Source: a virus
Direction: 5' to 3' (one strand)
DNA: 30,381 nt
Virus genome (UHGV): UHGV-0119412
In this document: positions 1 to 30,381 of the stretch, piece after piece
How positions within the stretch are numbered: the first letter of the stretch is position 1
How the letters are laid out: each line of letters starts with the position of its first letter
Program-made: the position numbers and the translations under genes
Notes under the pieces: generated by a model
The model's database searches: none
Told to the model about the DNA's origin: nothing
The model's input: only the letters and a program-made list of their open reading frames with translations

Positions 1-49
1 AGGGAATAATAAACTTCAAAATTGCATTTGCAAGTTTTGGTTTGCTTTT

Positions 50-1219
50 TCACTCCTCATTTTCTTCTGAGCTGTACTCCACATCGGAGAGTTTAACCTC
101 AAGCTCTAAGCCCGTCGTGAAACCGTTATTATTGAGGTTGTGGGTCACCTTGCTGATTAACCATGCCTGCTCGTCTATGACGCGCTTAAAGCCTGACACG
201 CGTACAGGCGTCTCAGGAATTAAATCCGCTCGCCCTAGCGCCAGTGTGATTGAAAACTCCGCAACGCCTCGCTGCAGTTTATCCCACTTAGCCTGAGCGG
301 CGCGCATCGCCTGTGCCTTTGAGGCATAGACCGTCGTCAGCGCCAGCACGTTATCGGCTTCACCGGCCATGTACTCACCCTCACGAGCCTCCTGCTCTTT
401 TTTGGCCTTTGTCTTTTTGCTGACAGGCTTTGCTTTCGGGTGCTCCAGTGCGCGTAGGTGTTTCTCTTTTGGCTGGCGTTTCAGCGTCACTTTTTGCTTT
501 TGCGGCTTCGGGTCTTTGGTGTGCAACCATTTTGCCGTTACGCCGGTATAAGCCCCACGGTCGGCAATAGCAAATTGATGACGGTCACCATTGCTACGGG
601 TCAGCGTCATTTGCGGGATGGGTCTGCCGCTGGCCGTCATCGCACTACCGGCTTTCAGAAACAGCAATTTCCCCGCTTTCACTGACACCGCAGCTCCGTT
701 TCGGTCAGCTAGCCGGGTCAGAAACACCGCGTCGGACTCCTGCGACTGGTCGATATGCGGTACCGGGATTTTTTTCAGTGAATCAGCGACACTGGCCGTC
801 AGTTTATTGCGTTTTGCGATGGTGCTGACCAGTTCTCCGATGGTGGTGTCATGCCATGACTCTTCACGCCTGGAATTTAGCGTGCCGCGAAAGTCCGCGC
901 TGCGCGCCCGGATGGTCAGGGTGTCAGGCGTTCCCCGGTGCTCAATCTCATCGACCGTAAAATCCCCCTTATTCAGCAACGCCGAGCCCTGCCAGCCAAG
1001 CCACAGCGTCAGCACTGCCCCGCGCAGGGGTAACTCAACTTTCCCGTCGGTATCATCAAGCTCAATATCGAGCTGGTCAGCCTCAAAACCCCGGTTATCG
1101 GTCATGGTGAGAGAAATCAATCGGTCACTAAAATTGCTGGTAATGTCCTGGCTGTTCAGCGTCAACATAAATGCCGGTGCAAGGCTGGCACTGGCGTCAA
1201 TTGGCATCCCCGTTATCAT
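50..1219 (-). CDS. D: P2-family tail protein D (gpD)
   Basis: 389-aa ORF; size and position (last gene of the FI-FII-E-T-U-D tail operon, overlapping U by 4 nt) match P2 gpD (387 aa). Confidence 0.85.
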   Translation of the reverse strand: MITGMPIDASASLAPAFMLTLNSQDITSNFSDRLISLTMTDNRGFEADQLDIELDDTDGKVELPLRGAVLTLWLGWQGSALLNKGDFTVDEIEHRGTPDTLTIRARSADFRGTLNSRREESWHDTTIGELVSTIAKRNKLTASVADSLKKIPVPHIDQSQESDAVFLTRLADRNGAAVSVKAGKLLFLKAGSAMTASGRPIPQMTLTRSNGDRHQFAIADRGAYTGVTAKWLHTKDPKPQKQKVTLKRQPKEKHLRALEHPKAKPVSKKTKAKKEQEAREGEYMAGEADNVLALTTVYASKAQAMRAAQAKWDKLQRGVAEFSITLALGRADLIPETPVRVSGFKRVIDEQAWLISKVTHNLNNNGFTTGLELEVKLSDVEYSSEENEE

Positions 1220-1701
1220 GCAGTGAAACCTCCGGGCATACCCTGCAGTTTATCTGTCAAATTACCGGCAGAGCCGAGAAGCTCACTGGCCTGTTTATTC
1301 AGGTCACCAAACATCTCTGTCAGCGATTCATCAACCCGTTTTAGCGAAAGCGTGAAATCAATCTTTCTGGCCGCACCATCACTGAAAAACTCGGTGCGTG
1401 TAGTCGATACTTTATCGACGATATACATCCCGAGGATATTTCCGGTTCCCTCTATCAACGGCCACGCTCTGCCTTCATTGGCCATCACCTCTACAGCCTT
1501 TAGTGAGATCCAACCGCCAGTGATAGCGGGGTATAGCGTACCAGCAAGCTGTATAGAGGTTTCCCCCTCGCCAAGAAACTGATAGGCAGGTGGTTTACCC
1601 ACCCGGTCATTGGACACCCAGCGATAATCTTTCGAATGCTGCATCGACTGGTAAGGCAGGGTGCGAAGTTCAAACACAAACATTCCGAGAGCAAGCATCA
1701 T
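1216..1701 (-). CDS. U: P2-family tail protein U (gpU)
   Basis: 161-aa ORF immediately downstream of the tape measure gene and overlapping D; P2 gpU is 159 aa. Confidence 0.85.
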   Translation of the reverse strand: MMLALGMFVFELRTLPYQSMQHSKDYRWVSNDRVGKPPAYQFLGEGETSIQLAGTLYPAITGGWISLKAVEVMANEGRAWPLIEGTGNILGMYIVDKVSTTRTEFFSDGAARKIDFTLSLKRVDESLTEMFGDLNKQASELLGSAGNLTDKLQGMPGGFTA

Positions 1702-1714
1702 CGTTTAATCCCCC

Positions 1715-4159
1715 TCAATAGTCGTGGGTCATGTTGGCACGCTGGCGGGCGCGTTTATCGCGCTCAATCTGTTCGAGCGTGTCGCGTAGTTGTCTGTCAA
1801 GCTGATGCCCCGGCGCAACACCTCCCGGCAGATTGATGTTGTATTCGCTTTTGCTCTGGTCAATGTAAGAGCGCCCCGCCGGTGCGGTAACTGGCTGATA
1901 AGCCTGATAGCCGCCATATGTGCTGGTTGCCGGGATGTAGGAATTACCCTGTGTGGCGGCATTGGTTTTGGCGGCGGTCTTGTCGAGGCTGTCCGACTCT
2001 TTGTTGATGATGCCGAGCTTTTCGAGAAGCCAGTCGACACCGCTGCGCAGCTTGTTAAAAACATTGAGCGGAGCCATCAAGGCAGAGGCCAGTGCCTGAC
2101 CAAATATGACGCCGACATTTTTGCAGCTATCAAGCGTTTCCTGCGTGGCCTTAACCGGTGCTATCAGGTCTTTAAACCACTGCCAGACGCCGCGCAGTTT
2201 CTCGCCGAGACCATCAAAAATGGGAGCCAGTGGAGCTAACATTTCCCCGACTGGGGCAAAGGCACTCATGATGCCTTCAATCACTCCCGAGAAAAATGCG
2301 CTGATGGGCTCCCAATATTTACGGATGAGTAGCGCCCCCGCCACAATCGCCGCACCGACGGCCACTATCGGCCAGGTAATCGCACCGAGCGCTGTCGCAA
2401 TGGCACTACCGACGACAGTAAAGACCGTACCCAGCACGCCAGCAGCGGCGATAATTGCATTAATCCCCATGACAACCGGCCACGCAACGAGACCAATGCC
2501 GCCGATGATACCAATCAGCGCCAGCGCACCACCGGCGATGATGCCGATAGTTTCCGCTAACTCCTTGTTGTCTTTGATCCAGTCATCAAGCTTTAGCACA
2601 TACCGTGTTGCTGTCTGAGTTAGCTGACGCAATGAGCTATCTTGCTGGTCATAGAGGTCAGTGCCGACCGCCTCATATGCTGACTGGAACTCCTTGAAGT
2701 CGCCGCCGAGGTTATCCTGCATAACCTTGACCAGCTCCTCTGTTTTACCGTCTGAATCCTTTATCGTGGCAGTTAGCTTATCGAGTTTTCCGCTTGCCGC
2801 TGCCGCCATAAGGACACTTGCAGACTTCATAGCCTCCTCGCCGAATATCGTTTTCACGTACTCGGCCTTTTGTGAGGTACCAAGATTGTTGCGCTTAAAA
2901 CTGGCCTGCATTTCTTTCAGGATGGTAAATAGCGGGCGCGTATTGCCTTTGCTGTCTGAGGTTTTAACTCCCAGCTCTTTGAGAGCATCGTATGCTTTGC
3001 CTGTGGGTGCCTGTAGTCTCGTTATAACAGCAGCGCCGCCAGTCCCAGCCATTGACCCCCTGATGTTATTATCATGAAGTGTGCCGGTAATCGCCGCCGC
3101 CTGTTCAAGACTCACCCCAGCATTTTTCGCAACAGGGGCAAGGTAACTTAATGAGTCACTTAGTCCCTGAAAATCAGCGGTGGTTTTGTTCATCGTGGTT
3201 GAAAGAACATCACCGATATGCGCAGCCGCGTCATTAGAAAGTTGAAAGGCGGCTTTTGTCCCCATCAACAGTTGCGCGTTTTCCTCCATTGTTTTTTTGT
3301 TTGCAAGCGACAGGTTGAGAGTCACAGGTGTCATGGCCGCTATAGCCGCCGCATCACCACCACCTTTTGCAATGATAATCTGCGCACTGGCTGCATCATC
3401 AGCAGAAGCGGCTGTATTGTCACCGAGCTGGCGCGCCTGTTTGCGTAACGCCTGCATTTCTGGCGACTGCTTATCGACCCCGAGCACAGCCTGCAGCTCG
3501 GAGTTTTTTTGCGCAAAGTCATAACCGGGCATCAGCAATTTAACCCCGGCCATCGTTCCCGCTGTCGCAATACCGACCCCGGCAGCACCTGCAGCGGCCA
3601 TGTTACCGGCAAGCTCCTTACCCGATTTATATCGCTCTTTCACTCGGTTTAGGTGCGCCTGCTGTGCGCTGACCTTCGCCAATGCTTCACGCTGCCGGTT
3701 GAGCTGCGCCGTCGTCTCGCTGATACGTGTTTTAAGCCCCCGCTCATCGTTTGCCAGATTGCGGGTATTGATACCGGCGGCACCCAGCTCGCGTTGCTGG
3801 CGTTTAACCGACTCGGTGAGGCTGTTGTATTTAACCTGCAGCCCCTCGGCGGCACGTTTTGCGGATTCGAGCACCTGTGCCTGCGCTCGCGTCGGGCGCT
3901 CAGTATTTTTGAATTGCGTGGCAAGCGCTTCAGCCTCGCGCTTTGCCTTCTCCAGCGACTGGCCGGTTACGGCCAGTTGAGCGCTGGTTTTGCGAAAGCC
4001 GTCGATTTTCGCGGCCTGCCCGTTCAGGTCACGCAGCCCTTTTTGTGTGTCGCGAATATCGCCCGACAGGGTTTTACTCGCGGTCTGGATGGATTTAAGC
4101 GGTCGGGTCGCCTGGTCGACCGCTTTCAGCAAAACCTCAAGTCTCAGGTTATTACTCAT
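1715..4159 (-). CDS. T: Tail tape measure protein (gpT)
   Basis: 814-aa ORF with a coiled-coil-like Ala/Gln/Leu-rich N-terminus and Gly/Ala-rich hydrophobic segments; P2 gpT is 815 aa; follows E/E'. Confidence 0.9.
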   Translation of the reverse strand: MSNNLRLEVLLKAVDQATRPLKSIQTASKTLSGDIRDTQKGLRDLNGQAAKIDGFRKTSAQLAVTGQSLEKAKREAEALATQFKNTERPTRAQAQVLESAKRAAEGLQVKYNSLTESVKRQQRELGAAGINTRNLANDERGLKTRISETTAQLNRQREALAKVSAQQAHLNRVKERYKSGKELAGNMAAAGAAGVGIATAGTMAGVKLLMPGYDFAQKNSELQAVLGVDKQSPEMQALRKQARQLGDNTAASADDAASAQIIIAKGGGDAAAIAAMTPVTLNLSLANKKTMEENAQLLMGTKAAFQLSNDAAAHIGDVLSTTMNKTTADFQGLSDSLSYLAPVAKNAGVSLEQAAAITGTLHDNNIRGSMAGTGGAAVITRLQAPTGKAYDALKELGVKTSDSKGNTRPLFTILKEMQASFKRNNLGTSQKAEYVKTIFGEEAMKSASVLMAAAASGKLDKLTATIKDSDGKTEELVKVMQDNLGGDFKEFQSAYEAVGTDLYDQQDSSLRQLTQTATRYVLKLDDWIKDNKELAETIGIIAGGALALIGIIGGIGLVAWPVVMGINAIIAAAGVLGTVFTVVGSAIATALGAITWPIVAVGAAIVAGALLIRKYWEPISAFFSGVIEGIMSAFAPVGEMLAPLAPIFDGLGEKLRGVWQWFKDLIAPVKATQETLDSCKNVGVIFGQALASALMAPLNVFNKLRSGVDWLLEKLGIINKESDSLDKTAAKTNAATQGNSYIPATSTYGGYQAYQPVTAPAGRSYIDQSKSEYNINLPGGVAPGHQLDRQLRDTLEQIERDKRARQRANMTHDY

Positions 4160-4639
4160 TGTGGTGTCCGCTACGCTGCAGCGCCTTTTCGCGCCATGTG
4201 ATGAGCTCGGTCAGGCTCAGGGAATAGAGATCTGATAGCGGCCAGTGGAATATCACCGCGATATCCGCCATCAGGTCATCGGTCGACAGGTCGGGCGGGA
4301 AATCTACTCCGCCGAAGCCGGTGACAAAAAACCAATCACCTTAGCGGCCAGCGACAGCATATCGGGCAGGTTCATTGCGGTAAGCTCCTGCGCCGTAAGC
4401 GCGGGGTAGGTCATGCGTGGCAATACCTTAATCAGCGCATCGACTTCGGACTGCGCCACCGCTGCCAGACTGACACCGCGCAGGGTACCGGCGTTCGGCT
4501 CAATCAGTGTGACTTTATCAATCGTCTGACCGGCGCGCTTAATCGGCTTGTCGAGGGTCACGACGTTCGGGTTTACGGTGTCAATTTCATTGCCAGCCAT
4601 ATCAACAAATTCAGCGGTTTTACGTGGTGCTTTTGCCAT
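4152..4639 (-). CDS. gpE+E' extended product by programmed -1 frameshift
   Basis: Hand translation of the -1 frame after the slippery run (minus strand, about 4325-4333) is open for about 58 codons (...FVTGFGGVDFPPDLSTDDLMADIAVIFHWPLSDLYSLSLTELITWREKALQRSGHHNE) and stops at a TAA overlapping the T start codon, as in the P2 E/E' arrangement. Confidence 0.55.
4304..4639 (-). CDS. E: Tail assembly chaperone gpE
   Basis: 111-aa ORF between FII and T; ends just after a GGTTTTTTG slippery run; the true start may be the internal Met (MAGNEI...). Confidence 0.75.
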   Translation of the reverse strand: MAKAPRKTAEFVDMAGNEIDTVNPNVVTLDKPIKRAGQTIDKVTLIEPNAGTLRGVSLAAVAQSEVDALIKVLPRMTYPALTAQELTAMNLPDMLSLAAKVIGFLSPASAE

Positions 4640-4702
4640 GATGTTTTTCTCTGCTCTGAATGGGGATTAATAACCGGCCAGCAGTGCTGACCGGTCAGGG
4701 AA

Positions 4703-5221
4703 TTACAGCCCGATTGCGCGGCGGTGCTGTTCCAGACGGTCGACGCAGTTCACCTTCTCAACCATGTTGACGGTGTCGATTTCGATGACGTCGCTACCAT
4801 CAATCGTGAGGCGGTAATAGGTGCATACGGTCGACAGTTTGGTCGAGGTGTTTTCACCCTGCTTATTCTCGCCGCCGTCGATTTCTTTATGACGGCCACG
4901 CATGACCACCTCGACCGCCACGATTTCGCCAGTGTCGTCACGTTGGTAAGAGCCAGCAAAACGCAACGGCACAGCGTCAGCACCCGGCGCGGCGTACTGC
5001 GCCCACAGCGCCACATCAGGCAGGCCACCAACAGACCATTCGACGGTGAGCGCATCATCGTCGAGACCAAGGTCAATCGCCGCCGCGCCATTCATGCCGC
5101 CGCCGCGATAGTTTTCGAGCTTGCGGGTCAGCTTCGGCAGCGTCACGGATTCAACAACGCCCATGTAGCTAAGGCCGTCATTGAACATGTTCAGATATTT
5201 AAGTTTGCGGGGTAGTGCCAT
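4703..5221 (-). CDS. FII: Tail tube protein (gpFII)
   Basis: 172-aa ORF directly downstream of the sheath gene; P2 FII is 172 aa. Confidence 0.85.
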   Translation of the reverse strand: MALPRKLKYLNMFNDGLSYMGVVESVTLPKLTRKLENYRGGGMNGAAAIDLGLDDDALTVEWSVGGLPDVALWAQYAAPGADAVPLRFAGSYQRDDTGEIVAVEVVMRGRHKEIDGGENKQGENTSTKLSTVCTYYRLTIDGSDVIEIDTVNMVEKVNCVDRLEQHRRAIGL

Positions 5222-5236
5222 GTTGTTTCAGGCTCC

Positions 5237-6415
5237 TTAGCTGTTGACCGATTCGGCCAGATTCACCAGATATTTATCGGTGATACGCTGGCGCAGGGTT
5301 AGGCTTTCCAGTGGTGGAACCGGTGTATAGTTGTAGTCGATATACAGTTTCCCGGCCTTGAGGGTTTCCTTATCGTTCGATTCCTCGTCGAACCAGCATT
5401 CACCGTCCACGATGTAGCCGTTTGATTTCAGCTCGCGGAATTTGGCGTTAATACCGTCGACAATGTCACGGATAAGCGATGCGGTGATGGGCTTATCGAC
5501 CGCCCACATGTGCGCCTCGGCCATCGTGTCGGCCAGCACCTGCGCGGTGCGGGTGTAGTTCTCAAACAGGAAAAGCGGGTCATCAGAGCAGGTGCGGTTA
5601 CCCCAAAAGCGGAAGCCATCCTTACGCACCAGTGTCGTGACCCCGGCCTCGTTGAGCAGATCAGCATCGGTGCCGGATGCCTGCAAATCCCAAAACACTG
5701 ACGCACTGATGCCGGTAACACCCTGCACGCCGACGTTAGACAGGGTTTTGTGCCAGCCGACGGTCTGGTCGATATAGGCACGCAGGCCGAGTGCGCGCGC
5801 GGTGGCGTAGGCTGTTGCGGTGGCGTTCGCGGTGGTGTTCCATGCGAGGAAATCAGGCCAGATAAGCATCAGTTCGCGCTGGCTGAAATTCTCGCGATAG
5901 GTCATCGCCTCGGAAATAGTCTTACAGCCCCATGCACTGACATAGCCAAAGGCGCGCAGGCTGATACAGACCGACGCAAGTGCGACTGCGACCTCTTTGG
6001 TATCGAGCCCCGGCACGCCGAGAATGCGCGGCTTAACACCGGTGACCGCTTCGGCAGTCAACAGCGCCTTGATACCGGTGTATTTACCGTTCTCATCCGT
6101 GCCGCCGATGATATTGGAAATGGTCTGCGCTTCCGCGTCTTCTCCGGTACCTTCGGCAACACGCACGACAACGGTGACGGGCTTTGACTGGTCGGCGATG
6201 GCCTGCAGGGAGGCAGACAGCGTGCCTTTTTTACCGGCTTTCGCAATGGCGCTCTGCACATTGGTAATCAGTACCGGCTCGTTGAGGGGAAATGTCGCGG
6301 CATCCGCATCGCTGGCCGTGCAGACCATGCCGACGATTGCAGTCGCGACCGTAGAAATAACACGCGTACCGTCATTGATTTCGATGACCTGCGTGCCGTG
6401 GTGAAAATCACTCAT
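5237..6415 (-). CDS. FI: Contractile tail sheath protein (gpFI)
   Basis: 392-aa ORF, first gene of the FI-FII-E-T-U-D operon; P2 FI is 396 aa. Confidence 0.9.
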   Translation of the reverse strand: MSDFHHGTQVIEINDGTRVISTVATAIVGMVCTASDADAATFPLNEPVLITNVQSAIAKAGKKGTLSASLQAIADQSKPVTVVVRVAEGTGEDAEAQTISNIIGGTDENGKYTGIKALLTAEAVTGVKPRILGVPGLDTKEVAVALASVCISLRAFGYVSAWGCKTISEAMTYRENFSQRELMLIWPDFLAWNTTANATATAYATARALGLRAYIDQTVGWHKTLSNVGVQGVTGISASVFWDLQASGTDADLLNEAGVTTLVRKDGFRFWGNRTCSDDPLFLFENYTRTAQVLADTMAEAHMWAVDKPITASLIRDIVDGINAKFRELKSNGYIVDGECWFDEESNDKETLKAGKLYIDYNYTPVPPLESLTLRQRITDKYLVNLAESVNS

Positions 6416-6515
6416 CCGGTTAACTCCGTGGTTAGTGGGCGAGTGTTATTGTCCTGACTGGTCTGGTGAGGGGCTATTTATCGGCGATGGATGGCTGATG
6501 GCACATAAACAAATC

Positions 6516-6542
6516 ATAAAAAAGACGGGCATCTGCCCGCCC
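6516..6542 (-). terminator. Rho-independent terminator downstream of the tail fibre chaperone gene
   Basis: On the minus strand a GC stem (CGGGCA-GA-TGCCCG) is followed by TCTTTTTTAT; it lies in the 130-nt gap between the chaperone gene and FI. Confidence 0.55.
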
Positions 6543-6546
6543 TGCG

Positions 6547-6972
6547 TTATTCCGGTTTAACCGGCCACTCAATATCCGGTGCCGTGGTGGTGTCGACCGC
6601 GTTCAGCGCCTGAATATATTTCATCCACGCAATCAGGCTGGCCTTGTCATCGTCGCTGATGATGTCGAGCTGCAGCTCAGTCTGCCACAGGCTGATTGTC
6701 GACTGCGCTTCATTAAGTAATACACCTCTCTTTCTTTCTGCATCAGCAGCCAACTCCTCAGGAGAAGGCAACGGAATATCCAGCCATACGGGATAACCAT
6801 TCTCATCCACCCCTCTTACTTTTCCCTCTGGTGGCTCCTGCATAAAATCATCGGCAATATTTCCGTCAATTTCTATTCCATCATCAGGCCATGTGCCTGA
6901 TTGTTCATAAGCTGCCTTCAGCGCAATCGGGAAGAATGCATTTTTTTTAGCACTAAATACATAAGTCTGCAT
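6547..6972 (-). CDS. Tail fibre assembly chaperone (gpG/Tfa-like)
   Basis: 141-aa ORF immediately downstream of the tail fibre gene (1-nt gap); acidic; AT-richer than the phage core. Confidence 0.7.
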   Translation of the reverse strand: MQTYVFSAKKNAFFPIALKAAYEQSGTWPDDGIEIDGNIADDFMQEPPEGKVRGVDENGYPVWLDIPLPSPEELAADAERKRGVLLNEAQSTISLWQTELQLDIISDDDKASLIAWMKYIQALNAVDTTTAPDIEWPVKPE

Positions 6973-6973
6973 T

Positions 6974-7939
6974 TTATCGCCCTATGGAAATATAACTAAA
7001 ACGGAAATTCTGAGCGTTATCACTTGCCGCAATACGCCACGATGAATTGCTGATGTGTTCGAAGTTAACAGCAAGTACAGGTGTAGTTGGTGCCGTGGGA
7101 TTTGACTGCACAGCATCGGACATAATGCTGACTGAAACCAGTGGCTGATTTGGAAACGGTATCGGAAAATTTCCACTGATAAAACGCGTTGTATTACCTG
7201 CATAGGTTCCGAATTGCACAACATGCCCGCTTGGCAACTTAAACCATCCGCTTCCTGAAGCAAATGCCCCCATATCCGGCACTTGATTCGCCGCAGTCCC
7301 CACATCTCTCTTAGCCGCCTCTTTAAGACCCAAATTTTGCAAAATTTGGCTTACCAGACCGGCATCAACCATTTCTTTAAGCGCGTTCGCAATCAATGGG
7401 TACTGCTTATGTGGATTGGCGGCCTCAACATGTTTTTTCATCAGGTCATCAGCATATCCTTTCACCTCGATAATCTTGTCGTCGACATACTGGCGCGTTG
7501 CCAGCACGACTGCCGGGTCGATTTTCAGGGTGATTGCCGATGTGCTCGACACAATCAGAATCATGCGAATGGTCTGCGTGCGACCGCTTCCCTCCTGCAG
7601 TTGTGGCTTGTAGGTCTCCGGACAGTTCGCCACGGCAATCAGAATACCATCATCGTCATAGAGACCAATCTCGCGGATCCAGAAACCACCTTCATTCTCG
7701 GGAATAATCTGTTCCGCGATAATCTGACTGGTATTGGCCGGGTCAACGGTCAGCAGGTTCAGCGGCGCGATGCGTTTCTGGTTAATGAGCTTCGTCTGCG
7801 CCGGGTCAGGGGTCGGCAACGTACCATTCGCATCACCGACGGCCATCTGCGTCAGGTTGAGTTTGGTACCGAGTGCCGCCGCGTTCGCCAGCCGCGCCGC
7901 GCCCTGATTGGTCAGAATGGCAAAATATTTTGCGGTCAT
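6974..7939 (-). CDS. Tail fibre protein, gpH-type N-terminal domain with a short divergent C-terminal domain
   Basis: 321-aa ORF whose N-terminus (MTAKYFAILTNQGAARLANA...MAVGD...GGFWIREIGLYDDDGILIAVAN...YKPQLQEGSGRTQTIRMILIVSS) matches the conserved baseplate-binding domain of P2 gpH as recalled; it is much shorter than P2 gpH (669 aa). Confidence 0.8.
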   Translation of the reverse strand: MTAKYFAILTNQGAARLANAAALGTKLNLTQMAVGDANGTLPTPDPAQTKLINQKRIAPLNLLTVDPANTSQIIAEQIIPENEGGFWIREIGLYDDDGILIAVANCPETYKPQLQEGSGRTQTIRMILIVSSTSAITLKIDPAVVLATRQYVDDKIIEVKGYADDLMKKHVEAANPHKQYPLIANALKEMVDAGLVSQILQNLGLKEAAKRDVGTAANQVPDMGAFASGSGWFKLPSGHVVQFGTYAGNTTRFISGNFPIPFPNQPLVSVSIMSDAVQSNPTAPTTPVLAVNFEHISNSSWRIAASDNAQNFRFSYISIGR

Positions 7940-8544
7940 GCGTTCACTCTCAGATTATCAATCAAATGGATGGCCGAGGCCGGGTAATATTCACCGCCGA
8001 CGACAATCTCCTCGGGGGTGTAGGGGTAAACAGTCAGCGCGTCGCCGTGATAGCATCCCGCGCCGACATACAGTTCGCCGGTCGAGCTCAGACTGATAGC
8101 CAGCCCGGTCAGGTGGCGACTTGCCGGTTTGGCGTCTTCAATCAGTCGCTCAAGCTCCTGATACATTTCGTCAGTGATGCCGCTGTCGAGGACGCCAACA
8201 ACGAGGCGGAATGTGCCTGGCTCCTCGTCGAGTTGCCACCACTCGCGCACCTCAATCAGAAAGCCGAGCGGCTCGACGACCCGACGCAATGCGCTGATGG
8301 TGCCTTTGTGCTGATGGACGAAAAACGAGGACGCGCAGACGCTGCGCTTTGTCGCCTCCGGCCATTTCTCATCCCACCTGTCGACCGACAGCGCCCACGC
8401 CAGATACGGCAGCAGCTTTACCGGGCAGGTGCGCCAGTTCCACAGGGTGCGCAGCGGTACCGGCACGCGCTGAATCTTAGAGAACGCAGCGGCGGCGGCG
8501 ACCTCCAGCGGCGACGAGCCAACGGGTAATAGCCGGTCATTCAT
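7936..8544 (-). CDS. I: Baseplate protein gpI
   Basis: 202-aa ORF between J and the fibre gene, overlapping both by a few nt; position matches P2 gpI. Confidence 0.75.
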   Translation of the reverse strand: MNDRLLPVGSSPLEVAAAAAFSKIQRVPVPLRTLWNWRTCPVKLLPYLAWALSVDRWDEKWPEATKRSVCASSFFVHQHKGTISALRRVVEPLGFLIEVREWWQLDEEPGTFRLVVGVLDSGITDEMYQELERLIEDAKPASRHLTGLAISLSSTGELYVGAGCYHGDALTVYPYTPEEIVVGGEYYPASAIHLIDNLRVNA

Positions 8545-9445
8545 CCGAGCCCCCGATAGTTATCTGGTACTCGGTACAGTTCGACGCCTGCGACTTACTC
8601 AGCACTATGTCGGCCTGCGGTGATGTCAGCTCGACACGCTGCACCCCCTCAACATGCAGCGCCGCATAAATGGCTGACAGACGGATATCACGCCCGAGGC
8701 GGTGCTGCGCGCTGATGTAGCTCTGCAGCTTCTGCTCTGACGCCTGCCTGATGGGTTCAGATTCGGGGCCGGGGTAAACGTAGATCGTCGCGTCAATCTG
8801 GTATGGCACAATCTCGGCTGACTGGACGGTCACCCGGTCAGCTACCGGGCGCACATCTTCGGCGTTCAGCGCTTTATCAACAATCGCCAGTAGCTCAGGG
8901 CTGGCAGTGCCGTCCCCCTCACGCGATAGCACGGTAATCGTCACGCAGGCTGGCGACGGGCTGGCGACCGAAACGTCAGCGACCCGCCCGTCGGCGCTGC
9001 GGCCGTGATACTCATATGCACCGACCGGACCCGCCACGCTCAATCCCTCAAACGCCTGTTGCGTGCGCAGTCGCAGGTCGGTATCAGATTCCATAACGGC
9101 AGGTGTCGGCGGGATGGTGGTATCATCCGCCGGGGTGATGGTCAGGCGTTCGGTATTATTGTTCCCGGCTACGACGTCGAGGTCGTTACCGGCGGAGTAG
9201 GCCAGCGTCACCGCCTGCGCGGCTTCGTTCACCCGCTGACGCCAGATAACTTCACGGTAGGCGTTTTCCTGCAGCAGCTTAACAACCGGCTCTGACTCAA
9301 GTGTGAGCGTCTGGGCAATGGCCTCCTGCTGGTCTTCTGGATAGAGCGATATCAGCGTCGCTTTGCGTTCCGCAAGGATGGTTTCATAGTCCAGTTCCTC
9401 AACCACATCGGGAACGGGTAACTGACTCAGGTCAACGGTTGCCAT
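8537..9445 (-). CDS. J: Baseplate wedge protein gpJ
   Basis: 302-aa ORF; P2 gpJ is 302 aa; synteny W-J-I. Confidence 0.85.
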   Translation of the reverse strand: MATVDLSQLPVPDVVEELDYETILAERKATLISLYPEDQQEAIAQTLTLESEPVVKLLQENAYREVIWRQRVNEAAQAVTLAYSAGNDLDVVAGNNNTERLTITPADDTTIPPTPAVMESDTDLRLRTQQAFEGLSVAGPVGAYEYHGRSADGRVADVSVASPSPACVTITVLSREGDGTASPELLAIVDKALNAEDVRPVADRVTVQSAEIVPYQIDATIYVYPGPESEPIRQASEQKLQSYISAQHRLGRDIRLSAIYAALHVEGVQRVELTSPQADIVLSKSQASNCTEYQITIGGSDE

Positions 9446-9451
9446 AGTTAT

Positions 9452-9799
9452 TTAACTCAGTGAAACAGTGGTTGAAACTGACGCACCGGTATCGGTACGC
9501 ATCCCGGTAATATCGACATACATCTCGCCAGCGTCGCCGGCCTCAAAGCTGATGGATGTAAGCCTGATGCGCGGCTCCCACTTCTGGATAGCCGAATAGC
9601 ACGCCACCATAATTTGCAGCCTGAGCGCCGGGTTTTGCGGCATATCAATCAGCGCCGACAGAAGCGAGCCATATTCACGACGCATCACCCGCGAGCCGAC
9701 CGGCGTCAGCAGAATATCGCGCATGCTCTGGCTGATATGCTCGGTATCGCTGATGCCAAGGCCGGTATTTCGGTTCATCCCCTGATAGCGCGCCGTCAT
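9452..9799 (-). CDS. W: Baseplate protein gpW
   Basis: 115-aa ORF; P2 gpW is 115 aa; between V and J. Confidence 0.8.
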   Translation of the reverse strand: MTARYQGMNRNTGLGISDTEHISQSMRDILLTPVGSRVMRREYGSLLSALIDMPQNPALRLQIMVACYSAIQKWEPRIRLTSISFEAGDAGEMYVDITGMRTDTGASVSTTVSLS

Positions 9800-10437
9800 A
9801 ACGGTGCCCCCGTTTGCCCGCCGCTGTCGCCCGGGTGTTTATGGGTGTGGAGTACCTTGCCATTAGACGACAGTGACCCGCCGGTATGTTCGATATTGCC
9901 GCTCATCTTGCCGCCTTTCTGCACCTCAAGCGTCGCCGTCGTTAGCTTATTGGTGCAAATCACCTCCGGGGTGTCGAGGGTGATACTGGTCGAGGCTTTC
10001 ACCAGTACCAGCGGTACGGTTGCGGTGATGGACTCCGATGCCGTCACGTCGGCCGTTTTTATGCCGCTGACCGTCAGCGCGCCGGTTTCGGGCTCGTACT
10101 CAATGACCGCACCATCAGGGAAAGCCACATGCCACGCATCCGCCGAGGCCGACGGGGCGGGGTTATCGTCGGAGAAAATACCCGGCAGCACGAAAGCGGT
10201 ATCAAGCTCGCCACCGATTGCCAGCAGCAGAACCTGCTCACCGACCGAGGGAGCCCACCACGTCCGCGAACGACCGGCGCGGGTGGTCAGCCAGTTCAGC
10301 CATGTAGTCTGGATCCCGCCGCTTTGTACGCGGCACAGCCCCTGCACAGTATCGACCTCAGTCACCACGCCTGAGCGGATGAGGTTGCGAATGGCACGTG
10401 CTAACTCTTGAATGGTGTTTAATGTGTTCATGAACAA
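9796..10437 (-). CDS. V: Baseplate spike/assembly protein gpV
   Basis: 213-aa ORF at the head of the V-W-J-I-fibre operon; P2 gpV is 211 aa. Confidence 0.8.
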   Translation of the reverse strand: MFMNTLNTIQELARAIRNLIRSGVVTEVDTVQGLCRVQSGGIQTTWLNWLTTRAGRSRTWWAPSVGEQVLLLAIGGELDTAFVLPGIFSDDNPAPSASADAWHVAFPDGAVIEYEPETGALTVSGIKTADVTASESITATVPLVLVKASTSITLDTPEVICTNKLTTATLEVQKGGKMSGNIEHTGGSLSSNGKVLHTHKHPGDSGGQTGAPL

Positions 10438-10568
10438 AGAATGCCGATTGTTAATGCCAAGAGCAAAACGATTCAGCTGTATGCTCTTCTACACAATTCG
10501 GTGTGCATTCATGTATCATTTGAGTGTTGAATCATTCGAAAATCACACAAAACATATGGCAGGTAGTA

Positions 10569-11405
10569 ATGAAAAGAACTTCATCTTTTAGGCGTACAAT
10601 AAGCAATATGAAATATATTATAGGTATCTTTTTTTTATACTCCGGGCTTATAGTAGGGTTGTCTGTTTATAATGATAACTACAACTCAAAATTCATGGAG
10701 AATTTTCTTGTTAATGCAAATTCTTCAATTTTAGACTTTCTTGTTTTGGGTGTGATTCTTTACTATTTTGAAAATAAAAGGCAAAATAAAGATGCTATTC
10801 ACGAACTAATTGAAGATCTTGAAAATCTGGCAAAGCATTCTTCTGCAGAACTGAATATTATGAAGATAAAAATCATACGTCAGTTAAATGCCAAAGGAAT
10901 ATATAACATTCAAGTTCCAAGGATTGAACTTGATAAAATGTCCACTATCAAATATTTACATTTTAAAGACGCTGACTTAACCGGCTTGAATATGAGTGAA
11001 TCATACATTAGAGATTGTTCTTTCGATAATTGCACAATTCAAGCTCTAAATATTACAGGCAATAGAGTTAAGAGTGTTAAATTCAAAAACTGCAAGCTAA
11101 GAAATATTAAGGCATTTAATACATGTTTTCAAAATGTTACTTTCGAAAACTGCAGTTTTGAAGGGGGGTATTTTACAGATAGCGAAATGAAAAGCTGCAT
11201 ATTAAAAGGATGTGATTTTAAATCCGTTACTTATGAAGGGGCTAACATGCGGAATGCAAATCTATTAAATTCAATTAACATTAGCGTTAAAGAACTTGTT
11301 AAAGCAAAAAACATAGATTATTTAATTTGTGATGAGCAAATTAAAAATGAAATAAGAAAGGAAAACCCAGCAATAAAAATATCTAGAGGAATAATACGAG
11401 GTTAG
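10569..11405 (+). CDS. Membrane-anchored pentapeptide-repeat protein (cargo/moron)
   Basis: Plus-strand ORF on the strand opposite to its neighbours, clearly AT-rich. Start chosen at the ATG at 10569, preceded by AGGT (the track ORF begins at a GTG at 10524). N-terminal hydrophobic helix (YIIGIFFLYSGLIVGLSVY) then tandem A(D/N)LxX-type pentapeptide repeats (DADLTGLNMSESYIRDCSFDNCTIQALNITGNRVKSVKFKNCKLRNIKAFNTCFQNVTFENCSFEGGYF...). Confidence 0.7.
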   Translation: MKRTSSFRRTISNMKYIIGIFFLYSGLIVGLSVYNDNYNSKFMENFLVNANSSILDFLVLGVILYYFENKRQNKDAIHELIEDLENLAKHSSAELNIMKIKIIRQLNAKGIYNIQVPRIELDKMSTIKYLHFKDADLTGLNMSESYIRDCSFDNCTIQALNITGNRVKSVKFKNCKLRNIKAFNTCFQNVTFENCSFEGGYFTDSEMKSCILKGCDFKSVTYEGANMRNANLLNSINISVKELVKAKNIDYLICDEQIKNEIRKENPAIKISRGIIRG

Positions 11406-11460
11406 GGAATCGAACCCAACTCAGTGGGCACGCCCACCTAGACACCAGTCCACCTCTATC
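11404..11460 (-). other. tRNA-like fragment (T-loop-like GGGTTCGATTCCC on the minus strand), not an intact tRNA
   Basis: The plus strand reads GGGAATCGAACCCAAC, the reverse complement of a canonical tRNA T-arm box; no complete cloverleaf could be folded by hand. Confidence 0.2.
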
Positions 11461-11486
11461 GCTGAGATATATAATAATTCTCAGCG
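11460..11486. other. Perfect 8-bp stem hairpin (CGCTGAGA / TCTCAGCG) with an 11-nt AT loop
   Basis: Seen directly, between the cargo gene and the gpS stop; no flanking T-run, so not a classic intrinsic terminator. Confidence 0.3.
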
Positions 11487-11495
11487 AATCCAAAG

Positions 11496-11951
11496 TCAAT
11501 GGCGTTGACATAAAGCATCCATAATTAAACTCTCAACTTTTTGTAAGTCTGATGAAGAGTATCCGAGCAACGGTCGCGCCTCGTACTGCACATCCCGGCT
11601 GTTGCGGTTTGGCCGGTCTTTTAGGCCGTACTGATGCACCCGCGCCATGCGCTGCACCTTGCCGGTAAACTCCACCACCGCCGCACTGTCGCTGCCTTTG
11701 GCTTTCATAAAGCGACTGGTGCGCAGTTTGGCGAACATTTCACGTTTAATCCGACCTTTCTTGCTCCGCACCGGCTGGCGCTTTCGTGCCGCATACGGGG
11801 TGCCGTCGGGTGCCTGCTGGCGCTTGATACGCTGTTGCTGACTGGTACGCAGCTTTTTCGCAACCTCAGCCGCCATTTGCCGACGTGCCGCCGGTGACAG
11901 GCTGGCAATCAGACCGGCAAGGCGTTCCTGCAGCGCGGTTAATTCACTCAT
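11496..11951 (-). CDS. S: Tail completion protein gpS
   Basis: 151-aa ORF; P2 gpS is 150 aa; overlaps the R gene end as in P2. Confidence 0.8.
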   Translation of the reverse strand: MSELTALQERLAGLIASLSPAARRQMAAEVAKKLRTSQQQRIKRQQAPDGTPYAARKRQPVRSKKGRIKREMFAKLRTSRFMKAKGSDSAAVVEFTGKVQRMARVHQYGLKDRPNRNSRDVQYEARPLLGYSSSDLQKVESLIMDALCQRH

Positions 11952-12420
11952 CCCACTTACTCACCAGTTCGCCGTTAACGTACAGCTCGACCGGGCGCGT
12001 CACCGGCTCAGGCAGTGGCGGCTCAGGGGCATAGCTGACGTGCAGCGCGCCGTCGACCTCTTTGACGAGCGTGCGCTCGGTGAGCCTCAGGCTGATACTG
12101 ATATCGAGCGAATCGTCGTTATTGATATCAATAATCCAGGTGAATCCTTTTTCCCGCCCGTCGTCGGTGGTCATAATGTCCGGCTGATGTTCACGCAGCC
12201 ACGCCTGCACCGGCACGAATATCAAATCAAGGTCACCGGTGAAGTCGGTCACTACCACGTTAAGCACGTACACCTTTTCAAACGACAGCGAGCTCGCCAG
12301 TCGGGAATCGGTATGGCCGTTGTCGGCAAAAAGGCGCAGCATATCGGGATTATTTCGGAGCTGCGGCACGGCGTTAATCAGCGCTTTGCGCAGGCTTTTG
12401 TGCTTCTGCATCGAGTTCAT
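11944..12420 (-). CDS. R: Tail completion protein gpR
   Basis: 158-aa ORF downstream of the lysis cassette; P2 gpR is 155 aa. Confidence 0.8.
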   Translation of the reverse strand: MNSMQKHKSLRKALINAVPQLRNNPDMLRLFADNGHTDSRLASSLSFEKVYVLNVVVTDFTGDLDLIFVPVQAWLREHQPDIMTTDDGREKGFTWIIDINNDDSLDISISLRLTERTLVKEVDGALHVSYAPEPPLPEPVTRPVELYVNGELVSKWDE

Positions 12421-12664
12421 CCTGACAGTGTTTGACGGTTTTAACCTGCAGCGCGCAGGCGGTCAGCGCGCCCTCAAGACGGCGGATATCTGCGCTCAGG
12501 TCACCATTGGTTTTCGGGTCACTTCCCGGCATCGGACAAAGGCTCACCCTCGGGCATCCGCTGACCACAATCACCGGCACTGGCGCAGGCGGTGCGGGTG
12601 TGCAGCCGACGCACAACATCAGGCAAAGCAGCGTTATACCAGCGGCGAAAGGCTTCATTTTCAT
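12374..12664 (-). CDS. lysC: LysC-type outer-membrane lipoprotein spanin (o-spanin), partly embedded in lysB
   Basis: 96-aa ORF in an alternate frame of lysB; signal-peptide-like N-terminus with a lipobox-like LCVGC and a Pro-rich stretch (TPAPPAPVPV); P2 LysC arrangement. Confidence 0.6.
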   Translation of the reverse strand: MKMKPFAAGITLLCLMLCVGCTPAPPAPVPVIVVSGCPRVSLCPMPGSDPKTNGDLSADIRRLEGALTACALQVKTVKHCQDELDAEAQKPAQSAD

Positions 12665-12932
12665 TAAGTAACCTCGTTATCGTCTGCTCACGGCGGCTGG
12701 CCTCTGCGCTGGCCTTTGCGAGCTGTTCGCGCAGTTCCACCTGCGCGGATTCATTACGTCGGGCAAGCTGACCGGCAACACTGAGCTGATTTTTCAGCAT
12801 GCCAATCGTCGTCTTTTGTTCGCTTGCGACGCGGTTTGCCGTCTCAAAGGAGCGGGATAAATTGCCGTTCTCATGGCGCAACCACAGCAGCCCGAGCACG
12901 GCCAGCACCAGCAGCGTTATCAGGATTTTCAT
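12519..12932 (-). CDS. lysB: LysB-type inner-membrane spanin (i-spanin)
   Basis: Start taken at the internal Met (MKILITLLVLAVLGLLWL...), which forms an ATGA overlap with the endolysin stop; N-terminal transmembrane helix then a charged helical region. The track ORF extends to 12959. Confidence 0.65.
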   Translation of the reverse strand: MKILITLLVLAVLGLLWLRHENGNLSRSFETANRVASEQKTTIGMLKNQLSVAGQLARRNESAQVELREQLAKASAEASRREQTITRLLNENEAFRRWYNAALPDVVRRLHTRTACASAGDCGQRMPEGEPLSDAGK

Positions 12933-13426
12933 GCCATCACCCCGCCAGCCGTGCGCCACACAGTGACCAGTTTGTCGAGGCTGTGCTCACGCTGGCCGTA
13001 ACCTGCACCCGGCAGCGACGCCCATATATTGCGGCAACGTGAAATTGCTCGCTCAATACGCCCCGCTTTAATATCCTCAATGGCACCGCGCTCCCGGATT
13101 AACTGAATCGCAAGTTTGTCCTGCGACAACGGGCTGAAATCAGGCAATGCGAGCTGTTTCTGATAGTGCGGCCAGTAGAGATAAAGCTGCTGGTAACGCC
13201 CTGATGCCGTGGATTTTTCGCCGCGTCGATTAAACACTTTCGCTGGTCTGCCATGTGCGAAAGGGTGGTCGGTGTAGTCGGTGAAAATTTCCGGCTTGCC
13301 ATCAATGCCAGTGACAATGACGTCGTAACCACGATTTTTCGTCAGCGGATGCATCGCCGTCCCTTCGGAATAGGCCAGCATGTCCAGAAACGCGGCGATA
13401 TTCTGGTGAGTATTAATGACCGGCAT
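12929..13426 (-). CDS. K: Endolysin (gpK-type lysozyme)
   Basis: Start at the internal Met (MPVINTHQNIAAFLDMLAYSEGT...) gives 165 aa, the size of P2 gpK; the EGT motif is typical of lambda R/P2 K-type lysozymes. The longer 242-aa track ORF runs through the holin gene. Confidence 0.85.
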   Translation of the reverse strand: MPVINTHQNIAAFLDMLAYSEGTAMHPLTKNRGYDVIVTGIDGKPEIFTDYTDHPFAHGRPAKVFNRRGEKSTASGRYQQLYLYWPHYQKQLALPDFSPLSQDKLAIQLIRERGAIEDIKAGRIERAISRCRNIWASLPGAGYGQREHSLDKLVTVWRTAGGVMA

Positions 13427-13709
13427 CGCTATCCCCCTGTTGTGACTTAAAGCGGCGCTGAATGGCGATTTCCACCACCTGATAACCTGCAATGCCGAGC
13501 ATGGATCCAATCCCACAAACGGCAGGCAGTGACATATCTGGAAACTGCACCAGAACAACACCGGCGACCATTGAAACAAAACCGCCGAGCAGCATGCGGC
13601 CGATAAACAGGCGCGGGGTAATGGGCTCACCACCCGCCAGCACTTTTCCGACAACAATCATCACGCCAATCACAAACAGTGACAGGACGCCTTTTTCCCC
13701 TTCTGTCAT
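13413..13709 (-). CDS. Y: Holin (gpY-like)
   Basis: 98-aa ORF with predicted transmembrane helices and a charged C-terminus, directly upstream of the endolysin. Confidence 0.75.
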   Translation of the reverse strand: MTEGEKGVLSLFVIGVMIVVGKVLAGGEPITPRLFIGRMLLGGFVSMVAGVVLVQFPDMSLPAVCGIGSMLGIAGYQVVEIAIQRRFKSQQGDSDAGH

Positions 13710-13712
13710 GGT

Positions 13713-13916
13713 TTACTCCCAAAGGTTGATAGTTTCTGTTACGGGTGACGATGCCACGTCGGGCAGGTCAATTGCCGTGCCATGCGGCAGAATGACGCCC
13801 AGCTCAGACAGACCGGGATTAGCCTGCAGCACCGCCTCGACCACGCCCTCAGTGCGCCCGTAATACCGGGCGCAAAGCGCGTCGATGGTGTCGCCCTGCA
13901 TCGCGTAGACTTTCAT
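13713..13916 (-). CDS. X: Tail protein gpX
   Basis: 67-aa ORF between L and the holin; P2 gpX is 67 aa. Confidence 0.75.
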   Translation of the reverse strand: MKVYAMQGDTIDALCARYYGRTEGVVEAVLQANPGLSELGVILPHGTAIDLPDVASSPVTETINLWE

Positions 13917-14425
13917 CAGAGCTGACCCACGATGCAGCGCGGCTTATCCTGCAGGCGCGAGACCGACCAGCGCATATCCCGCCACAGGTCATCAATGGTG
14001 GTTTCGACGCTGTCGGCTTTTTTGTCACCCTTGCCGGTGGCCTCAACCCCGCGATAACGCTCATACAGGGTGGCGGTCGCCATCGCCGTCACGGCGCTGA
14101 GGTAGTGGAAAACGCGCACATTCTCGCCGTCGATTTCCTCGGCGTCAGGCACGTCGGCCAGTGTCTTAAACCCTGCGGCAATCTGGCGCAGCCGGTAGTC
14201 GTAAAGCTCCGCATTGGTTTCCGCCATGCCGGTCTTGATGGCGTTGCGCAGGCGCGCATCGGAAACCGTCTGCTCAAGTCGCATCAGCTCGCGCACCCGC
14301 TTCGGATCCACATCAGGGAAAAAGAACGTGTTTTTAATCACTGCGTCGCCCGTCTCCGGTGCGGGAATCACCACGCCCGGTACGTCCTGCGGTTCGTCGG
14401 GCTGATTCAGTATTACTGTCGTCAT
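13916..14425 (-). CDS. L: Head completion/stabilisation protein gpL
   Basis: 169-aa ORF; P2 gpL is 169 aa; follows M. Confidence 0.85.
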   Translation of the reverse strand: MTTVILNQPDEPQDVPGVVIPAPETGDAVIKNTFFFPDVDPKRVRELMRLEQTVSDARLRNAIKTGMAETNAELYDYRLRQIAAGFKTLADVPDAEEIDGENVRVFHYLSAVTAMATATLYERYRGVEATGKGDKKADSVETTIDDLWRDMRWSVSRLQDKPRCIVGQL

Positions 14426-14518
14426 GACAACCTCATTAGGTTGGGCGGTGGACGCCGGTCGCCGTCAGGGTCAAAACCCGCTTTGACCGGCGTGCCGCCC
14501 GGCTCGGGGAGCGTTCAG

Positions 14519-15268
14519 TTAACCGGCGGTTTTTACCGCCTTTGGTGGACGCCCGCGCTTTGCCGCCGGTTTGGTGGCAGGTTTGCGCGTGCGCGGTTTA
14601 GTCGTTTTACGGGGCGCAGCATCGGGCTTAGGCTTCAATGCCCGCTCCAGTCGCTCAATCTCTTTGCGCACACCGGCATTGCGGTCGAGCTGCATCGCGC
14701 GCTGAAACTGTGCCAGTGCTTCGGCGCTCTGACCGGCATCGCGCAGGGTTAGACCGGTCACCTTATGCAGTCGAGCGCGCACCATATCGGGAACGTCAGC
14801 GCCGTCGGTCAGGCTAAGGGTGGTCAGCAGCAATGCGAGGTCGACAGGCTCACCGGCATCGCGCAGGCGCAGCGCGGCAAGCGCCACCTCCTCAACCAGC
14901 ATGTAAGGTGTCGTGCGGCGATAGTCAGAGGTGAGGCCGTACTTCAGCGCGTATGGCGCAATTTCCAGCGCGCCAGCGATATCACCGGCATCGAGACGCC
15001 ACAGCATGACTGTCATCAGAATGTCATCCTGCGCACCACGGCCATCAGCCAGCACACCGGCGACCCACGGCGCATAGAACGGCAGCAGCTCACGCTTTTT
15101 CGCGGCTTTCAGTTCGTTTGAACGGATGGTTTTCAACGTGCGGCGGTCATCGGCCAGCTTTACCAGCATCTGCTCGTAGGCGGTTGCATGGCGCAGCGGG
15201 GCTTGTTCCCGCTGCGCGGCTTGAGAGGCCGAGACCCGCATCATGTGACGCTGTGCGGGGCTCGTCAT
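14519..15268 (-). CDS. M: Terminase small (endonuclease) subunit gpM
   Basis: Start taken at the Met (MTSPAQRHMM...) 4 nt after the N stop, giving 249 aa (P2 gpM is 247 aa); basic C-terminal tail. The track ORF extends to 15364, overlapping N. Confidence 0.8.
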   Translation of the reverse strand: MTSPAQRHMMRVSASQAAQREQAPLRHATAYEQMLVKLADDRRTLKTIRSNELKAAKKRELLPFYAPWVAGVLADGRGAQDDILMTVMLWRLDAGDIAGALEIAPYALKYGLTSDYRRTTPYMLVEEVALAALRLRDAGEPVDLALLLTTLSLTDGADVPDMVRARLHKVTGLTLRDAGQSAEALAQFQRAMQLDRNAGVRKEIERLERALKPKPDAAPRKTTKPRTRKPATKPAAKRGRPPKAVKTAG

Positions 15269-15272
15269 GGGC

Positions 15273-16340
15273 TTACTCTCCGCTTTCCGGTGCTGCAGGT
15301 GTGGTGAAATCGCCCAGGGTGATGTTTTCCAGCAGACACCCGGCGGCATACGCCTCGACCACATAGTCGATATTCATTGACTCGTAGTTTTCCACGCGGT
15401 CTTTTTTCGGGTTTTCATCAATGCTGCGGCGGTGGCTCTCATCCATGAAATAGATAGAGAGGTTTTCCAGCGTTGTCACTAACACGGCATTCGCCGGGAA
15501 GTACGGCACACGCACAGCAGGCAGGTTGCCGATTCGCTTCTGGCTGATGATGATATCTGCCGCGAGCGCTTCGCTGTTTTCTTGCGGCTTGTTCACCAGC
15601 GGGAAATATTTGTCGGCCAGCAGCTTACGGCCAACGATGGCAACGAGTTTCGGGTCATCCTGATAAACCTCGTCAATCAGGTTGTTGGTAGCATCCATCA
15701 CCAGCGCGTCGAGGTTCTCATAGTCGCCGTTTTTACCGACGCGAATCACTGCCGAAACGACCTTACCGTCAGCATCGGTGATATTGCTCATCACACGCGT
15801 CGGGGCTTCGTTGCGGTATTTCTGCAGCCAGCCGACGGCTACATCCTGCAGCATCGGATTTTGGGTGCGGTCAGAGGTGGCGGCGCGGGTGGTACCGTTA
15901 AAACCGGCCATGATGAAATCGAGCGCCTGACGCTTAACAATGGTGTCACGGATGCGGCGCTGAAAGTCCTGAAAACGCGCCCACAGGTCGAGGGTTTTAT
16001 ATTTCAGATGGAAGTCAAAGTTAATCTGGTCGCACTCGTACTTGTTGGACTCAAGCGCGGTGAAGTCTGCGGTCTTACGCTCATCATCGCCCGAGGTGTC
16101 GGTCGTGCTGGCGATAGTACCGGTCACACCGACGCCGATTTTCTCACCCTTCATTTCTGCGACCGGCAGAATGTTAATCGTCTGCAGAAACGCGGATGAC
16201 TCCTGCACTTTGTTCATCAGCGTTTGCGTGACGGACGGCTCGACGGTGAATTTTTTACTGACGTCATCAGTGCTGATGCCGTTCAGCTCAGCGACGCGGG
16301 TCAGATAGGCATTGAACTTAAAACGGGTTTCCGGGCGCAT
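15273..16340 (-). CDS. N: Major capsid protein gpN
   Basis: 355-aa ORF between O and M; P2 gpN is 357 aa. Confidence 0.9.
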   Translation of the reverse strand: MRPETRFKFNAYLTRVAELNGISTDDVSKKFTVEPSVTQTLMNKVQESSAFLQTINILPVAEMKGEKIGVGVTGTIASTTDTSGDDERKTADFTALESNKYECDQINFDFHLKYKTLDLWARFQDFQRRIRDTIVKRQALDFIMAGFNGTTRAATSDRTQNPMLQDVAVGWLQKYRNEAPTRVMSNITDADGKVVSAVIRVGKNGDYENLDALVMDATNNLIDEVYQDDPKLVAIVGRKLLADKYFPLVNKPQENSEALAADIIISQKRIGNLPAVRVPYFPANAVLVTTLENLSIYFMDESHRRSIDENPKKDRVENYESMNIDYVVEAYAAGCLLENITLGDFTTPAAPESGE

Positions 16341-16416
16341 AGTATTTCCTGTTTGAATTTATCGGTTAGTCACTGCATCGGGCGGAGTTACCGCCCGGTT
16401 TCTGGTCTGCGGTTTA

Positions 16417-17271
16417 TCAGCAGTCGGTCAGCAGCTCATCGCCACCACCGCCGCTGGCTTTCGTGCGTCGCGGCTGGCTGAAACTTTCGGTTTTGTCGAG
16501 GGTGGCTTTCAGGGCGGAAAATGCCTGGCTGGTTTCTTCAATCTTGCCGGTCAGTTCCTGTTTAAAGGTGGTAAGCGCGGCTTCCATAGCGGAAAGACGC
16601 TTATCCTGCGCAGTGAGGTTGGTCTGCACATGCTCGCTGACGGTGGTCACCGCTTCATGCACATCATTCAGGCGCGCATCGTCGCTGACCTGCTTACGGC
16701 TGAAAATGGCTTTCACCTTATCTGCCAGGCTGTTTAACACCGTATCGGGAACGTCTTCAAATTCCAGTTCGGCCAGCGTGGCAGCGGAAAAGACGTTTTC
16801 AGGGTTGGCCTTAAAGCGCTGCAGAGGGTTGTGCTTCGCGTTGCGGCAGAATTCGAGGTATTCAGTGCCGAGGCTCGCCGGGTCATCGGTGACAGCAAGG
16901 CCGACGAGGTAGCATTTGCCGGTATTGGCAAAATTCGGCTGAATTTCCATTGAGGTGTAGACCTTCTGCAATTTTTTATTCATCGCAATCAGGTCGTCGG
17001 TTGGGGTGATTCTGGCGAACAACGCCCATTTGCCGTTAAGCGCAGAATCGTCGTCAATTATTTCAGCTTTCAGTTCAACCACATCGCCTAAGCGTTTGAA
17101 GTCGCCATCAGGAAAGAGACCGCGAATATGCTCAAGGTTAATGCGGCAACCGTAGACGCGAGGGTCAAACGATTCGGCCATTTCCTGAATATCGTTGCCG
17201 CTGATAATGCGGCCGTCGCAGGTGTCACCCTCGACGCCGATGCGAAAGAATTTTGAGACTTTTTTTGCCAT
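16417..17271 (-). CDS. O: Capsid scaffolding protein gpO
   Basis: 284-aa ORF, divergent from P; P2 gpO is 284 aa. Confidence 0.85.
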   Translation of the reverse strand: MAKKVSKFFRIGVEGDTCDGRIISGNDIQEMAESFDPRVYGCRINLEHIRGLFPDGDFKRLGDVVELKAEIIDDDSALNGKWALFARITPTDDLIAMNKKLQKVYTSMEIQPNFANTGKCYLVGLAVTDDPASLGTEYLEFCRNAKHNPLQRFKANPENVFSAATLAELEFEDVPDTVLNSLADKVKAIFSRKQVSDDARLNDVHEAVTTVSEHVQTNLTAQDKRLSAMEAALTTFKQELTGKIEETSQAFSALKATLDKTESFSQPRRTKASGGGGDELLTDC

Positions 17272-17436
17272 TGTCAGGAGTCCTGAGGTTGAGGTTACTG
17301 GTCACCGCCAGTTTCCAGACTCAGGACACGCCAGACCACCAATGACGACTGGACAACTGCCCACACAACAGCACCTTAGCGAATCACTGACGGCCATTAA
17401 GTAGCCTTGCCCTGAATCCACTACGGCGAGGCATCA

Positions 17437-19206
17437 ATGACCATTTCCACCGATACAACCTTGTTGCATGACCCGCGACGGCAGGCATCGCTGCTTTACT
17501 GGCAGGGTTTTTCCGTGCCACAGATTGCCGAAATGCTGCAGGTCAAGCGCCCGACCGTGCAGAGCTGGAAGCAGCGCGACGGCTGGGACGGCATCGCGCC
17601 GATTTCCCGCGTTGAAAGCAGCCTTGAGGCTAGGCTGATTCAGCTCATCGCCAAGCCGCAAAAGACAGGGGGTGATTTCAAAGAGATTGACCTGCTCGGA
17701 CGGCAGATTGAACGGTTGGCGCGAGTCAACCGCTACAGCCAGACCGGCAACGAAGCCGACCTTAACCCCAACGTCGCCAACCGCAACAAAGGGGAGCGCA
17801 AAAAGCCGAAAAAGAATTTTTTCAGCGACGAGGCTATCGATAAACTAGAGGAATTATTTTTCGACCAGTCTTTCGAGTACCAGTTGCAGTGGTACCGCGC
17901 AGGACTGGAGCACCGTATTCGTGACATTCTCAAATCCCGCCAGATTGGCGCGACATTCTATTTCTCCCGCGAGGCACTGCTGCGCGCACTCAAAACCGGC
18001 CATAACCAGATATTTTTATCAGCCAGTAAAACGCAGGCTTACGTGTTCCGCGAATACATCATCCAGTTTGCGCGACTGGTCGACGTTGACCTGACTGGCG
18101 ACCCGATTGTCATCGGTAACAACGGCGCAAAACTGATTTTTCTCGGTACCAATTCCAACACCGCGCAGAGCCATAACGGCGATCTGTATGTCGATGAAAT
18201 ATTCTGGATCCCGAATTTTCAGAAACTGCGCAAAGTCGCCTCGGGCATGGCCTCGCAAAAGCACCTGCGCTCGACCTATTTTTCGACACCTTCCACGCTG
18301 GCGCACGGCGCTTACCCCTTCTGGTCTGGCGAGCTGTTCAACAAGGGGCGCAGCCGGATTGCCGACCGCATCGAAATCGACATCAGTCACAGCGCGCTCG
18401 CCGGTGGCCAGCTCTGCGACGATGGCCAGTGGCGGCAGATTGTCACCATTGAGGACGCCCTTGCGGGTGGCTGCACCCTGTTCGACCTCGACCAGCTCAA
18501 ACGCGAAAACAGTGATGAGGACTTTAAGAACCTGTTTATGTGCGAGTTTGTCGACGATAAAGCGTCGGTATTCCCGTTCGAGGAGCTGCAGCGCTGCATG
18601 GTCGATGTGATGGAGGAATGGGAGGACTTTGCCCCGTTCGCCGACCATCCGTTCGGCTCTCGTCCTGTCTGGATTGGCTACGACCCGTCACACACCGGCG
18701 ACAGTGCCGGGTGCGTCGTGCTCGCGCCGCCGGTGGTCTCTGGTGGCAAGTTCCGCATGCTGGAGCGCCACCAGTGGAAGGGCATGGATTTTGCAGCACA
18801 GGCAGAGGGCATCCGCAAGCTGACCGAGAAATACAACGTCGAATACATCGGCATTGACGCAACCGGCCTCGGTCTCGGCGTGTTCCAGCTGGTGCGCTCA
18901 TTTTACCCGGCGGCACGCGGCATCCGTTATACACCTGAAATGAAAACCGCAATGGTACTCAAGGCGAAAGACACCATTCGCCGTGGCTGTCTGGAGTACG
19001 ACGCCGGAGCAACCGACGTCACGCAGTCGTTTATGTCCATCCGCAAAACCATGACCAGCAGCGGGCGCAGCGCCACCTATGAGGCCAGCCGCACCGAGGA
19101 AGCCAGCCACGCCGATATCGCATGGGCGACCATGCACGCCCTGTTAAACGAACCGCTTTCTGCCGGTAGCGGCATGCAACCTAAATCTATTCTGGAGTTC
19201 AACTAA
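17437..19206 (+). CDS. P: Terminase large (ATPase) subunit gpP
   Basis: 589-aa ORF divergent from O; P2 gpP is 590 aa. Confidence 0.9.
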   Translation: MTISTDTTLLHDPRRQASLLYWQGFSVPQIAEMLQVKRPTVQSWKQRDGWDGIAPISRVESSLEARLIQLIAKPQKTGGDFKEIDLLGRQIERLARVNRYSQTGNEADLNPNVANRNKGERKKPKKNFFSDEAIDKLEELFFDQSFEYQLQWYRAGLEHRIRDILKSRQIGATFYFSREALLRALKTGHNQIFLSASKTQAYVFREYIIQFARLVDVDLTGDPIVIGNNGAKLIFLGTNSNTAQSHNGDLYVDEIFWIPNFQKLRKVASGMASQKHLRSTYFSTPSTLAHGAYPFWSGELFNKGRSRIADRIEIDISHSALAGGQLCDDGQWRQIVTIEDALAGGCTLFDLDQLKRENSDEDFKNLFMCEFVDDKASVFPFEELQRCMVDVMEEWEDFAPFADHPFGSRPVWIGYDPSHTGDSAGCVVLAPPVVSGGKFRMLERHQWKGMDFAAQAEGIRKLTEKYNVEYIGIDATGLGLGVFQLVRSFYPAARGIRYTPEMKTAMVLKAKDTIRRGCLEYDAGATDVTQSFMSIRKTMTSSGRSATYEASRTEEASHADIAWATMHALLNEPLSAGSGMQPKSILEFN

Positions 19207-19207
19207 A

Positions 19208-20254
19208 ATGGGTAAACAAAAATCCCGTAAAGCCAACGCACAAAAGGCCAGCAAACCACAACAACTGATCGCCAGCGCACCGCCAAAAACGACAGCGTTC
19301 ACCTTCGGCGAGCCGGTGCCGGTACTCGATAAGCGCGACATTCTGGATTACGTCGAGTGCATCAGTAACGGCAAATGGTACGAGCCGCCGGTCAGCTTCT
19401 CAGGGCTGGCAAAGAGTCTGCGCTCTGCCGTGCATCACAGCTCGCCAATTTATGTTAAGCGTAACGTGCTCGCGAGCACCTACATTCCGCACCCGTTGTT
19501 ATCCCGTCAGGATTTCAGCCGCTTTGCGCTCGATTATCTGGTGTTCGGTAACGCCTTTCTTGAGCAGCGCCACAGCGTCACCGGCCAGTTAATCAAACTG
19601 CTGGCCTCGCCAGCCAAATACACCCGACGCGGAGTCGACGATTCGATTTTCTGGTTTGTGGAAAACTTCACCCAGCCGCACGAGTTCGCGCCTGATACCG
19701 TGTTTCACCTGCTGGAGCCCGACATTAATCAGGAGATTTACGGCCTGCCCGAATATCTCAGCGCGCTAAATTCCGCCTGGCTGAATGAATCCGCGACGCT
19801 GTTCCGCCGCAAGTATTATCAGAACGGCGCGCACGCGGGTTACATCATGTATGTGACTGACCCGGCGCAGAGCGCGACCGACGTCGAATCGCTGCGCGAG
19901 GCGATGCGCAATTCAAAAGGGCTCGGCAACTTTAAGAACCTGTTTTTCTACGCTCCCGGCGGAAAACCGGACGGCATCAAAATCGTGCCACTGAGCGAGG
20001 TCGCCACAAAGGATGACTTTTTCAACATCAAGAAGGCCAGTGCCGCCGATCTGATGGACGCGCACCGCGTACCGTTCCAGCTCATGGGCGGCAAGCCCGA
20101 GAATATCGGTTCACTCGGTGATGTTGAGAAGGTGGCAAAGGTATTTGTGCGCAACGAGCTGTCGCCGCTACAGGACAGGTTCAGGGAGGTAAATGACTGG
20201 CTCGGCATGGAGGTCATCAGATTCAAAGAGTACACCCTCGACAACCCAGAATAA
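19208..20254 (+). CDS. Q: Portal protein gpQ
   Basis: 348-aa ORF immediately after P (2-nt gap); P2 gpQ is about 344 aa. Confidence 0.9.
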   Translation: MGKQKSRKANAQKASKPQQLIASAPPKTTAFTFGEPVPVLDKRDILDYVECISNGKWYEPPVSFSGLAKSLRSAVHHSSPIYVKRNVLASTYIPHPLLSRQDFSRFALDYLVFGNAFLEQRHSVTGQLIKLLASPAKYTRRGVDDSIFWFVENFTQPHEFAPDTVFHLLEPDINQEIYGLPEYLSALNSAWLNESATLFRRKYYQNGAHAGYIMYVTDPAQSATDVESLREAMRNSKGLGNFKNLFFYAPGGKPDGIKIVPLSEVATKDDFFNIKKASAADLMDAHRVPFQLMGGKPENIGSLGDVEKVAKVFVRNELSPLQDRFREVNDWLGMEVIRFKEYTLDNPE

Positions 20255-20331
20255 CTTAGGCCGCCACAATCTCTGCGCTCATTATTGAAGATGCAATCTG
20301 CGAAAGCTATAGTGCATCGAATATCAAAACA

Positions 20332-21336
20332 ATGGGCGCGGAGATTAATATTTTGGAAACTGATTTTAAAATAACCCTCGAAGGTTTCGCTACTGAGCAA
20401 GAAGCAAATAATATCGGTAATTTCACACTAGAAGCTATCCGAGCTTTAACAAAAAATCTCAATCTTGATATCTCCAAATTAAAATGCGTGATTGTTTCCT
20501 ATAACTTCAGTGAAGCTCTTCAAAAGGTAACATCCTCTTACCAACACAAATCCCCTAGTTCGTTTACCAATAGCAAACAGGGCGCAGCCGTCGGGCAGTT
20601 AGTAACAAAAATTGGCAATGATGGGCTATGTGAAGAATATACCCTTGTGCTATCGATTGATTTTTTTGTTGAGCTTTTCAATGATGGTAGCTTCTTAAAA
20701 CTGAAAGAAGAAGGATACCTCGCAGTCATCCATCGCATTCACCATGAATTAGTGCACGTACATGAAAAAAACTTACTAACATGCTTAGCCCAAAACTTTA
20801 CAGTCAACGAGTATGGTAGCGCGCTTCTTATCTCAGCCACGCGTGCATGGTCTGAATATCTCGCTAATTACATGTCTTCGGGGTCTGCCCCTCAAGAAAC
20901 TATCGATTTATTTTTAGAGAATCTTGACACTGTTGTAAATGAAGTATCTGACGAGATTGAAAAACTCATCTGGGGTTATAAGTACGGTAATATTTCTCTG
21001 AATGACATGTATCTCGAAGTAAAAAAACGTATCAGGCTAATCATCAACTCTTATGCTTATGCGATGGGTTATGTCCATTCTCTAAACATCAATATTAAAG
21101 AATACGATCCAAAGCTATCCCTTACACTATCCAACTCAAAGATAAGATATCAATTATCAGAATTAGGCATTGCTTTTCAGAATCTTTATGGGAAGTTTAA
21201 TGACCAGCACATTACAGGTTTTGGTGATTTTCGGGAGATAACAATAATCATTGATGAAATATTCAAGCAGTTTGGGCTTGTTTTAGAGTGTCCCGATTGG
21301 TCTGGCGACGGTGAACTCTACATACATGTAAATTAG
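20332..21336 (+). CDS. Hypothetical cargo protein with HExxH...NE motif (putative zinc-metallopeptidase-like), between portal and cos
   Basis: 334-aa AT-rich ORF. HHELVH at about nt 20740-20757, with NEYGS about 17 residues later, resembles the gluzincin HExxH-x(n)-E pattern. No obvious Shine-Dalgarno before the first ATG. Confidence 0.6.
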   Translation: MGAEINILETDFKITLEGFATEQEANNIGNFTLEAIRALTKNLNLDISKLKCVIVSYNFSEALQKVTSSYQHKSPSSFTNSKQGAAVGQLVTKIGNDGLCEEYTLVLSIDFFVELFNDGSFLKLKEEGYLAVIHRIHHELVHVHEKNLLTCLAQNFTVNEYGSALLISATRAWSEYLANYMSSGSAPQETIDLFLENLDTVVNEVSDEIEKLIWGYKYGNISLNDMYLEVKKRIRLIINSYAYAMGYVHSLNINIKEYDPKLSLTLSNSKIRYQLSELGIAFQNLYGKFNDQHITGFGDFREITIIIDEIFKQFGLVLECPDWSGDGELYIHVN

Positions 21337-21555
21337 TTTAATCATAGTAGAAACATAATTAGCAGTTTGAATCCTGCCACTCCTGTAAAGCCGCTGCTCC
21401 TGGTGGCTTTTCCATGCACACCACCATCACGCATCAGATGCGTCTCACGCGCACGAACACACCCGACCACCAACGAACCAGCAGCGACCACGACAGCGCC
21501 ATCACGACGCGCTCAGAGGATAATTTTTATTATTACGCATCACTGCTGGCGCGCA

Positions 21556-21574
21556 ATGCTTTCCCCGCCACGCC
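21556..21574. other. cos site (19-nt cohesive-end sequence, 186-type)
   Basis: The plus strand reads ATGCTTTCCCCGCCACGCC, whose reverse complement GGCGTGGCGGGGAAAGCAT matches the 186 cohesive end as I recall it (P2 differs at two positions); it lies in a GC-rich non-coding stretch between Q and the replication region, as expected. Confidence 0.6.
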
Positions 21575-21772
21575 TGCCCGCTTTATGGGGCGGTTTTAAT
21601 GCAGTTGCATGACCACTCTGGATCCCCGCCAGCTCTTGCGGCGCACGTACAAAACGGGTAATCCCGGCGCATGCAGAACCATGCACCTGTTGCATGCACA
21701 GCTTATTTATTGATAAATCACCTTAAATTTACAAAAATTACGGACATTGGTTCTTTCCAAACATGATAGCCT

Positions 21773-21788
21773 CTCGATAATTATCGAG
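21773..21788. promoter_or_regulatory. Perfect 16-bp palindrome CTCGATAATTATCGAG upstream of the 313-aa cargo gene (putative operator overlapping a -10-like GATAAT)
   Basis: Seen directly; ends about 14 nt before the GGAG Shine-Dalgarno of the ORF starting at 21812. Confidence 0.4.
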
Positions 21789-21811
21789 CCTATTTTTGAA
21801 CGGAGAAAGAT

Positions 21812-22753
21812 ATGCAAGGTGAAGTTGACGAACAGCAACCCAATGAGATTATGTCGGAGTTTGGATACTATCCAGTAGAAGTTAACATTGAGACTGAACA
21901 ATTTTCTTTGCTTACTTTACCTGGTCTCAATGAGAAAGTGGAGCGTGTTAACAATGATAAAAACGTTGTGAAAGGTTGGATATACCCTGGAAACCAAGAT
22001 GTATATAACCTTAATGGTGGCATATCCACAATGCCTTATAGTCACCGTGTATTCAGTATGCCCAAAACGCACACACTAAAATTAAAAAATACATCCTCGT
22101 TAGAAACTCTCAACTTTATTGTGTGGTGCCTTTCTTTTTTCAAGGGAATAAGATTGACAACCACTGACGCTGGTTTTTTAGATGCAACCACTATCAAGCC
22201 CACTAAGTTAACCGACTTTATTCTCGTTGGATGCTCTGAAAAAGAAATCATAGAACTGGCTCTTAATTATATAAATGGCAAACATAAGGATGCGCACTCC
22301 CCCAAAAGAATTGCGGCAGTGGTGCATGCACTATTCTTATCTCAAAACCCACAATACCTTTCTTTTGAAAAATTCCAGTACCTTTACATGGCACTTGATG
22401 GGTGCTTTGCTTTGTCGTGGGCTGAGCATGACAAGGCTCCTGATAAAAAACCGCCAAATCATTACAAGCGATTAAAGTGGATGTGCAAAATTTATGGGTT
22501 ATCAATTCCCACATGGGTGTCAGGTAAAAAAAACATTTCTGGCATCCGCAATGATAATTTTCATGAGGCTATTTTTTTTGGTCAACCGCTTGGTTTCTCA
22601 AGTATTAACAACAGTCAATATGGTAACGATATATTGCTGCAAATGCAGGCACTGGTATGTCGCCTATTAGCGGCAATACTGTCGGTTAATGATTGCAGTT
22701 ATCTCAAATCTTCGGTCAACTCACGAGATTACCATTCATTAAAAATAAATTAA
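21812..22753 (+). CDS. Hypothetical cargo protein with HEPN-like RNxxxH motif (candidate abortive-infection/defence RNase)
   Basis: 313-aa AT-rich ORF with a good Shine-Dalgarno (GGAGAAAGA) and the motif GIRNDNFHEAIFFG (about nt 22546-22563); it sits where P2 carries old/tin, between cos and the replication module. Confidence 0.65.
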   Translation: MQGEVDEQQPNEIMSEFGYYPVEVNIETEQFSLLTLPGLNEKVERVNNDKNVVKGWIYPGNQDVYNLNGGISTMPYSHRVFSMPKTHTLKLKNTSSLETLNFIVWCLSFFKGIRLTTTDAGFLDATTIKPTKLTDFILVGCSEKEIIELALNYINGKHKDAHSPKRIAAVVHALFLSQNPQYLSFEKFQYLYMALDGCFALSWAEHDKAPDKKPPNHYKRLKWMCKIYGLSIPTWVSGKKNISGIRNDNFHEAIFFGQPLGFSSINNSQYGNDILLQMQALVCRLLAAILSVNDCSYLKSSVNSRDYHSLKIN

Positions 22754-22760
22754 TACTAAC

Positions 22761-22823
22761 GCCTCGCGGTGCTCGTTGTTCAATCCCCGCCAGTACTGAA
22801 AGCGAGTTTCAGAACCGGCGGCG
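22761..22823. repeat. Copy 1 of a ~63-nt imperfect direct repeat with an internal short palindrome
   Basis: GCCTCGCGGTGCTCGTTGTTCAATCCCCGCCAGTACTGAAAGCGAGTTTCAG..., similar to the copy at 23167; internal palindrome CTGAAA..TTTCAG. Confidence 0.4.
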
Positions 22824-22827
22824 TTTG

Positions 22828-23037
22828 CTATCGTCGACGTGGTGGTGGTGCGTATTGTTTCGACCTGCTGATGCTATCCAGCTTGCCGTAATTATCCCTG
22901 ACTATTTCGGCACACCCGACCAGCTCTGCGGGTGTCAAATTCTCATTGACCATTATCTGCTGCAAACGATGAACGATGGCCATCAGTTTGATGCTTTTAG
23001 TTTTGTGCTGCGGTATTTCACCTGGTAGTCGATGCAT
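22828..23037 (-). CDS. Small hypothetical protein (69 aa)
   Basis: ATG preceded by GAGGGTG at appropriate spacing; lies between the two direct-repeat copies; no recognisable motif. Confidence 0.4.
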   Translation of the reverse strand: MHRLPGEIPQHKTKSIKLMAIVHRLQQIMVNENLTPAELVGCAEIVRDNYGKLDSISRSKQYAPPPRRR

Positions 23038-23166
23038 ATTATCACCCTCAATGAATTTTAATCAGTGCCGTCAAAACGCCACTATAAAACCATCTCAGGT
23101 CATGCCTCATTAATCATGGGCGTGTCATCAATAGCACATTGAGAAATTTTGAAAGGCAGGACTTAA

Positions 23167-23227
23167 GCCTCGTGGGCTCGTTACTCAACCCCGCCGACGC
23201 AAAAAGCTAGTTTTTGCGCCAGCACGG
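23167..23227. repeat. Copy 2 of the ~63-nt imperfect direct repeat
   Basis: GCCTCGTGGGCTCGTTACTCAACCCCGCCGACGCAAAAAGCTAGTTTTTGCG...; the internal palindrome GCAAAAAGCT/AGTTTTTGC has a different stem sequence from copy 1 at the equivalent place. Confidence 0.4.
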
Positions 23228-23236
23228 TTATTATGT

Positions 23237-23467
23237 TTAACGCCAGCTATCGTCTTCCCAAATCTCTTGTAATATGCTGCCTAATGTTTCTCTGTCCGCC
23301 TCTTTATCGAATCCGATAGCCTCTACACCAGTCATTGACCCTTTCTTAACGTTAACTTTTGTTGCAGGAAAAACGCATTGTACTCGATGTGTTATTTCAT
23401 TCTGAAAAGCATCAATGATCTGTTGCCCTAATTTTTGCTCTTTATCCAACGTGATATTGATTCTCAT
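23237..23467 (-). CDS. DinI-family protein (equivalent to the Tum C-terminal/DinI-like domain)
   Basis: 76-aa ORF MRINITLDKEQ...GSILQEIWEDDSWR closely resembles E. coli DinI as recalled (MRIEVTI...ISEILQETWES...); it lies downstream of a LexA box. Confidence 0.75.
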   Translation of the reverse strand: MRINITLDKEQKLGQQIIDAFQNEITHRVQCVFPATKVNVKKGSMTGVEAIGFDKEADRETLGSILQEIWEDDSWR

Positions 23468-23470
23468 AAT

Positions 23471-23653
23471 CTAATCAGCCTTATAAAAATTATCATCTTC
23501 GGTTTCGTTATTTTCGCTGTTTGCTAGGTCTGCAATGAGAGTGAGCGCGAGCTTTAAGTCTGATGGCTTGCAGTTTGCAATCAGAGATACCTCGGCAATA
23601 AATTGCACACAAGCCCACTTTTGCTGCGTTCGGCTGAAATGTTCGCCAACCAT
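23471..23653 (-). CDS. Small protein, in-frame upstream partner of the DinI-like ORF (possible Tum N-terminal domain)
   Basis: 60-aa ORF with a GGAGG Shine-Dalgarno; separated from the DinI-like ORF by a single in-frame TAG plus one codon; acidic C-terminus. Confidence 0.5.
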   Translation of the reverse strand: MVGEHFSRTQQKWACVQFIAEVSLIANCKPSDLKLALTLIADLANSENNETEDDNFYKAD

Positions 23654-23674
23654 GAAATCCCTCCCATAGGGTTA

Positions 23675-23690
23675 CTGTATATTTATACAG
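23675..23690. promoter_or_regulatory. LexA box (SOS operator) CTGTATATTTATACAG overlapping the promoter of the Tum/DinI-like operon
   Basis: Matches the CTGT-N8-ACAG consensus; lies 22-37 nt upstream of the 60-aa ORF start in the gap after gene A; TTGCCA and TATAAA-like hexamers are present on the minus strand. Confidence 0.7.
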
Positions 23691-23766
23691 TAGCACGTAT
23701 TGGCAAAAGATGGGAAGAAAAAAAACGAATAGAGCGATTGCTGTATGTGCATGATATGGATATGAA

Positions 23767-25989
23767 TTACTCATGTATTGGTTTTGATGCTTCAGCCATC
23801 GCCGCAACACGATTAAGGATTTTCCGAGCTTTAGCCTCATGCGATGGTGCTGCGGAAAATATTTCTCCTTTGGCCGTTCCGCGTAGCCATTTACCATCAA
23901 AACAACTTTTACCACCGGCCATCAGGTGCAGGGCTTCGCCCCGGCTGATATTAATGCCGGTTGTCAGATGTATTTCGTCGATAGTTTTAGCTATAGCTGC
24001 GTTTTGCTCATCCGTTCCGTGGATGAATTTTCGCCGTGCTGCTGGCTTTTGCTTCCTGAGTCGGTTGGTCAATTCTCGTCTTTCATGCCGACTCAGTGGT
24101 TTTGTTAAATCCAGTATCGGTGGATCGCTTTCGCTTCCCGTACAGTTATTGACAGAACTCCGAGGGACGGCTTTGCCGTCCTGAAGGTCAACGGCCAAAT
24201 CAACAGCACGCTTCGGAACAATCTTCCACTGAGTGAGCCGGGTTAAAATCGGGCTTCCTGCACCTATGGAGGAATCGTAGACCCCCTTAATACATACCGT
24301 TTCCTCACCGTACTGATTAAGCTCGGTACGCGGTTCATACAGTGTGCGCACCTGTAAATCATCGCGACGGACAAACGGCCCACCCTGAGCATTAACATAA
24401 CCAGCCCAGTCACCAGCGTCGGCGGCATCATGGACGGCGGCAAACTCAACGCTCAGACCGTGCGCGGTTTCGGTATCAGCGAGGCGACGCAACTCACGGT
24501 AAACCGTCACCGGCGCACCACCAATAAACTGAAACTGACGGATGTGCCAGCGCGCAGCCCATGCTGAAACGGCGGGGGCTGTCTCTTTCAGCAGCTCACC
24601 GCTTTCATCATCGGTTTCACCATCGAGAGCATAACCGTCGATATTTTTTGAAATGTATTTAGCAACATAGCCGGTTGCGCTGCCTTTCTCCGGGTTAATG
24701 GACTCGGCGTGGAAACGTGCTTTTTTGGATTTATCGCTTTTCAGTTCGTGGCGGTCTTCTTTCCATGCGTATTTACGGACGATGGAGCGAACATATTCAA
24801 CATCTTCCGGCAGCATGAACATCAGCATGTGCCAGTGTGGAGTGCCGTCGTGATGGGGCTCGGCGACACGAATACCGAAAATACGGACATCTTCCCGATG
24901 TAGTTTGGCACGGATACGCGCCCAGATACCGGTTAGATAGTTTTGCGTGTCAGCCGGGCTGGCACCGCTCCATTTGCTGTTACGGTAACCGGCTTTAGTC
25001 GTGGCGTGATATTTTGACGGCGCGGTTAGAGTGTAAAACTCACCGACATAACCGAGCTCATTACAGATGTTTTCAAACCCACGAATGCGGGTCATGAGCT
25101 CACAGCGGCGAATCGCAGGGTTAGCAACTGAGCCATCATATTTTTCAATCAGGCTGATACGGTTGCCGTCTTCGTCTTCGAGATCCAGACCTTTGAGAAA
25201 TTCACGAGTGCGGCGCTTTTGTTCACGCCAGTCAGTCACGCAGTTTTTACTCGCGTAAGTGTTTTTTTTCTTACTGACGTTGCCGACTGCAATTTGCAGG
25301 TGTTCGCGCCACGTAGCTGCAACACGGCGCAAACGACCGCGCCACCACCCATCGTTAAACATTTTGGCGATAGCCGGTGCGATTTCATCCGCACCGACAT
25401 ATTTTTTTTCAACCCGCTCCCAATGTGGTGGGATAACGTTGAATTGGAGGGAAATAAAGCCAGCACGAATATACCAGGTGTACAGCGTTTTAAGCTCGCC
25501 GAATCCGTGGTCATTAATGTTGGCAAGTTCACCACGAATGAAATTAGCAATATCAGCGGCCAACAGGTCAACATCAGCGCGCGACATGTCCGGGAGACGG
25601 TTATATCGGGCGACCATATTAACCATGCGTGACGACAGATATTGCATTTGCTGAGTATCAAAATGACTTCCAAAAACAGCGGTTGATACCTTGCTGTTGA
25701 TACCAGCGCATTCGTATTTTTTTGCGACCAGTTCAAGACGCGGCAATGCCTTTTTGCAGAAGCTGATTAAAAATGCATTGGCTCGTTGACTACCCTGATT
25801 TTGCTCCAGCACCGCAGCAGTGCGATAAACATCTAACCGCACGCAGTCGGGCTGGAGAGAAAGCACCTTTTTTGCATGCAGCAAAGCCGCGAACATACGG
25901 TCGCGGCGATGCTGTTGCTCATAAGTAAGGTATGGGCTGGAGATTGCCGACCGTGGGACGTTCCACGGATAAGCGAATTGAACAGCCAA
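23767..25989 (-). CDS. A: Replication initiation protein A (rolling-circle nickase, gpA-type)
   Basis: 740-aa ORF with an HUH-type motif (TPHWHMLMF); it follows the small early genes as in P2/186. Confidence 0.9.
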   Translation of the reverse strand: MAVQFAYPWNVPRSAISSPYLTYEQQHRRDRMFAALLHAKKVLSLQPDCVRLDVYRTAAVLEQNQGSQRANAFLISFCKKALPRLELVAKKYECAGINSKVSTAVFGSHFDTQQMQYLSSRMVNMVARYNRLPDMSRADVDLLAADIANFIRGELANINDHGFGELKTLYTWYIRAGFISLQFNVIPPHWERVEKKYVGADEIAPAIAKMFNDGWWRGRLRRVAATWREHLQIAVGNVSKKKNTYASKNCVTDWREQKRRTREFLKGLDLEDEDGNRISLIEKYDGSVANPAIRRCELMTRIRGFENICNELGYVGEFYTLTAPSKYHATTKAGYRNSKWSGASPADTQNYLTGIWARIRAKLHREDVRIFGIRVAEPHHDGTPHWHMLMFMLPEDVEYVRSIVRKYAWKEDRHELKSDKSKKARFHAESINPEKGSATGYVAKYISKNIDGYALDGETDDESGELLKETAPAVSAWAARWHIRQFQFIGGAPVTVYRELRRLADTETAHGLSVEFAAVHDAADAGDWAGYVNAQGGPFVRRDDLQVRTLYEPRTELNQYGEETVCIKGVYDSSIGAGSPILTRLTQWKIVPKRAVDLAVDLQDGKAVPRSSVNNCTGSESDPPILDLTKPLSRHERRELTNRLRKQKPAARRKFIHGTDEQNAAIAKTIDEIHLTTGINISRGEALHLMAGGKSCFDGKWLRGTAKGEIFSAAPSHEAKARKILNRVAAMAEASKPIHE

Positions 25990-25990
25990 T

Positions 25991-26212
25991 TTATACCCCC
26001 CGATAGTGTTTGTTTTTTAGCTCTGCGATTTGCTGGCAGGTTACGCAAAAAGCCACGCCCGGAATCGCAATGCGGCGAGCTTCCGGGATTGGTGCGTCAC
26101 ATTCCTCGCAAAGAAAACGGGAAGGTGCAGCGATACGGGTGCGTGCGTTGCTGATGTGGCGTTCGCGGTCTTCCTGCTCGCGCAGTTGTGCTAAATCCAT
26201 TGCGTCGGCCAT
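25991..26212 (-). CDS. TraR/DksA-family C4 zinc-finger protein
   Basis: 73-aa ORF with CEEC...x17...CVTC; matches the small zinc-finger ORF found upstream of A in P2-like phages. Confidence 0.7.
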   Translation of the reverse strand: MADAMDLAQLREQEDRERHISNARTRIAAPSRFLCEECDAPIPEARRIAIPGVAFCVTCQQIAELKNKHYRGV

Positions 26213-26439
26213 TAGTGCAGCTCCTGTGATTCATTCTCAAAGCGGGTTGCTTCACGGCGCAGCAGTTCGGCAGCTTCGGTGCCGCTCATTCCCTCTCTGG
26301 TAATATGGATAGCCAGCGCCTCAAGGCGGATGGAAACAGCGAGCGCGCGGTCTTTACGCTCTTCTTTTTTTGCATCGGTCAGCAATACGGCCAGCGCATC
26401 GCTATCAGTGTTAAAACTATGGATTTCGGTATTACGCAT
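26212..26439 (-). CDS. Small hypothetical early protein
   Basis: 75-aa ORF in the early operon, abutting the zinc-finger gene. Confidence 0.45.
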   Translation of the reverse strand: MRNTEIHSFNTDSDALAVLLTDAKKEERKDRALAVSIRLEALAIHITREGMSGTEAAELLRREATRFENESQELH

Positions 26440-26506
26440 AATTAACTCTCCTGATTTCGGGCAATAAGATGCCCGGCGGGTTTACGCCATTAAATTTCTG
26501 TTTGGA

Positions 26507-26845
26507 TTAATTCGGCATGGTTAGCCGTTTGGGAAATAAGCTCACTACTGCACGAAAATGATTCATCGCTGTAATAAGCGCCTTTTTCTCGTCAGTAGTC
26601 AGCTCACTTAATTCGAGTTCATGACGAGCCGCCGGTATTTTTGCCAGAAAGAAAATAGCGGCCAGCGCCCGATTATTTTCTTCAAATTGTGGGTCACGTT
26701 TATCGCGCATATCATCGACAAAACGTTCAACCTCTTTCCAGCTATCGCCCCAATATCTCGCGCGCAATTCGGCAACATGATTGAGACCGGCCAGACGTTC
26801 ACCCGCTTTTAGCGGAACAGTCGCGGAAACAGCTTCGATAGCCAT
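26507..26845 (-). CDS. Hypothetical early protein
   Basis: 112-aa ORF with a G-rich Shine-Dalgarno-like sequence upstream; in the early operon between the CII-like gene and A. Confidence 0.5.
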   Translation of the reverse strand: MAIEAVSATVPLKAGERLAGLNHVAELRARYWGDSWKEVERFVDDMRDKRDPQFEENNRALAAIFFLAKIPAARHELELSELTTDEKKALITAMNHFRAVVSLFPKRLTMPN

Positions 26846-27015
26846 GATCCCCCCCGCTTTTGAGTAGAGAGGCCAGCCAGTAAATCAGCCTGCGAGTGGC
26901 TCGGGTGCCAGCGCTTGCCGTCCTTACCTGCGATCCAGCCGTGGCCGTAGTGCATGCCGGGGCTTTGCTTAACGAGCAGAGATGCGAATGACGGTTCACT
27001 TTTCAGCATACGCAC
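26809..27015 (-). CDS. Possible small basic early protein (uncertain)
   Basis: 68-aa ORF starting GTG/ATG 2-8 nt after the CII-like stop; overlaps the next ORF by 37 nt in another frame. Confidence 0.25.
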   Translation of the reverse strand: MRMLKSEPSFASLLVKQSPGMHYGHGWIAGKDGKRWHPSHSQADLLAGLSTQKRGGSWLSKLFPRLFR

Positions 27016-27016
27016 C

Positions 27017-27526
27017 TCAAATCAGACCAAACGATGCGCCAATACCGCTCATGGTATCGACCACGCTCGACATAGCTGGATTAGTCTGCAGACGTGCATG
27101 CAGCGCCAGAGCCGACAATGACAACATGCGAATGCCGGAGTTAACGCTTTCAATCATGTTGTGCTTACGGGCAATGGTCAGACGTTCATCAGATACCGCG
27201 CCGCTCGCCAGTTCGCCGAGTTCACGCATTGCGCGCATGACATAAGACTGCAATTTGTCTTTAGCCAACTCATTAACCGGCACGCATGGTAGGCAGTGAA
27301 TCTGCGCTAAAAAACCATCAATGAGGGTTGAATCTTCGGTCAGGTCAGTCAGCAGCCACAATTCAGGTGGCGTGAACTGGTGAGGCTGTTCCGGGTTGAG
27401 CTTGTTACGTAACGTTTGAACGTTCATACCTGCACGCTCGGCCAGCTTCGCCATGTTGTGACGCTGTGCGAAAATGCGGCATGCTTCGTCATAGTGGGGA
27501 TGTTTGGAAACCTGAAAATCAAACAT
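27017..27526 (-). CDS. cII: CII-type regulatory protein (186 CII-like)
   Basis: Start at the internal Met MFDFQ... (GAGGG Shine-Dalgarno) gives 169 aa, the size of 186 CII; HTH-like segment MNVQTLRNKLNPEQ; second gene of the early lytic operon. Confidence 0.65.
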   Translation of the reverse strand: MFDFQVSKHPHYDEACRIFAQRHNMAKLAERAGMNVQTLRNKLNPEQPHQFTPPELWLLTDLTEDSTLIDGFLAQIHCLPCVPVNELAKDKLQSYVMRAMRELGELASGAVSDERLTIARKHNMIESVNSGIRMLSLSALALHARLQTNPAMSSVVDTMSGIGASFGLI

Positions 27527-27558
27527 GGTTAAATTCCCTCTAACTTGCATAATCAAAT

Positions 27559-27930
27559 TCAGTTAAGAGCGGTGCGCTGGTCGATGTAGCGACAATCAAT
27601 CGCTTGTTGAGTCAGCTTATCGCGCCATGCTTTTACGTTTACGAGGGTTCGGCTTCGTTTAGCAGCTTCCTCTTTGTTGGAAAAGTCTTTGGTCGGAGCT
27701 TTGAGAAGGACTCCCTCATCGAGCCATTGCCAGACCAGACGCTCGCTAACACCGCGAGTAGCGGCGAAGTCTTTCACAGTCATCGTGTCTGACATAGCGG
27801 AGCGAATCATTGTCTGTAGAGCTGGCAGCATGGCGGTAACGATGGCATCAAACTGTGTTGGATCTAGCAGCACAGTTTGATTTTGTGAGTTTTGCGAGTC
27901 GTGCGTCGAGATTGATTTTGCATCTGACAT
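27559..27930 (-). CDS. Apl/Cox-like HTH protein, first gene of the early lytic operon
   Basis: 123-aa ORF with an AGGAGA Shine-Dalgarno; HTH-like MTVKDFAATRGVSERLVWQWLDEG; divergent from the repressor gene. Longer than 186 Apl (87 aa) or P2 Cox (91 aa). Confidence 0.55.
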   Translation of the reverse strand: MSDAKSISTHDSQNSQNQTVLLDPTQFDAIVTAMLPALQTMIRSAMSDTMTVKDFAATRGVSERLVWQWLDEGVLLKAPTKDFSNKEEAAKRSRTLVNVKAWRDKLTQQAIDCRYIDQRTALN

Positions 27931-28051
27931 ATCGCATTATCTCCTGTTGTTTGAAATGTAGTGCAGTGGTGTGCATCTTGGTCGATGAATGCCACTATAG
28001 ATCGTAAAAAGTTTTCTGTAAACACCCATAAAATTATCTGTAGGGGTTTTT
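27931..28051. promoter_or_regulatory. Immunity switch region (lytic and lysogenic promoters and operators, not resolved)
   Basis: 121-nt gap between the divergent repressor and Apl-like genes; AT-rich, with TTGAAA and repeated TCTGTA elements; individual promoters could not be assigned by hand. Confidence 0.45.
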
Positions 28052-28912
28052 ATGAGTTCTGAGCTTGATGTTCAGTGGCGTGTTAGTGCAACGAACGGCG
28101 TATTGGAACGCTTAATGTCAGCCTATGGGGTCAAGATGCAAAAGGATTTGGCTGACCTGCTAGGTATCGCTAAACACAGCGTTAGCGGCTGGGTTCAGCG
28201 TGATGCAATACCTGGCAATGTCATAGTTAGGTGTTGTCTTGACACGGGAGCTGATATCAATTGGCTTGTAAATGGAGAGCTTGCAAATGCAAATCACGAG
28301 CGAGCCAGTTGCAAGTTAAAAGGCAAAGAGCTTTATGACGAGATTATGACGAATGGTGGTAAAACCGTTTTGCGTAGGATTCTTGATGCGTATGGCTTTA
28401 CCATGCAAAAGGAGCTCGGTGATTTGCTCGGCATTTCCTCTGGCACAATTAGCACATGGGTAAGGCGAGATTTTTTCCCTGGTGATGTTGTTGTTACATG
28501 CGCTCTTGATACCGATACGTCACTGGAATGGTTAGCAACAGGCAAGGGGCAAATGCGAGCTAACAGGGAAGATGTCACATCTGGTTTTTCAATTAAAAAA
28601 TCTCGTCTTGAATCTGGTGAGCTTAAGGATGCAGGAACGTGGCATCCTGACCCCTCAATGATTCCTTCTAACTCAGGGGAATTGATTTTTGTTGACGGTG
28701 TAGCTGCCTCTTGGCTTGTCGACTGTTCTGCTTCGAATATAAGTAATGGTCGCTGGTTAATTGATATCGACGGCGCTCTTGATGTTTTTGATGTAATTCG
28801 TTTACCTGGTGGAAAAGTCAGGTTGTCAAATAAGTCTGCTGAGTTTGAATGCAACATTACCGACATTACGCCTGCCGGGGTTGTAGTTTTCACATTGGAA
28901 AAACACGTATAA
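28052..28912 (+). CDS. cI: CI-type immunity repressor with a tandemly duplicated N-terminal HTH domain
   Basis: 286-aa ORF. Two homologous segments (...LERLMSAYGVKMQKDLADLLGIAKHSVSGWVQRDAIPGNVIVRCCLDTGADINWLVNGE and ...LRRILDAYGFTMQKELGDLLGISSGTISTWVRRDFFPGDVVVTCALDTDTSLEWLATGK) are followed by a C-terminal domain; upstream of int and divergent from the lytic operon. Confidence 0.75.
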   Translation: MSSELDVQWRVSATNGVLERLMSAYGVKMQKDLADLLGIAKHSVSGWVQRDAIPGNVIVRCCLDTGADINWLVNGELANANHERASCKLKGKELYDEIMTNGGKTVLRRILDAYGFTMQKELGDLLGISSGTISTWVRRDFFPGDVVVTCALDTDTSLEWLATGKGQMRANREDVTSGFSIKKSRLESGELKDAGTWHPDPSMIPSNSGELIFVDGVAASWLVDCSASNISNGRWLIDIDGALDVFDVIRLPGGKVRLSNKSAEFECNITDITPAGVVVFTLEKHV

Positions 28913-28920
28913 GGGAAATT

Positions 28921-29259
28921 ATGAAACGTAAACTCTTTTTAGCTATGCTTCTTACCTTTTCTTTTGGCTCCTTAGCCGCTGAAAAAACACAGGATTTAGA
29001 TGGCGCTAAGTTTGGTGAGGATTGGCCGTTAACTTTTGAAAAAGCTACGGTGTCTTGCGTTAACGGTAAGTATGCCTTTGTATACGACAAAGCAACTGAT
29101 GACCGATACCCATTAAATGGTTTTGCTATTGATGGAGTAAAGTCTGGAAAGCTTGAGGGGAGCAATATTGATGCTGTTTGGAAAGACAGTCCAGAGTATG
29201 CAGGTGTAAAAATTCCTTTGGATCCTGTAATGGATGCCGCAACAGCACTTTGCGAATAA
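28921..29259 (+). CDS. Secreted small protein, YebY/DUF2511-like (moron between cI and int)
   Basis: Start at the internal Met gives 112 aa with a signal peptide (MKRKLFLAMLLTFSFGSLAA), a YPLNG motif and a C-terminal Cys, resembling E. coli YebY as recalled. Confidence 0.5.
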   Translation: MKRKLFLAMLLTFSFGSLAAEKTQDLDGAKFGEDWPLTFEKATVSCVNGKYAFVYDKATDDRYPLNGFAIDGVKSGKLEGSNIDAVWKDSPEYAGVKIPLDPVMDAATALCE

Positions 29260-29281
29260 TTAGAGTTGCCTCGGTGACATT

Positions 29282-30331
29282 ATGACTGTAAGTAAGCAAA
29301 AAAATGGCAAATGGTTATGCGAGCTCTATCCAAATGGTCGAGAAGGGCGGCGTATACGTCGGCAATTCAATACCAAAGGTGAGGCCGAGGCATTCGAAGC
29401 ATTTACCAAAAGCGAGAGTGAAGATAAGCCGTGGCTTGGCAAGAAAGAAGACCGCCGACGCTTAAGCGAGATTATTCAGCTTTGGCACAATTTGCACGGT
29501 CAAGCGTTAGTCGCCAGTAAGTCGAGGTTAGCAAAGCTTCAAATCGTATGTAATGGGCTTGGTGACCCGATTGCATCTCGCCTTACCGCGAAAGACTGGG
29601 CTCATTATCGTGACCGTCGATTACGTGGTGAAATAGACAACGGTTATCATAAAGACCCCTCGAAATGGATCGCCAAACCTATAACCGTCAATCGCGAACA
29701 ACAATACCTAGAAGCAGTGTTTAATGAGCTCCGCCGGTTAGGGGAGTGGAGCTTACCCAATCCACTTGATGGGATCCGAGTATTCAAAGAGGCTGAGAAA
29801 GAAATGTCCTGGCTAACTTTGTCTCAGCTCCCGGAGCTGTTTCGAGCCTGCGAGCAATACGGCAAAGAAGACCTCACCATGATTGTTAAGGTGTGCCTTG
29901 CAACCGGCGCTCGATGGGGGGAAGCGGAGAGATTGACCCGCCCTCAACTTTCTCCATATAAACTGACGTTCACCAAAACCAAAGGTAAGAAGAATCGCAC
30001 AGTTCCTATTCCTAAATGGCTGTACGACGAGTTGTCCGTACGTCAAGGCAGAATGTTTAAACCCTGCTATCAGGAGTTTAAGAAGATGCTCAAACTAACG
30101 AATATTGAATTGACGGAAGGGCAGAAGACGCACGTTTTGCGTCATACTTTTGGTGCGCATTTTATGATGAACGGCGGGAATATACTGGTACTGCAGAAAA
30201 TTCTCGGGCATGCCAATATTCGAGAAACAATGAAGTATGCACACTTTGCTCCTGACCACCTTGAACAAGCTGTAACCCTTAATCCGTTATCGCTGTATGT
30301 TGGCGACAATATGGCGGCAGAGGTTGCATAA
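29282..30331 (+). CDS. int: Tyrosine integrase
   Basis: 349-aa ORF with catalytic-domain motifs (HVLRHTFG, HANIRETMKYAHF with the Tyr nucleophile); at the prophage edge downstream of cI. Confidence 0.9.
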   Translation: MTVSKQKNGKWLCELYPNGREGRRIRRQFNTKGEAEAFEAFTKSESEDKPWLGKKEDRRRLSEIIQLWHNLHGQALVASKSRLAKLQIVCNGLGDPIASRLTAKDWAHYRDRRLRGEIDNGYHKDPSKWIAKPITVNREQQYLEAVFNELRRLGEWSLPNPLDGIRVFKEAEKEMSWLTLSQLPELFRACEQYGKEDLTMIVKVCLATGARWGEAERLTRPQLSPYKLTFTKTKGKKNRTVPIPKWLYDELSVRQGRMFKPCYQEFKKMLKLTNIELTEGQKTHVLRHTFGAHFMMNGGNILVLQKILGHANIRETMKYAHFAPDHLEQAVTLNPLSLYVGDNMAAEVA

Positions 30332-30381
30332 TACTGCAATTCACTGCATTAAAAATTACTTTAACTAGTTGTTTTTTATGG

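Follow-up and report, generated by a model that had tools for sequence, protein, structure and literature searches.

In this prophage, a 186-like (Eganvirus-type) member of the P2 family, the tail fibre gene and the assembly chaperone gene that follows it very probably make up a minimal, functional module into which a single AT-rich cassette has been recombined. The exchanged block (6712..7400, 45% GC) comprises the distal part of the fibre shaft, the fibre head and the N-terminal domain of the chaperone. It is an uncharacterised new allele of a well-understood kind of module, and the event behind it is an ordinary modular exchange of a tail fibre with its chaperone. Throughout the text, the window refers to the whole stretch of DNA that was analysed, 30,381 nucleotides in length.

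The window matches the chromosome of E. coli N56 (NZ_CM165908.1) at 100% identity, and RefSeq gives both open reading frames the same annotation there as here. It contains a prophage of the P2 family with its late genes on the minus strand, arranged in the order D, U, T, E, FII, FI (the sheath gene, 5237-6415), Tfa, fibre, I, J, W and V. Beyond V lie a plus-strand pentapeptide-repeat gene and then S, R, the lysis and head genes, Q/P and cargo, and the prophage also carries a replication gene A, a 186-type CI repressor and an integrase. Judged by sequence similarity, the backbone is of the 186/Eganvirus type. DNA identity over I and the fibre N-terminus is 93-99% to Midge, vB_EcoM-613R3, EtG and several E. 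coli prophages; for the backbone it is 85% with the Eganvirus phages of Yersinia and 79% with P2-like phages.

The fibre gene occupies the position between the gpI and Tfa (gpG) homologues of a V-W-J-I-H-G late operon, with the Tail_P2_I gene upstream (7936-8544) and the Caudo_TAP gene downstream (6547-6972). The genes are closely packed: 4 nt at the fibre start are shared with the stop of the gpI homologue, and the fibre stop falls 1 nt before the ATG of the chaperone. The operon ends at an intrinsic terminator homologous to t45 of phage 186 (6522..6543, minus strand). Next to it is an intergenic region (6416..6521, minus strand) that is the homologue of the phage 186 B-activator site and of the late promoter pJ for the sheath operon, with the B-site homologue placed at ~6488-6507. 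Only 131 bp separate the Tfa stop from the sheath start, and this short spacer holds both the strong terminator and the B-site and pJ homologues.

The fibre gene (6974..7939, minus strand), a homologue of P2 H and 186 K, encodes 321 aa. A sequence-only reading of the same DNA had placed both this frame and the 141-aa chaperone frame (6547-6972, minus strand) exactly, and it had further proposed that the fibre keeps the N-terminal anchoring domain of gpH. The latter proposal is borne out by the Phage_tail_fib profile (PF12571), which matches fibre aa 1-150 (7490..7939, minus strand) over its full length (profile positions 1-150 of 150, E 8e-63, 211 bits against a cut-off of 23) and marks the conserved N-terminal baseplate-attachment domain. 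It is followed at aa 151-233 (7241..7489, minus strand) by a shaft or 'handle', predicted to be helical with low confidence, and by the linker NLGLKEAAKRDVG. The remainder, aa 234-321 (6977..7240, minus strand), is a gp53-like C-terminal beta 'head', presumed to be a receptor-binding domain of the lectin type. Here the Gp53-like_C profile (PF21882) is matched over positions 1-84 of 84, with 33.2 bits against a cut-off of 24.9.

Structural comparisons of the head were made with profiles as well as with a model. While a single-sequence search of PDB sequences with the fibre returned nothing at E <= 1, a profile of the head family matched a short tail fibre (9zd7, E 3.7e-8) and AP22 gp53 (4MTM, 3e-6), and also the R1 and R2 pyocin fibres (1.5e-4 to 2.4e-3). 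An AlphaFold model of fibre aa 150-321 as a monomer, built from a 43-sequence alignment, consisted of helices followed by a beta domain at a mean pLDDT of 54, and the top Foldseek matches of this low-confidence model were R-pyocin fibres and lectins. Because of the low confidence of the model, the fold proposed for the head rests mainly on the profile matches, with the model as weak corroboration.

The chaperone gene (6547..6972, minus strand) encodes a tail fibre assembly protein (Tfa) of 141 aa, homologous to P2 G. It was assigned to Caudo_TAP (PF02413, E 9e-37) in Pfam, and both fibre and Tfa were also assigned by PHROG. The AlphaFold model of Tfa is of high confidence (pLDDT 92.6) and consists of an alpha/beta domain (aa 1-65), a linker (aa 66-70) and a helical hairpin (aa 71-124) with helices at 71-101 and 107-124, both with pLDDT above 90. 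We distinguish an alpha/beta N-domain (aa 1-70; 6763..6972, minus strand), which is AT-rich, linked to the cassette and presumed to bind the fibre tip, from a conserved helical-hairpin C-domain with core-like GC (aa 71-141; 6550..6762, minus strand). Foldseek of the Tfa model against the PDB gave nothing significant; by sequence, the C-domain aligns to residues 108-175 at the C-terminus of Mu Tfa, also called U (5YVQ_B, E 1e-6). Mu Tfa, seen together with the fibre S in 5YVQ, is likewise a two-domain protein, with a variable N-domain that co-varies with the fibre tip. The N-domain in the window is smaller than that of Mu Tfa (~65 aa) and is without a significant fold match in the PDB.

Pairwise BLAST combined with sliding identity resolved the two genes into five segments with different nearest relatives. 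Fibre aa 1-166 are 96-100% identical to the Eganvirus-type backbones 613R3, AST217, Midge and EtG. The next segment, aa 167-205, is 82-90% identical to AST217, 613R3 and Midge, and at most 14 of its residues can be aligned with EtG or P2-like fibres. From aa 206 to the end of the fibre at aa 321, the closest relatives are the C-terminus of the SKA5 'side tail fibre' (Stf) and the AST217 fibre (75-77%); identity to Midge and 613R3 is only 33-48%, and no similarity to the EtG, P2 or 186 fibres was found. Within the chaperone, aa 1-73 share 63-64% identity with the Tfa encoded downstream of those cassettes in SKA5, AST217 and MET_P1. For aa 74-141, identity is 80% with EtG Tfa, 85-91% with a 198-aa Tfa type that is widespread, and only 33-34% with SKA5 and AST217. 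The distal fibre and the Tfa N-domain therefore differ from the fibre N-terminus in closest relatives, as they do in composition, and the swapped module that had been proposed from the sequence is supported: relatives and composition change along the fibre, from Eganvirus-type at aa 1-166 to SKA5-like at aa 206-321. By the same comparisons the chaperone is itself chimeric, with aa 1-73 travelling with the fibre head and aa 74-141 core-like and belonging to a different Tfa lineage.

The limits of the exchange could be placed on both sides. On the left, silent differences from the nearest backbones start at ~7395-7410, in the fibre shaft, and on the right identity is regained at ~6698-6721, so that the exchanged block extends over ~6712-7400. 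In the high-confidence Tfa model, the right junction falls on the interdomain linker. Outside the cassette's own allele, the nearest relatives reach 72-73% identity in DNA and at most 83% in protein. A donor search for the head among species-representative genomes gave only distant partial matches, at 32-54% identity and mostly in Photorhabdus.

Identities to the head and to the Tfa N-domain track each other across six relatives, and the Tfa C-domain is uncoupled from both. The paired head and N-domain values are those given above for SKA5 and AST217, 48% and 41% for 613R3, and 33% and 34% for Midge, with no identity in either domain for EtG. The C-domain reaches 34% in 613R3, 47% in Midge and its highest value in EtG. 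In the account of Tfa modularity by North et al. 2019, as relayed in PMC9608196, the non-conserved N-domain binds the C-terminal region of the fibre and the conserved helical C-domain trimerises. The pattern of co-variation matches this published model, in which the variable N-domain binds and the conserved C-domain trimerises.

Base composition follows the same boundaries. The block at ~6712-7400 has 45-46% GC and a GC3 of 0.36-0.41. A GC profile was in line with this: the cassette at 6755-7322 (568 bp) has 46.0% GC against 56.6% (sd 3.2) for the late-gene core (z = -3.4), the comparison being made with 665 same-size segments of that core, the lowest of which has 49.1% GC. At third codon positions, GC is 0.405 for fibre aa 206-321 and 0.356 for Tfa aa 1-73, compared to 0.59-0.74 for most core genes and 0.51 for the lowest of them, U. 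Fibre aa 1-166 are backbone-like (GC 0.556, GC3 0.67). The earlier claim that the fibre C-terminal region and the chaperone are AT-richer than the phage core held for the distal fibre and for Tfa aa 1-73, but not for Tfa aa 74-141, which are core-like (GC 0.525, GC3 0.618); GC recovers halfway through the chaperone gene. Low GC at silent sites is confined to the cassette, and the homologous cassettes of SKA5, AST217 and MET_P1 have 46% GC as well.

In this family, fibre tips and chaperones are generally rich in AT, the distal third of P2 H and the P2 G gene (43-44% GC) among them. This suggests a general property of fibre tips, and the low GC could in principle reflect amino-acid composition or local selection on the tip instead of foreign origin. 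We regard such an explanation as extremely improbable, since the GC drop is strongest at third codon positions and stops mid-chaperone, exactly where the nearest relatives change, and since the cassette and its flanks differ in divergence time. The last point comes from a Salmonella Banana prophage that carries the same allele. Third-position differences between the two number 10 of 217 in the cassette and 41 of 245 in the flanks (Fisher p 2.4e-5), with dS at 0.00-0.09 in the cassette and 0.27 outside it. The cassette has thus had a history separate from that of its flanks. Throughout the region dN/dS is 0.04-0.2, a sign of purifying selection. The exact fibre and Tfa proteins were found on ~50 contigs, and variants at least 90% identical occur in Salmonella Typhimurium, Typhi, Enteritidis and Banana; the Banana prophage that was inspected has the same gene arrangement.

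The spread and conservation of the allele also bear on the length of the fibre. At 321 aa against the 669 aa of P2 gpH (48%), the fibre is indeed about half as long, as the sequence-only reading had noted, and it is shorter than 186 K (462 aa) too. Given that the element is known only as a prophage, the gene could be taken for a truncated, defective derivative of a fibre of ~460-670 aa in a decaying prophage. We rejected this truncation or pseudogene reading, which is largely refuted and has very little probability left: each of the two Pfam domains of the fibre is matched over its full length, the neighbouring I and G genes are intact and closely coupled to the fibre gene, the dN/dS values argue against a truncated fibre, and the allele has been conserved in E. 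coli as well as in Salmonella. Fibres of the same length class are moreover found in plaque-forming phages, namely Midge (324 aa), EtG (327 aa) and RCIP0057 (326 aa), and other members with the same backbone have fibres of 320 aa (613R3), 321 aa (AST217), 327 aa (D3) and 342 aa (81EVA). Longer fibres, besides those of 186 and P2, are those of the Yersinia members (620 aa). A fibre of ~320 aa is usual in this clade, plaque-forming phages included, and the shortness did not come from the swap described here.

Homologues of the cassette are found in invertible segments in AST217, 613R3, Salmonella phage MET_P1_103_31, the Mu/e14-like SKA5 and a P2-like phage of O157:H43. Each of these segments also holds a second, inverted cassette and is accompanied by a flanking DNA invertase gene. 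Inverted repeats CTTCTCCCAAACCAAGGTTT(T) flank the invertible segments of the relatives, and the same crossover sequence has been reported for the P segment of e14 (PMC12529663). A decayed homologue of a Pin/Gin/Cin-type inversion crossover site is present in the window at 7318..7338, where it reads CCTCTTTAAGACCCAAATTTT compared to CTTCTCCCAAACCAAGGTTTT in the relatives. Such relics are known, since phage 186 K bears an annotated vestigial 'Mu-like inversion crossover site'. The crossover site itself, TTCTCCCAAACCAAGGTTT, had no match anywhere in the window with up to 3 mismatches allowed, and neither a flanking inverted repeat nor an inverted partner site was found there. The window is also free of a serine invertase gene, and among its ORFs there is no inverse, promoterless cassette of fibre tip and Tfa; in the relatives, the invertase and alternative cassettes lie between Tfa and the sheath. 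A junction lying exactly at the crossover motif was considered and rejected, as the silent differences begin 60-70 bp upstream of it.

The P-segment-type Stf/Tfa cassette of Escherichia phage SKA5, which comes with a DNA invertase, is among the known systems closest to the window cassette. Its head and Tfa N-domain are homologous to those of the window as one unit (72% in DNA, 77% in the head and 64% in the Tfa N-domain), and SKA5-type cassettes have the same linker motif holding the crossover site and the same 46% GC. In e14/Mu-like elements, the cassette sits on a Mu-type N-terminal part of ~100 aa and can be switched, whereas in the window it is joined to a P2-type N-terminus and a different Tfa C-domain and is fixed. 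The invertible arrangement of e14 is stfP-tfaP/tfaE-stfE-pinE. We use 'e14-like' for the cassette architecture and the SKA5-type alleles and not for K-12 e14 itself, which was rejected as a close relative: StfP gave no BLAST match and TfaP is 30% identical.

Could the locus then be the frozen remnant of a host-range switch of the Pin/Gin/Cin type? In its ancestor, the stretch from H to the sheath would have housed an invertase along with a pair of alternative cassettes, and the invertase, the second cassette and the crossover sites would have been lost later. AST217 and 613R3, the closest backbones, have just such an arrangement (fibre, Tfa, inverted Tfa', inverted fibre fragment, invertase), and the window retains a degenerate yet recognisable crossover motif at the homologous position, for which the vestigial site of 186 K offers a parallel. 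We nevertheless consider this history unlikely. The window's Tfa C-domain and its 131-bp terminator/promoter spacer are of the non-invertible D3/EtG/186 type, with 89% identity over 6300-6711, and the AST217-type Tfa C-domain is the one with only 33-34% identity to that of the window. A clean deletion that leads to the present structure is hard to envisage from invertible segments, in which the Tfa genes are convergent and overlap. With the left junction 60-70 bp away from the motif, and with the Tfa C-domain and spacer of the D3/EtG/186 type, import of a cassette into a non-invertible backbone is the simplest explanation and simpler than a frozen switch, though further back in time the one history would not preclude the other.

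Compared to the classical systems of the Peduoviridae, P2 gpH/gpG and 186 K/orf-Tfa, the window is alike in the gene order V-W-J-I-H-G and in the terminator, late promoter and sheath that follow. It also shares with them the Phage_tail_fib N-terminus, the Caudo_TAP C-domain in Tfa and AT-rich distal parts, and identities at its fibre N-terminus are 49% with P2 H (aa 26-186) and 47% with 186 K (aa 1-186). The window Tfa is shorter, at 141 aa versus 175 aa in P2 and 166 aa in 186, and its N-domain is unrelated to theirs. The head has no detectable similarity to the P2 or 186 head, and on this ground it is reasonable to infer a host range that differs from those of P2 and 186, as had been suggested earlier.

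The short-fibre Eganvirus types (the Escherichia phages Midge and 613R3, Erwinia phage EtG, Klebsiella phage RCIP0057 and the E. coli prophages AST217, D3 and 81EVA) share the backbone, with fibres of 320-342 aa. A gp53-like head is likewise the terminal domain of the Midge and 613R3 fibres, and the Midge-type head belongs to its own family of e14-like and invertible-segment relatives. Apart from the AST217 fibre compared above, the head alleles of the Eganvirus-type relatives have 33-48% identity to the window head or none. AST217 and 613R3 further differ from the window in having an invertase and alternative cassettes, and D3 and EtG in carrying the 198-aa Tfa in place of one of 141 aa.

In AP22 gp53 (4MTM) and the R1/R2 pyocin fibres (6CL5, 6CL6, 6CXB, 6CT8), a lectin-like beta head ends a short trimeric shaft. 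The window head is related to these by profile and by the fold of a low-confidence model, with a sequence identity of only ~22-23%. R-pyocin fibres bind LPS core sugars, which suggests a carbohydrate, probably in LPS, as the receptor for the window head as well. Domain identities, composition, breakpoints, the separate past of the cassette and purifying selection are demonstrated here; by analogy with the work on Mu, AP22 and R-pyocins, we infer such a receptor, an altered host range and a division of labour between the two chaperone domains. The C-terminal fragment of AP22 gp53 (gp53C) forms a trimer shaped like a club, in which a coiled coil serves as the handle and the head has a lectin fold; glycerol and ethylene glycol bind to this head as sugar surrogates (bioRxiv 10.1101/518761). 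In the same study, AP22 gp53 did not inhibit infection in the published assay, and its role in infection was not demonstrated (bioRxiv 10.1101/518761); for this reason a gp53-like head is no proof of a primary receptor-binding role.

According to the explanation that we favour, a functional module with one imported cassette, the N-terminal domain of the fibre (aa 1-150) would dock to the baseplate and be followed by a short helical shaft, and the gp53/R-pyocin-type lectin-like head (aa ~234-321) would recognise a surface carbohydrate, most likely in LPS. The variable N-domain of Tfa (aa 1-70) would grip that particular head, and the conserved helical C-domain (aa 71-141) would drive trimerisation from the C-terminus. 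Homologous recombination in the conserved flanks would have imported one AT-rich cassette (~6712-7400), with its left junction in the fibre shaft some 60-70 bp upstream of the old inversion crossover motif and its right junction at the Tfa interdomain linker. Elsewhere the cassette family is carried in Pin/Gin/Cin-type invertible segments; here it has one fixed orientation and would confer a single specificity.

A broader scheme can be imagined, although we hold it to be a long shot. The conserved linker with the crossover motif (NLGL[G/K]EAAK) and the Tfa interdomain linker might form a standard pair of 'ports' through which cassettes of head and Tfa N-domain pass between unrelated chassis of the Mu/e14 type and the P2/186 type, with invertases acting in trans sometimes catalysing the capture. 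The window cassette would then have been captured recently and fixed since, and the receptor of its allele would be common to E. coli and Salmonella.

Cassette swapping is a well-known route by which phages change host specificity, and the present case adds no new principle to it. It does provide a clean natural example of the rule used in host-range engineering of phages and tailocins: the exchangeable unit is the fibre tip together with only the N-terminal domain of the chaperone, and the junctions lie in the shaft and in the Tfa interdomain linker. The practical value is modest, and consists in a compact allele of a 321-aa fibre and a 141-aa Tfa, present in E. coli and Salmonella prophages, that is a candidate retargeting cassette.

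When the fibre region of the window (6400-7939) was compared with that of a Salmonella Banana prophage carrying the same allele of the fibre and of Tfa, the tail fibre assembly protein, no synonymous differences were found in the region encoding the Tfa N-terminal domain. Since the flanks of the same pair have a dS of approximately 0.27, the comparison implies that the cassette was exchanged across genera, between E. coli and Salmonella, very recently.

In the two nearest backbones, the fibre-sheath gene interval holds an invertible fibre-tip switch, complete or decaying. It lies at 886-3629 in the prophage of E. coli AST217 and at 2055-4586 in phage vB_EcoM-613R3. The recombinase of AST217 carries a frameshift and the invertase of 613R3 has just 104 aa, so that decay of the switch seems to be under way in several lineages.

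Elsewhere in the window, the CI-type repressor ORF (28052-28912, plus strand; Pfam Phage_CI_repr) encodes 286 aa, more than a 186-type CI would be expected to have, and the Phage_CI_repr helix-turn-helix domain matched two stretches of it in Pfam. The extra length may reflect an upstream start codon chosen by the ORF finder, or a duplication of the helix-turn-helix domain.

An AT-rich block (20332-23028, plus strand, 38-40% GC) containing three ORFs of 334, 313 and 111 aa is flanked by the portal gene Q and the replication gene A. In P2-family phages, this position is a hotspot for cargo and anti-phage genes. Pfam and PADLOC searches with the three ORFs returned no matches.

A 30% GC gene for a 293-aa pentapeptide-repeat protein (10524-11405, plus strand) is inserted between V (spike) and S (tail completion), on the strand opposite to both. 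The same moron is carried by vB_EcoM-613R3, where it is labelled 'YjcF'. The protein matched PHROG 12514 (E 2e-142), and its N-terminal ~100 aa had weak PADLOC matches (E 7e-5) to DRT-associated proteins, in their SLATT domains. This gene may serve in lysogenic conversion or in defence.

Follow-up and report, generated by a model that had tools for sequence, protein, structure and literature searches.

What is a stretch of about 1 kb of AT-rich DNA, with a gene on the opposite strand, doing between two tail genes of a prophage? The window analyzed here, 30,381 nucleotides of the viral genome UHGV-0119412, comes from a 186-like prophage (186/P2 type) that carries this cargo between tail genes V and S (Table 1). 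In the composition profile of the window the GC content is 29-34% over approximately positions 10450-11500, whereas it is 58-64% in the flanks; the region of the cargo ORF has 30% GC against ~60% around it. The AT-rich insert and its opposite-strand gene, described before in a sequence-only reading, are thus confirmed. On the left flank, the product of gene V matches the Pfam families Phage_spike (3e-29) and Phage_base_V (8e-19), in agreement with the GenBank annotation of phage vB_EcoM-613R3, which is 99.5% identical.

Table 1. Features of the V-S region, in positions of the window
Feature	Position	Strand	Basis or remark
Baseplate spike gene V (left flank)	9796..10437	-	ATG at 10431, upstream TTG at 10437
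TGT-N12-ACA box, likely activator site of the late V promoter	10478..10495		Spacing to V
Weak sigma-70-like promoter candidate for the cargo gene, TACACA-18-TATCAT	10490..10519	+	Consensus scan, 9/12 matches
Cargo ORF, 278 aa and TAG stop (11403-11405)	10569..11405	+	Opposite to the tail genes; ATG as in GenBank
Membrane domain: TM1 ~aa 15-34, short loop, TM2 ~aa 45-68	10611..10772	+	Hydropathy, model, conservation
Pentapeptide-repeat beta-helix, basic, predicted cytoplasmic, ~aa 113-240	10905..11288	+
tRNA-like cloverleaf element, ~65 nt, convergent with the ORF	11396..11460	-	Covariance model, 82.5 bits
Promoter of the tRNA-like gene: -35 TTGACT (11499-11494), 17-nt spacer, -10 TATTAT (11476-11471)	11471..11499	-
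Tail completion gene S (right flank)	11496..11951	-	Pfam Phage_tail_S, 1.6e-36

The limits of the foreign DNA do not coincide with those of the intergenic region. The insert had been placed at 10438-11495, and the AT-rich stretch is indeed there, but in protein alignments against 186 and Midge the S protein is identical up to residue 130 and divergent beyond it. This divergent 3' end indicates that the exchanged DNA continues past 11495 into S, where the last 21 codons (11496-11561) have also been replaced. The insert is missing from phage 186, from Midge, from some 15 Yersinia phages and from others, in all of which only 58-70 bp separate V and S. The adjacency of S and V that had been attributed to P2 is true of 186; in P2 the place is held by the non-essential orf30, on the opposite strand. 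Likewise, the insert does not lie inside a tail operon. The slot separates two late operons; in P2 its borders are the terminator behind S, the last gene of one operon, and the V promoter, with an annotated activator site between orf30 and V. In the window, the box at 10478-10495 has the TGT-N12-ACA pattern, which we take to be the consensus of Ogr-family activators. It is located 64 nt ahead of the V start codon, a spacing shared by the Klebsiella, Salmonella and Enterobacter loci, and it is part of the phage backbone, not of the cargo. As for the cargo gene itself, sigma-70-like sites are no more common in the region than in shuffled sequence, and the promoter listed for it is therefore only a candidate. 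An alternative start, GTG at 10524, is possible.

The cargo gene behaves as the term "moron" implies, that is, as a non-structural, horizontally acquired accessory gene. It is rare: it occurs in 14 of 5426 complete E. coli genomes and in a single entry among 50,697 phage records, and of the 76 related loci in IMG/VR only 4 have it. The orf30 locus is one of three recognized horizontal-transfer regions of P2-like phages (PMC3091744; PMC6823313), and we observed at least 11 unrelated AT-rich cargos in the S/V slot. Some of these match the PADLOC candidates PDC-S15 (7e-38) and PDC-S31 (7e-41). In addition, one relative of the cargo gene adjoins an MvaI/BcnI restriction-modification system, and another is carried in an integron cassette; P2 hotspots and integron cassettes are documented reservoirs of defense genes (PMC9122126, PMC13586616, 10.1101/2024.07.02.601686). 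From these neighborhoods a role of the cargo gene in defense or exclusion appears plausible. The published surveys of P2 defense hotspots consulted here focus on gpA-Q (old/tin) and Z/fun, and mention tail-gene hotspots only in general terms. We also looked in the main (gpA-Q) hotspot of this prophage for a possible partner, for instance a nucleotidyltransferase, but its cargo gave no Pfam or PADLOC match.

The cargo protein is composed of a basic N-terminus, two transmembrane helices, a helical linker and a pentapeptide beta-helix, and it matches phrog_12514, a PHROG of unknown function, over its full length (2e-142). Of the single N-terminal transmembrane helix proposed before, the membrane anchor stands but not the number: there are two hydrophobic helices, at ~residues 15-34 and 45-68 by hydropathy and at 15-34 and 40-87 in the structural model. 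The N-terminus would be cytoplasmic, followed by a short periplasmic loop and a beta-helix returned to the cytoplasm. The membrane domain contains the most conserved motif of the family, F-LVNANSSILDF-VLGV-LYYFE, in which D56, F42 and Y38 are nearly invariant across subfamilies, and the second helix bears conserved polar residues (N, N, S, S, D). Conserved polar residues in membrane domains are also seen in non-toxic proteins. No Pfam family covers this domain in a scan of the family members. A first PADLOC match to RTasSLATT, which would have meant a two-helix SLATT domain, was rejected as compositional, since it was weak, occurred in 1 of 39 members (E 0.003) and had no Pfam SLATT counterpart; apart from it, PADLOC 2.0 returned no defense-system model for the protein.

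The repeats, in turn, are canonical, as the sequence-only reading had recognized. The protein exceeds the Pfam cut-offs of Pentapeptide_4 (PF13599; 1.8e-16, 60.4 bits against 38) and Pentapeptide (PF00805; 8e-10, 38.5 bits against 20.2), and all 39 relatives have a pentapeptide Pfam match. Structure prediction, which that reading had proposed as a check, gave with confidence a right-handed quadrilateral beta-helix.

That first description overlooked a second component, an RNA partner, which shifts the likely mechanism. The tRNA-like element overlaps the ORF by 10 nt, including the stop codon, and has a canonical T-loop, GGTTCGATTCC, while the loop of its "anticodon" arm has only 4 nt in the copy of the window. 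The promoter ahead of it matches the consensus at 10 of 12 positions, with the -35 box overlapping the S stop codon. TTGACN stands at a fixed distance from the element in 15 of 16 variants, with nAnnnT 17 nt downstream, a pattern which suggests that the element is transcribed. The single-sequence fold is not unusually stable (z -0.8), and the case for an RNA thus rests on covariation. In an alignment of 16 mutually related sequences, fitted jointly to the model and including one spurious row, paired cells amounted to 93%, against 38-57% in slid controls; compensatory changes were present in 13 of the 19 pairs, and none of 500 shuffles reached the observed score. These changes keep the four helices of the element, and both the G-U pairs and the hairpin stabilities favor the minus strand. 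Copies from the Salmonella/Enterobacter clade show partly disrupted acceptor and T stems.

Other identities of the element were considered and rejected. It is not a genuine tRNA or tRNA-Sec, given that ARAGORN calls none in any locus, that the central loop has 4 nt instead of 7 in the window copy and that the acceptor stem has 5 bp instead of 7. In Rfam, tRNA-Sec reaches 14 bits in the window and the best scores are 14-24 bits against a threshold of 47. Nor is it an integron attC site: the R''/R' boxes do not fit, and the attC of the Gilvimarinus cassette is separate, downstream of the element. Finally, a 42-aa ORF on the minus strand (11383-11511) spans the element but is unlikely to explain the conservation, because the hairpin length varies between 24 and 29 nt and the compensatory changes oppose coding.

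In every Gammaproteobacteria member of the family that was examined, the element abuts or overlaps the ORF stop in convergent orientation. This arrangement spans three subfamilies, down to ~25% protein identity, and five genetic settings, namely the S/V slot of P2-like phages, a lambdoid prophage, a restriction-modification island, an integron cassette and small plasmids. The T-loop motif was present in 20/20 fetched loci with the gene and in 0/79 loci without it. Furthermore, among the 2.9 million contigs of IMG/VR the DNA motif was found in 8, the same 8 found independently by protein. A covariance model built only from enterobacterial copies gave its top match on the opposite strand at the ORF stop in Plesiomonas, Aeromonas, Gilvimarinus, metagenomes and Psychrobacter plasmids, whose proteins form two further subfamilies with ~25-30% identity. 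The element was found only beside genes of this family, and in Gilvimarinus the ORF and the RNA element together occupy one attC-bounded integron cassette. Between loci, the identity of the element is 59-82% and that of the ORF DNA 59-78%, compared with 45-61% in the flanks on either side; the conservation of the element equals that of the coding DNA.

A scan of genome contigs with the RNA motif returned one unrelated match, in an Acidimicrobiaceae genome, at a place with no tRNA; the species-representative genomes evidently do not carry such prophages. Scans of metagenome and IMG/VR proteins added few loci. In the Paenibacillus homolog, the 3' element was not found.

Taken together, the linkage of gene and RNA, the selection on the element, the predicted structure, the defense context, the precedent of the Hailong effector HalA and the conserved membrane motif lead us to read the AT-rich insert as a two-part accessory cassette, for which we propose the working of an abortive-infection module of toxin/antitoxin type expressed from the prophage, with a rough probability of 45%. 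In broader terms, a membrane effector with a cytoplasmic sensor would be paired with an RNA antitoxin or guard, and the pair would probably serve either anti-phage defense or addiction. Its first part would be an inner-membrane protein with a cytoplasmic basic N-terminus, two helices, a short periplasmic loop, a linker and a cytoplasmic basic beta-helix. The second would be a tRNA-shaped RNA of ~65 nt, transcribed from the opposite strand under a conserved promoter of its own and overlapping the 3' end of the protein gene. The membrane domain could act as the effector, through an ion leak or a pore, and the beta-helix as the regulatory or sensing domain. The RNA may hold the system off, either as an antisense partner of the mRNA at its 3' end or as a ligand of the basic beta-helix, in the way that oligo-dA binds HalA; when another phage infects, the RNA or the sensor would be disturbed and the effector set free. 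Toxicity, an RNA-protein or RNA-mRNA interaction and an anti-phage effect are all steps that we infer.

A more specific form of this mechanism, which we regard as speculative and rather unlikely in its details, is an RNA-gated effector. Here a tRNA mimic seated on the basic beta-helix would keep an oligomeric two-helix pore closed, and a phage that cuts, modifies or sequesters tRNA-shaped RNA, or halts host transcription, would open the pore and abort its own infection. Such a device would amount to a Hailong-like "guard" with a tRNA decoy in place of the enzyme-made oligo-dA, carried by a cassette of ~1 kb that would move among prophage hotspots, integrons and plasmids.

The same gene pair could also be a matter of selfish addiction only, in which a membrane toxin and an antisense tRNA-like antitoxin, following a type I/III logic, would stabilize the carrier element and have no anti-phage role. 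In favor of this, the RNA gene converges on the ORF, overlaps its end and is strictly linked to it, and the module resides on small mobilizable plasmids and in an integron cassette, which are typical homes of toxin-antitoxin systems. However, known type I toxins are short peptides of less than ~60 aa, whereas the cargo protein has 278 aa and a large conserved cytoplasmic domain. In addition, a sensor-like beta-helix is needless for simple addiction, and other cargo of the S/V slot looks defense-related. For these reasons we consider addiction unlikely as the sole function; it should be noted that addiction and defense are compatible and not mutually exclusive.

Superinfection exclusion, in which the protein would block genome entry or another early step at the inner membrane in the manner of Sie proteins, while the RNA would only regulate it or form a 3' end structure, seems to us quite improbable. 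It would suit an inner-membrane protein encoded in a prophage cargo slot, the more so because P2 Orf30 and several other cargos of the slot are also membrane proteins. Nevertheless, the prediction places the bulk of the protein, with the conserved beta-helix, in the cytoplasm and leaves a periplasmic loop of only ~10-15 residues. This explanation also leaves unexplained the occurrence on plasmids and in an integron and the strict pairing with the RNA gene.

It could also be argued that the element is what is left of a tRNA gene, or else that it marks the movement of the cassette as an attachment or recombination site, and that the protein acts alone. tRNA genes are frequent integration sites of islands, the Paenibacillus homolog lies 128 nt downstream of a real tRNA-Ile gene, the T-loop is tRNA-derived, and one clade has partly broken cloverleaf stems. 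Decay would then be expected, yet the element is conserved like coding DNA while its flanks are randomized, the compensatory changes preserve four helices with G-U pairs that favor one strand, and the -35 box keeps a fixed distance. Moreover, in the integron cassette the element is distinct from attC, and the exchange points in the P2 slot are in V-proximal DNA and inside S, away from the element. We hold a relic or recombination site to be of low probability. Lastly, a membrane-tethered DNA mimic of the Qnr/MfpA kind guarding gyrase or another DNA enzyme, the analogy drawn in the sequence-only reading, is very improbable, since mimicry by MfpA and Qnr relies on an acidic surface whereas this beta-helix is basic (net charge +3, pI 8.5; basic in 34 of 39 relatives, pI 7.7-9.7), the scores against the NCBIfam equivalog models fall far below their cut-offs (28 bits against 360 for MfpA, 27.4 against 240 for Qnr), and the fold match is generic to all pentapeptide proteins.

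Returning to the two-part module, if the pairing is functional, it would represent a compact protein-plus-RNA unit of ~1 kb spread across prophages, integron cassettes and small plasmids of Gammaproteobacteria. Such a unit escapes the tools used here, since it matches nothing in PADLOC or Rfam and its PHROG is of unknown function; we found no description of it in those two databases or in the searchable literature, which also gave nothing relevant on pentapeptide proteins in defense or on tRNA-like elements adjoining them. If the proposed mechanism is true, a tRNA-shaped RNA would be added to the few nucleic-acid ligands or antitoxins by which membrane effectors are controlled, and pentapeptide repeats would have a second documented regulatory role in immunity, after HalA. 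Independently of the mechanism, P2-like phages have in their neglected S/V (orf30) slot a small hotspot for single-gene cargo of many kinds, some of them candidate defense genes.

How does the cassette compare with known systems? With the orf30 locus of P2 it shares the S/V position, the deviant, AT-rich composition, the usual opposite strand, the non-essential character and the variable presence among close relatives; in contrast, the cargo protein is not homologous to Orf30 (BLASTP E 0.38) and is accompanied by an RNA gene. The element resembles tRNAs in its T-arm and T-loop, a D-arm-like hairpin, an acceptor-like stem and its own sigma-70-type promoter, and differs from them in an acceptor stem of 5 bp, a D stem of 3 bp, an "anticodon" loop of 4-7 nt and no encoded CCA. 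Qnr, MfpA and AlbG, the best structural matches of the cargo protein, have the same right-handed quadrilateral beta-helix, but they are soluble and acidic, whereas the cargo protein is basic and anchored by two membrane helices.

The RNA-antitoxin systems, such as type I TxpA/RatA and type III ToxIN, are similar in that a small RNA gene is tightly linked to the gene of a potentially toxic protein on prophages or plasmids, and the cassette does have a conserved small-RNA gene that is linked to, and overlaps, a protein gene. In pairs of the TxpA/RatA type, transcription is convergent and overlaps at the 3' end, as in the cassette. On the other hand, the cassette protein is much larger (278 aa), with a large folded cytoplasmic domain, and its RNA is a tRNA-shaped cloverleaf instead of a simple antisense RNA or a repeat array.

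With regard to HalA, our statements are based on secondary papers and on PDB 9nyi. This Hailong effector has an ion-channel domain in addition to its pentapeptide repeats, and a nucleic-acid ligand blocks it (PMC13586616; PMC13275509). The cargo protein reaches 44.9 bits with the HalA model NF051894 of NCBIfam, against a cut-off of 250, and only the repeat region aligns. The order of the domains is reversed, since the repeats of HalA match N-terminal positions 22-130 of the 338 of the model, and a channel domain of the potassium type (IRK/Ion_trans) was found by Pfam in 0 of the 39 members of the cargo family. The loop that joins the two helices of the cargo protein leaves no room for a pore helix and filter. 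PF07885 is, however, present in a more distant Colwellia protein (P0200). No HalB nucleotidyltransferase adjoins the cargo gene in the loci with neighboring genes listed. The ligand of HalA is an oligo-dA made by an enzyme, whereas the candidate ligand here is a tRNA-like RNA encoded in the genome.

The sequence-only reading had described an AT-rich insert on the opposite strand between tail genes V and S, encoding a pentapeptide-repeat protein, and this was borne out. The prophage is 186-like (Peduoviridae), with its tail genes on the - strand; GC content drops from 58-64% outside to 29-34% between V and S, and the ORF found there (see table) matches Pentapeptide_4 and Pentapeptide, both above the Pfam threshold. 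Its ATG is also the GenBank start in vB_EcoM-613R3, a 99.5% identical phage, where the product is labeled 'YjcF'. Two statements on its position had to be corrected. S and V are not adjacent in P2, which carries there, on the opposite strand, the non-essential orf30, encoding a membrane protein unrelated to the cargo protein. Furthermore, the cargo gene does not lie inside a tail operon but between two late transcription units, since P2 orf30 has an annotated terminator, placed after S, on one side and the V-promoter activator site on the other, and a TGT-N12-ACA box precedes V with the same spacing in related loci. Horizontally acquired genes of P2-like phages are placed at orf30, the TO region and the Z region (PMC3091744; PMC6823313).

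The V-S gap is of ~60-70 bp in 186 and in Midge, a phage without the insert. The last 21 codons of S are unlike those of 186, and thus the exchanged DNA extends into S; the sequence points to recombination with a more distant P2-like phage as the way in which the cassette was acquired, one crossover having occurred within S. In the tail completion protein itself, the first 130 residues are identical to 186 and Midge, and a few positions are kept in the remainder. The inverted repeat listed in the table, which is confined to the window-type copy and is not kept in other variants, could be what remains of a terminator for the S operon.

Features of the cargo locus and of the compared loci
Sequence	Feature	Position	Strand	Remarks
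Window	gpW, gpV (Phage_base_V, Phage_spike), gpS (Phage_tail_S), gpR			Neighbour ORFs, Pfam matches
Window	TGT-N12-ACA box	10478-10495		64 nt before V start
Window	Cargo ORF	ATG 10569 to stop 11405	+	278 aa; GTG at 10524 also open
Window	tRNA-like element	11396-11460	-	Overlaps cargo ORF stop
Window	Inverted repeat GCTGAGA-(11 nt)-TCTCAGC	11462-11486		Between -35 box and start of tRNA-like element
Window	Last 21 codons of S	11496-11561	-
Window	Main P2-type defence hotspot	20332-23028	+	Between portal gene Q and replication gene A
L008-L011 (Citrobacter and metagenomes)	339-aa form	6001-7020		~60-residue N-terminal extension
L124 (Gilvimarinus japonicus)	Chromosomal integron	2400-10858		A dozen short same-strand ORFs
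L118 (Paenibacillus sp. VT-400)	Region noted for the only Firmicute homologue fetched	3797-3873
L012	'IS009' Rfam match	695-860		-
L016	'IS009' Rfam match	667-841		-
L013	'IS009' Rfam match	1518-1716	-

The gene is accompanied by a second component. Directly past the stop codon, GGGAATCGAACC is the complement of a tRNA T-loop, and several homologue C-termini (…GIEPNSVG…, …RESNPTQ) are read-through translations of that sequence. The T-loop motif was present in 20 of 20 fetched loci with the gene, lambdoid context included, and in none of 79 loci without it; in IMG/VR, the DNA motif matched 8 contigs, exactly the 8 found by protein. Over its ~106 bp the element shows 59-82% pairwise identity between loci, which equals or exceeds that of the ORF DNA (59-78%), with the flanks at background (45-61% over 150 bp upstream and 100 bp downstream).

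On the - strand, 15 of 16 variants have a TTGACN box at an unvarying distance, with nAnnnT 17 nt downstream. A cloverleaf follows after ~7 nt more: its acceptor-like and D-like stems have 5 and 3 bp, respectively, its central hairpin has 6 bp and a variable sequence, and the loop of its T-arm is canonical. Among 11 enterobacterial variants 90% of the cells pair, versus 44-56% with the partners slid; seven pairs show a compensatory change, and none of 500 shuffles reached the observed score. G-U pairs make the - strand version of the central hairpin the more stable one. The folding energy of the single sequence is unremarkable (z -0.8), and in the Salmonella/Enterobacter clade some of the pairing in the acceptor and T stems is lost. 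The element is predicted to be a tRNA-like RNA and not a tRNA, since ARAGORN called no tRNA there, Rfam gave only tRNA-Sec matches, all sub-threshold, and the central loop of the window copy has only 4 nt. As for other Rfam matches, those to 'IS009' (36-45 bits, threshold 117) lie where related P2-like prophages have their tail-fibre assembly region and are probably coding sequence rather than RNA.

A covariance model trained on enterobacterial copies only was applied to other subfamilies. In a second one (~25% protein identity; Plesiomonas, Aeromonas, Gilvimarinus and metagenomes), a full-length match was the best in every locus, located at the ORF stop codon on the opposite strand, and so it was in a third group, which small mobilizable plasmids of Psychrobacter carry. 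P2, 186, Midge, loci with different cargo and the locus from Paenibacillus gave no match. In a joint alignment of the first two subfamilies, which was fitted to the model and includes one spurious row and mutually related sequences, 93% of the cells pair versus 38-57% slid, with compensatory changes in 13 of 19 pairs. In Gilvimarinus, gene and element fill one 1037-bp cassette with attC-like bounds, in an array beside an integrase. The array region of L124, with attC-like repeats (…GCGGGCGTTA…) between its ORFs, is a chromosomal integron, and one of its cassettes is the protein-plus-RNA module. In Paenibacillus, the homologue has no 3' element although a real tRNA-Ile gene (unusual anticodon TAT) is located 128 nt upstream; an RHS toxin gene lies downstream of the homologue.

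Of 5426 complete E. coli genomes, 14 have the insert, as does 1 of 50,697 phage records. From 76 IMG/VR loci with both V and S, 4 carried the cargo gene, ~55 had an empty junction of 58-60 bp and 17 had other cargo, AT-rich (33-42% GC), of 0.8-1.5 kb and falling into at least 11 unrelated kinds. Comparison with relatives without the insert excludes a structural role, since most of them lack the gene. Other cargo includes an FRG-domain protein and a DUF2971 protein matching PADLOC candidates PDC-S15 (7e-38) and PDC-S31 (7e-41), respectively, P2 Orf30, an HNH-like protein and several membrane proteins. Because of this variety, the S/V slot, itself already known, is a small hotspot where single genes are carried as cargo. 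Single-gene cargos at the IMG/VR loci L026, L046, L068/L081, L054/L055, L047, L091, L031, L043 and L096 also include a four-helix membrane protein, a UPF0489 protein, an HExxH protein and several proteins without match. Elsewhere in this prophage, the main defence hotspot, the best known of such loci, contains uncharacterised genes: its low-GC ORFs (334, 313 and 111 aa; 38-43% GC) gave no match in Pfam or PADLOC.

Among 5.8 billion proteins searched, close relatives formed 29 clusters, of which one is from Paenibacillus and the others are from Enterobacterales. Homologues of Klebsiella, Salmonella, Yersinia and Enterobacter (52-81% identity) occupy the same slot in the same orientation, and Citrobacter has a 339-aa form at a lambdoid prophage end, beside umuDC and dinI. 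In L008-L011 this longer gene lies between an SRAP-domain gene and umuDC/dinI, with the tRNA-like element still present. When 1.8 billion representatives were searched with a profile, ~25 more clusters appeared, with 18-41% identity and the same length and architecture. Instead of the single N-terminal transmembrane helix previously proposed, hydropathy and the AlphaFold2 model (pLDDT 85, pTM 0.72) indicate two (~residues 15-34 and 45-68), the second extended into a long helix, followed by another helix and by the anticipated beta-helix (pLDDT 94-97). Conservation peaks not in the repeats but in the second transmembrane helix and its lead-in (F-LVNANSSILDF-VLGV-LYYFE, with an almost invariant aspartate), a membrane domain not covered by any Pfam family. 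A first weak PADLOC match to a SLATT model was rejected, as 38 of 39 relatives did not show it. From the charges, which are basic at the N-terminus, neutral or acidic in the loop and basic again in the segment that follows the second helix, both ends are predicted to be cytoplasmic.

Judging from these sequences, the mobile unit consists of the protein gene and the convergent RNA gene. A membrane effector would be kept in check by the tRNA-like RNA, either through antisense pairing with the protein gene transcript, considering that the genes share 10 nt in the window and more in other subfamilies, or through binding to the basic beta-helix, and infection would release it. The module was found in prophage cargo slots, a restriction-modification neighbourhood, an integron cassette and small plasmids, contexts in which defence and toxin-antitoxin genes accumulate (PMC9122126; PMC13586616; 10.1101/2024.07.02.601686). 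A pure addiction module is possible too, as is superinfection exclusion, and the element could possibly be a relic tRNA or att site. A Qnr-like DNA mimicry is unlikely: Qnr and MfpA depend on an acidic surface, whereas the repeat domain here is basic (pI 8.5; 7.7-9.7 in 34 of 39 relatives), and the Qnr and MfpA family cut-offs were missed by a factor of ten.

For an RNA-controlled membrane effector, the nearest mechanistic precedent is HalA of the Hailong anti-phage system. HalA is described as combining pentapeptide repeats with a potassium-channel domain; a DNA ligand blocks it, and HalA set free from this block depolarises the membrane (PMC13586616; PMC13275509). The cargo protein is not a member of the HalA family, because its domain order is reversed, it has neither a channel-family domain nor a HalB gene, and it scores below the family cut-off; nevertheless, it may work comparably. 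A distant relative from Colwellia sp. (P0200, 293 aa) has pentapeptide repeats plus PF07885 (Ion_trans_2) in a HalA-like architecture, and may link both architectures in evolution. The existing annotation of the gene is only 'pentapeptide repeat-containing protein', and its PHROG family has no known function; models for the protein or the RNA part are absent from both PADLOC and Rfam, and the literature search found no description of their pairing. We rate the finding, with its putative function, as one that joins known kinds, namely prophage cargo and nucleic-acid-controlled membrane effectors.

What the first reader, a model, noticed from the sequence alone, without database searches (positions are those of the whole stretch)
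11404..11486. tRNA-like remnant and strong hairpin at the 3' boundary of the pentapeptide moron
Immediately after the cargo stop codon, the minus strand carries GGGTTCGATTCCC, a T-arm-like box, but I could not fold a complete tRNA. It is followed by a perfect 8-bp stem hairpin with an AT loop and no T-run. This looks like a scar of acquisition, for example from a tRNA-associated element, or a structured RNA or recombination site.
Basis: seen in the sequence. Interest (0 to 1): 0.4.

Follow-up and report, generated by a model that had tools for sequence, protein, structure and literature searches.

The report
Conserved tRNA-shaped small RNA gene
The "tRNA scar" after the prophage cargo gene is most likely a conserved small RNA gene with its own promoter, folding like a tRNA without an anticodon loop, that travels with a membrane pentapeptide-repeat gene between phages, satellites and islands.

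Summary
GGGTTCGATTCCC lies on the minus strand at 11405-11417. A 9-bp hairpin lies at 11459-11487 and has no T-run.

The "scar" reading does not hold. All 25 retrieved loci carrying an enterobacterial homologue (>=52% identity) of the pentapeptide-repeat gene also carry the same ~130-nt module. These loci sit at 186/P2-type S-V junctions, in a P4-like satellite and in umuDC-linked islands.

On the minus strand the module reads as follows:
- a sigma70-like promoter: TTGACT, a 17-nt spacer, then nAnnnT. Upstream of the transcribed block, TTGAC and these two -10 positions are essentially the only invariant bases;
- about 66 nt that fold as a cloverleaf: a 5-bp closing helix, a mini D-like hairpin with an invariant UGG, a strongly covarying middle hairpin with a tetraloop, and an invariant T arm.

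The 20-nt box is 95% conserved, against 55-74% for the coding sequence, even though three different stop/frame arrangements read across it. It is not a tRNA: ARAGORN finds none, Rfam gives ~14 bits, there is no anticodon loop, and there is no Rfam family.

The window's hairpin is specific to this cassette subtype, and it overlaps the promoter spacer and -10.

Best reading (about 0.5): an undescribed tRNA-like RNA gene, antisense to the 3' end of the cargo mRNA. Transcription and function are untested.

The parts
11494..11499 (-). Putative -35 hexamer TTGACT of the small-RNA promoter. It contains the TGA stop codon of gene S (11496-11498).
   Evidence: TTGAC is invariant in the 17-sequence alignment A2. 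That includes the non-P2 contexts, where no long ORF ends in it. In L003 the correctly spaced hexamer is the upstream TTGACA, which is separate from the S stop. The promoter scan gives 10/12 matches here and finds the homologous site in L009, L155 and L147.
11471..11476 (-). Putative -10 hexamer TATTAT, 17 nt downstream of the -35.
   Evidence: Only positions 2 (A) and 6 (T) of this hexamer are invariant across the 17 variants, and the spacer length is constant while its sequence varies freely. The scan tool reports it.
11396..11464 (-). tRNA-shaped RNA. The 5' end near 11464 is inferred from the promoter spacing; the 3' end is unknown.
   Evidence: Covariance model R1, built from 16 variants, matches 11393-11463(-) at 89 bits (a training sequence), and this is the only match in the window. 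The structure is supported by pair counts. Single-sequence minimum-energy folds of L009 and L151 give the same cloverleaf.
11452..11456 (-). 5' strand of the closing (acceptor-like) helix, GAGGU. It pairs with ACCUC at 11398-11402.
   Evidence: 91% of cells are paired. There is one compensatory G-C to A-U change, in L151. By hand alignment, the L003-type sequences keep 5 bp through a bulged U and a U-A to C-G change.
11398..11402 (-). 3' strand of the closing helix, ACCUC. It overlaps the last two codons of the pentapeptide gene on the other strand.
11441..11450 (-). Mini D-like hairpin GAC-UGGU-GUC. UGG and GUC are invariant.
   Evidence: 94% of cells are paired. The variation includes two A-U to G-U changes, which pair only on the minus strand.
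11424..11437 (-). Middle hairpin GUGGG(CGUG)CCCAC, in the anticodon-arm position but with a tetraloop.
   Evidence: 4 of 5 pairs show double (compensatory) changes and 96% of cells are paired. Stem variants are GUGAG/CUCAC, GUGGA/UCCAC and GGAAGAU/AUCUUUC.
11403..11419 (-). T-arm-like hairpin UUGGG-UUCGAUU-CCCUA.
   Evidence: GGTTCGATTCCC is invariant in 16/16 variants. The stem is perfect (UAGGG/CCCUA) in L009, L011 and L147. The outer two pairs are poorly kept overall.
11459..11487 (.). It overlaps the promoter spacer, the -10 and the predicted start site.
   Evidence: Free energy -14.2/-13.3 kcal/mol, z = -5.3/-3.5. It is kept in window-type copies with single changes (L134, L143). Other subtypes have different hairpins at this place, and 12 of 17 variants have a stem of about 7 bp or more. 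No T-run follows.
10569..11405 (+). Cargo gene: a 278-aa protein with N-terminal transmembrane helices and a C-terminal pentapeptide-repeat beta-helix. It is convergent with the RNA, and its stop codon lies inside the RNA gene.
   Evidence: Pfam Pentapeptide_4, E = 1.6e-16. AlphaFold2 model with mean pLDDT 86. Fold matches are to generic pentapeptide proteins only. NCBI annotation of the identical locus.
11499..11562 (-). The last ~21 codons of gene S, encoded by low-GC DNA (33%) that changes with the cargo type. The true right-hand recombination boundary of the module lies near 11562/11563.
   Evidence: The S C-terminal tails differ with cargo type, while the upstream part of S is near-identical.

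Best explanation
**What it is.** The box and its surroundings (about 11396-11499, minus strand) form a small non-coding RNA gene that belongs to the pentapeptide-repeat cassette.

**Proposed mechanism, with the status of each step:**
1. A sigma70-type promoter drives transcription on the minus strand: -35 TTGACT at 11499-11494, a 17-nt spacer, -10 TATTAT at 11476-11471. Transcription would start near 11464. The sequence signal is shown; its activity is inferred.
2. The transcript folds as a tRNA-like cloverleaf:
   - a 5-bp closing helix;
   - a 3-bp D-like hairpin whose loop keeps an invariant UGG;
   - a 5-9-bp middle hairpin capped by a tetraloop instead of an anticodon loop;
   - a 4-nt linker;
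   - a T arm with the canonical UUCGAUU loop.

   The fold is shown by covariation.
3. The RNA is convergent with the cargo gene and fully complementary to the last codons, stop codon and 3' UTR of its mRNA. I infer that it acts in cis as an antisense regulator (antitoxin-like) of the membrane pentapeptide protein.
4. I further infer that the tRNA-like elbow gives stability or recruits tRNA-processing enzymes such as RNase P and 3' trimming enzymes, which would define the RNA's ends.

**The hairpin at 11459-11487.** It is a subtype-specific stem between the convergent S and cargo genes. It most likely stabilises or terminates the incoming transcripts, and it overlaps the RNA promoter. It is not part of the tRNA-like fold.
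For: **Always with the gene.** The element was present in all 25 retrieved loci that carry an enterobacterial homologue (>=52% identity).
- 14 loci were found through the gene or protein.
- 11 were found through a DNA pattern alone, and all 11 have the gene next to it.
- Contexts are 186/P2-type S-V junctions, a P4-like satellite (L156) and umuDC/Abi-linked islands (L009, L155).
- It is absent from the empty junction of phage 186, from two other cargo types and from a 27%-identical Paenibacillus homologue, even with filters off.

**Selection at the nucleotide level.**
- The box 11397-11416 has 0.95 mean pairwise identity, against 0.55-0.74 in the coding sequence.
- Homologues read across it in three ways: TAG inside the box; CAG or AAG read-through to a later TAG; and a different frame ending at a TGA in the middle hairpin.

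**Promoter.**
- In the 44 nt upstream of the conserved RNA block, essentially the only invariant columns among 17 variants are TTGAC, position 2 (A) and position 6 (T) of a hexamer exactly 17 nt downstream, and one C just before the block.
- The spacer sequence varies freely, and the module length from the box to the -35 stays at 107-115 nt.
- The scan tool picks the same site in four divergent variants at 9-10/12 matches.

**Fold.**
- 89.5% of cells are paired, against 43-54% when the partners are slid.
- 6 pairs carry double changes, a value reached by 0 of 500 shuffles.
- RNAalifold recovers the D-like and middle hairpins on its own.
- Single-sequence minimum-energy folds of L009(-) and the most divergent L151(-) give the four-way cloverleaf.

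**Strand.**
- There are 12 G-U cells on the minus strand and 3 on the plus strand.
- The T-loop consensus and the CUUG and GAAA tetraloops read correctly only on the minus strand.

**tRNA shape.** Model R1, built only from these elements, aligns end to end with real tRNAs; Brachyspira tRNA-Leu scores 33.8 bits. The 19-nt pattern matches real tRNA 3' ends, mainly tRNA-Leu.
Against: - There is no expression data, so transcription, RNA ends and function are all inferred.
- Promoter-like matches are as frequent as chance in this A/T-rich DNA (5 found, 4.8 expected). Several variants have weak -10 hexamers (CAATCT, CACTCT, CACCCT).
- No intrinsic terminator follows the RNA.
- The folds are no more stable than those of shuffled sequences (z = -0.3 to -1.1 on the minus strand).
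- The closing helix has only 5 bp, the D-like and T stems show little or no covariation, and the outer T-stem pairs are often broken.
- RNAalifold prefers an alternative hairpin, GGUU...AACC, that is paired in 100% of cells and excludes both the T arm and the closing helix.
- The 16 variants fall into about 5 lineages, so cell counts overstate the number of independent events.
- The protein is 278 aa, unlike classical type I toxins.
- In many variants the conserved 5' segment can instead pair with downstream sequence on the plus strand as a terminator-like hairpin.
Confidence: 0.5

Rival explanations
1. **tRNA-like punctuation signal, with no promoter of its own.** The cloverleaf would be made only as part of read-through transcripts from the convergent upstream gene (S in 186-like phages; umuC, an Abi gene or the primase elsewhere). 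RNase P and 3' processing enzymes would then cut it. That would define the 3' end of the incoming mRNA and shield the cargo gene from antisense read-through, as with mascRNA/MALAT1 or mitochondrial tRNA punctuation (from background knowledge, not tested here).
For: - It rests on the same fold, strand and conservation evidence as the best explanation.
- In most contexts a gene converges on the cassette on the minus strand.
- No terminator with a T-run separates S from the element.
Against: - It does not explain the invariant TTGAC-17-nAnnnT signal or the constant spacing to the RNA.
- In L011 the next called gene downstream of the cassette's 3' end lies on the same strand as the cargo gene, so no gene converges on the cassette there.
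Confidence: 0.15
2. **Plus-strand 3' UTR.** The conserved helices would act in the cargo mRNA as 3'-end stabilisers or a terminator, and the resemblance to a T arm on the other strand would be incidental.
For: - The plus-strand folds of the window and L009 also give the four-way junction, with slightly better z-scores (-1.5 and -2.3).
- Most variants have a further hairpin just downstream. In some it is followed by a U-rich tail, and the tool calls a terminator in L147.
Against: - Wobble pairs favour the minus strand, 12 cells against 3.
- The invariant loop reads as the T-loop consensus only on the minus strand.
- In many homologues the element lies inside the ORF rather than in a UTR.
- It does not explain the promoter-like invariants.
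Confidence: 0.15
3. **Decaying tRNA remnant or acquisition scar.** A piece of a tRNA gene, or an att duplication from a tRNA-inserted element, would have been carried along with the cargo and have no present function.
For: - The 19-nt box pattern matches real tRNA 3' ends, mostly tRNA-Leu.
- The overall shape is that of a tRNA.
- No tRNA finder accepts it.
Against: - It is more conserved than the adjacent coding sequence.
- Its helices covary.
- It is kept in every context and lineage.
- It spans a whole cloverleaf rather than only a 3' half, as att duplications do.
- BLAST similarity to phage tRNAs stops at 25 nt with E >= 0.2.
- There is no second copy and no flanking integrase.
Confidence: 0.08
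4. **DNA-level site.** The conserved box and inverted repeats would be a recombination or binding site that mobilises the cassette.
For: - The cassette occurs in several unrelated contexts.
- The element sits at one end of it.
Against: - No recombinase is linked to it, and there is no matching repeat at the other end of the cassette (one search shows unrelated upstream regions).
- At 186-type junctions the exchange points lie inside S and near the V promoter, which fits homologous recombination.
- The wobble-pair asymmetry points to RNA, not duplex DNA.
Confidence: 0.05

Closest known systems
tRNA-like non-coding RNAs (the tRNA-like domain of tmRNA, mascRNA, the tRNA-like module of bacterial Y-RNA-like YrlA); comparison from background knowledge
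   Same: It has a cloverleaf or L-shape mimic with a canonical T loop (UUCGAUU) and a closing acceptor-like helix, but no decoding anticodon loop. The weak Rfam local matches are exactly to the T arms of tRNA-Sec, tmRNA and mascRNA.
   Different: - No Rfam family reaches its threshold.
- The closing helix has 5 bp, the D-like arm is a 3-bp stem with a 4-nt loop, and the middle arm ends in a tetraloop.
- It is encoded antisense to the 3' end of a protein gene in a mobile cassette.
3'-overlapping cis-antisense RNAs of type I toxin-antitoxin loci (txpA/RatA, bsrG/SR4, fst/RNA II); from background knowledge
   Same: A small RNA gene with its own promoter converges on a membrane-protein gene and is complementary to the 3' end of its mRNA. 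The pair sits in prophage or mobile DNA and is inherited as a two-part unit.
   Different: - The protein is 278 aa with a pentapeptide beta-helix, not a peptide of under 60 aa.
- No toxicity is shown.
- A tRNA-like fold is not a feature of known type I antitoxins.
tRNA genes and tRNA 3'-end duplications at island or prophage borders
   Same: The sequence GGTTCGATTCCCTNNCCTC is a real tRNA 3' end in many organisms, mostly tRNA-Leu.
   Different: - No anticodon loop.
- No flanking integrase.
- No partner repeat.
- The element is conserved under selection and covers the 5' half of the cloverleaf as well.
[quoted passage not shown]
   Same: The cassette sits in a variable slot between conserved genes (S and V). 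Other occupants include a protein matching the PADLOC family PD-T4-7. One copy lies beside a P4-type primase. [quoted passage not shown]
   Different: Those papers, as far as I read them, describe protein systems. They do not describe this RNA or this pentapeptide family. The Hailong system they mention has a pentapeptide-containing channel, HalA, but there is no specific similarity to it.

Membership tests
tRNA (Rfam RF00005/RF01852; ARAGORN) | Accepted by a tRNA finder or covariance model at its threshold | tested here: not met
   ARAGORN finds 0 genes in the window. The best Rfam matches are tRNA-Sec at 14.1 and 14.2 bits, against a gathering score of 47.
tRNA (Rfam RF00005/RF01852; ARAGORN) | Anticodon arm with a 7-nt loop | tested here: not met
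   The middle hairpin ends in a 3-6-nt loop in all 16 variants (CGUG, CUUG, CUUA, GAAA, UAC and others).
tRNA (Rfam RF00005/RF01852; ARAGORN) | T arm with the loop consensus UUCRANU closed by G53-C61 | tested here: met
   GGUUCGAUUCC is invariant in 16/16 variants. The stem has 3-5 bp and is perfect in the L009 type.
tRNA (Rfam RF00005/RF01852; ARAGORN) | 7-bp acceptor stem with a discriminator base and CCA (encoded or added) | tested here: not met
   Only 5 bp are conserved (GAGGU/ACCUC). No CCA is encoded, and the bases beyond the helix do not pair consistently.
Sigma70 promoter | A -35-like and a -10-like hexamer 16-18 nt apart, with A at position 2 and T at position 6 of the -10 | tested here: met
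   TTGACT-17-TATTAT scores 10/12. The same signal sits at the same place in all 17 variants. Activity cannot be tested here.
Intrinsic (Rho-independent) terminator (for the hairpin at 11459-11487) | A G+C-rich stem followed directly by a U tract | tested here: not met
   The stem is present, but no T-run follows on either strand and the scan tool does not report it.
Type I toxin-antitoxin system | A small (<60 aa) hydrophobic toxin | tested here: not met
   The protein is 278 aa, with transmembrane helices plus a pentapeptide beta-helix.
Type I toxin-antitoxin system | An antisense RNA that base-pairs with the toxin mRNA and neutralises it | not testable with these tools
   Complementarity follows from the convergent overlap seen in the sequence. 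Transcription and neutralisation need experiments.
att-site or tRNA 3' duplication left by an integrase | A partner repeat at the other end of the inserted DNA, and a linked integrase | tested here: not met
   There is a single copy in the window by pattern search and by covariance model. No integrase is among the called genes of any cassette locus.
Hailong defence system (HalA/HalB) | A HalB nucleotidyltransferase gene next to a HalA channel gene | tested here: not met
   No second protein gene lies in the cassette. HalA (9nyi) matches only over generic repeats at E = 1e-3 and is not among the top 50 fold matches.

The most novel reading that the evidence does not exclude
The tRNA-shaped RNA and the membrane pentapeptide-repeat protein could form a new two-part RNA-protein module, either a toxin-antitoxin pair or an abortive-infection system. 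It would be carried in phage and satellite cargo hotspots.

A short-lived tRNA mimic would keep the membrane effector silent, either by antisense pairing or by direct binding. Phage-induced transcription shut-off, or an attack on tRNAs, would remove the RNA and release the effector.
Probability: 0.12. Interest if true: 0.8.

Novelty: new variant of a known kind. Interest (0 to 1): 0.58.

Why it matters
If the RNA is expressed, this would be an undescribed bacterial RNA family: a tRNA mimic that has lost its anticodon loop and is fixed antisense to the 3' end of a mobile membrane-protein gene.

It would give a compact, testable example of how cargo cassettes in P2/186-type prophages and P4-like satellites carry their own RNA regulator. 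It would also add a case of tRNA-derived architecture reused for regulation.

There is a practical point for annotation as well. The apparent "moron" here is a two-gene unit, and its right-hand edge lies inside tail gene S rather than at the hairpin.

Tried and rejected
- **A real or relaxed tRNA or tmRNA.** ARAGORN finds none. Rfam E-value scans on three variants give only ~14-bit tRNA-Sec matches and T-arm-only local matches.
- **A recent fragment of a phage tRNA.** blastn against 50,697 phage records matches only 25 nt of the T-arm region, at E >= 0.2.
- **A donor tRNA among species-representative genomes.**
  - The protein-based scan found no relatives.
  - The 19-nt pattern scan hit unrelated real tRNAs, mostly tRNA-Leu of haloarchaea and Brachyspira, and about half of the listed loci had no tRNA at all.
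- **An integron attC-like site.** ACCCAAC fits RYYYAAC in the window, but it is not conserved in other variants (CCCTAC) and no GTTRRRY partner is present. Rejected by eye.
- **The protein as a HalA (Hailong) homologue gated by nucleic acid.** The only match is over generic pentapeptide repeats. Fold search returns Qnr, MfpA and AlbG-type proteins, and HalA is not among the top 50 listed matches.
- **PADLOC.** Only a weak hit of the N-terminal membrane region to an RT-associated SLATT model, E = 0.0027. This is a hint, not a finding.
- **The 42-aa minus-strand ORF at 11383-11511.** It crosses the variable promoter spacer, where other variants have indels, so I treat it as not conserved.
- **A plus-strand TATAAT in the hairpin loop (11470-11475).** It has no acceptable -35 and is not conserved.
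- **Literature searches.** Searches on pentapeptide/P2 hotspots, tRNA-like antisense RNAs and Hailong found no description of this RNA. The Hailong paper itself is not held in the library.
Full report
**Setting**

The window is a 186-type (Eganvirus, P2 family) prophage of E. coli.
- It is 100% identical to E. coli N56 over 10300-11700 and 99.5% identical to phage vB_EcoM-613R3.
- The late genes run on the minus strand: tail-completion gene S at 11951-11496 and baseplate spike gene V at 10437-9796.
- Between them lies A/T-rich DNA (27-32% GC). It encodes, on the plus strand, a 278-aa protein (10569-11405) with N-terminal membrane helices and a C-terminal pentapeptide-repeat beta-helix.
- Phage 186 itself has an empty 69-nt S-V junction. 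Other E. coli prophages carry unrelated genes at this spot. One of those genes matches the PADLOC defence family PD-T4-7.

- GGGTTCGATTCCC is on the minus strand at 11405-11417 and abuts the TAG stop. The T-arm consensus GGTTCGANTCC occurs once in the window, and 3 of 100 shuffles had a match.
- No tRNA is found. Rfam gives only tRNA-Sec at 14.1 bits.
- The hairpin (11460-11467 pairing with 11479-11486, plus one more U-A pair) folds at -14.2 kcal/mol on the plus strand and -13.3 on the minus strand, with z-scores of -5.3 and -3.5. It has no T-run on either side.

**The box is not private to this window**

I collected homologous cassettes in three ways.
- BLAST against E. coli genomes.
- Protein homologues and the contigs that encode them: 28 clusters at >=52% identity, all with named sources in Enterobacterales.
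- Protein-independent DNA pattern scans of viral and metagenomic contigs.

All 25 loci carry the same element, and all 11 pattern-found copies lie next to the gene. The contexts are:
- the S-V junction of 186-type prophages in E. coli, Klebsiella, Edwardsiella, Yersinia, Salmonella and Enterobacter;
- a locus beside a P4-type primase (L156);
- umuDC- or Abi-linked islands (L009, L155).

The element is absent from phage 186, from two other cargo types and from a 27%-identical Paenibacillus homologue, even with filters off.

**Conservation is at the nucleotide level**

- Across 16 distinct variants, the 20 nt at 11397-11416 have 0.95 mean pairwise identity. That is the highest value in the 3' half of the cassette, where the coding sequence runs at 0.55-0.74.
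- The reading frame over the box differs between homologues:
  - TAG inside the box (window, L003);
  - CAG or AAG read-through ending ...GIEPNSVGKPT;
  - another frame ending ...EVRESNPTQ at a TGA inside the next hairpin.

  Protein constraint therefore cannot explain the conservation.

**A promoter-like signal on the minus strand**

I aligned 17 variants from beyond the S stop to beyond the box.
- Upstream of the conserved RNA block, essentially the only invariant columns are TTGAC, an A and a T, plus one C just before the block.
- That A and T are positions 2 and 6 of a hexamer exactly 17 nt downstream of TTGAC(T/A). The hexamers seen are TATTAT, TAGAAT, GATAAT, GATGAT, CATTAT, CACTAT, CAATCT and others.
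- The spacer sequence is free but its length is fixed. The distance from the box to the -35 complement is 107-115 nt in every variant.
- The scan tool reports this site as the best in the region of the window (10/12) and finds the homologous site in L009, L155 and L147.
- In the window and in most S-V copies, the TGA stop of S sits inside the -35 hexamer. TTGAC is equally conserved where no ORF ends in it (L009, L011, L147, L155, L156). In L003 the correctly spaced TTGACA is separate from the S stop.
- Caveat: single promoter-like matches are as common as chance in this A/T-rich DNA. The argument rests on positional conservation, not on the match itself.

**A tRNA-shaped fold**

Downstream of the promoter, the minus strand reads, in the window:

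AGCG AUAGAGGU G GAC-UGGU-GUC UAG GUGGG-CGUG-CCCAC UGAG UUGGG-UUCGAUU-CCCUA ACCUCG UAUU

I counted pairs for this cloverleaf on a 16-sequence alignment.
- 89.5% of cells are paired, against 43-54% for slid controls.
- 6 pairs have changes on both sides, and 14 cells do so. Both values were reached by 0 of 500 shuffles.
- **Middle hairpin:** the strongest helix, with 4 of 5 pairs covarying and 96% of cells paired. Stems include GUGGG/CCCAC, GUGAG/CUCAC, GUGGA/UCCAC and, in the L003 group, an unrelated A/U-rich 7-9-bp stem.
- **Closing helix:** 91% of cells paired, with one clean compensatory change in L151 (GAGG/CCUC to GAAG/CUUC). By hand alignment, the L003 group shows a second such change.
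- **D-like hairpin:** keeps UGG and GUC invariant.
- **T loop and its three G-C pairs:** invariant, so they carry no information on pairing. The two outer T-stem pairs are often broken.

Other lines of evidence on the fold:
- RNAalifold recovers the D-like and middle hairpins. For the T region it prefers an alternative GGUU/AACC hairpin, which is fully paired but shows only wobble variation.
- Single-sequence folds of L009(-) and of the most divergent L151(-) give the four-way cloverleaf unaided.
- Stability is not above that of shuffled sequences.

**Which strand**

- Wobble pairs favour the minus strand, 12 cells against 3. This corresponds to roughly six independent events against two or three.
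- The T-loop consensus and the CUUG and GAAA tetraloops read correctly only on the minus strand.
- The promoter-like signal is also on the minus strand.

**How tRNA-like it is**

- A covariance model built only from these elements aligns end to end with real tRNAs. Brachyspira tRNA-Leu scores 33.8 bits, and other tRNAs score 15-29 bits. Many of those loci had been fetched through a pattern containing the box, which inflates the top scores.
- The 19-nt pattern matches real tRNA 3' ends, mainly class II tRNA-Leu.
- By primary sequence, similarity to phage tRNAs stops at 25 nt.
- The anticodon loop, a 7-bp acceptor stem and the family thresholds are all missing.
- I therefore call it tRNA-shaped, not a tRNA. 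It may have descended from a tRNA gene long ago; that is possible but unproven.

**The hairpin**

- On the minus strand its arms lie in the promoter spacer and around the predicted start site, and its loop holds the -10. It would form in transcripts arriving from S, 9 nt after the stop codon, and in the cargo mRNA. It would not form in the small RNA itself.
- It is kept in window-type copies with single changes (L134, L143).
- Other subtypes have different hairpins at this place. They often use the conserved segment UAGACACCAGUCNACCUCUAU as the 5' arm on the plus strand, and some have U-rich tails; the tool calls a terminator in L147. 12 of 17 variants have a stem of about 7 bp or more.
- Unrelated cargos at this junction also place a strong hairpin before the S stop (L002 at -27.6 kcal/mol, L004 at -15.3).
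- The simplest reading is a transcript-end stem between convergent genes. It is not a canonical terminator.

**Module boundary**

- The last ~21 codons of S (11499-11562) are 33% GC, against 61% for the rest of S.
- This tail differs with each cargo type, while upstream S is nearly identical.
- The exchange point therefore lies inside S, which fits homologous recombination between related phages. It is not at the hairpin.

**What it most likely does**

Shown:
- a conserved module made of a promoter-like signal and a structured RNA on the minus strand;
- its strict linkage to the gene;
- full complementarity to the 3' end of the gene's mRNA.

Inferred:
- that it is transcribed;
- that it acts in cis as an antisense regulator, as in the 3'-overlapping type I toxin-antitoxin loci;
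- that the tRNA-like elbow serves stability or processing.

Rivals are a processing or insulator signal without its own promoter, a plus-strand 3' UTR structure, a decaying tRNA scar, and a DNA site. I rate the transcribed tRNA-like RNA gene at about 0.5 and the specific antisense or antitoxin role lower.

**The protein gives no further lead**

- It is a membrane-anchored pentapeptide beta-helix.
- It has no specific link to the Hailong channel HalA.
- Its N-terminus gives only a weak hit to a SLATT-type model.

**Novelty**

No Rfam family matches, and the literature searches found no description of this RNA. I class it as a new variant of known kinds (tRNA-like RNAs and cis-antisense RNAs), pending proof that it is expressed.

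Noticed in passing
window 11499-11562 (minus strand, 3' end of gene S): The last ~21 codons of S are low-GC (33% against 61% for the rest of S) and differ with each cargo type, while upstream S is near-identical. The cargo exchange point lies inside S. In most copies the TGA stop of S is supplied by the -35 hexamer of the RNA promoter.
   Followed up: partly
L139 2724-2770 (also L159): The 14-nt unit TAGGGAATCGAGGT is repeated (three copies visible within the stretch read) just before the box. On the RNA strand this repeats ...CGAUUCCCUAACCU and extends the C-terminus of the pentapeptide ORF. It is probably slippage between the two TCGAT motifs.
   Followed up: no
L132 238-322 and L138 2372-2456 (viral contigs): An ~85-nt tRNA-like sequence has the acceptor GGGGCUG...CAGCUCCA (G3-U70, the same as the tmRNA/tRNA-Ala acceptor), a proper T arm and a long central arm. 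ARAGORN does not call it. It may be a phage-encoded tRNA or tmRNA mimic.
   Followed up: no
window 10478-10495 (minus strand): TGTGTAGAAGAGCATACA is a TGT-N12-ACA dyad upstream of V. From memory, this is the form of the Ogr/B activator site of P2-type late promoters. The cargo therefore sits between the S stop and the V late promoter.
   Followed up: no
window 10490-10519 (plus strand): A promoter-like site, TACACA-18-TATCAT, lies ~50 nt upstream of the pentapeptide start codon. It is conserved in the closest cassette types (L006, L008) and is probably the cargo gene's own promoter.
   Followed up: no
L002 621-1484; L004 503-1288; L157 1292-2239: Other occupants of the same S-V slot are a protein matching the PADLOC family PD-T4-7 (E = 5e-9), a UPF0489-domain protein, and an FRG-domain gene placed beside the pentapeptide cassette. 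The S-V junction behaves as a cargo/defence hotspot.
   Followed up: partly
window 10569-10780 (protein residues 6-69): The N-terminal membrane region gives a weak PADLOC hit to an RT-associated SLATT model (E = 0.0027). This hints that the protein may be a membrane effector.
   Followed up: no
L144 20-91 (viral contig, minus strand): A 72-nt sequence matches the cassette RNA model at 29 bits, including GACUGGUGUC and the T arm, but has a different closing helix and a longer middle arm. ARAGORN does not call it. It lies at a contig end, so no pentapeptide gene can be checked.
   Followed up: no

What the first reader, a model, noticed from the sequence alone, without database searches (positions are those of the whole stretch)
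20255..21336. AT-rich 334-aa HExxH protein inserted between the portal gene and cos
In P2 the portal gene is the gene nearest the left cohesive end, but here about 1.3 kb of AT-rich DNA encoding a 334-aa protein lies between Q and cos. The protein has HHELVH followed about 17 residues later by NEYGS, a gluzincin-like arrangement, which suggests a zinc metallopeptidase. Together with the 313-aa gene on the other side of cos it occupies the Q-to-A accessory hotspot. It may be an independent defence or accessory gene, or may act with the 313-aa protein.
Basis: partly seen in the sequence, partly recalled or inferred. Interest (0 to 1): 0.7.

Follow-up and report, generated by a model that had tools for sequence, protein, structure and literature searches.

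The report
Orphan zinc-protease gene beside prophage cos
A 186/P2-like prophage carries, between its portal gene and its DNA-packaging site, a foreign single-gene cassette for a soluble zinc protease from a family nobody has described. It sits in a known anti-phage defence hotspot, so it is a credible but untested candidate for a new protease-based phage defence.

Summary
A 1.15-kb AT-rich insert (GC 38% against 55-57% in the flanking core genes) lies between the portal stop codon and the tW-like terminator and cos of a 186/P2-like prophage. It encodes one protein: 334 aa from the ATG, more likely 327 aa from TTG 20353.

No Pfam, NCBIfam or PADLOC model covers the family, and it is related to neither Lit nor M1 by sequence.

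The gene is autonomous:
- it has no conserved neighbour;
- it occurs with and without the 313-aa gene;
- distant relatives sit in defence islands, prophages and resolvase islands.

The gpA-gpQ region is a published defence hotspot. My best reading is a single-gene, Lit-like proteolytic anti-phage module, and that function is inferred, not shown. I rate it as an undescribed family of a known kind, of moderate interest.

The parts
20255..20352 (+). Upstream leader of the cassette. It holds a sigma-70-like promoter, TTGAAG (20285-20290), 17 nt, TATAGT (20308-20313), and a Shine-Dalgarno GGAG (20340-20343) 9 nt before TTG 20353.
   Evidence: The promoter scan found the site. Both hexamers, the GGAG and the TTG are invariant in E. 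coli, Salmonella, Citrobacter and Escherichia sp. copies. A TATAGT-like element and a GGAG/GAGG before the start also occur upstream of the Enterobacter and Serratia homologues, which sit in a different genomic context. Promoter activity was not tested.
20332..21336 (+). Coding sequence of the predicted soluble gluzincin-type zinc metallopeptidase. It is 334 aa from ATG 20332 and probably 327 aa from TTG 20353.
20743..20757 (+). Codons for H138-E139-L-V-H142, the HExxH zinc-binding and catalytic motif.
   Evidence: H138, E139 and H142 are invariant in alignment A2 of 78 sequences at 16-50% identity to the query. They lie in model helix 126-148.
20854..20856 (+). Codon for E175 (in WSEY), the predicted third zinc ligand on the 'glutamate helix'.
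   Evidence: E175 is the only other invariant column in A2, and W173 and A178 are at least 90% conserved. It lies in model helix 160-185. Its role as a ligand is inferred from the gluzincin pattern.
21389..21412 (+). Intrinsic-terminator-like hairpin with a T run. It is the equivalent of phage 186 tW and here lies downstream of ORF334 rather than directly after the portal gene.
   Evidence: The terminator scan found it. It aligns with the annotated 186 tW region. No terminator-like site was found between the portal stop and ORF334, so late P-Q transcripts would be expected to read into ORF334. That last point is inference.

Best explanation
ORF334 is an autonomous single-gene cargo ('moron') cassette. 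It carries its own promoter-like leader and was inserted between the portal stop codon and the tW terminator and cos of a 186/P2-like prophage, inside the known gpA-gpQ cos-proximal defence hotspot.

It encodes a soluble cytoplasmic zinc metallopeptidase of the gluzincin type. H138 and H142 of HExxH plus E175 would bind zinc, and E139 would be the catalytic base. A roughly 125-residue C-terminal helical domain is a candidate substrate- or trigger-binding module.

The most likely role is anti-phage defence by proteolysis, working like the e14 prophage protease Lit. Under that model the enzyme is made in the lysogen and held latent. A protein of an infecting competitor phage then activates or engages it, and it cleaves either an essential host factor (abortive infection) or a phage protein.

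Shown here: the insert, its foreign composition, the invariant HExxH...E, the gluzincin-like fold, the gene's solitary nature, its independence from ORF313, and its recurrent placement in defence or mobile-element contexts.

Inferred: zinc binding, peptidase activity, expression in the lysogen, the defence phenotype, and the trigger and target.

Sub-confidences: zinc metallopeptidase about 0.85; autonomous single-gene module about 0.85; anti-phage defence about 0.5; Lit-like trigger-activated mechanism about 0.3.
For: Insert and composition.

Catalytic motif: the only invariant columns among 78 homologues at 16-50% identity to the query are H138, E139, H142 and E175. In the closer set of 33 sequences, HHELxHxxExN and WSEYxAN are invariant.

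Solubility: no TM segment.

Solitary gene: no conserved neighbour was found across 18 loci.

Independence from ORF313:
- Salmonella copies (90% identity, indexed in 1994 blocks of the collection) sit in the same slot with different genes across cos.
- E. coli 1008S13 and TW10598 have ORF334 without ORF313.
- ORF313 is in 93 complete E. coli genomes and ORF334 in 26.
- P2-EC67 and Yersinia phages have ORF313 without ORF334.

Defence or mobile-element context of homologues:
- type I RM, Xre and VspR island;
- PIN-TPR-GreABC plus PDC-S32, a TIR protein (PDC-S35), and a prophage tape measure;
- NB-ARC STAND NTPase plus HEPN_Swt1 plus resolvase;
- RT plus AAA_21 plus PRTase-CE plus MC2/CTD6 plus HEPN-MNT;
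- resolvase and integrase islands.

Published hotspot: Rousset 2022, PMC9122126; Vassallo 2022, PMC9519451.

Own promoter-like leader, conserved across contexts.
Against: - There is no experimental evidence of any kind.
- No defence-system model matches (PADLOC 2.0).
- Foldseek finds nothing at E <= 1e-3 in the PDB or BFVD.
- There is no sequence or profile link to Lit (19 columns, probability 17%) or to M1 PepN.
- Some homologues lie beside housekeeping genes: putA in L026 and sbcB in L020.
- The gene lies inside the late P-Q transcription unit, upstream of tW, which would also suit a lytic-cycle function.
- Frameshifted or fragmentary copies recur, so selection on the gene is not uniformly strong.
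- I could not inspect model coordinates to confirm that H138, H142 and E175 converge on one site.
Confidence: 0.5

Rival explanations
1. It is a lytic-cycle or counter-defence protease. Under this reading it is co-transcribed with terminase and portal from the late promoter and degrades a host defence protein, a host factor or a satellite (P4-type) protein to benefit the phage's own replication.
For: The gene is on the same strand as P-Q, and no terminator-like site separates it from the portal gene. The tW-like terminator follows it.
Against: Homologues occur in chromosomal defence islands and resolvase islands that have no phage late operon. The cassette carries a conserved promoter-like leader of its own. 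Late expression would be too late for most counter-defence.
Confidence: 0.12
2. It is a non-antiviral fitness or conflict moron, for example a toxin or effector protease used against other bacteria or a host, or a stress-related protease.
For: P2 hotspots also carry non-defence cargo such as cytolethal distending toxin and partition systems. The Serratia copy lies near Hcp/DUF4225 and a pP_pnuc protein. The Kosakonia copy lies near Tlde1 and YafO.
Against: There is no signal peptide or TM segment. There is no PAAR, Rhs or other delivery domain, and no adjacent immunity gene is conserved. The T6SS association appears in one locus only.
Confidence: 0.12
3. It has a zincin fold but is not a classical peptidase. 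It could be a pseudo-enzyme, or a hydrolase acting on another substrate such as nucleic acid (like YbeY) or DNA-protein crosslinks (like SprT/Wss1).
Against: The strictly invariant HExxH plus a Glu on the next helix is the gluzincin peptidase signature, and YbeY uses HxxxHxxxxxH. The best structural matches are true peptidases. Invariance of E139 argues against a pseudo-enzyme.
Confidence: 0.08
4. It is an ImmA/IrrE/CapP-type regulatory protease that cleaves a repressor to switch on neighbouring genes or prophage induction.
For: It is a mobile-element-borne HExxH protease. The Paracoccus homologue has a divergent HTH_3 neighbour. BFVD weakly lists an IrrE-like protein.
Against: There is no Peptidase_M78 hit. 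No HTH partner is conserved. At 327 aa with a different C-terminal domain, the architecture differs. The M78 'Peptidase + TM' system tested by Rousset is unrelated in sequence.
Confidence: 0.05
5. It is half of a two-gene system with the 313-aa protein across cos.
For: Both genes are AT-rich and adjacent in this prophage lineage. About 17 complete E. coli genomes carry the >=99% versions of both.
Against: Each gene occurs without the other. The 313-aa family is far more widespread, with 397+ clusters in Pseudomonas, Acinetobacter and Aeromonas. cos separates the two, so they sit at opposite ends of packaged DNA. Each has its own promoter-like and terminator-like signals.
Confidence: 0.03

Closest known systems
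Lit protease of the E. coli e14 prophage (peptidase U49)
   Same: It is prophage-encoded, a single gene of about 300 aa, soluble, and carries an HExxH zinc-protease motif on a helix (ILHHEISHV in Lit, IHHELVHV here). It is carried as accessory cargo. Lit is the established example of a latent protease that a phage protein activates to cleave a host factor (my own knowledge of the Lit/Gol/EF-Tu literature).
   Different: There is no detectable homology beyond the 19 columns around HExxH (hhalign probability 17%). There is no Peptidase_U49 or PADLOC Lit hit. The third ligand and the C-terminal domain differ, and trigger and target are unknown here.
Gluzincin (clan MA(E)) peptidases: M1 aminopeptidase catalytic domain, M4 thermolysin, M9 collagenase, M30 hyicolysin/lugdulysin
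   Different: Sequence identity is 9-12%. There is no Pfam or profile link. The HExxH-to-Glu spacing is 32 residues. It has no signal peptide or propeptide and no flanking M1 domains, and it has its own C-terminal helical domain. Foldseek finds no significant match.
Cargo of the P2 gpA-gpQ cos-proximal defence hotspot (old, tin, retrons, DUF4238, DprA-PRTase and others; Rousset 2022, Vassallo 2022)
   Same: It is at the same locus, is AT-rich foreign cargo, is present in a minority of related prophages, and can be swapped.
   Different: It lies on the portal side of cos, upstream of the portal terminator. The sequences of two tested P2-hotspot constructs (pFR106, pFR108) read portal-gene end, then terminator, then cos, so those systems lie beyond cos on the gpA side, as does ORF313 here. 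The protein matches none of the described systems, and the 'Peptidase + TM' system tested there is an unrelated M78 protein.
PDB 3cmn, putative hydrolase from Chloroflexus aurantiacus (298 aa)
   Different: Identity is 10%, and that protein's function is also unknown. It was not recovered by sequence or profile search.

Membership tests
Gluzincin zinc metallopeptidases (clan MA(E)) | An HExxH motif, conserved, located on an alpha-helix | tested here: met
   H138, E139 and H142 are invariant in 78 sequences at 16-50% identity to the query. They lie in model helix 126-148.
Gluzincin zinc metallopeptidases (clan MA(E)) | A third zinc ligand that is a Glu on a helix downstream of HExxH | tested here: met
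E175 is invariant, lies 32 residues after H142 and is in model helix 160-185.
Gluzincin zinc metallopeptidases (clan MA(E)) | A zincin/thermolysin-like catalytic fold | tested here: met
Gluzincin zinc metallopeptidases (clan MA(E)) | Zinc binding and peptide-bond hydrolysis | not testable with these tools
   This needs biochemistry.
M1 aminopeptidase family | Sequence or profile homology to the M1 catalytic domain (HExxH-x18-E, GxMEN) | tested here: not met
   hhalign of A2 against E. coli PepN gave probability 0.6% with no motif alignment. There is no Peptidase_M1 hit, and the spacing is 32, not 18.
Lit (peptidase U49) abortive-infection protease | Homology to Lit across the protein | tested here: not met
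   hhalign of A2 against K-12 Lit aligned 19 columns around HExxH only, probability 16.7%. There is no Pfam or PADLOC hit.
Lit (peptidase U49) abortive-infection protease | Phage-peptide-triggered cleavage of a host translation factor | not testable with these tools
   This needs infection assays and substrate identification.
ImmA/IrrE (M78) regulatory proteases | An M78 domain and an adjacent HTH repressor partner | tested here: not met
   There is no Peptidase_M78 hit, and no conserved neighbour of any kind.
P2 Old / Tin exclusion proteins | Homology to Old (OLD-family nuclease) or Tin | tested here: not met
   There is no PADLOC, Pfam or NCBIfam hit at E <= 1.
Cargo of the P2 gpA-gpQ defence hotspot | Located between the portal gene and the replication gene A next to cos, and variable among related prophages | tested here: met
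   The layout is shown. The gene is absent from 186, PSP3, SEN1, EtG and the Yersinia phages and present in 26 of 5426 complete E. coli genomes. The hotspot is defined in PMC9122126 and PMC9519451.
Cargo of the P2 gpA-gpQ defence hotspot | Confers resistance to phage infection | not testable with these tools
   This needs plaque assays. The family is not among the systems cloned by Rousset 2022.

The most novel reading that the evidence does not exclude
ORF334 founds a widespread family (at least 355 clusters at 50% identity, from Enterobacterales to Alphaproteobacteria and marine Gammaproteobacteria) of single-gene, trigger-activated zinc-protease anti-phage systems. It would be mechanistically analogous to Lit but evolutionarily unrelated to it. 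The C-terminal helical domain would sense a phage protein, and the gluzincin domain would cleave an essential host or phage target.
Probability: 0.3. Interest if true: 0.65.

Novelty: new member of a known kind. Interest (0 to 1): 0.45.

Why it matters
Protease-based single-gene phage defence has essentially one classical, mechanistically understood example, Lit. Here there is a well-conserved family missing from Pfam, NCBIfam and PADLOC, with an unambiguous catalytic signature and a confident structural model. It recurs in defence hotspots across distant bacteria.

If it does defend, it would add a new effector class. It would also give a tractable system, one gene of 327 aa with four obvious point mutants, for asking how a latent cytoplasmic protease senses infection and what it cuts.

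It also shows that the portal side of cos, inside the late P-Q transcription unit, can accept cargo in 186/P2-like phages. The variant is very common in Salmonella.

If it is not a defence gene, it is simply one more uncharacterised prophage moron.

Tried and rejected
- **Sequence searches against solved structures** found nothing meaningful, with either the single sequence or the 78-sequence profile.
- **Foldseek** against the PDB and BFVD gave no hit at E <= 1e-3.
- **Pfam, NCBIfam and PADLOC** gave no family for the window protein or for any of 78 relatives. Only two weak Peptidase_Mx1 hits appeared, at E 0.0025. PHROG 11743 is of unknown function.
- **Lit homology** is rejected, and so is **M1 homology**.
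- **Partnership with ORF313** is rejected on co-occurrence.
- **A conserved partner gene** was sought by all-against-all BLASTP of four neighbours on each side in 18 loci. It found only a resolvase shared by two loci and an HTH protein shared by three.
- **The 312/313-aa proteins next to the Psychromonas homologues** looked suspicious by length but are unrelated to ORF313 (DUF1848 and other).
- **Rousset's 'Peptidase + TM' P2 system** proved to be an M78 protein, not this family.
- **Supplements of the 2026 NAR paper on P2/P4 hotspots** are not held.
- **Literature searches** for an HExxH or metalloprotease defence system matching this protein found nothing relevant.
- **The search for related loci with the diverse alignment** failed because no stretch was conserved enough. 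The closer alignment gave 12 loci.

Full report
**1. What is in the sequence**

The window is a 186/P2-like prophage, 99.985% identical over 13 kb to E. coli strain N56. Around the finding the layout is:
- scaffold gene (16417-17271, minus strand);
- terminase ATPase (17437-19206, plus strand);
- portal (19208-20254, plus strand; Phage_portal);
- the ORF in question (20332-21336, plus strand);
- a terminator-like hairpin (about 21389-21412);
- the cohesive-end sequence (21556-21574, exact match, 0 in 100 shuffles);
- a 313-aa ORF (21812-22753, plus strand);
- small ORFs and a DinI-like gene;
- replication gene A (23767-25989, minus strand).

Aligned with phage 186, the portal gene matches up to its stop codon. 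Similarity then resumes at 21401 and runs to the cos end at 21574. So 1146 bp (20255-21400) stand where 186 has about 20 bp between the stop codon and the tW terminator.

The insert has GC 0.377 and GC3 0.367, against 0.554 and 0.705 for portal.

**2. Start codon and signals**

The ATG at 20332 has no Shine-Dalgarno sequence. The TTG at 20353 is preceded by GGAG at a 9-nt spacing. PGAP annotates that start, and distant homologues begin at exactly that position (ME.D...), with ATG or TTG and a GGAG/GAGG upstream. The protein is probably 327 aa. I keep the 334-aa numbering below.

A sigma-70-like TTGAAG-17-TATAGT lies at 20285-20313. It is invariant in E. coli, Salmonella, Citrobacter and Escherichia sp. 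copies. A TATAGT-like element also precedes the Enterobacter and Serratia homologues, which sit in a different context.

No terminator-like site separates portal from the ORF, and the tW-like hairpin follows the ORF. My inference is that the cassette brings its own promoter and would also be read through from the late P-Q transcript.

**3. What the protein is**

It has no Pfam, NCBIfam or PADLOC hit. Its only family assignment is PHROG 11743, of unknown function. Two further PHROGs are merely its N- and C-terminal fragments.

It has 78 homologue clusters at E <= 1e-3, every named one called hypothetical or uncharacterised, ranging from Enterobacterales to Shewanella and Psychromonas. A profile search of 1.84 billion representatives finds 355 clusters, nearly all 300-345 aa.

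W173, A178, G246 and G315 are at least 90% conserved. This is the gluzincin signature, HExxH plus a downstream Glu, with a 32-residue spacing.

AlphaFold gives a confident model (pLDDT 90.7, pTM 0.89). It has an N-terminal alpha/beta subdomain, helix 126-148 carrying HExxH, helix 160-185 carrying E175, then a helical domain (188-313) and a terminal hairpin.

Foldseek finds nothing significant in the PDB or BFVD. Its weak hits are again zincins. Profile comparisons show no relation to Lit beyond the motif helix and none to PepN.

The protein has no hydrophobic segment (maximum KD19 of 1.19) and a pI of 5.0, so it should be cytoplasmic. I conclude that it belongs to a distinct, undescribed family of gluzincin-type zinc metallopeptidases. 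Metal binding and catalysis are inferred.

**4. Is it autonomous?**

Yes, on four lines of evidence:
- In Salmonella the 90%-identical gene is very common (indexed in 1994 blocks of the collection). It occupies the same slot after portal, but the genes across cos are different: unknown proteins of 243, 220 or 198 aa.
- E. coli 1008S13 has an intact copy and no ORF313. TW10598 has a frameshifted copy and no ORF313.
- ORF313 is in 93 complete E. coli genomes, only 17 of them at >=99% identity, while ORF334 is in 26. ORF313 occurs without ORF334 in P2-EC67 and in Yersinia phages.
- All-against-all BLASTP of four neighbours on each side in 18 loci found no conserved partner.

**5. Context**

The gpA-gpQ cos-proximal region is a published hotspot of anti-phage systems in P2-like phages (PMC9122126; PMC9519451).

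Outside P2-like prophages, homologues lie in these settings:
- next to a divergent serine resolvase in integrase islands, in Enterobacter and Serratia, the latter with a HEPN_Swt1-like gene;
- in a type I RM, Xre, VspR and helicase island in Psychromonas;
- beside a PIN-TPR-GreABC system and PDC-S32 in Vibrio, beside a TIR protein (PDC-S35) in Colwellia, and in a Gilliamella prophage;
- for 20-24% identical relatives, beside an NB-ARC STAND NTPase plus HEPN_Swt1 plus resolvase, and between an RT/AAA_21/PRTase-CE/MC2-CTD6 cluster and a HEPN-MNT pair.

A few are beside housekeeping genes: putA and sbcB. This is guilt by association, not proof, but it favours a conflict-system role over a phage-lifecycle role.

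**6. Mechanism**

I consider most likely a latent cytoplasmic protease, made in the lysogen, that is activated or recruited by a component of an infecting phage. It would then cleave a host or phage protein. Lit of prophage e14 is the working analogy, though not a relative.

Rivals are a late-expressed counter-defence or takeover protease, a non-antiviral conflict or fitness moron, a non-peptidase zincin, an ImmA-like regulator, and a two-gene system with ORF313. Their evidence is given in the rivals section.

**7. Novelty and verdict**

The locus type and the enzyme class are known. The family is not described in the libraries or papers I could search. Hundreds of uncharacterised proteins occupy this hotspot, so this is a good candidate rather than a surprise. 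The clean catalytic signature, the confident fold, the breadth of the family and the rarity of protease-only defence raise it somewhat above the average hypothetical moron.

Noticed in passing
window 21812-22753 (+): The 313-aa protein across cos belongs to a large family of 397+ clusters in Enterobacterales, Aeromonas, Pseudomonas, Acinetobacter and Stenotrophomonas. One UniRef entry calls a member an 'Apea-like HEPN domain-containing protein'. R246-N247-x3-H251-E252, the HEPN Rx4H motif, is invariant in 20 diverse members. It has no Pfam or PADLOC hit. It is probably an independent HEPN-type candidate defence gene.
   Followed up: partly
window ~10450-11490; ORF 10524-11405 (+): There is a second AT-rich insert (GC 0.30-0.33) among the tail genes. 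It encodes a 293-aa protein with N-terminal hydrophobic segments and a C-terminal region resembling pentapeptide repeats. It may be cargo of another P2 hotspot.
   Followed up: no
L014 4578-5581 (E. coli TW10598); PHROGs 30021 and 28537; P0232: Disrupted copies of ORF334 recur. The gene is split into two ORFs in TW10598. Two PHROGs correspond to its N- and C-terminal fragments. A 113-aa fragment is seen on 40 contigs. This suggests relaxed selection or a cost in some lineages.
   Followed up: partly
L002 7558-8301 (E. coli N56), corresponding to window 21812-22555: Strain N56 differs from the window by a one-base indel over 13 kb. Its ORF313 homologue is annotated as only 744 nt, so it is probably truncated there.
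   Followed up: partly
L010 5042-5614, L011 5116-5685, L031 11636-13922: A serine resolvase lies divergently upstream of the Enterobacter and Serratia homologues, and the two resolvases are 72% identical to each other. A HEPN_Swt1-like gene and a resolvase also lie near a 24%-identical homologue. This may be a shared type of resolvase-mobilised cargo island.
   Followed up: no
window 21367-21612 (+) and 21540-21695 (-): Short ORFs of 81 and 51 aa span the cos region. PGAP annotates the 51-aa one in strain N56. They overlap the conserved packaging site and terminators, so they are probably not genes.
   Followed up: no
window 23237-23467 (-): A DinI-like protein (PF06183, E 1.7e-17) lies between ORF313 and gene A. 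The same position holds DinI-like genes in the Salmonella and other E. coli versions of the locus.
   Followed up: no

Follow-up and report, generated by a model that had tools for sequence, protein, structure and literature searches.

The stretch of DNA analysed here, in the following called the window (UHGV virus genome UHGV-0119412, 30,381 nucleotides), represents a prophage of the PSP3-like type (Eganvirus), situated between rplS and yfiB. Within this P2-like genome, the cos site falls in the interval from portal gene Q to replication gene A. The portal gene (homologue of gpQ and of 186 W; 19208–20254, + strand) is followed by a gene for a 334-aa protein (20332–21336, + strand), an intergenic region (21337–21811) and a gene for a 313-aa protein (21812–22753, + strand). 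Beyond these lie an SOS module (23237–23690, - strand) and gene A, encoding the rolling-circle endonuclease (23767–25989, - strand). The original prediction had assigned a 186-type cos to the whole interval between the two cargo genes. The site does lie between these two ORFs and within that interval, but the interval is the whole intergenic region and the conserved cos is narrower, covering approximately 21549–21699.

When searching the whole window for the cohesive-end sequence GGCGTGGCGGGGAAAGCAT we found a single exact occurrence with 0 mismatches at 21556–21574 on the - strand. On the + strand these positions read ATGCTTTCCCCGCCACGCC, the reverse complement of which is GGCGTGGCGGGGAAAGCAT. 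No second site was detected in the window when up to 3 mismatches were allowed. Bases 1–19 of the phage 186 record U32222 are identical to this 19-mer (19/19), and that record describes them as ‘cos; cohesive end; top strand cut at 5' end and bottom strand cut at 3' end’. The same holds for bases 1–19 of PSP3 (NC_005340), annotated as ‘identical to 186 cos’, and the same 19-mer has been quoted as the cos of PSP3/SEN1 (PMC5261728). The cohesive end shared by P2 and P4, GGCGAGGCGGGGAAAGCAC, differs from GGCGTGGCGGGGAAAGCAT in 2 of 19 bases, at positions 5 and 19. The 19-mer had been proposed to be the 186 cohesive end, with an alignment to the published P2 and 186 cos sequences as the check; this alignment, with 19/19 identical bases against 186 and 2 differences against P2, bears the proposal out.

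The right and left ends of 186, PSP3, P2 and P4 were joined as circular junctions and aligned with the reverse complement of the window. The alignment contains a near-invariant block of 55 bp, made up of 29 bp of the right-end side, the 19-mer and 7 bp of the left-end side, which corresponds to positions 21549–21603 of the window (- strand). Two of its 55 positions differ between the window and 186 (53/55 identical); the corresponding values are 54/55 for PSP3, 50/55 for P2 and 49/55 for P4. A ‘55-bp core’ of P2-family cos sites goes back to Ziermann & Calendar 1990, as cited in PMC5694545 and PMC9594776, and by its sequence the 55-bp block of the window appears to fit this published core. Homology extends beyond the core for about 125 bp on the right-end side and about 170 bp on the left-end side. 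Over 130 bp on the right-end side the window is 86% identical to 186, 81% to PSP3, 59% to P2 and 69% to P4. Over 171 bp on the left-end side the identities are 82% (186), 85% (PSP3), 65% (P2) and 47% (P4). By blastn, window 21388–21574 aligns with PSP3 188–1 at 86.7% identity and window 21575–21698 with PSP3 30636–30513 at 82.3%. The left-end flank (21411–21548) is conserved in phages of the 186/PSP3 type only, with a column conservation of about 50% over 43 cos regions. Taken together, the values for the 19-mer (19/19), the core (53/55) and the flanks (82–86%) against 186 justify the label ‘186-type’.

These 43 distinct cos regions, comprising 38 loci of other species with an exact 19-mer, the four phages and the window, were used for a conservation profile, in which four zones can be distinguished. 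The region from -37 to +26 (window 21549–21611) is near-invariant. A second peak lies between -125 and -95 (window 21669–21699), and beyond -130 conservation is at background level. The left-end flank is moderately conserved as far as the terminator described below. The second peak coincides with a distal block on the right-end side (21669–21699, - strand) that contains three TGCAT motifs, at -124, -111 and -101 when counted from the top-strand cut; a fourth lies at -29 inside the core. These offsets are common to P2, P4, 186, PSP3 and the window, the first motif being located at -124 (-123 in P2, -120 in PSP3). From the window-wide density only 0.34 TGCAT motifs are expected per 130 bp, and the motifs were found in most of 40 loci of other species. 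A distant blastn search matched the cos region in 3097 of 5426 complete E. coli genomes; the weakest of these matches cover only window 21549–21613 (approximately), the core common to P2-like and P4-like elements. Scanning 21200–21950 against Rfam at E ≤ 1 returned no RNA family that would account for the intergenic conservation. According to PMC9594776, DNA flanking the 55-bp core increases transduction of P2 cosmids more than 1000-fold. We regard the TGCAT array as a candidate terminase-binding site. Conserved at -124/-111/-101 from P4 to 186, it may be a recognition element of the terminase (gpM) of the P2 family.

On both sides of the conserved cos the intergenic region contains further elements. 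An intrinsic terminator, the equivalent of 186 tW and P2 tQ, lies at 21387–21410 (+ strand) and consists of a 9-bp stem followed by UUUU, with a folding energy of -11.7 kcal/mol (z = -2.8) in comparison to -15.1 kcal/mol for 186 tW. It is positionally homologous to the annotated tW, is now located downstream of the 334-aa gene, and its stem is kept with changed bases in Citrobacter amalonaticus. On the other side, 21700–21811 (+ strand) is an AT-rich promoter and leader region of the 313-aa gene without homology to PSP3. It features promoter-like hexamers at 21710–21738 and 21754–21781, an RBS and, between the two, a perfect 16-bp palindrome, CTCGATAATTATCGAG, at 21773–21788. This region including the palindrome is 98% conserved along with the 313-aa gene in Enterobacter chuandaensis. 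The palindrome could serve as an operator or as a leader hairpin (-8.2 kcal/mol).

Two small ORFs have been annotated over cos: 21414–21599 (+ strand; 61 aa in ON470592) and 21540–21695 (- strand; 51 aa by PGAP, WP_172943998 / WP_164966458). Neither of these ORFs, which span the cos cut site, has a match in Pfam. Their frame is lost in P2 (19 codons), the pattern of conserved positions resembles that of motifs and not that of codons, and the G+C-rich cos DNA has several frames with stop-free spans. The small hypothetical proteins across cos are therefore probably annotation artefacts.

In a blastn comparison of the complete window with PSP3, the two genomes form colinear blocks of 80–92% identity, every one of which lies on the opposite strand. 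Therefore the standard 186/P2 map reads in the opposite direction, as the reverse complement of the window, and the cos site fixes the orientation of the prophage as originally claimed. Colinearity holds on both sides of the circular junction: the portal block of the alignment covers window 19266–20254, and from 22745 onward the window aligns to PSP3 orf37, tumB (DinI-like), tumA and gene A. The element encodes its own terminase, both subunits of which are full length. The large subunit (gpP homologue; 17437–19206, + strand) matches Pfam Terminase_6N (6e-60), Terminase_6C (2e-44) and Terminase_5 (9e-27), and its amino acid identity is 97.6% to PSP3 P, 98.3% to 186 P over the part of the protein that was compared, and 88.7% to P2 P. 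The small subunit (gpM homologue; 14519–15268, - strand; 249 aa) is colinear with and approximately 92% identical to PSP3 M; in strain N56, which carries a near-identical prophage, PGAP annotates it as ‘phage terminase small subunit’. The portal protein (Pfam Phage_portal, 5e-13) shares 93.7% amino acid identity with its PSP3 and 186 counterparts, and gene A (Pfam Phage_GPA, 4e-130) forms the other boundary of the variable locus around cos. The SOS module consists of the DinI-like tumB (23237–23467; Pfam DinI, 2e-17) and tumA (23471–23653), both homologous to their PSP3 counterparts, and of a LexA box, CTGTATATTTATACAG, located just upstream of tumA at 23675–23690. The box matches the consensus perfectly and predicts that the prophage would be SOS-inducible like 186 and PSP3. 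The N56 prophage (bounded by rplS/ogr and int/yfiB) comprises about 30.8 kb, in comparison to 30.6 kb for 186 and PSP3, and its PGAP annotation contains a complete late-gene set without pseudogene flags.

Outside the cos region we noticed several differences from PSP3. The tail-fibre gene (6974–7939, - strand) encodes 321 aa in comparison to 675 aa in PSP3, and 6445–8100 is largely unalignable to PSP3; this may reflect a different receptor-binding module or a shortened fibre. A 747-bp gene between terminase and portal (PSP3 1217–1963), which is present in 186 and PSP3, is absent from the window (19206–19208). This gene, which P2 does not carry either, is paralogous to the terminase ATPase domain and shares about 35% identity with gpP residues 125–371. 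Between baseplate gene V and tail-completion gene S the window contains a gene for a pentapeptide-repeat protein (10524–11405, + strand) that PSP3 lacks (unaligned region 10432–11562). It represents a third accessory-gene locus of the prophage, presumably at the position of P2 orf30, and its NCBIfam match to the Hailong effector HalA is weak and below threshold (8.8e-12, 45 bits against a cutoff of 250).

Two further observations concern the genomes in which the cos sequence was found. The N56 host genome (NZ_CM165908.1) matches the cos core in 2 places, the second of which may belong to a P4-like satellite or to a second P2-like element that could be served by the same terminase. Assemblies labelled Martelella alba and Chryseobacterium sp. 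(L025 and L042) contain a 186-type cos and, in addition, a portal or gpA gene 80–99% identical to the E. coli prophage, which suggests that enterobacterial contigs contaminate these assemblies, labelled as non-enterobacterial.

The two genes next to cos were analysed with regard to origin and function. Both are absent from PSP3 and 186 and have a G+C content of 33–42%, in comparison to about 55% in the phage backbone. In window 20255–21387, a 1133-bp insert carrying the 334-aa gene replaces the 9 bp that separate the portal stop codon from the terminator in PSP3. Window 21699–22744, containing the 313-aa gene and its upstream region, takes the place of orf38 and likewise has no PSP3 counterpart. 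Each gene also occurs without the other in related prophages: Enterobacter chuandaensis (L046) carries the 313-aa gene (92% identity) behind the same promoter region, palindrome included, and its Q side is empty, and Citrobacter amalonaticus (L013) carries the 334-aa gene (95% identity) without the 313-aa gene. The two cargo genes are independent modules and were acquired independently. We also considered that they might form an obligate pair which is split by cos and rejoined on circularisation; this was rejected because each occurs without the other. Absence from PSP3 and 186, AT-richness and independent presence or absence in related prophages agree with the designation of both flanking genes as cargo. 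Their position between Q and gene A, a long way from the att ends, already makes them part of the phage genome and not flanking host DNA, as had been proposed. In the N56 copy of the 313-aa gene (L009, 21813–22556) one extra base causes a frameshift, so that 247 aa are annotated; the locus is otherwise identical.

The 334-aa protein contains an HExxH motif and a downstream acidic ligand in a zincin fold, and it is predicted to be a zincin-like metallopeptidase. For the 313-aa protein, which has a conserved R-x4-6-H motif in an all-helical domain, we predict a HEPN protein of the Apea-like kind whose N-terminal domain is rich in beta structure. No curated HEPN family model matched it (no Pfam, NCBIfam or PADLOC family at E ≤ 0.01), and the only link to such a family is the UniRef name of one homologue. 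Scans of both proteins with Pfam, PADLOC and NCBIfam assigned no family, profile searches against PDB sequences gave insignificant matches only (E > 0.02), and no PADLOC defence system matched the cargo genes. We tentatively put forward the idea that either gene could be, on its own, a prophage-borne anti-phage (abortive-infection) system not described before, considering it rather less probable than its opposite.

Two other explanations of the 19-mer and its surroundings have to be weighed. The sequence might be a chance match, or might belong to a P4-like satellite or another element instead of the prophage's own packaging system. In the 596-Gb genome collection that was searched about 4 matches to a 19-mer are arithmetically expected by chance, and 2 of the 42 matches found there (L024 and L038) lack any other cos or phage feature; P4-like satellites, moreover, share the cos core. 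The two bare matches are consistent with the roughly 4 expected at 596 Gb and are irrelevant for a 30-kb window, in whose 2 x 30,381 positions about 2e-7 exact matches are expected and for which shuffled sequences gave a mean of 0.01 matches even with 3 mismatches. Furthermore, about 300 bp of flanking homology to 186 and PSP3 surround the site. A full P2-like genome surrounds it, with portal gene Q on one side and replication gene A on the other, rather than P4 genes, and P4 itself has the 19-mer of the P2 type, not the 186 type. The flanking homology and the gene context thereby refute an origin by chance or from a satellite, to which we give practically no credence.

A second explanation accepts that cos is genuine by descent and regards it as a relic: the prophage would be defective, for example in tail-fibre, lysis or regulatory functions, and would package no DNA. 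The strong divergence of the tail-fibre region from PSP3 (6445–8100 largely unaligned, with an ORF of 321 aa) speaks for such a state, as does the frameshift in one N56 cargo gene, a sign of some decay in the lineage, and the nearest deposited ‘phage’, vB_EcoM-613R3, is a PHASTER prediction. On the other hand, the packaging, head, tail, lysis, replication and regulatory genes are all present and unflagged in the PGAP annotation of the N56 copy, terminase and portal are 93–98% identical to the PSP3 proteins, and both the core and the TGCAT array are conserved as in isolated phages. Near-identical copies (at least 99.5%) are found in 17 complete E. coli genomes, originating from humans, poultry and frogs. 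We therefore consider a relic improbable. With a tail-fibre gene much shorter than that of PSP3, the production of infectious particles is nevertheless not guaranteed. The reading that we strongly favour on the basis of the sequence comparisons is that window 21549–21699 is the cos of an apparently intact, SOS-inducible E. coli prophage of the 186/PSP3 type (Eganvirus, P2-like), with the mechanism and the placement of the cargo genes set out in the following.

After excision and replication, the phage terminase, consisting of gpM as the small and gpP as the large subunit, would recognise window 21549–21699, probably via the core (-37 to +26) and the TGCAT array at -124/-111/-101 on the right-end side. 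By homology to the annotated 186 and PSP3 sites it would cut the two strands 19 nt apart, with nicks at 21575|21574 (- strand) and 21555|21556 (+ strand). The product would be linear virion DNA with 5'-protruding cohesive ends of 19 nt, the left end being 5'-GGCGTGGCGGGGAAAGCAT, which would re-anneal after injection and restore the circle. From left to right the linear genome would run from the GGCGTGGCGGGGAAAGCAT overhang through the terminator and the 334-aa gene to Q and P, then continue across the att junction to A, tumA/B, orf37 and finally the 313-aa gene, so that both cargo genes would travel in the virion at about 0.2 kb from either end. This arrangement is in line with the expected position of the 334-aa gene at the portal end and the 313-aa gene at the replication end: the former ends about 220 bp from the left end and the latter starts about 237 bp from the right end. 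For virions of this particular prophage we infer cleavage at 21556/21574. The only deposited ‘phage’ that carries this locus is vB_EcoM-613R3; as a PHASTER-predicted prophage, represented by a partial genome with host flanks, it was rejected as evidence for virion ends.

The location of the 334-aa and 313-aa genes between gpQ and gpA, adjoining cos, corresponds to a known site of variable gene content. PMC5694545 credits Dodd & Egan 1996 and Nakayama 1999 with the earlier observation of insertions between cosL and Q. Rousset et al. 2022 (PMC9122126) described the cos-adjacent gpA-gpQ hotspot, in which 18,150 E. coli loci yielded 1,650 gene arrangements, and a 2026 survey gives the same picture (PMC13586616). 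Table S5 of Rousset et al. lists the very arrangement found here (WP_001622301, WP_001622299, WP_001622297, the DinI protein WP_001622296 and WP_000232651, all ‘hypothetical’), as well as WP_001622301 with a different set of partners (PMC9122126). In our own comparison the whole 3.2-kb arrangement was present in only 17 of 408 matching E. coli genomes. Among the 23 loci of other species in which the gap between Q and cos could be assessed, the distance from the 19-mer to the portal gene ranged from 174 to 2206 bp; the gap was empty in 15 (174–192 bp) and occupied in 8 (384–2206 bp).

Since both the hotspot and this exact arrangement have been published, the feature is already known: the original prediction correctly identified a known cos in a known configuration. 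The cos of the window is an ordinary example of the cos-adjacent cargo hotspot of P2-like phages. The main value of the finding lies in annotation, as the ends and the orientation of the packaged genome are fixed, and ‘hypothetical protein’ ORFs placed across cos in public records are probably spurious. Being phage-borne cargo in a hotspot rich in defence systems, the 334-aa and 313-aa genes are reasonable candidates for defence screening. What is known about P2 and 186 packaging is unchanged; the remaining leads are the cargo genes and the role of the TGCAT array.

Compared with the P2 hotspot (old/tin) and the hotspot of Rousset et al., the window shows the same locus, in which a conserved cos is flanked on each side by variable AT-rich cargo. 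Nothing structural distinguishes it from the latter, in which both cargo genes are entered as ‘hypothetical’; the systems tested there did not include them. A more distant parallel is the cos of phage lambda (cosN/cosB/cosQ; PMC4669245), where terminase likewise nicks the strands in a staggered manner to leave cohesive 5' ends and where the sequences for recognition flank the nick site on one side. The lambda overhang, however, measures 12 nt in comparison to 19 nt here, and the sequences are unrelated.

The cos of P2 and P4 shares with the window a 5' cohesive end of 19 nt, the conserved core and the TGCAT motifs at -124/-123, -111, -101 and -29. It differs at positions 5 and 19 of the cohesive end and in the core (49–50/55 identical), and the left-end flank of P4 is unrelated (47%). 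Cos sites of the P2 family are used by the gpM/gpP terminase. In work by Pruss and Calendar and by Bowden and Modrich this terminase is said to be able to mature monomeric circles, concatemers not being required.

Overall, PSP3 (NC_005340) has the closest backbone, with 86–92% nucleotide identity along the genome, an identical 19-mer, a core matching at 54/55 positions and the same tumA/tumB(DinI)/orf37 arm. Unlike the window, it has 9 bp in place of the 1133-bp insert, orf38 in place of the 313-aa gene and an extra 747-bp gene between terminase and portal. The cos of 186 (U32222) likewise has the identical 19-mer, a core matching at 53/55 positions, right and left flanks that are 86% and 82% identical, and the same TGCAT offsets, and it is also located between the terminator of the portal operon and the SOS/replication arm. 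In 186, however, 177 bp separate the end of the portal gene from cos, towards which the SOS operon (tum, orf97) is transcribed, whereas in the window the 334-aa gene is inserted on the portal side and the 313-aa gene, reading away from cos, is located on the other.

Follow-up and report, generated by a model that had tools for sequence, protein, structure and literature searches.

An anti-phage role is proposed for ORF313, a gene carried in the 30,381-nt stretch of viral DNA analysed here (virus genome UHGV-0119412; hereafter the window). On the basis of location, base composition, protein sequence, a predicted structure, genomic context and analogy with known systems, we put at about 60% the probability that ORF313 encodes a single-protein, infection-activated HEPN RNase acting in abortive-infection defence, and that the gene reached a 186/P2-type prophage by horizontal transfer, as cargo (a moron). 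The window itself is such a prophage (P2/186-type, Peduoviridae), orientated opposite to the conventional P2 map, with the order terminase gpP, portal gpQ, ORF334, cos, ORF313, ORF69, a DinI-like gene, another small ORF, and gpA (Table 1). Positions 21401-21574 match the cos ends as annotated in phages PSP3 and 186, and a P2-type cohesive-end sequence is legible at ~21556-21576. ORF313 begins ~235 bp from cos on the gpA side, inside the gpQ-gpA interval; a sequence-only reading of the same DNA had placed it where P2 carries old and tin, and this position between cos and gpA is the one found. Experiments have established the gpQ-gpA locus as a hotspot of anti-phage systems (Rousset et al., 2022; PMC9122126).

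Table 1. Features of the prophage in the window, in order of position (+ and -, strand).
Feature	Position	Strand	Remarks
Pentapeptide-repeat ORF	10524-11405	+	293 aa; 29.7% GC
Portal gpQ	19208-20254	+	
ORF334	20332-21336	+	AT-rich cargo, 334 aa, 37.7% GC; just after gpQ
Promoter-like site	21754-21781	+	-35 TTTCCA (21754-21759), 16-nt spacer, -10 GATAAT (21776-21781)
Perfect 16-bp palindrome CTCGATAATTATCGAG	21773-21788	.	Spans the -10-like GATAAT; 23 nt before the ORF313 ATG
Shine-Dalgarno GGAG	21802-21805	+	6 nt 5' of the ORF313 ATG; by sequence inspection
ORF313	21812-22753	+	ATG start; 313 aa
N-terminal domain of ORF313	21812-22237	+	aa 1-142; beta-sheet and two helices
C-terminal helical HEPN-like domain of ORF313, with stop codon	22238-22753	+	aa 143-313; invariant E186, H251, G261, R284
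Rx4H motif codons, R246-N-D-N-F-H251	22547-22564	+	In predicted helix 242-256; polar N follows R
Inverted repeat, 21-nt arms	22781-22827	.	Starts 28 nt past the ORF313 stop
ORF69	22828-23037	-	69 aa; phrog_11386; convergent with ORF313, common terminator-like repeat
DinI-like gene and 60-aa ORF	23237-23653 and leftward	-	DinI Pfam E 1.7e-17
Replication gene gpA	23767-25989	-	

The GC content of ORF313 is 38.4% (GC3, 36.9%), compared with 51.8% for the whole window and 51-55% for the flanking genes gpQ and gpA. Because the open reading frame, its ATG, the GGAG and the low GC content are all read directly, the factual elements of the earlier description, an AT-rich 313-aa ORF with its own Shine-Dalgarno sequence, are confirmed. 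The P2-EC67 record (AM157369) has a ribosome-binding site annotated for its own ORF313 at the equivalent site. The promoter-like site further upstream matches the consensus at 9 of 12 positions in a consensus scan, and is regarded as putative; the hexamers of related phages at this site are weaker (TTTGCG and GAGAAT). Downstream, the two arms of the inverted repeat are 81% complementary and separated by a 5-nt gap, and the repeat is likely to be a bidirectional terminator serving the convergent genes ORF313 and ORF69. ORF313 is under purifying selection (pN/pS of 0.2-0.28 between phage copies), and its base composition is foreign. An 11-bp direct repeat (ATCCCCGCCAG; 21622-21632 and 22783-22793), with no other copy in the window, also flanks the gene; of three relatives examined that are ~99% identical, two lack its second copy, and it is therefore probably not an insertion scar.

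A perfect 16-bp palindrome over the promoter had also been described from the sequence, and it is present, overlapping the -10-like hexamer. Perfect 16-bp palindromes number three in the window, against 0.55 per window in shuffles that preserve local composition, and so the palindrome taken by itself is not beyond chance. Four related phages have an imperfect version of it (TACGAGAATTATCGTG, or with the ending ...CGAG or AG) that retains the core CGAnAATTATCG. Three of the four carry a paired change at one outer position (T..A to A..T), but the fourth breaks the symmetry, which leaves the evidence of selected symmetry thin. No equivalent palindrome was found when the regions upstream of non-phage homologues were inspected. 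The palindrome is a possible, weakly supported operator or 5' hairpin through which expression of ORF313 might be regulated.

The C-terminal domain of the ORF313 protein is concluded, from sequence and structural modelling, to be a divergent HEPN domain with an intact catalytic motif. This assignment combines the conservation of the motif, its fit to the published HEPN signature and the predicted fold. The signature comprises Rx4-6H with N, D or H following the arginine, and a second conserved acidic residue that typically lies in Ex3[KR] (PMC3710099). In ORF313 the motif is GIRNDNFHEAIFFG, with the R246 codon at 22547-22549 and the H251 codon at 22562-22564. Across 33 homologues R246, N247, H251, and E252 are all invariant; a set of 40 sequences reaching down to 24% identity keeps H251, E186, G112, G261, and R284 without exception, with conservation of at least 90% for R246, N247, E252, and the interface residues H217 and R220. 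No feature of the family is better conserved than the RNxxxH motif, which stands far above chance, and the Rx4-6H HEPN motif originally noticed from the sequence therefore stands, R246, N247, and H251 being present, conserved and in agreement with the signature. The invariant E186 lies in a predicted helix (184-206), in which the residue at +4 is Y190 instead of the K or R of Ex3[KR].

In the AlphaFold model (pLDDT 79.8, pTM 0.82) the N-terminal part is rich in beta structure and the C-terminal part is helical; confidence is low (pLDDT <50) in the loop that follows the catalytic helix (residues 260-269). The best matches of the predicted C-terminal domain are solved HEPN domains, onto which its helical bundle can be superimposed, and the HEPN-like character suggested by the sequence-only reading is in this respect supported by structure prediction. 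A Foldseek search of the PDB with the ORF313 model returned no significant match. The N-terminal domain, in which G18, P21, W56, F81, T86, H87, F102, G112, R114, and D135 are conserved, has a fold that we did not recognise, and is presumed to be a sensor or regulatory domain.

ORF313 homologues stand alone in all 10 of the contexts examined, and their neighbours change from one context to the next. The Pseudomonas aeruginosa homologue shares its island with ParB and DUF932 genes and lies ~3 kb from a Gabija-like pair (an OLD-type ATPase-TOPRIM protein and a UvrD helicase). In Providencia islands it adjoins either AbiH and a TIR protein, or a type I restriction-modification (RM) system and GmrSD. 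It is carried as Tn7-like cargo in Stenotrophomonas, resides in an integrase island in Pseudomonas putida, and is a moron of an unrelated prophage with a P22-type portal in Acinetobacter guillouiae. In Aeromonas and Acinetobacter seifertii the homologues occupy small insertions, near which no known defence gene was found. Taken with the hotspot location, the recurrent defence-gene neighbours in other genomes favour a defence function. Against it stand the lack of a match to any HEPN-family or defence-system sequence model, and those contexts that have no known defence genes; the low confidence of the modelled loop behind the catalytic helix weighs on the same side. In the P. aeruginosa island (L003, 7840-8000) the homologue starts ~120 nt past a sequence resembling the 3' end of a tRNA (…GGTTCGATTCCGGC…CACCA). 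ARAGORN identifies no complete tRNA at this locus, and the tRNA-like sequence suggests a remnant of an att site at the island boundary.

A HEPN fold and motif, taken alone, leave the use of the enzyme unspecified. HEPN domains are known in toxins of toxin-antitoxin systems and can deplete cyclic oligoadenylate signals, and ORF313 is phage-borne; the enzyme could accordingly serve the prophage otherwise than in defence, as an addiction or stabilisation toxin, as a remodeller of host RNA during lytic growth, or as an anti-defence enzyme that degrades cyclic-oligonucleotide immune signals in the manner of some Csm6 HEPN domains. We consider such a role unlikely. A conserved antitoxin or MNT nucleotidyltransferase neighbour occurs in none of the 10 contexts, nor does a nucleotidyltransferase gene adjoin ORF313 in the window, and the region 20200-23800 contains no tandem repeats and no credible Rfam match that could represent an RNA antitoxin. 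These features separate ORF313 from the HepT/MntA type VII toxin-antitoxin systems, in which the gene for the MNT nucleotidyltransferase antitoxin adjoins that of the toxin, and from type III systems with RNA antitoxins and HEPN toxins (such as AbiF), in which a tandem-repeat RNA locus lies beside the toxin gene. Furthermore, homologues in bacterial islands are found beside RM, Abi, TIR, and Gabija genes and not among phage early genes, and the prophage locus is itself a validated defence hotspot.

For ORF313 as an abortive-infection RNase, the following mechanism can be envisaged. The protein would be made in the lysogen from its own promoter, and would be kept inactive by the N-terminal domain or by its oligomeric state. 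Upon infection by another phage, a phage-derived cue would act via the N-terminal domain or where the two domains meet, allowing HEPN domains to pair and form a composite, metal-independent RNase site. Cleavage of an essential RNA, most likely at tRNA anticodon loops, would then stop translation and, with it, phage growth. Anticodon loops are favoured as the target because they are cut by ApeA and DARNA, both of which are single-protein HEPN defences that function as infection-activated tRNA anticodon nucleases in abortive infection.

ApeA (Gao et al., 2020; Ec1ApeA and Ec2ApeA) resembles ORF313 in being encoded by a single gene and in having a C-terminal HEPN domain with a conserved R...H that follows non-catalytic domains. 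It aborts infection by cleaving tRNA anticodons, and its activation takes place at a pocket that lies between the N-terminal and HEPN domains. Nevertheless, ORF313 is not a member of ApeA: ApeA proteins have ~560-580 aa in three mostly helical domains (N, Mid, and a split HEPN_ApeA) and assemble into decamers or dodecamers, whereas the 313 aa of ORF313 form two domains, the N-terminal one beta-rich, and the ApeA/HEPN_Apea profiles do not match (the best E, from one of 40 family members, is 0.15). DARNA (PD-T7-3) of Escherichia coli is likewise a single-protein HEPN abortive-infection system, with promiscuous tRNA anticodon cleavage and a non-HEPN domain that senses an infection-specific cue (ssDNA). 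However, in the 456-aa DARNA protein an N-terminal HEPN domain is followed by a Pds5-like helical C-terminal domain; this order is reversed in ORF313, which is not DARNA and has no PADLOC match. Solved minimal HEPN toxins and Abi proteins, namely HepT/SO_3166, AbiV, HepS of Gifsy-1, and the HEPN domain of Csm6, are also among the closest known systems. P2 old and tin and other hotspot cargo share with ORF313 the locus and a moron-like character (AT-rich, with their own signals), and for them, as for ORF313, a role in phage-phage competition is expected; P2 Old is an ABC ATPase-TOPRIM protein that is unrelated to ORF313.

Pfam, NCBIfam, and PADLOC give no match to the window protein at E <= 1, in agreement with the earlier statement that no named family was recognised; in PADLOC, the library of which aims to cover published defence systems, there were zero matches of any kind. 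When 33, and later 40, members of the family were run against Pfam, the outcome was a single match to HEPN_Apea (PF18739), for one of the 40 sequences and at E 0.15. Profile searches of the PDB, using the 33-homologue and 40-sequence profiles, returned no HEPN protein. Curated sequence profiles often miss divergent HEPN families (PMC3710099). All that the 33-homologue profile gave in the PDB was a weak match at the NrdB N terminus of E. coli (KNDQLKEPMFFGQP vs. RNDNFHEAIFFGQP; E 0.012), which disappears with the more diverse 40-sequence profile and is therefore rejected as probably due to chance; in the enterobacterial subfamily, RNDNFHEAIFFGQP forms the catalytic loop (window 22544-22585, aa 245-258). 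The protein might alternatively be HEPN-like yet non-catalytic, either an RNA- or ligand-binding regulator or a look-alike helical bundle, with RNxxxH retained for binding or structure. We regard this as less probable again than an active HEPN enzyme with a use outside defence.

Additional cargo is present in the same prophage. ORF334 belongs to phrog_11743 and has no match in Pfam or PADLOC; its 78 homologues keep an invariant block (H134/H137/H138-E139-x-x-H142/E145) that is a HExxH zincin-like metallopeptidase motif. ORF334, across cos, and the convergent ORF69 share the gpQ-gpA hotspot with ORF313, and all three genes co-occur in ~99%-identical E. coli prophages; an ORF69 homologue also follows ORF313 in Yersinia phage YPM-4. 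That the three form a multi-gene unit is nonetheless the least probable of the alternatives, in that ORF334 is missing beside ORF313 in P2-EC67, vB_EcoM-720R8, YPM-4, and MET_P1, the gene set listed for one ORF334 hotspot locus lacks the ORF313 protein accession, ORF69 is truncated in vB_EcoM-720R8 and swapped for another gene in MET_P1, neither partner lies beside any non-phage homologue examined, and the family is recorded as a one-gene system by Rousset et al. (2022).

In PADLOC, the N-terminal part of the pentapeptide-repeat ORF (Pfam E 1.8e-16) gives a weak, SLATT-like match (E 7e-5). The insertion point of this ORF lies between ORFs of opposite orientation, here taken for tail and baseplate genes of P2; the ORF is probably a further moron, and possibly defence-related. 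In the near-identical phage vB_EcoM-613R3, the 60-aa ORF next to the DinI-like gene carries the annotation "UV induction of prophage", and beyond gpA lie cI, cII, and fil. From the DinI-like gene and these annotations, the control region of the prophage looks 186-like rather than P2-like, which would imply that the prophage is SOS-inducible.

Phage vB_EcoM-613R3 has a near-identical copy of ORF313 (99.4%), and more distant copies (~79-88% nucleotide identity in the matched region) are present in P2-EC67, vB_EcoM-720R8, Yersinia phages, and a Salmonella phage. Among 5,426 complete E. coli genomes ORF313 was found in 93, and was chromosomal every time. E. coli N56 (NZ_CM165908.1; L013, 4113-4856) has a 99.9%-identical copy that differs by 1 bp in length and is annotated as a 247-aa CDS; this copy appears to be truncated. 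A protein search retrieved 397 homologues, every one of them annotated as hypothetical, from enterobacteria, Aeromonas, Pseudomonas, Acinetobacter, Stenotrophomonas, and Providencia. An exhaustive profile search retrieved 656 representatives at 50% identity, nearly all of which are ~290-320 aa in length and match the profile from end to end; the family is well defined and has two domains.

The proposal that ORF313 is novel holds in so far as no named family includes it, but the family has been recorded before: as ORF313 of P2-EC67 (AM157369), as phrog_5937 (PHROGs; function unknown), and as the unnamed one-gene system #11 of Rousset et al. (2022; PMC9122126), in Table S5B of which it is the 11th most frequent system, with 218 loci. 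The Table S5B entry is a 314-aa homologue (P0017) that is 74% identical to the window protein. The ORF313 protein is absent from the tested systems in Table S2 of the same study and from DefensePredictor Table S8, and a literature search found ORF313 and P2-EC67 mentioned in none of the papers searched. The family is abundant and catalogued, yet unnamed.

With 218 loci in one survey and copies in 93 of 5,426 complete E. coli genomes, the ORF313 family is among the most frequent cargo of the P2 hotspot. Since the Pfam, NCBIfam, and PADLOC models searched here miss the family, annotation that relies on these libraries would overlook ORF313. A HEPN gene in the P2 hotspot will not surprise a specialist; ORF313 is a worthwhile experimental target because the family is large, escapes these libraries, and has a presumed sensor domain. 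If confirmed as a defence gene, ORF313 would represent a compact HEPN system consisting of one 313-aa protein, the sensor domain of which is unexplored, and would provide a small, tractable model of how HEPN nucleases are silenced and triggered. It would also help to explain the phage resistance of clinical E. coli, Salmonella, Klebsiella, Pseudomonas, and Acinetobacter.

Follow-up and report, generated by a model that had tools for sequence, protein, structure and literature searches.

The gpA-to-cos region of P2-like phages is among the best-known anti-phage defence hotspots. In P2-like phages, a hotspot lying between gpA and gpQ carries anti-phage defence genes, and its exchange has been speculated to proceed through the cos ends together with a second homologous event (Rousset et al., 2022; PMC9122126). 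In phage 186, an annotated SOS operon is transcribed from p95, with a partial terminator, t95a, after tum and another terminator, t95b, at the operon end. The DNA analysed here, referred to as the window, is the whole 30,381-nt stretch of viral genome UHGV-0119412, in which an initial annotation made from the letters alone had pointed out two imperfect repeats around a small gene. These repeats are two members of one ~73-nt element family found in enterobacterial P2-like and 186-like phages.

The window is an Escherichia coli prophage of the P2/186-like type (Peduoviridae). Strain N56 matches the 4 kb around the repeats at 100% identity, and about 16 further complete genomes do so at 99.5%. 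Separately, strain ET490 (NZ_CP100947.1 1280337-1285661) holds an otherwise identical prophage in which the 4-kb repeat region is split by an ISL3-like ISKox3 transposase. The features of the region are as follows.

21556 to 21574, minus strand: 186-type cos, GGCGTGGCGGGGAAAGCAT, placed by alignment with the phage 186 right end
21812 to 22753, plus strand: ORF313, a convergent cargo gene of 313 aa, the same as ORF313 of P2-EC67
22754 to 22827, minus strand: element copy 1 (terminal), covariance model 84.8 bits, E about 1e-19; hairpin 1 (HP1) 22825-22782, hairpin 2 (HP2) 22775-22763, conserved tail to 22756 (..GCGUUAG)
22828 to 23037, minus strand: orf69, an accessory gene of 69 aa (PHROG 11386), homologue of PSP3 gp37 and Wphi gp92
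23160 to 23231, minus strand: element copy 2 (internal, more diverged), covariance model 66.7 bits, E about 5e-15; HP1 23229-23187, HP2 23180-23169, tail to 23162 (..GCUUAAG)
23237 to 23467, minus strand: DinI-like/TumB-like gene (Pfam DinI, E 1.7e-17; PSP3 tumB and 186 tum annotations)
23471 to 23653, minus strand: TumA-like gene of 60 aa, first gene of the SOS operon (PHROG 1993)
23675 to 23690: near-consensus LexA box, TACTGTATAAATATACAGTA, 22 nt upstream of the tumA-like start codon
23767 to 25989, minus strand: replication gene A, with the element downstream in the same orientation

Read along the minus strand, the order is thus A, LexA box, tumA-like gene, DinI/TumB-like gene, copy 2, orf69 and copy 1, which places the repeats at the A-proximal edge of the gpA-to-gpQ hotspot (PMC9122126). 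The LexA box is the counterpart of the annotated p95/LexA site in phage 186, and the TumA-like gene is 98% identical to the ORF in the tumA position of PSP3-type loci. Because the box lies upstream of the tumA-like gene, as in the annotated p95 operon of 186, both element copies fall within a predicted SOS-induced mRNA. Furthermore, a near-consensus LexA box combined with an SOS antirepressor operon of the 186/PSP3 type makes the prophage probably SOS-inducible.

On the other side of copy 1, ORF313 matches the ORF313 deposited from the P2-EC67 variable locus (AM157369) and belongs to PHROG 5937, and Pfam and PADLOC searches with it gave no match. It is an uncharacterised gene within the gpA-to-cos hotspot and a candidate for defence or exclusion. 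The ORF313 module takes the place of the segment that resembles t95b, from the 3' end of the element to ~130 nt before cos. A second cargo position is present on the Q side of cos, where a 334-aa ORF at 20332-21336 (plus strand) separates cos from the portal gene Q (19208-20254); this ORF falls in PHROG 11743, to which no function is assigned, and has no match in Pfam or PADLOC. A 20-nt inverted repeat (22551-22570 and 23477-23496, 90% complementary, arms 906 nt apart) encloses both element copies, with one arm within the 3' portion of ORF313 and a second where tumA meets tumB; it may be due to chance.

Both window copies match the family model (HP1, linker, HP2 and invariant tail) over its full length, and the covariance model used to score them was built from other phages. 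The two similar stretches first noticed, 22761-22823 and 23167-23227, lie inside the model-defined intervals, both on the minus strand, at a start-to-start distance of 404-405 nt. The initial annotation was correct that they flank a 69-aa minus-strand ORF and follow closely on the stops of two ORFs, the convergent one of 313 aa and the DinI-like one. Their likeness is also above chance, since a conserved 21-nt core pattern matches twice where 0.03 matches are expected, and pairwise alignment of the copies gives 53 identical columns of 88. Palindromes with different stems are indeed present at the equivalent place (CUGAAA/UUUCAG in copy 1, GCAAAAA/UUUUUGC in copy 2), although they had been called short and the hairpin in fact has 15-19 bp. 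Folding against shuffles gives -30.1 kcal/mol (z -3.0) for the minus strand of copy 1 and -32.6 kcal/mol (z -4.5) for that of copy 2, with z of about -1 for the plus strand. Copy 1 is 94% identical to the family consensus and has the stop codon of orf69 2 nt ahead of the base of its HP1. Copy 2 begins 7 nt past the DinI-like/TumB-like stop codon, and its variant is also found behind the same DinI allele at four other loci (L014, L044, L050 and L053).

Searches across genomes established that the element is a multi-phage family; local duplication does not account for it. When viral contigs were scanned for an exact pattern, more than 120 loci with 97 distinct variants emerged, and for most of these loci the search pattern prescribed part of the conserved block. 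In E. coli, 449 of 5426 complete genomes carry the element by BLAST, in one or two places each and nearly always on the chromosome. Scanning one genome per species with the pattern yielded about 11 true instances, of which all those listed by title are Enterobacterales, and the other matches arose by chance in GC-rich genomes. Every element locus examined is a P2/186-like phage or prophage. Carriers include PSP3 (two copies around gp37, as in the window), Wphi, 186 and SEN1, an isolate named P2, Yersinia and Klebsiella phages, and many members of Peduovirus and Eganvirus. At all examined loci the element lies downstream of gene A, 0.5-3.3 kb away and co-oriented with it, and the A proteins concerned are 35-100% identical.

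Canonical P2, P4 and nine further phages that encode gpA, seven of which represent other Peduoviridae genera, gave no match to the covariance model. As canonical P2 lacks it, the element is dispensable, and its absence there and from the other Peduoviridae genera sampled means that any function is accessory. Canonical P2 (NC_001895 27500-33593) is also without a homologue of orf69/orf92, its tin-old module directly adjoining orf91, so that at this point the reference phage is not typical of its genus. At gathering thresholds, none of the 4227 Rfam families matched anywhere in the window, and a permissive threshold gave two chance-level matches (E 4.7 and 8.1). The element is unannotated in 186, PSP3, Wphi and the RefSeq E. 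coli records examined. A full-text literature search with the core sequence had no match, and two papers on the gpA-to-cos hotspot make no mention of the element; the boundary may have been described before.

On the minus strand the layout runs from the stop codon through HP1, the linker GAACAA and HP2 to the tail GCGUUAG. HP1 has 15-19 pairs of variable sequence, an invariant AAC...GUU closure, a 5-nt loop and one conserved mismatch near its base. HP2 has 5 pairs (C-GA-GC/GC-GA-G) and a variable loop of 3-4 nt; tandem G.A/A.G pairs are present in 46 of 54 variants, and in 7-8 variants UC replaces GA and gives a perfect CUCGC/GCGAG stem. An invariant block of ~35 nt lies 3' of HP1. In copy 1 the HP1 loop CUCGC (22802-22806) is exactly complementary to the 3' arm of HP2, GCGAG (22763-22767), as it is in most variants, and the loop changes are mostly C to U, with which wobble pairing to that arm would persist.

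The surmise that selection acts on the hairpin and not on its sequence is strongly borne out, with compensatory changes seen in a comparison of about 80 variants. Counting the structure as a whole, 87.5% of cells are paired, compared with 34-47% when the partners are slid; nine pairs have changed on both sides, none of 500 shuffles reached the observed values, and RNAalifold recovered HP1 unaided. This pairing also has a polarity. Among 66 distinct HP1 variants, 64 fold better on the sense strand, which has the coding polarity of A, tum and orf69 (mean -26.2 kcal/mol for HP1, against -17.4 for the other strand), and this strand accounts for 148 G.U pairs, against 15 on the other. Several positions alternate between G.U, A.U and G.C. 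The 3' arm hardly varies; opposite its G residues, the 5' arm changes between C and U, so that the pairs persist. Better folding of the sense strand, the G.U bias and the C/U drift together indicate that the selected object is a single strand of sense polarity. DNA folding parameters give the same strand asymmetry, and therefore folding alone cannot separate RNA from same-sense ssDNA. HP1 types and alleles of the preceding gene go together.

An open frame of 40 codons or more precedes the element in 57 contexts; its stop codon is 2 nt ahead of the first paired base of HP1 in 31 of them and no more than 17 nt away in 54. The ORF immediately upstream, without exception co-oriented with the element, is of various kinds (orf69/orf92 type, TumB/DinI type, orf97 type or a 66-codon ORF), and such tight spacing after different ORFs favours a role in the transcript. 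In phage 186 (L237) the annotated p95 transcript includes the element (4843-4915), which follows the stop of orf97 and precedes t95b (4937-4964). About one third of contexts have a canonical terminator like t95b 25-45 nt past the element, followed by cos. The t95b-type terminator is itself conserved (ACCGGC...GCCGGUUUUUUU, at the same 186 coordinates).

The initial annotation had offered terminators or attenuators as possible roles. HP1 does supply the GC-rich hairpin of an intrinsic terminator, with its 15-19 bp and sense-strand mean of -26 kcal/mol. However, no U run follows its stem; in essentially all variants GAACAACGAG stands there, and the only two U residues are paired. With no U-tract, and with the 186 element ahead of the annotated t95b, a canonical terminator is not supported; a part in attenuation or at the mRNA end would be plausible.

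How strongly the element is conserved was assessed in a separate sample. The first loci had been fetched by a pattern that prescribes part of the block, so 80 loci were re-fetched through the orf69 protein, and block conservation refers to this orf69-anchored sample only. The element directly follows orf69 in 74 of the 80, and in 31 a second copy lies upstream of orf69, as in the window. Mean pairwise nucleotide identity is 0.67 in the 150 nt of upstream coding DNA, 0.83 in the whole element, 0.90 and 0.93 in the two parts of the invariant block, 0.35 in the HP2 loop and 0.27 in the 60 nt downstream. The invariant block is more constrained than the adjoining gene, and conservation stops sharply at the 3' boundary. 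Copy 2 of the window is an example of the internal copies, which have diverged further than the terminal ones.

The proposal that the repeats mark a cassette holds as an evolutionary pattern, seen in the two-copy loci and in two further cases. Locus L008 has the tumB end and the ORF313 cargo as in the window, yet a single element; one 405-nt unit, made up of element, spacer and orf69, is the exact difference between them, and their alignment breaks inside the element. Related prophages can thus differ precisely at the element, and cassette-like indels have their breakpoints there. A one-unit difference of this kind is the expected product of unequal homologous recombination between copies. At L327, genes and elements form an array of orf92, element, an orf97-like gene, element and the next gene. 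Nothing in this pattern points to a dedicated site-specific recombinase.

Taken together, we give roughly even chances to the reading that the element is a cis-acting 3'-UTR or intercistronic RNA module which is also a homology junction for the gain and loss of genes and cargo. It acts single-stranded, most probably as RNA within the message of the SOS (tum) operon or rightward early operon. The sequences establish the family, its structure, the strand asymmetry, the placement by stop codons and the indel breakpoints; that the molecule is RNA and not ssDNA of the same sense is what we infer, as is the biochemical role. Each copy starts a few bases past the stop of an accessory gene with a long and stable HP1, its sequence drifting while its pairing is kept, and continues through a short linker and a 5-bp HP2 (tandem G.A or its Watson-Crick replacement) into the almost invariant tail. 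The module could be a 3' exonuclease barrier, a processing point or a point of partial attenuation, and may thereby set the survival or read-on of the message of the upstream gene, with the invariant block as a candidate recognition site for a host or phage factor. As the same element stands behind several different genes, it forms a portable stretch of homology, and unequal homologous recombination at elements could gain or lose 'gene + element' units and swap the cargo beside cos. Several points weigh against the mRNA module. An exonuclease barrier alone leaves ~35 nearly invariant nucleotides 3' of the hairpin unexplained; the canonical terminator that stands behind the element in 186 (t95b) and in about one third of contexts would seem to leave little need for another protective hairpin; and the strand asymmetry, which persists with DNA folding parameters, also fits ssDNA of the same polarity.

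A primarily recombinational device is an unlikely alternative, and the one that survives best. The element would then be either a homology 'linker' for the exchange of accessory and defence genes or an attC-like site folded from a single strand. The sharp mosaic boundaries at both element ends, the breakpoints of one-unit indels within it and the existence of gene-element arrays all fit such a device, and Nilsson et al. 2004, by its title, reportedly proposes site-specific recombination in this P2 region. The hairpin forms on one strand, with AAC and GUU invariant at its base, and the heptamers GUUGAAC and GUUGAGU fit the integron core GTTRRRY. However, the 5' heptamer does not fit the partner box RYYYAAC, and its pairing ends at AAC. 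Past GUU, where an attC crossover (G|TT) would put the next cassette and thus variable sequence, 26 nt are 90-93% conserved, and the boundary comes after GUUAG. There is no pattern of extrahelical bases and the cargo ends have no target duplications; with attC architecture limited to AAC/GUU and a heptamer like GTTRRRY, the element was not filed as an integron-type site. Moreover, second-order selection for evolvability alone leaves the compensatory and strand-biased evolution of HP1 unexplained, and the tight stop-codon spacing points to a transcript.

It is improbable that the element is a trans-acting RNA or a part of one, whether a small RNA derived from the 3'-UTR or a decoy that pairs with a target or titrates a protein. 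An invariant block of 35 nt does resemble a seed or binding site, and the 186-type order of hairpin, block and U-tailed terminator 25-45 nt further on is a typical small-RNA layout. Against this, the block is still conserved in the approximately two thirds of contexts without that terminator, the window and P4 offer no convincing complementary target, and neither an Rfam family nor an upstream promoter signal was found.

Highly improbable is a hairpin of ssDNA, formed on the strand displaced in gpA-driven rolling-circle replication and serving as an entry point of primosome or primase for the lagging strand. Such a signal agrees with the constant direction of the element with respect to gene A and the ori inside A, with its distance of 0.5-3.3 kb downstream of A and with the strand asymmetry that persists with DNA folding parameters. 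An invariant block beside a hairpin is also typical of ssi or PAS signals, and the element has one. This explanation is weakened because canonical P2 replicates without the element and other Peduoviridae that bear gpA lack it, and a replication role leaves the 2-nt stop-codon spacing unexplained. That the two copies are ordinary Rho-independent terminators, related by happenstance, is barely credible: a stable GC-rich hairpin does directly follow stop codons and copy 2 does occupy the position of the partial terminator t95a of 186, but there is no U-tract, 186 has a separate canonical terminator past the element, a terminator scan found no proper terminator at either copy and flagged just a mis-registered piece of copy 2, and an invariant 3' flank of 35 nt is not normal for terminators.

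Several further candidates were tried and set aside. No tRNA or tmRNA fragment was found in a search, and trans pairing of the invariant block with RNAs of the window or with satellite P4 gave chance-level matches only. A closing stem between 5' AACGCC and 3' GGCGUU was rejected on inspection, as the diverged copies (window copy 2 and PSP3 copy 2) have no compensating changes. A pseudoknot between the HP1 loop CUCGC and the HP2 arm GCGAG fits most variants; it is not supported, since the divergent loops (GUACC, CUAGC and AAUGU) are uncompensated. Similarly, the alternative hairpin GCGGGG/CCCCGC depends on the variable HP2 loop and is therefore not conserved, and the change of that loop between 3 and 4 nt would break any reading frame of a small ORF across the block. 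A pseudo-cos was dismissed, as only 7-8-mers are held in common with the cohesive end. Judged by eye, a sigma-70 promoter, the P2 late-promoter motif TGT-N12-ACA, IHF, Tus/Ter, dif/Xer, DnaA and a CRISPR-repeat mimic do not fit. Finally, the ops/JUMPStart signal of RfaH was rejected because its core, GGCGGTAG, belongs to a 5' leader and the element sits at operon ends. The element tail GGCGUUAG (22756-22763, shared by all family members) agrees with that core in 7 of 8 positions, with a mismatch at the fifth and variable bases next to it; the resemblance is probably coincidence, its chance being about 2-3% in a 73-nt element by rough calculation.

For studies of the hotspot, the element could serve as a precise landmark for the delimitation of cargo. 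It stands on the A-proximal side, is better conserved than the genes around it, occurs in ~8% of complete E. coli genomes and has natural gene-sized indels breaking within it. As such it is a candidate for the second recombination anchor, and also a candidate regulatory RNA in the LexA-controlled antirepressor operon that decides prophage induction. If it is merely a stabilising hairpin, it offers a useful annotation and nothing further. A bolder proposal, which we consider quite unlikely, is a new class of phage cis-regulatory RNA or folded single-strand recombination site, with a 35-nt block read by a factor, that controls both the SOS antirepressor operon and the cassette-wise acquisition of accessory and defence genes beside cos. 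If true, this would be the P2-family counterpart of integron attC and would give the P2 defence hotspot a defined mechanism of exchange.

In kind, the element is a conserved 3'-UTR hairpin or phage module-boundary sequence without an Rfam family, and each of the described systems shares part of its make-up. The 186 terminators t95a and t95b occupy the same positions in the same operon, after tum and at the operon end, but they are canonical hairpin-plus-U terminators whose sequence is unrelated to the element. REP stem-loops are likewise stable hairpins without a U-tract, no more than ~15 nt from a stop codon and between genes of one operon, so that REP-like effects on mRNA decay and relative expression would be expected. 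However, REP sequences are host-wide, with hundreds of dispersed copies and a consensus of their own, whereas the element is found in one or two places per genome, only in P2/186-like prophages, and adds a second hairpin and the 35-nt invariant block. Lambda sib/tI is similarly a phage hairpin downstream of a regulatory gene and near a genome landmark, a likeness by which the hairpin could tie the fate of an mRNA to the origin of the transcript; the element differs in having no sequence similarity to it and in following several different genes, in tandem. With integron attC it shares the order of a gene and then a 3' imperfect palindrome, conservation of structure over sequence, one favoured strand, the AAC/GTT triplets at the stem base and tandem units, and it departs from attC in the lack of R''/L'' box architecture and extrahelical bases and in conservation beyond the would-be crossover. 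The linkers of mosaic phages (modular theory; HK97/HK022-type junctions) are short conserved non-coding sequences at a module switch, and the indel breakpoints that lie in the element correspond to this. Unlike simple linkers, the element has a strand-specific structure maintained by compensatory evolution.

Follow-up and report, generated by a model that had tools for sequence, protein, structure and literature searches.

The closest described relatives of the locus analyzed here are the SOS-induction genes of P2- and 186-like phages. In phage 186 (U32222), the p95 promoter, a LexA site and tum (orf95) are all annotated, and the 146-aa product of tum is a LexA-repressed antirepressor of the CI repressor. 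According to a passage in Lemire et al. 2011 (PMC3121763) that refers back to Shearwin et al. 1998, 186 Tum binds CI and blocks its binding to DNA, and the same paper remarks that 186 Tum looks like a fusion between an antirepressor and DinI. The 186 record additionally contains Tum95.5, the 76-aa DinI-like part of Tum, which is started at an internal GTG preceded by AAGGAGG and carries the remark that it "modulates SOS induction."

Salmonella phage PSP3 (AY135486) instead has two genes annotated after its homolog of replication gene A, TumA and TumB. The first is described in the record as "similar to 5' end 186 tum; UV induction of prophage" and the second as "similar to dinI and 3' end of 186 tum." In the relevant passage of Lemire et al. 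2011 (PMC3121763), which cites Bunny et al. 2002, the tum of Fels-2 and PSP3 is said to be split by a stop codon, and a personal communication relayed in that passage names the upstream gene of PSP3 as the one that acts as antirepressor. Lavigne et al. 2009 (PMC2771037) report that 186, PSP3, Fels-2, and SopEphi are UV inducible owing to tum. We rely on these papers for the statements that the upstream PSP3 gene has antirepressor activity and that PSP3 and Fels-2 can be induced by UV; a literature search on the names "tumA/tumB" found nothing relevant. A further point of reference is DuoHS, the P2-like prophage of E. coli HS used in the Phollow study, in which an in-frame deletion of tum abolishes induction by mitomycin C, as does a lexA(Ind-) allele (PMC12055606, PMC11195241).

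The window, by which we mean the whole 30,381-nt stretch of viral DNA that was analyzed (UHGV virus genome UHGV-0119412), is a complete-looking P2/186-like prophage of the PSP3 type (Peduoviridae, Eganvirus-type), and its long ORFs look intact. Escherichia phage vB_EcoM-613R3 covers 97% of its last 25 kb (5400-30381) at 99.4% identity, and the same segment matches Salmonella phage PSP3 over ~77% of its length at ~88% identity. We considered vB_EcoM-613R3 as possible evidence of an inducible phage and dropped it; the one relevant paper that names it surveys phages located in E. coli from clinical sources and gives no evidence here on inducibility. Downstream of gene A lies a pair of short genes resembling the PSP3 pair, and the locus is very probably the two-gene tumA/tumB version of the operon by which a PSP3-type prophage (genus Eganvirus, 186-like) undergoes SOS induction (Table 1). 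Because this module is annotated in PSP3 and discussed in the literature, it is already described; it is neither new nor broken.

Table 1. Features of the tumA/tumB locus, its upstream neighbor and its presumed target in the 30,381-nt window.
Feature	Coordinates	Strand	Basis
Weak terminator-like hairpin, just after tumB	23206..23223	minus	Terminator scan
tumB, 76-aa DinI-like protein (ATG at 23467, in the tumA frame)	23237..23467, including TAA 23239-23237	minus	Pfam DinI
Junction TAG-ATT-ATG (tumA stop, one-codon spacer, tumB start, in frame)	23465..23473	minus	Sequence
tumA, predicted 60-aa antirepressor gene	23471..23653, including TAG stop 23471-23473; codons 23653-23474	minus	Match to PSP3 TumA
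Shine-Dalgarno GGGAGGG of tumA	23659..23665	minus	Read off the sequence, 5 nt before ATG 23653
LexA (SOS) box TACTGTATAAATATACAGTA	23673-23692	minus	Pattern search and alignment to annotated 186 LexA site
Putative -10 hexamer TACTGT	23687..23692	minus	Overlaps LexA box; identical to annotated 186 p95 -10
Putative -35 hexamer TTCCCA of p95-like SOS promoter	23711..23716	minus	Homology to 186 p95 -35 (TTCACA), U32222
Replication gene A (P2/186 A-type rolling-circle replicase), upstream neighbor	23767..25989	minus	ORF list
cI immunity repressor, 286 aa, PSP3 type; presumed TumA target	28052..28912	plus	Pfam: two Phage_CI_repr (HTH) and Phage_CI_C

The initial annotation had described a near-consensus LexA box overlapping a promoter, and this description holds. 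Read on the plus strand the box is CTGTATATTTATACAG (23675-23690), with a CTGT-N8-ACAG core, and on the coding strand (23692-23673) the 20-mer TACTGTATAAATATACAGTA agrees at 19 of 20 positions with the textbook LexA-box consensus, TACTGTATATATATACAGTA. CTGT-N8-ACAG occurs twice in the window where 0.36 occurrences would be expected, an excess which, taken alone, is weak evidence for a real box. The box is more than a chance match because it is kept in related phages and because it aligns with p95. Across 80 IMG/VR viral loci that encode TumA relatives (78-100% identical), a CTGT-N8-ACAG box is found 37-40 nt before the tumA start codon in 78. Comparison with 186 Tum and the p95 region, as the initial annotation had proposed, gave a near base-for-base alignment of the -35, -10, and LexA stretch with the annotated 186 promoter and LexA site, and within the box the differences from 186 are confined to three central bases. 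A generic sigma-70 promoter scan of the window made no call for the p95-like promoter, which was placed through the alignment to the annotated 186 promoter. LexA would be expected to bind this box, and tumA appears to be expressed from a LexA-box promoter immediately downstream of gene A. The coordinates of gene A are those of its longest ORF, and the annotated start in relatives lies further inside. Its homolog is labeled "replication endonuclease" or gp36 in E. coli D3, PSP3, and vB_EcoM-613R3.

The first gene of the operon has a strong Shine-Dalgarno sequence and encodes a protein identical to PSP3 TumA at 59 of 60 residues. The window TumA matches phrog_1993 with an E value of 1.1e-31, and residues 1-61 of 186 Tum match the same family at 1.5e-23, which places the 60-aa ORF in one family with PSP3 TumA and the N-terminus of 186 Tum. 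This homology is visible at the profile level only, as BLASTP of TumA against 186 Tum returned no alignment. An hhalign comparison of the TumA family with the 186 Tum N-terminal family gave a probability of 78% (P 1.8e-5), and the shared core spans 31 residues at ~35% identity (V..IA......C...D...AL.LIA..A). In the initial annotation, two findings were to count against a split Tum, a two-gene arrangement conserved in related phages and a 60-aa ORF dissimilar to the Tum N-terminus. The first proved to be the case, but the second did not, given the profile-level similarity.

Pairwise comparison of the tumA genes gave a pN/pS of 0.15 overall, with 0.09 for codons 1-45 and 0.27 for a variable acidic tail, and the gene is under purifying selection. 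A single-sequence AlphaFold model of TumA, of moderate confidence (pLDDT 69.6), predicts a two-helix hairpin (residues 8-25 and 30-49) followed by a disordered acidic tail, a shape that would be compatible with a small protein-binding module. RefSeq labels the 60-aa gene "hypothetical protein" in those E. coli chromosomes that we examined.

Could the 60-aa ORF be something other than the antirepressor, a leader or an unrelated small protein, with TumB or another factor mediating induction? The sequence databases leave room for this idea: TumA had no match in Pfam, NCBIfam, PADLOC, or PDB sequence searches, phrog_1993 is labeled "unknown function" in PHROGs, and the BLASTP comparison with 186 Tum was negative. 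We nevertheless regard it as very improbable. The strong purifying selection on the TumA core, the presence of the 186 Tum N-terminus in the same PHROG family, and the persistence of tumA and its LexA box in many loci where tumB is absent all argue against it. So do the loss of induction upon deletion of the short DuoHS tum alone (PMC12055606, PMC11195241) and, as relayed in the passage of Lemire et al. cited above (PMC3121763), the antirepressor role of the upstream PSP3 gene.

The presumed partner of TumA is found in the same phage. An immunity region of the 186/PSP3 kind contains a CII of the CP76 family and a CI that shares 98% identity with the CI of PSP3 and 32% with that of 186, so that TumA occurs together with a cognate 186/PSP3-type repressor. 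Whereas 186 Tum is paired with a 192-aa CI, the window TumA is paired with the 286-aa PSP3-type protein. The same association is seen when 7.5-kb flanks are searched in related loci: a CI could be detected in 71 TumA loci and is of the PSP3 type in 70 of them, and 68 of 69 loci with a 186-type Tum and a CI carry the 186 type. Tum type therefore tracks CI type. This pattern fits a specific pairing of antirepressor and repressor, with shared descent as an alternative account. By analogy with 186 and PSP3, TumA of the window phage would be expected to bind CI and act as its antirepressor.

We next consider the boundary between the two genes. As the initial annotation had noted, the 60-aa and 76-aa ORFs stand in one frame with only a TAG and one codon between them, the spacer ATT at 23470-23468, and the second ORF is DinI-like. 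PSP3 has a LexA box and an identical TAG-ATT-ATG junction. Since 186 carries both modules as one 146-aa protein at the same genomic position, the arrangement could be read as a 186-type fused gene that has acquired an amber mutation, with SOS inducibility lost and the two ORFs left as remnants. A few tumA-bearing relatives are in fact decaying prophages with gene A pseudogenes. In the window, however, the long ORFs of the prophage look intact, and tumB has its own ATG. Between its two modules, 186 tum contains an extra 36-nt linker, with the AAGGAGG and the GTG start, and this linker is absent from the window, where the TAG ends the first ORF. Because the linker is missing, a single substitution would not turn 186 tum into the split form, which is not a point-mutated version of that gene.

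Related loci point in the same direction. The TumA ORF is always closed by a stop codon, after 60-61 codons in 79 of the 80 loci and after 66 in the remaining one, and the stop is TAG in 66 loci, TAA in 13, and TGA in 1. A DinI-like gene follows tumA in 50 of the 80, and in 47 of these the junction consists of a stop, 3 nt, and an ATG. All 47 such junctions use TAG, while the spacer codon varies (ATT, TTT, GTT, or ATC), as does the last codon of tumA. The same stop amid varied flanking codons in 47 independent loci, the near-constant length of TumA, the pN/pS of 0.15, and the reported UV inducibility of PSP3 and Fels-2 with the same arrangement (PMC3121763, PMC2771037) all speak against an inactivating mutation, and we consider that reading extremely improbable. 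This TAG is where tumA normally ends. A sequencing error as its source is ruled out by its presence in 47 independent viral contigs and in E. coli chromosomes; in E. coli D3, the chromosome matches the window at 100% of the 651 bases compared.

A search with this 651-nt tum region found matches in 81 of 5426 complete E. coli genomes, of which 27 carry the module of the window over at least 80% of the query. Among the matches listed, 38 chromosomes cover the junction, and all are annotated there as two genes. The first of the three alternatives in the initial annotation, two separate proteins, is thus the correct one, in agreement with the conserved two-gene arrangement and with the PSP3 record. 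On the other side of the comparison, a search with the 186 N-terminal module gave 80 loci, and in 77 of them tum is a fused 146-aa gene that has the GTG start. The forms seen are fused (186-type), split in frame (PSP3-type), split out of frame (DuoHS-type), and tumA only. Fused and split architectures are stable and widespread alternatives, in which tumA is constant and tumB is dispensable.

The tumA-only form is represented among the 30 of 80 TumA loci in which no DinI-like gene comes directly after tumA. Here the tumA stop is TAG in 16 and TAA or TGA in 14. A remnant of the junction is left in some of these loci, for example TAGGTTATGATAATATAA in L046 and L047 and TAGGTTATGTAA in L052. In two E. 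coli prophages that we inspected (strains 1190 and ETEC1716), the 60-aa gene is present and no DinI-like gene is annotated after it. The DinI-like partner seems to be optional, and lineages appear to exchange it.

DuoHS resembles the window in that its tum lies downstream of gene A, is short and LexA controlled, and has a separate DinI-like gene behind it. It differs in having two LexA-like boxes upstream and in ending tum with TGA and a 10-nt spacer. In the published deletion primers, the TGA that closes tum precedes GGTGACTTTT and then ATGCGCATTG, which puts the stop 10 nt before the ATG of a protein starting MRI. A near-identical viral contig has the same layout, with LexA-like boxes before a 62-aa tum and then a 77-aa DinI-like gene 10 nt past the TGA and out of frame. 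The short Tum of this type belongs to another family, phrog_698, and matches phrog_1993 weakly (2.2e-3). DuoHS shows that SOS induction requires, and can be achieved by, a short stand-alone Tum beside a separate DinI-like gene. Because its DinI-like gene is out of frame, it likewise shows that such a module does not depend on the in-frame geometry of the window.

These comparisons also bear on whether the two ORFs might be joined by readthrough. Low-level suppression at the UAG would produce a 138-aa TumA-X-I-TumB fusion mimicking full-length 186 Tum, and this fusion could be the real antirepressor or an additional one. The in-frame arrangement would permit it, UAG can be decoded in amber-suppressor hosts, and TAG is found at 47 of 47 junctions although the spacer and the last tumA codon vary, whereas TAA or TGA is used in 14 of the 30 loci where tumA is not directly followed by a DinI-like gene. 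The invariant TAG, the one piece of positive support for readthrough, is accounted for equally well by common descent of the junction, however, and most of those 30 loci (16) likewise end tumA with TAG. TumA and its LexA box are kept in these 30, and in the DuoHS type tum is still required for induction with the DinI-like gene out of frame after a TGA. Both the tumA-only loci and the DuoHS module, with its genes out of frame, argue against any need for a fusion protein. The literature, as relayed in the passage on PSP3 (PMC3121763), credits the upstream gene alone with antirepressor activity.

We therefore judge readthrough very improbable, with a small chance of being correct. A more specific version, in which the invariant UAG is kept because a few ribosomes read through it, more of them in amber-suppressor hosts, and in which the 138-aa fusion is the equivalent of full-length 186 Tum, has a slimmer chance still. 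Were readthrough to occur, three products (TumA, TumB, and the fusion) would arise from two genes and the fusion would tune the induction threshold, which would parallel the several products of the single 186 gene. Of the initial annotation's remaining alternatives, neither a tum inactivated by the in-frame TAG nor a readthrough product is borne out, since the 36-nt linker is absent, TumA is conserved in length and under purifying selection, and the two-gene form is widespread and already known.

The second gene of the two-gene operon has clearer relatives than the first. Its product matches Pfam DinI (PF06183) over profile positions 2-62 of 63 with an E value of 1.7e-17 (63.9 bits against a cut-off of 24.2), and in PHROGs it matches phrog_189, "RecA filament binding protein DinI." Residues 71-146 of 186 Tum, which correspond to Tum95.5, share 70% identity with TumB, and the ATG of TumB occupies the codon equivalent to the internal GTG start of Tum95.5. 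The initial annotation was right to see in this locus a LexA-controlled Tum/DinI-like SOS module with a relationship to 186 tum. TumB also aligns with the full length of E. coli DinI (PDB 1GHH; E 4.5e-8), C-terminal acidic WE(D/E) motif included. Its score against the host DinI equivalog (NCBIfam NF007893) is 51.4 bits, below the cut-off of 111 bits, and because of this TumB is best classed as a phage DinI-like paralog and not as the ortholog of host DinI. From the homology to 1GHH and the GenBank note on Tum95.5, we infer that TumB may bind RecA filaments and modulate the SOS response. The role of TumB is poorly defined in any phage.

The identity of TumB to PSP3 TumB is 47%. Because TumB is thus closer to 186 (70%) than to PSP3, while TumA is PSP3-like at 59 of 60 residues, the module is, judging by these comparisons, a mosaic that combines PSP3-type tumA and CI with a 186-like dinI-type tumB. 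This mosaicism is the sole local peculiarity of the locus. The hosts also differ, E. coli for the window and Salmonella for PSP3.

We propose that the operon works as follows. In the lysogen, host LexA bound to the box that overlaps the -10 hexamer would keep the operon off. Upon DNA damage, activated RecA would promote the self-cleavage of LexA and the operon would be transcribed. TumA, with its predicted helical hairpin and acidic tail, would then sequester the PSP3-type CI, which would derepress the lytic promoter and lead to prophage induction. The steps up to this point have the backing of homology, conservation, and published work. Synthesis of TumB would begin at the ATG 3 nt past the end of tumA, with reinitiation or coupling to tumA translation as the probable route; the TAG-ATT-ATG geometry suits termination-reinitiation coupling, and the weak AAGG found 11 nt before the tumB ATG could help. 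TumB most likely acts on RecA filaments and tunes the SOS signal, as is annotated for Tum95.5 of 186. On this proposal, the 60-aa gene can be named as a TumA antirepressor and the prophage is predicted to be SOS inducible, not crippled. The value of the result is mainly one of correct annotation.

Just after tumB, the hairpin listed in Table 1 may act as a terminator of the operon. In 186, the partial terminator t95a is found at the equivalent place.

Across loci L289-L447, the related Tum-encoding loci compared with the window, the type of CI repressor and the type of Tum module go together almost perfectly. PSP3-type CI is found in 70 of the 71 loci encoding the 60-aa TumA, the predicted antirepressor, and 186-type CI in 68 of the 69 with a 186-type fused Tum. 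The TumA core is near-invariant across loci, yet the accompanying CI spans ~44 to 98% identity. The window CI, 98% identical to PSP3 CI, combines two Phage_CI_repr HTH domains in tandem (at approximately residues 17-76 and 106-169) with the CI C-terminal domain, in contrast to 186 CI, which has a single HTH domain. PSP3 CI was described by Nilsson et al. 2011 as having "a longer C-terminal domain"; contrary to this, the extra length looks like a duplication of the N-terminal domain. The early lytic operon opens with a gene at the Apl/Cox position whose protein had no match in a Pfam search. This agrees with a published description of the PSP3 counterpart as a singleton, related to neither Apl nor Cox (PMC3448106).

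The start codon is GTG in all 186-type fused tum genes sampled (80/80, L087-L166), and most of these genes also carry a GTG at the exact equivalent of the start codon of tumB, the separate DinI-like gene of the window. An internal Shine-Dalgarno-like AAGGAGG or AGGGAGG is usually retained. A two-gene origin of the fused tum would be consistent with these sequence features, as would selection for the DinI-like part being made as a product of its own.

Several relatives (L046, L047, and L052, as well as L004 and L005 from E. coli strains 1190 and ETEC1716) retain tumA and its LexA box while tumB is gone. Remnants of the junction persist in these tumB-less relatives, for example TAG-GTT-ATG-ATA-ATA-TAA, a pattern suggesting that the DinI-like gene has been lost repeatedly. 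Gene A is also pseudogenised in L004 and L005.

Upstream of the tum gene of the DuoHS type, named for the P2-like prophage of E. coli HS, there are two adjacent LexA-like boxes rather than one (L167 7585-7630), TACTGTAAATATAAACAGTG and a second, ...TATATTTACAGTA. A second CTGT-N8-ACAG match in the window, CTGTTTGGAAAGACAG, has a spacer that is not AT-rich and is probably a chance occurrence.

Features of the window outside tumAB
Feature	Position	Strand	Remarks
334-aa ORF	20332-21336	+	between portal gene and tum operon
313-aa ORF	21812-22753	+	between portal gene and tum operon; phrog_5937 (function label "unknown")
69-aa ORF	22828-23037	-	200 nt downstream of tumB; PSP3 gp37 homologue, phrog_11386 (function label "unknown")
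Apl/Cox-position gene	27559-27930	-	123-aa protein
cI repressor	28052-28912	+	286 aa
CTGTTTGGAAAGACAG	29174-29189	+	within DUF2511 ORF 28849-29259

P2-like phages have variable cargo in the interval from the portal gene to the tum operon. The 334-aa and 313-aa ORFs in this interval are oriented opposite to tumAB, and neither had a match in Pfam or PADLOC searches. Different genes occupy their position in the relative from E. coli D3. The 69-aa ORF may share an SOS transcript with tumAB, like orf97 in 186.

Follow-up and report, generated by a model that had tools for sequence, protein, structure and literature searches.

What does a phage repressor do with two DNA-binding domains when its best known relative manages with one? 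This question is raised by cI, the immunity repressor gene of a P2/186-like prophage of the PSP3 type (Eganvirus), which was analysed as one stretch of 30,381 nucleotides, referred to here as the window. In the switch region of the window cI, a DUF2511 gene and int lie on the plus strand, and the features that matter for the argument are collected in Table 1. The cI product is 100% identical to CI of Escherichia phage vB_EcoM-613R3 (613R3), 98.3% identical to CI of Salmonella phage PSP3 (AAN08403, AY135486; Eganvirus PsP3), 97.6% to that of SEN1, about 76% to those of Midge and RCIP0057, and 73% to that of SW9/SI22, and all of these proteins share its family and architecture. The first gene of the lytic operon gave no match in a Pfam search and is not recognisably Apl; its counterpart in phage Midge is labelled Cox-like and it has been termed a singleton (PMC3448106).

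Table 1. Features of the switch region and of the CI repressor, with positions in the window; empty cells, nothing recorded.
Feature	Position	Strand	Basis and remarks
cI, 286-aa immunity repressor	28052..28912, including stop	+	ORF listing, ATG start
NTD1, extra and variable HTH domain, residues about 14-78	28091..28285	+	Pfam, custom HMM; recognition helix AKHSVSGWVQRD
Inter-domain linker, residues 79-101	28286..28354	+	AlphaFold2: low confidence at 78-87, short helix at 92-100
NTD2, nearly invariant HTH domain, residues about 102-167	28355..28552	+	Recognition helix SSGTISTWVRRD; aligns with the single N-terminal domain of 186 CI (2fjr)
C-terminal domain (CTD), 186 CI type, residues about 178-286	28583..28909	+	PF16452, Foldseek
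apl/cox-like first gene of the lytic operon, 123 aa	27559..27930	-	ORF listing
cII, 169 aa counted from the ATG at 27526	27017..27526	-	PF06892, E=3.8e-46; limits after the PSP3 annotation
Candidate lytic promoter pR: TTTACA (28022-28017), 17-nt spacer, TATAGT (27999-27994)	27994..28022	-	Consensus scan, 10/12 matches
Candidate immunity-specific operator interval, pR -10 to cI start	27994..28051	.	Repeats; varies among immunity types, flanks conserved
FL-like palindrome AGCTTGCAAATGCAAATC	28278..28295	.	In cI codons 76-81, NTD1-NTD2 linker; positional match to 186 FL
FR-like palindrome AACTTGCATAATCAAATT, 3 mismatches	27542..27559	.	Between apl-like stop and cII ATG; positional match to 186 FR
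pB-like palindrome AAATTGCATTTGCAAGTT, 1 mismatch	19..36	.	Downstream of gene D, over the -35 of the late-activator promoter
NTD1 recognition helix, types A and E			AKHSVSGWVQRD
NTD1 recognition helix, type B			HANNVSSWLARN
NTD1 recognition helix, type C			PSNSVSTWVQRN
NTD1 recognition helix, type D			YANNISSWLARD
NTD1 recognition helix, type F			AANNISGWTKRG
NTD1 recognition helix, type G			AKSNVAGWLQRD

Architecture and spread of the two-domain repressor

The original prediction, that two homologous helix-turn-helix (HTH) segments precede the CTD of the 286-aa CI, was borne out. PF07022 (Phage_CI_repr) matched two stretches of the protein (whole protein E=1.3e-52, 176.4 bits with a cut-off of 22), both of which are bona fide HTH domains of this family, and they are followed by a CTD of the 186 type, in which PF16452 (Phage_CI_C) matched residues 180-274 (E=1.3e-20, 74 bits with a cut-off of 27). 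When residues 1-91 were compared with residues 92-200 by BLASTP, 37 of 74 positions were identical (50%, E=1e-24), and the homology of NTD1 and NTD2 is far above chance. That 186 CI (192 aa) has a single HTH domain, as had also been claimed, was confirmed against 2fjr and U32222. An alignment of residues 105-279 of the window CI covers 186 CI over its full length (phmmer to 2fjr, E=1e-21), and the predicted CTD superposes on that of 186 (Foldseek to 2fkd_A, TM 0.88, rmsd 1.8 A). Since NTD2 and the CTD together are colinear with all 192 residues of 186 CI, it is NTD1 that is the supernumerary domain. The AlphaFold2 model consists of two five-helix bundles and a beta-rich CTD (pLDDT 75.7) joined by low-confidence linkers at residues 78-87 and 167-176, and its pTM of 0.39 does not allow the arrangement of the domains to be read; the linker between NTD1 and NTD2 contains a conserved LKGK..Y motif. 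Among 26 sequences below 93% identity the mean amino-acid conservation was 0.93 in NTD2, 0.77 in the CTD and 0.72 in NTD1.

The only published comment that we found on the extra length of PsP3 CI ascribes it to a longer C-terminal domain (Nilsson et al., PMC3448106). This statement is contradicted by the domain analysis and needs correcting. A literature search found no published description of the HTH duplication, and the wider literature may contain one; the architecture itself is not hidden because an automatic Pfam scan reveals it.

Other prophages have the two-domain CI as well: it is in essence the CI of PSP3 and is widespread in Enterobacterales. In a large protein database 731 relatives of CI were found, and the best 120 clusters at 90% identity, from Klebsiella, Enterobacter, Salmonella, Escherichia, Citrobacter, Cronobacter, Pantoea and Brenneria, nearly all encode proteins of 276-290 aa, the exceptions being three shorter entries of which at least one is labelled partial. 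IMG/VR contained 580 stretches coding for CI relatives, and cI was present in 68 of 5426 complete E. coli genomes, in 40 of them at 99% identity or more. How common two N-terminal domains are in the family was read from a search of 1.84 billion 50%-identity representatives with NTD2 plus CTD as the query: among the full-length clusters in the 150 best hits, a single N-terminal domain is seen in 71 and a pair in 13. Proteins with two such domains are thus a substantial minority of the family but not its norm. As a known database protein with a recurrent minority architecture, the window CI is therefore not categorically new.

Two-domain CIs of more distant phages bear on how often the extra domain was acquired. 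Klebsiella phages ST437-OXA245phi4.2 (Felsduovirus) and Kp4860-7 (Elveevirus) have such proteins, of 311 and 313 aa, respectively, with only about 31% identity to the window CI; their NTD2 is 82-83% identical to the domain of the single-domain proteins P0146 and P0150, with 55-62% identity between their own NTD1 and NTD2. For the PSP3 lineage the corresponding values are 78% between NTD2 and the single-domain protein P0129 and 48% between NTD1 and NTD2. Because NTD2 in each case is nearer to single-domain proteins than to its own NTD1, the comparison of sequences points to at least two to three independent acquisitions of an extra head, with concerted evolution as the alternative. In the Klebsiella clade a TCAC-N7-GTGA palindrome is present in the inter-domain linker of ST437-OXA245phi4.2 and there is none in that of Kp4860-7.

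A neutral or recent in-frame duplication that left the two heads equivalent in specificity, with no special role for the extra domain, would account for the clear homology of NTD1 and NTD2, and tandem HTH repeats do arise easily, as in the multi-HTH proteins P0210 and P0260. However, the recognition helices of the two domains differ (AKHSVSGWVQRD and SSGTISTWVRRD), the two domains evolve at very different rates, and the architecture is maintained in at least 120 clusters at 90% identity, in many genera and down to about 45% identity. We therefore find it hard to credit that the extra head is there without a role of its own.

The lytic promoter region and NTD1

The candidate pR of the window faces the apl-like gene and lies, relative to the cI start, where pR lies in the 186 record. 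In the interval between its -10 hexamer and the cI start there are two direct repeats, AAAGTTTTCTGTA (28008-28020) and AAAATTATCTGTA (28030-28042), which are 22 bp apart, and a weaker CTATAG element at 27994-27999 that overlies the -10. The self-match at offset 22 is 11/14, a value that was reached by 2.7% of shuffles. The pR-proximal repeats are short, AT-rich and non-uniform.

When 80 related loci were compared it was found that the DNA from the apl-like gene to the -10 of pR is conserved, that the approximately 57 bp between the -10 and the cI ATG fall into discrete types, and that the divergence between types runs on through NTD1 and fades in NTD2. This mosaic pattern is seen between the window and a locus of type B (L055): counted from the cI ATG, their identity is 100% between -700 and -100, only 45-65% through pR and NTD1 to about +260, and then about 80% in NTD2. 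The NTD1 sequences comprise 14 HTH variants that reduce to about six classes of recognition helix (Table 1), each with its own pR-proximal DNA, and Midge, RCIP0057 and SW9/SI22 have combinations of NTD1 and operator DNA other than that of the window. Thus NTD1 and the DNA next to pR change together among heteroimmune relatives and NTD2 stays constant, and this supports the claim, made in the original prediction, that the duplication bears on immunity specificity. The approximately 57 bp at pR together with NTD1 behave, as far as the alignments indicate, as an exchangeable cassette, and NTD1 probably reads the pR-proximal elements and thereby sets immunity. NTD2 cannot distinguish the immunity types because it is constant among them. 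Linkage of NTD1 and pR in one recombination cassette could account for part of the covariation; against a reading of pure linkage we weighed that functional prophages require a matched repressor and operator.

The elements that NTD1 would read are not of one kind. Significant direct repeats with a spacing of 18-22 bp were found around the -35 of pR in four of the seven types, and those of types B, C and D are 18, 21 and 21 bp apart, respectively. In types E, F and G no significant direct repeat was found near pR, and types F and G have inverted repeats around the -35; a uniform direct-repeat operator for all immunity types therefore fails. A third copy of the type A repeat, ATTGTCTGTAG at 27809-27819, was considered as a distal operator and rejected, since it tracks the allele of the apl-like gene and not the immunity type, being present in L055 (type B) and absent from PSP3 (type A).

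Some other observations were made in this region. A consensus scan of 27700-28300 found no plus-strand promoter that would be the equivalent of pL, the weak lysogenic promoter that in the 186 switch lies downstream of pR and faces it, and a TTGAAA...CATCTT candidate at 27951-27979 was picked out by eye alone. Immunity types differ little in the stretch 27931-27990, which is highly conserved. Three copies of the heptamer TGCATCT lie near the switch (27919, 27972 and, inverted, 28134); two of the copies are in coding sequence and none is palindromic.

The composition of the repeats is also what could be expected if the two heads of one chain acted as a pseudo-dimer on composite, asymmetric pR operators with a conserved and a variable half, so that the stoichiometry of binding would be altered, to a single chain on each operator, but the targets would not be split between the heads. 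In types A, B, D and E the repeats have a common AAAWTT-like left part and different right parts (TCTGTA, TTGTTG, TTTTG and CCTGTA), the linker of about 25 residues that joins NTD1 and NTD2 is predicted to be flexible, and a monomeric mycobacteriophage repressor places two domains on an asymmetric site, according to the available text of PMC9283540. However, type C has AAATCG in place of AAAWTT despite having the same NTD2, the half-site of the NTD2 type, TTGCA, is absent from 27994-28051, and the AT-rich left part may be mere promoter spacer. It would also leave unexplained the three full palindromes that are described below. We consider such a pseudo-dimer rather unlikely, and prefer the reading in which NTD1 acts at pR and NTD2 acts elsewhere.

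NTD2, the conserved palindrome and a division of labour

If NTD2 does not act at pR its targets would have to be sought elsewhere, and the single-domain relative P0129 (196 aa) offers a guide to them. The NTD2 helix reads SSGTISTW(V/I)RR(D/E/N) in 81 of 84 loci, the other three differing at one or two positions, and its core T(I/V)STW was found in 119 of 128 unique two-domain proteins. The recognition helix of P0129 is SSGTISTWVRRN/D, the same as that of NTD2. In all 31 of the P0129 loci in IMG/VR a palindrome, AACTTGCATTTGCAAGTT, lies in the spacer of a divergent TTGACA-17-TAGATT promoter; this promoter palindrome is AACTTGCAttTGCAAGTT, with halves AACTTGCA-TT-TGCAAGTT. A search of the 30-kb window for a palindrome of this type, with W allowed at the two central positions, found exactly three sites with four or fewer mismatches, and these are the FL-like, FR-like and pB-like sites of Table 1; the chance expectation was 0.1 at three or fewer mismatches, as estimated from 40 first-order Markov resamplings of the window.

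What is important to note is where these sites lie. The kinds of CI site in 186 were taken from the GenBank annotation (U32222) and from PMC3675496. In 186 FL is in cI codons 90-96 and FR is at the apl/cII junction (U32222), each some 300 bp away from pR, and the record annotates pB and two CI sites between D and the late activator. The centres of FL and FR are 678 bp apart in 186 (PMC3675496) and those of the FL-like and FR-like sites of the window are 736 bp apart. The original prediction had also expected a changed operator spacing; this does not seem to hold, as the control sites appear to be laid out overall as they are in 186, with no sign of re-spacing.

At the pB-like position the late-activator gene (ogr/pag, the homologue of 186 B) is just to the left of the window and outside it, and in 613R3 a minus-strand TTGCAA-16-TATTAT promoter was found at the palindrome. 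The palindrome at the ogr promoter is kept in 613R3, PSP3, SI22, Midge and RCIP0057, a set that spans immunity types A, B and C; the D/ogr intergenic stretch of the two-domain phages is not shared by 186-type phages with one N-terminal domain. Of the FR-like site PSP3 and many relatives have better copies, AACTTGCAAAATCAAGTT, with 2 mismatches, and it is degenerate in type E loci.

Nearly all two-domain loci have the intragenic palindrome, at +208 to +227 of cI, and it is kept in nearly all of the 128 unique two-domain proteins, which have at least 26 different NTD1 helices. The 119 proteins with a T(I/V)STW helix, which among them have at least 22 different NTD1 helices, have TTGCAwwTGCAA or something near it as the core in the linker. 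This core is canonical in 55 of these 119 proteins and in none of the nine proteins that have TMSAW instead, in which altered cores such as TTGCAAATGTAA and TTAAAAATGTAA were found; the nine proteins are related to one another. Of the two-domain loci in this covariation count, 74 came from a scan for relatives of the single-domain protein P0130, which were sought so that helix and operator could be compared in another, independent case; no relative of P0130 closer than 54% was found in IMG/VR. The third codon positions of codons 77-79 (CTT GCA AAT) have a conservation of 0.88, compared with a mean of 0.57, and rank first among the 284 three-codon windows of cI. This is the strongest conservation of synonymous sites in the gene and it points to constraint on the DNA itself, to which constraint on the protein adds because the site encodes a partly conserved peptide, ELANAN.

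These data also bear on the role of NTD2. It might not bind DNA at all and be a structural spacer or a docking surface for an antirepressor or for neighbouring subunits, in which case NTD1 would be the sole DNA-binding head and the palindromes would be relics or the sites of another factor. 186 CI is inactivated by the Tum antirepressor and is not known to be inactivated by cleavage, which would suit a docking surface, and the intragenic palindrome could be the fossil of an ancestral operator, being colinear with the operator of the single-domain gene. Against this, no segment of NTD2 is better conserved than its recognition helix, which is shared with a single-domain repressor that has to rely on it for DNA binding, the palindrome turns up at three places that make functional sense and does not differ between heteroimmune phages, the third codon positions of its core are the most conserved in cI, and altered helices accompany altered cores. 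A non-binding NTD2 is in our view improbable.

We arrive at the following reading, to which we give a probability of roughly 0.6, that the two heads split the DNA-binding work that is done by the single head of 186 CI. NTD1 would bind the type-specific repeats in the approximately 57 bp from the -10 of pR to the cI start, and would in this way keep the lytic promoter repressed and determine immunity. The target of NTD2 would be the conserved 18-bp palindrome (AACTTGCAwwTGCAAGTT), of which there is a copy at the late-activator promoter, one at the junction of the apl-like gene and cII, and one inside cI; from these palindromes NTD2 would silence the late activator and link the flanking sites to the oligomer that the CTD builds. 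We infer this assignment of heads to sites, as we do repression of the late activator and of pE, oligomerisation, and looping or wheel formation. The FR-like site with its 3 mismatches in the window, and the TMSAW covariation that comes from nine related proteins, are among the weak points of this model.

How the second head came about may be read from the single-domain gene. The region upstream of it is colinear with the stretch of the window that runs from the linker to NTD2, and in both the palindrome lies 77 nt before the GGK codons that open the domain and is read in the same frame (LAFA in the one and LANA in the other). Either an operator and HTH cassette was fused upstream of a single-headed gene, whose old operator became linker codons, or the cassette was lost to give the single-headed form. 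The intragenic FL-like site may be the former promoter operator of a single-headed ancestor that is now translated as linker.

The fuller account, for which we would give about even odds, is that of a subfunctionalised 186 repressor. Its dual specificity would be laid out on two heads, so that a cassette of about 250-300 bp, comprising the pR operators and NTD1, could swap immunity and leave untouched the layout of FL, FR and late-activator sites that is read by a frozen NTD2; the gain of a head would have recurred in at least two to three lineages, and the FL-like site would possibly be an ex-operator.

Meaning and comparison with known systems

The two-headed CI makes for a version of the 186 switch that we did not find described and whose proposed division of labour can be tested. 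What appears to be new, going by comparative sequence data, is the cassette-like behaviour of pR and NTD1, the covariation of the NTD1 helix with pR-proximal DNA, and the palindrome of the NTD2 type at the FL, FR and pB positions. It is an oddity of 186 that one HTH reads two unrelated sequences, and its two-headed relative appears to separate both jobs, so that mutating each head separately would dissect repression of pR, looping through the flanking sites and control of the late genes. If the reading is true, it would explain how heteroimmune P2/186-like prophages diversify their immunity by exchange of a very small cassette, and the apparently recurrent gain of a head suggests a repeated route to new immunity types. 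It is also relevant to how prophages of Klebsiella, Enterobacter, Salmonella and E. coli exclude superinfection, and could provide synthetic biology with orthogonal repressor/operator pairs built on one scaffold.

Compared with the self-cleaving repressors, lambda CI and LexA, which have an S24 peptidase as their CTD, the window CI had no Peptidase_S24 among the 25 best of the 27 Pfam families found at E<=1; the CTDs of LexA and lambda are weak structural neighbours of its CTD (E 5e-6 or worse, target TM 0.4-0.6) and ranked behind that of 186. The immunity repressor of a mycobacteriophage resembles it in that one chain has two DNA-contacting domains on an asymmetric site, but, as far as the accessible part of that report goes, its folds are unrelated, its second domain is not a duplicate and it is monomeric, whereas the window CI retains an oligomerisation domain (PMC9283540). 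In P2, P2 Hy dis and W-phi, heteroimmune relatives differ in the directly repeated operators at the early promoter and in their spacing, as the accessible text of PMC1904268 has it, and on that description the operators of the P2 C repressors resemble the 18-22 bp direct repeats at pR of types A-D; the C repressors themselves are an unrelated family of small single-domain proteins that cannot be aligned with CI (PMC3448106). P0129 (IMG/VR loci L086-L116) has 78% identity to NTD2 in its N-terminal domain, the same helix and a CTD of the same family, but it has no NTD1, its palindrome is in the spacer of a divergent promoter and not inside cI, and its neighbours are a 91-aa protein and a TraR/DksA zinc-finger protein in place of the apl-like gene and cII.

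The remaining comparison is with 186 itself, whose CI wheel is a textbook alternative to the lambda switch. The window CI shares with 186 CI (PDB 2FJR, 2FKD) the HTH family PF07022 and the CTD family PF16452, and because the two CTDs are similar it is plausible, by analogy, that the CTD of the window CI likewise builds a 14-mer wheel by which DNA is wrapped and looped. The gene order int - cI, pR, apl-like - cII is common to both switches, the strong lytic promoter abuts the cI start in both, and candidate sites at positions equivalent to FL, FR and pB were recognised in the window by position and conservation. The single HTH of 186 CI is reported to bind two distinct recognition sequences (Shearwin et al. 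2002, as summarised in PMC3675496). In 186 there are three operators two helical turns apart in the corresponding 57 bp at pR (PMC3675496) and TCAC-N5-GTGA palindromes, unlike the pR sites, at FL, FR and pB. The window differs in that its CI has two HTH domains in 286 aa and not one in 192 aa, in that the pR-proximal elements of its type resemble direct repeats, and in that the sequences of all candidate sites are different, with TTGCAwwTGCAA palindromes at the positions where 186 has TCAC-N5-GTGA.

Switch region and palindrome-like sites inside cI

The segment running from the start of the apl-like gene to the -10 element of pR, the candidate lytic promoter, which includes TTGAAATGTAGTGCAGTGGTGTGCATCTTGGTCGATGA, was near-invariant even among loci whose CI proteins are only 58-65% identical, and within it there are two GTGCA motifs that are 10 bp apart. 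This segment is presumably the seat of pL, the lysogenic promoter that faces pR in 186, and of sites for the apl-like protein. Inside cI, a perfect half-site, TTGCAAGTT, was found 14 nt past the intragenic copy of the palindrome, the conserved 18-bp candidate site of the second HTH domain (NTD2). A degenerate copy with 5 mismatches, AAGGGGCAAATGCGAGCT, was found in the linker following NTD2, a position homologous to that of the intragenic palindrome after NTD1; the duplication may have left this copy behind.

Features in and around cI and in the variable region
Feature	Position	Strand	Location
ORF, 334 aa	20332-21336	+	variable region
ORF, 313 aa	21812-22753	+	variable region
apl/cox-like gene, 123 aa	27559-27930	-	first of lytic operon
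Near-invariant segment	27931-27990		apl-like start to pR -10
Perfect half-site	28309-28317		inside cI
Degenerate palindrome copy	28544-28561		linker after NTD2
DUF2511 gene	28921-29259	+	between cI and int, lysogenic operon

Flanking genes, variable region and left edge

The apl/cox-like gene occupies the place expected for apl/cox and a Pfam search with its product gave no match. Its PsP3 homologue is described as a singleton with no detectable domain (PMC3448106), and for the Midge counterpart the phage record cites a DNA-binding protein of Mesorhizobium as an HHpred match. The YebY-like, signal-peptide-bearing DUF2511 gene is inserted in the lysogenic operon of this prophage whereas the map of 186 has no such gene, and it is presumably a moron expressed in the lysogen. 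The variable region has the portal and terminase genes on one side and the replication gene on the other, and neither of its two ORFs had a match in Pfam or PADLOC. We take this site to be a cargo position, where anti-phage genes are frequent in P2-like phages.

The left end of the window (positions 1-49) falls within the D/ogr intergenic region, and the window therefore stops short of the late-activator gene (ogr/pag), which would lie immediately to the left; its presence there is deduced by comparison with 613R3, PSP3 and Midge, phages that also have a two-domain CI. The best copy of the palindrome in the window is in the ogr/pag promoter.

Other CI lineages and HTH-repeat proteins

Single-domain CI proteins of the P0129 type were found at the extreme end of many ~15-kb IMG/VR contigs (L086-L116; many ~13-17 kb), divergent not from apl/cII but from a TraR/DksA zinc-finger protein and a 91-aa protein that has no Pfam match. 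These contigs may be a different element type; a satellite and a prophage prediction that was cut short are two possibilities. Two distant matches consist of tandem Xre-type HTH repeats, seven in P0210 (525 aa) and five in P0260 (433 aa); their linkers are acidic or short, and both proteins lack a CI-type C-terminal domain.

In the Klebsiella CI lineage, whose duplication was probably independent, the inter-domain linker of cI was examined in Kp4860-7, where it has no such palindrome, and in phage ST437-OXA245phi4.2, where it carries a perfect one, GTCACAA-CAA-TTGTGAC (L004 1748-1764), which is similar to the TCAC-N5-GTGA sites of 186.
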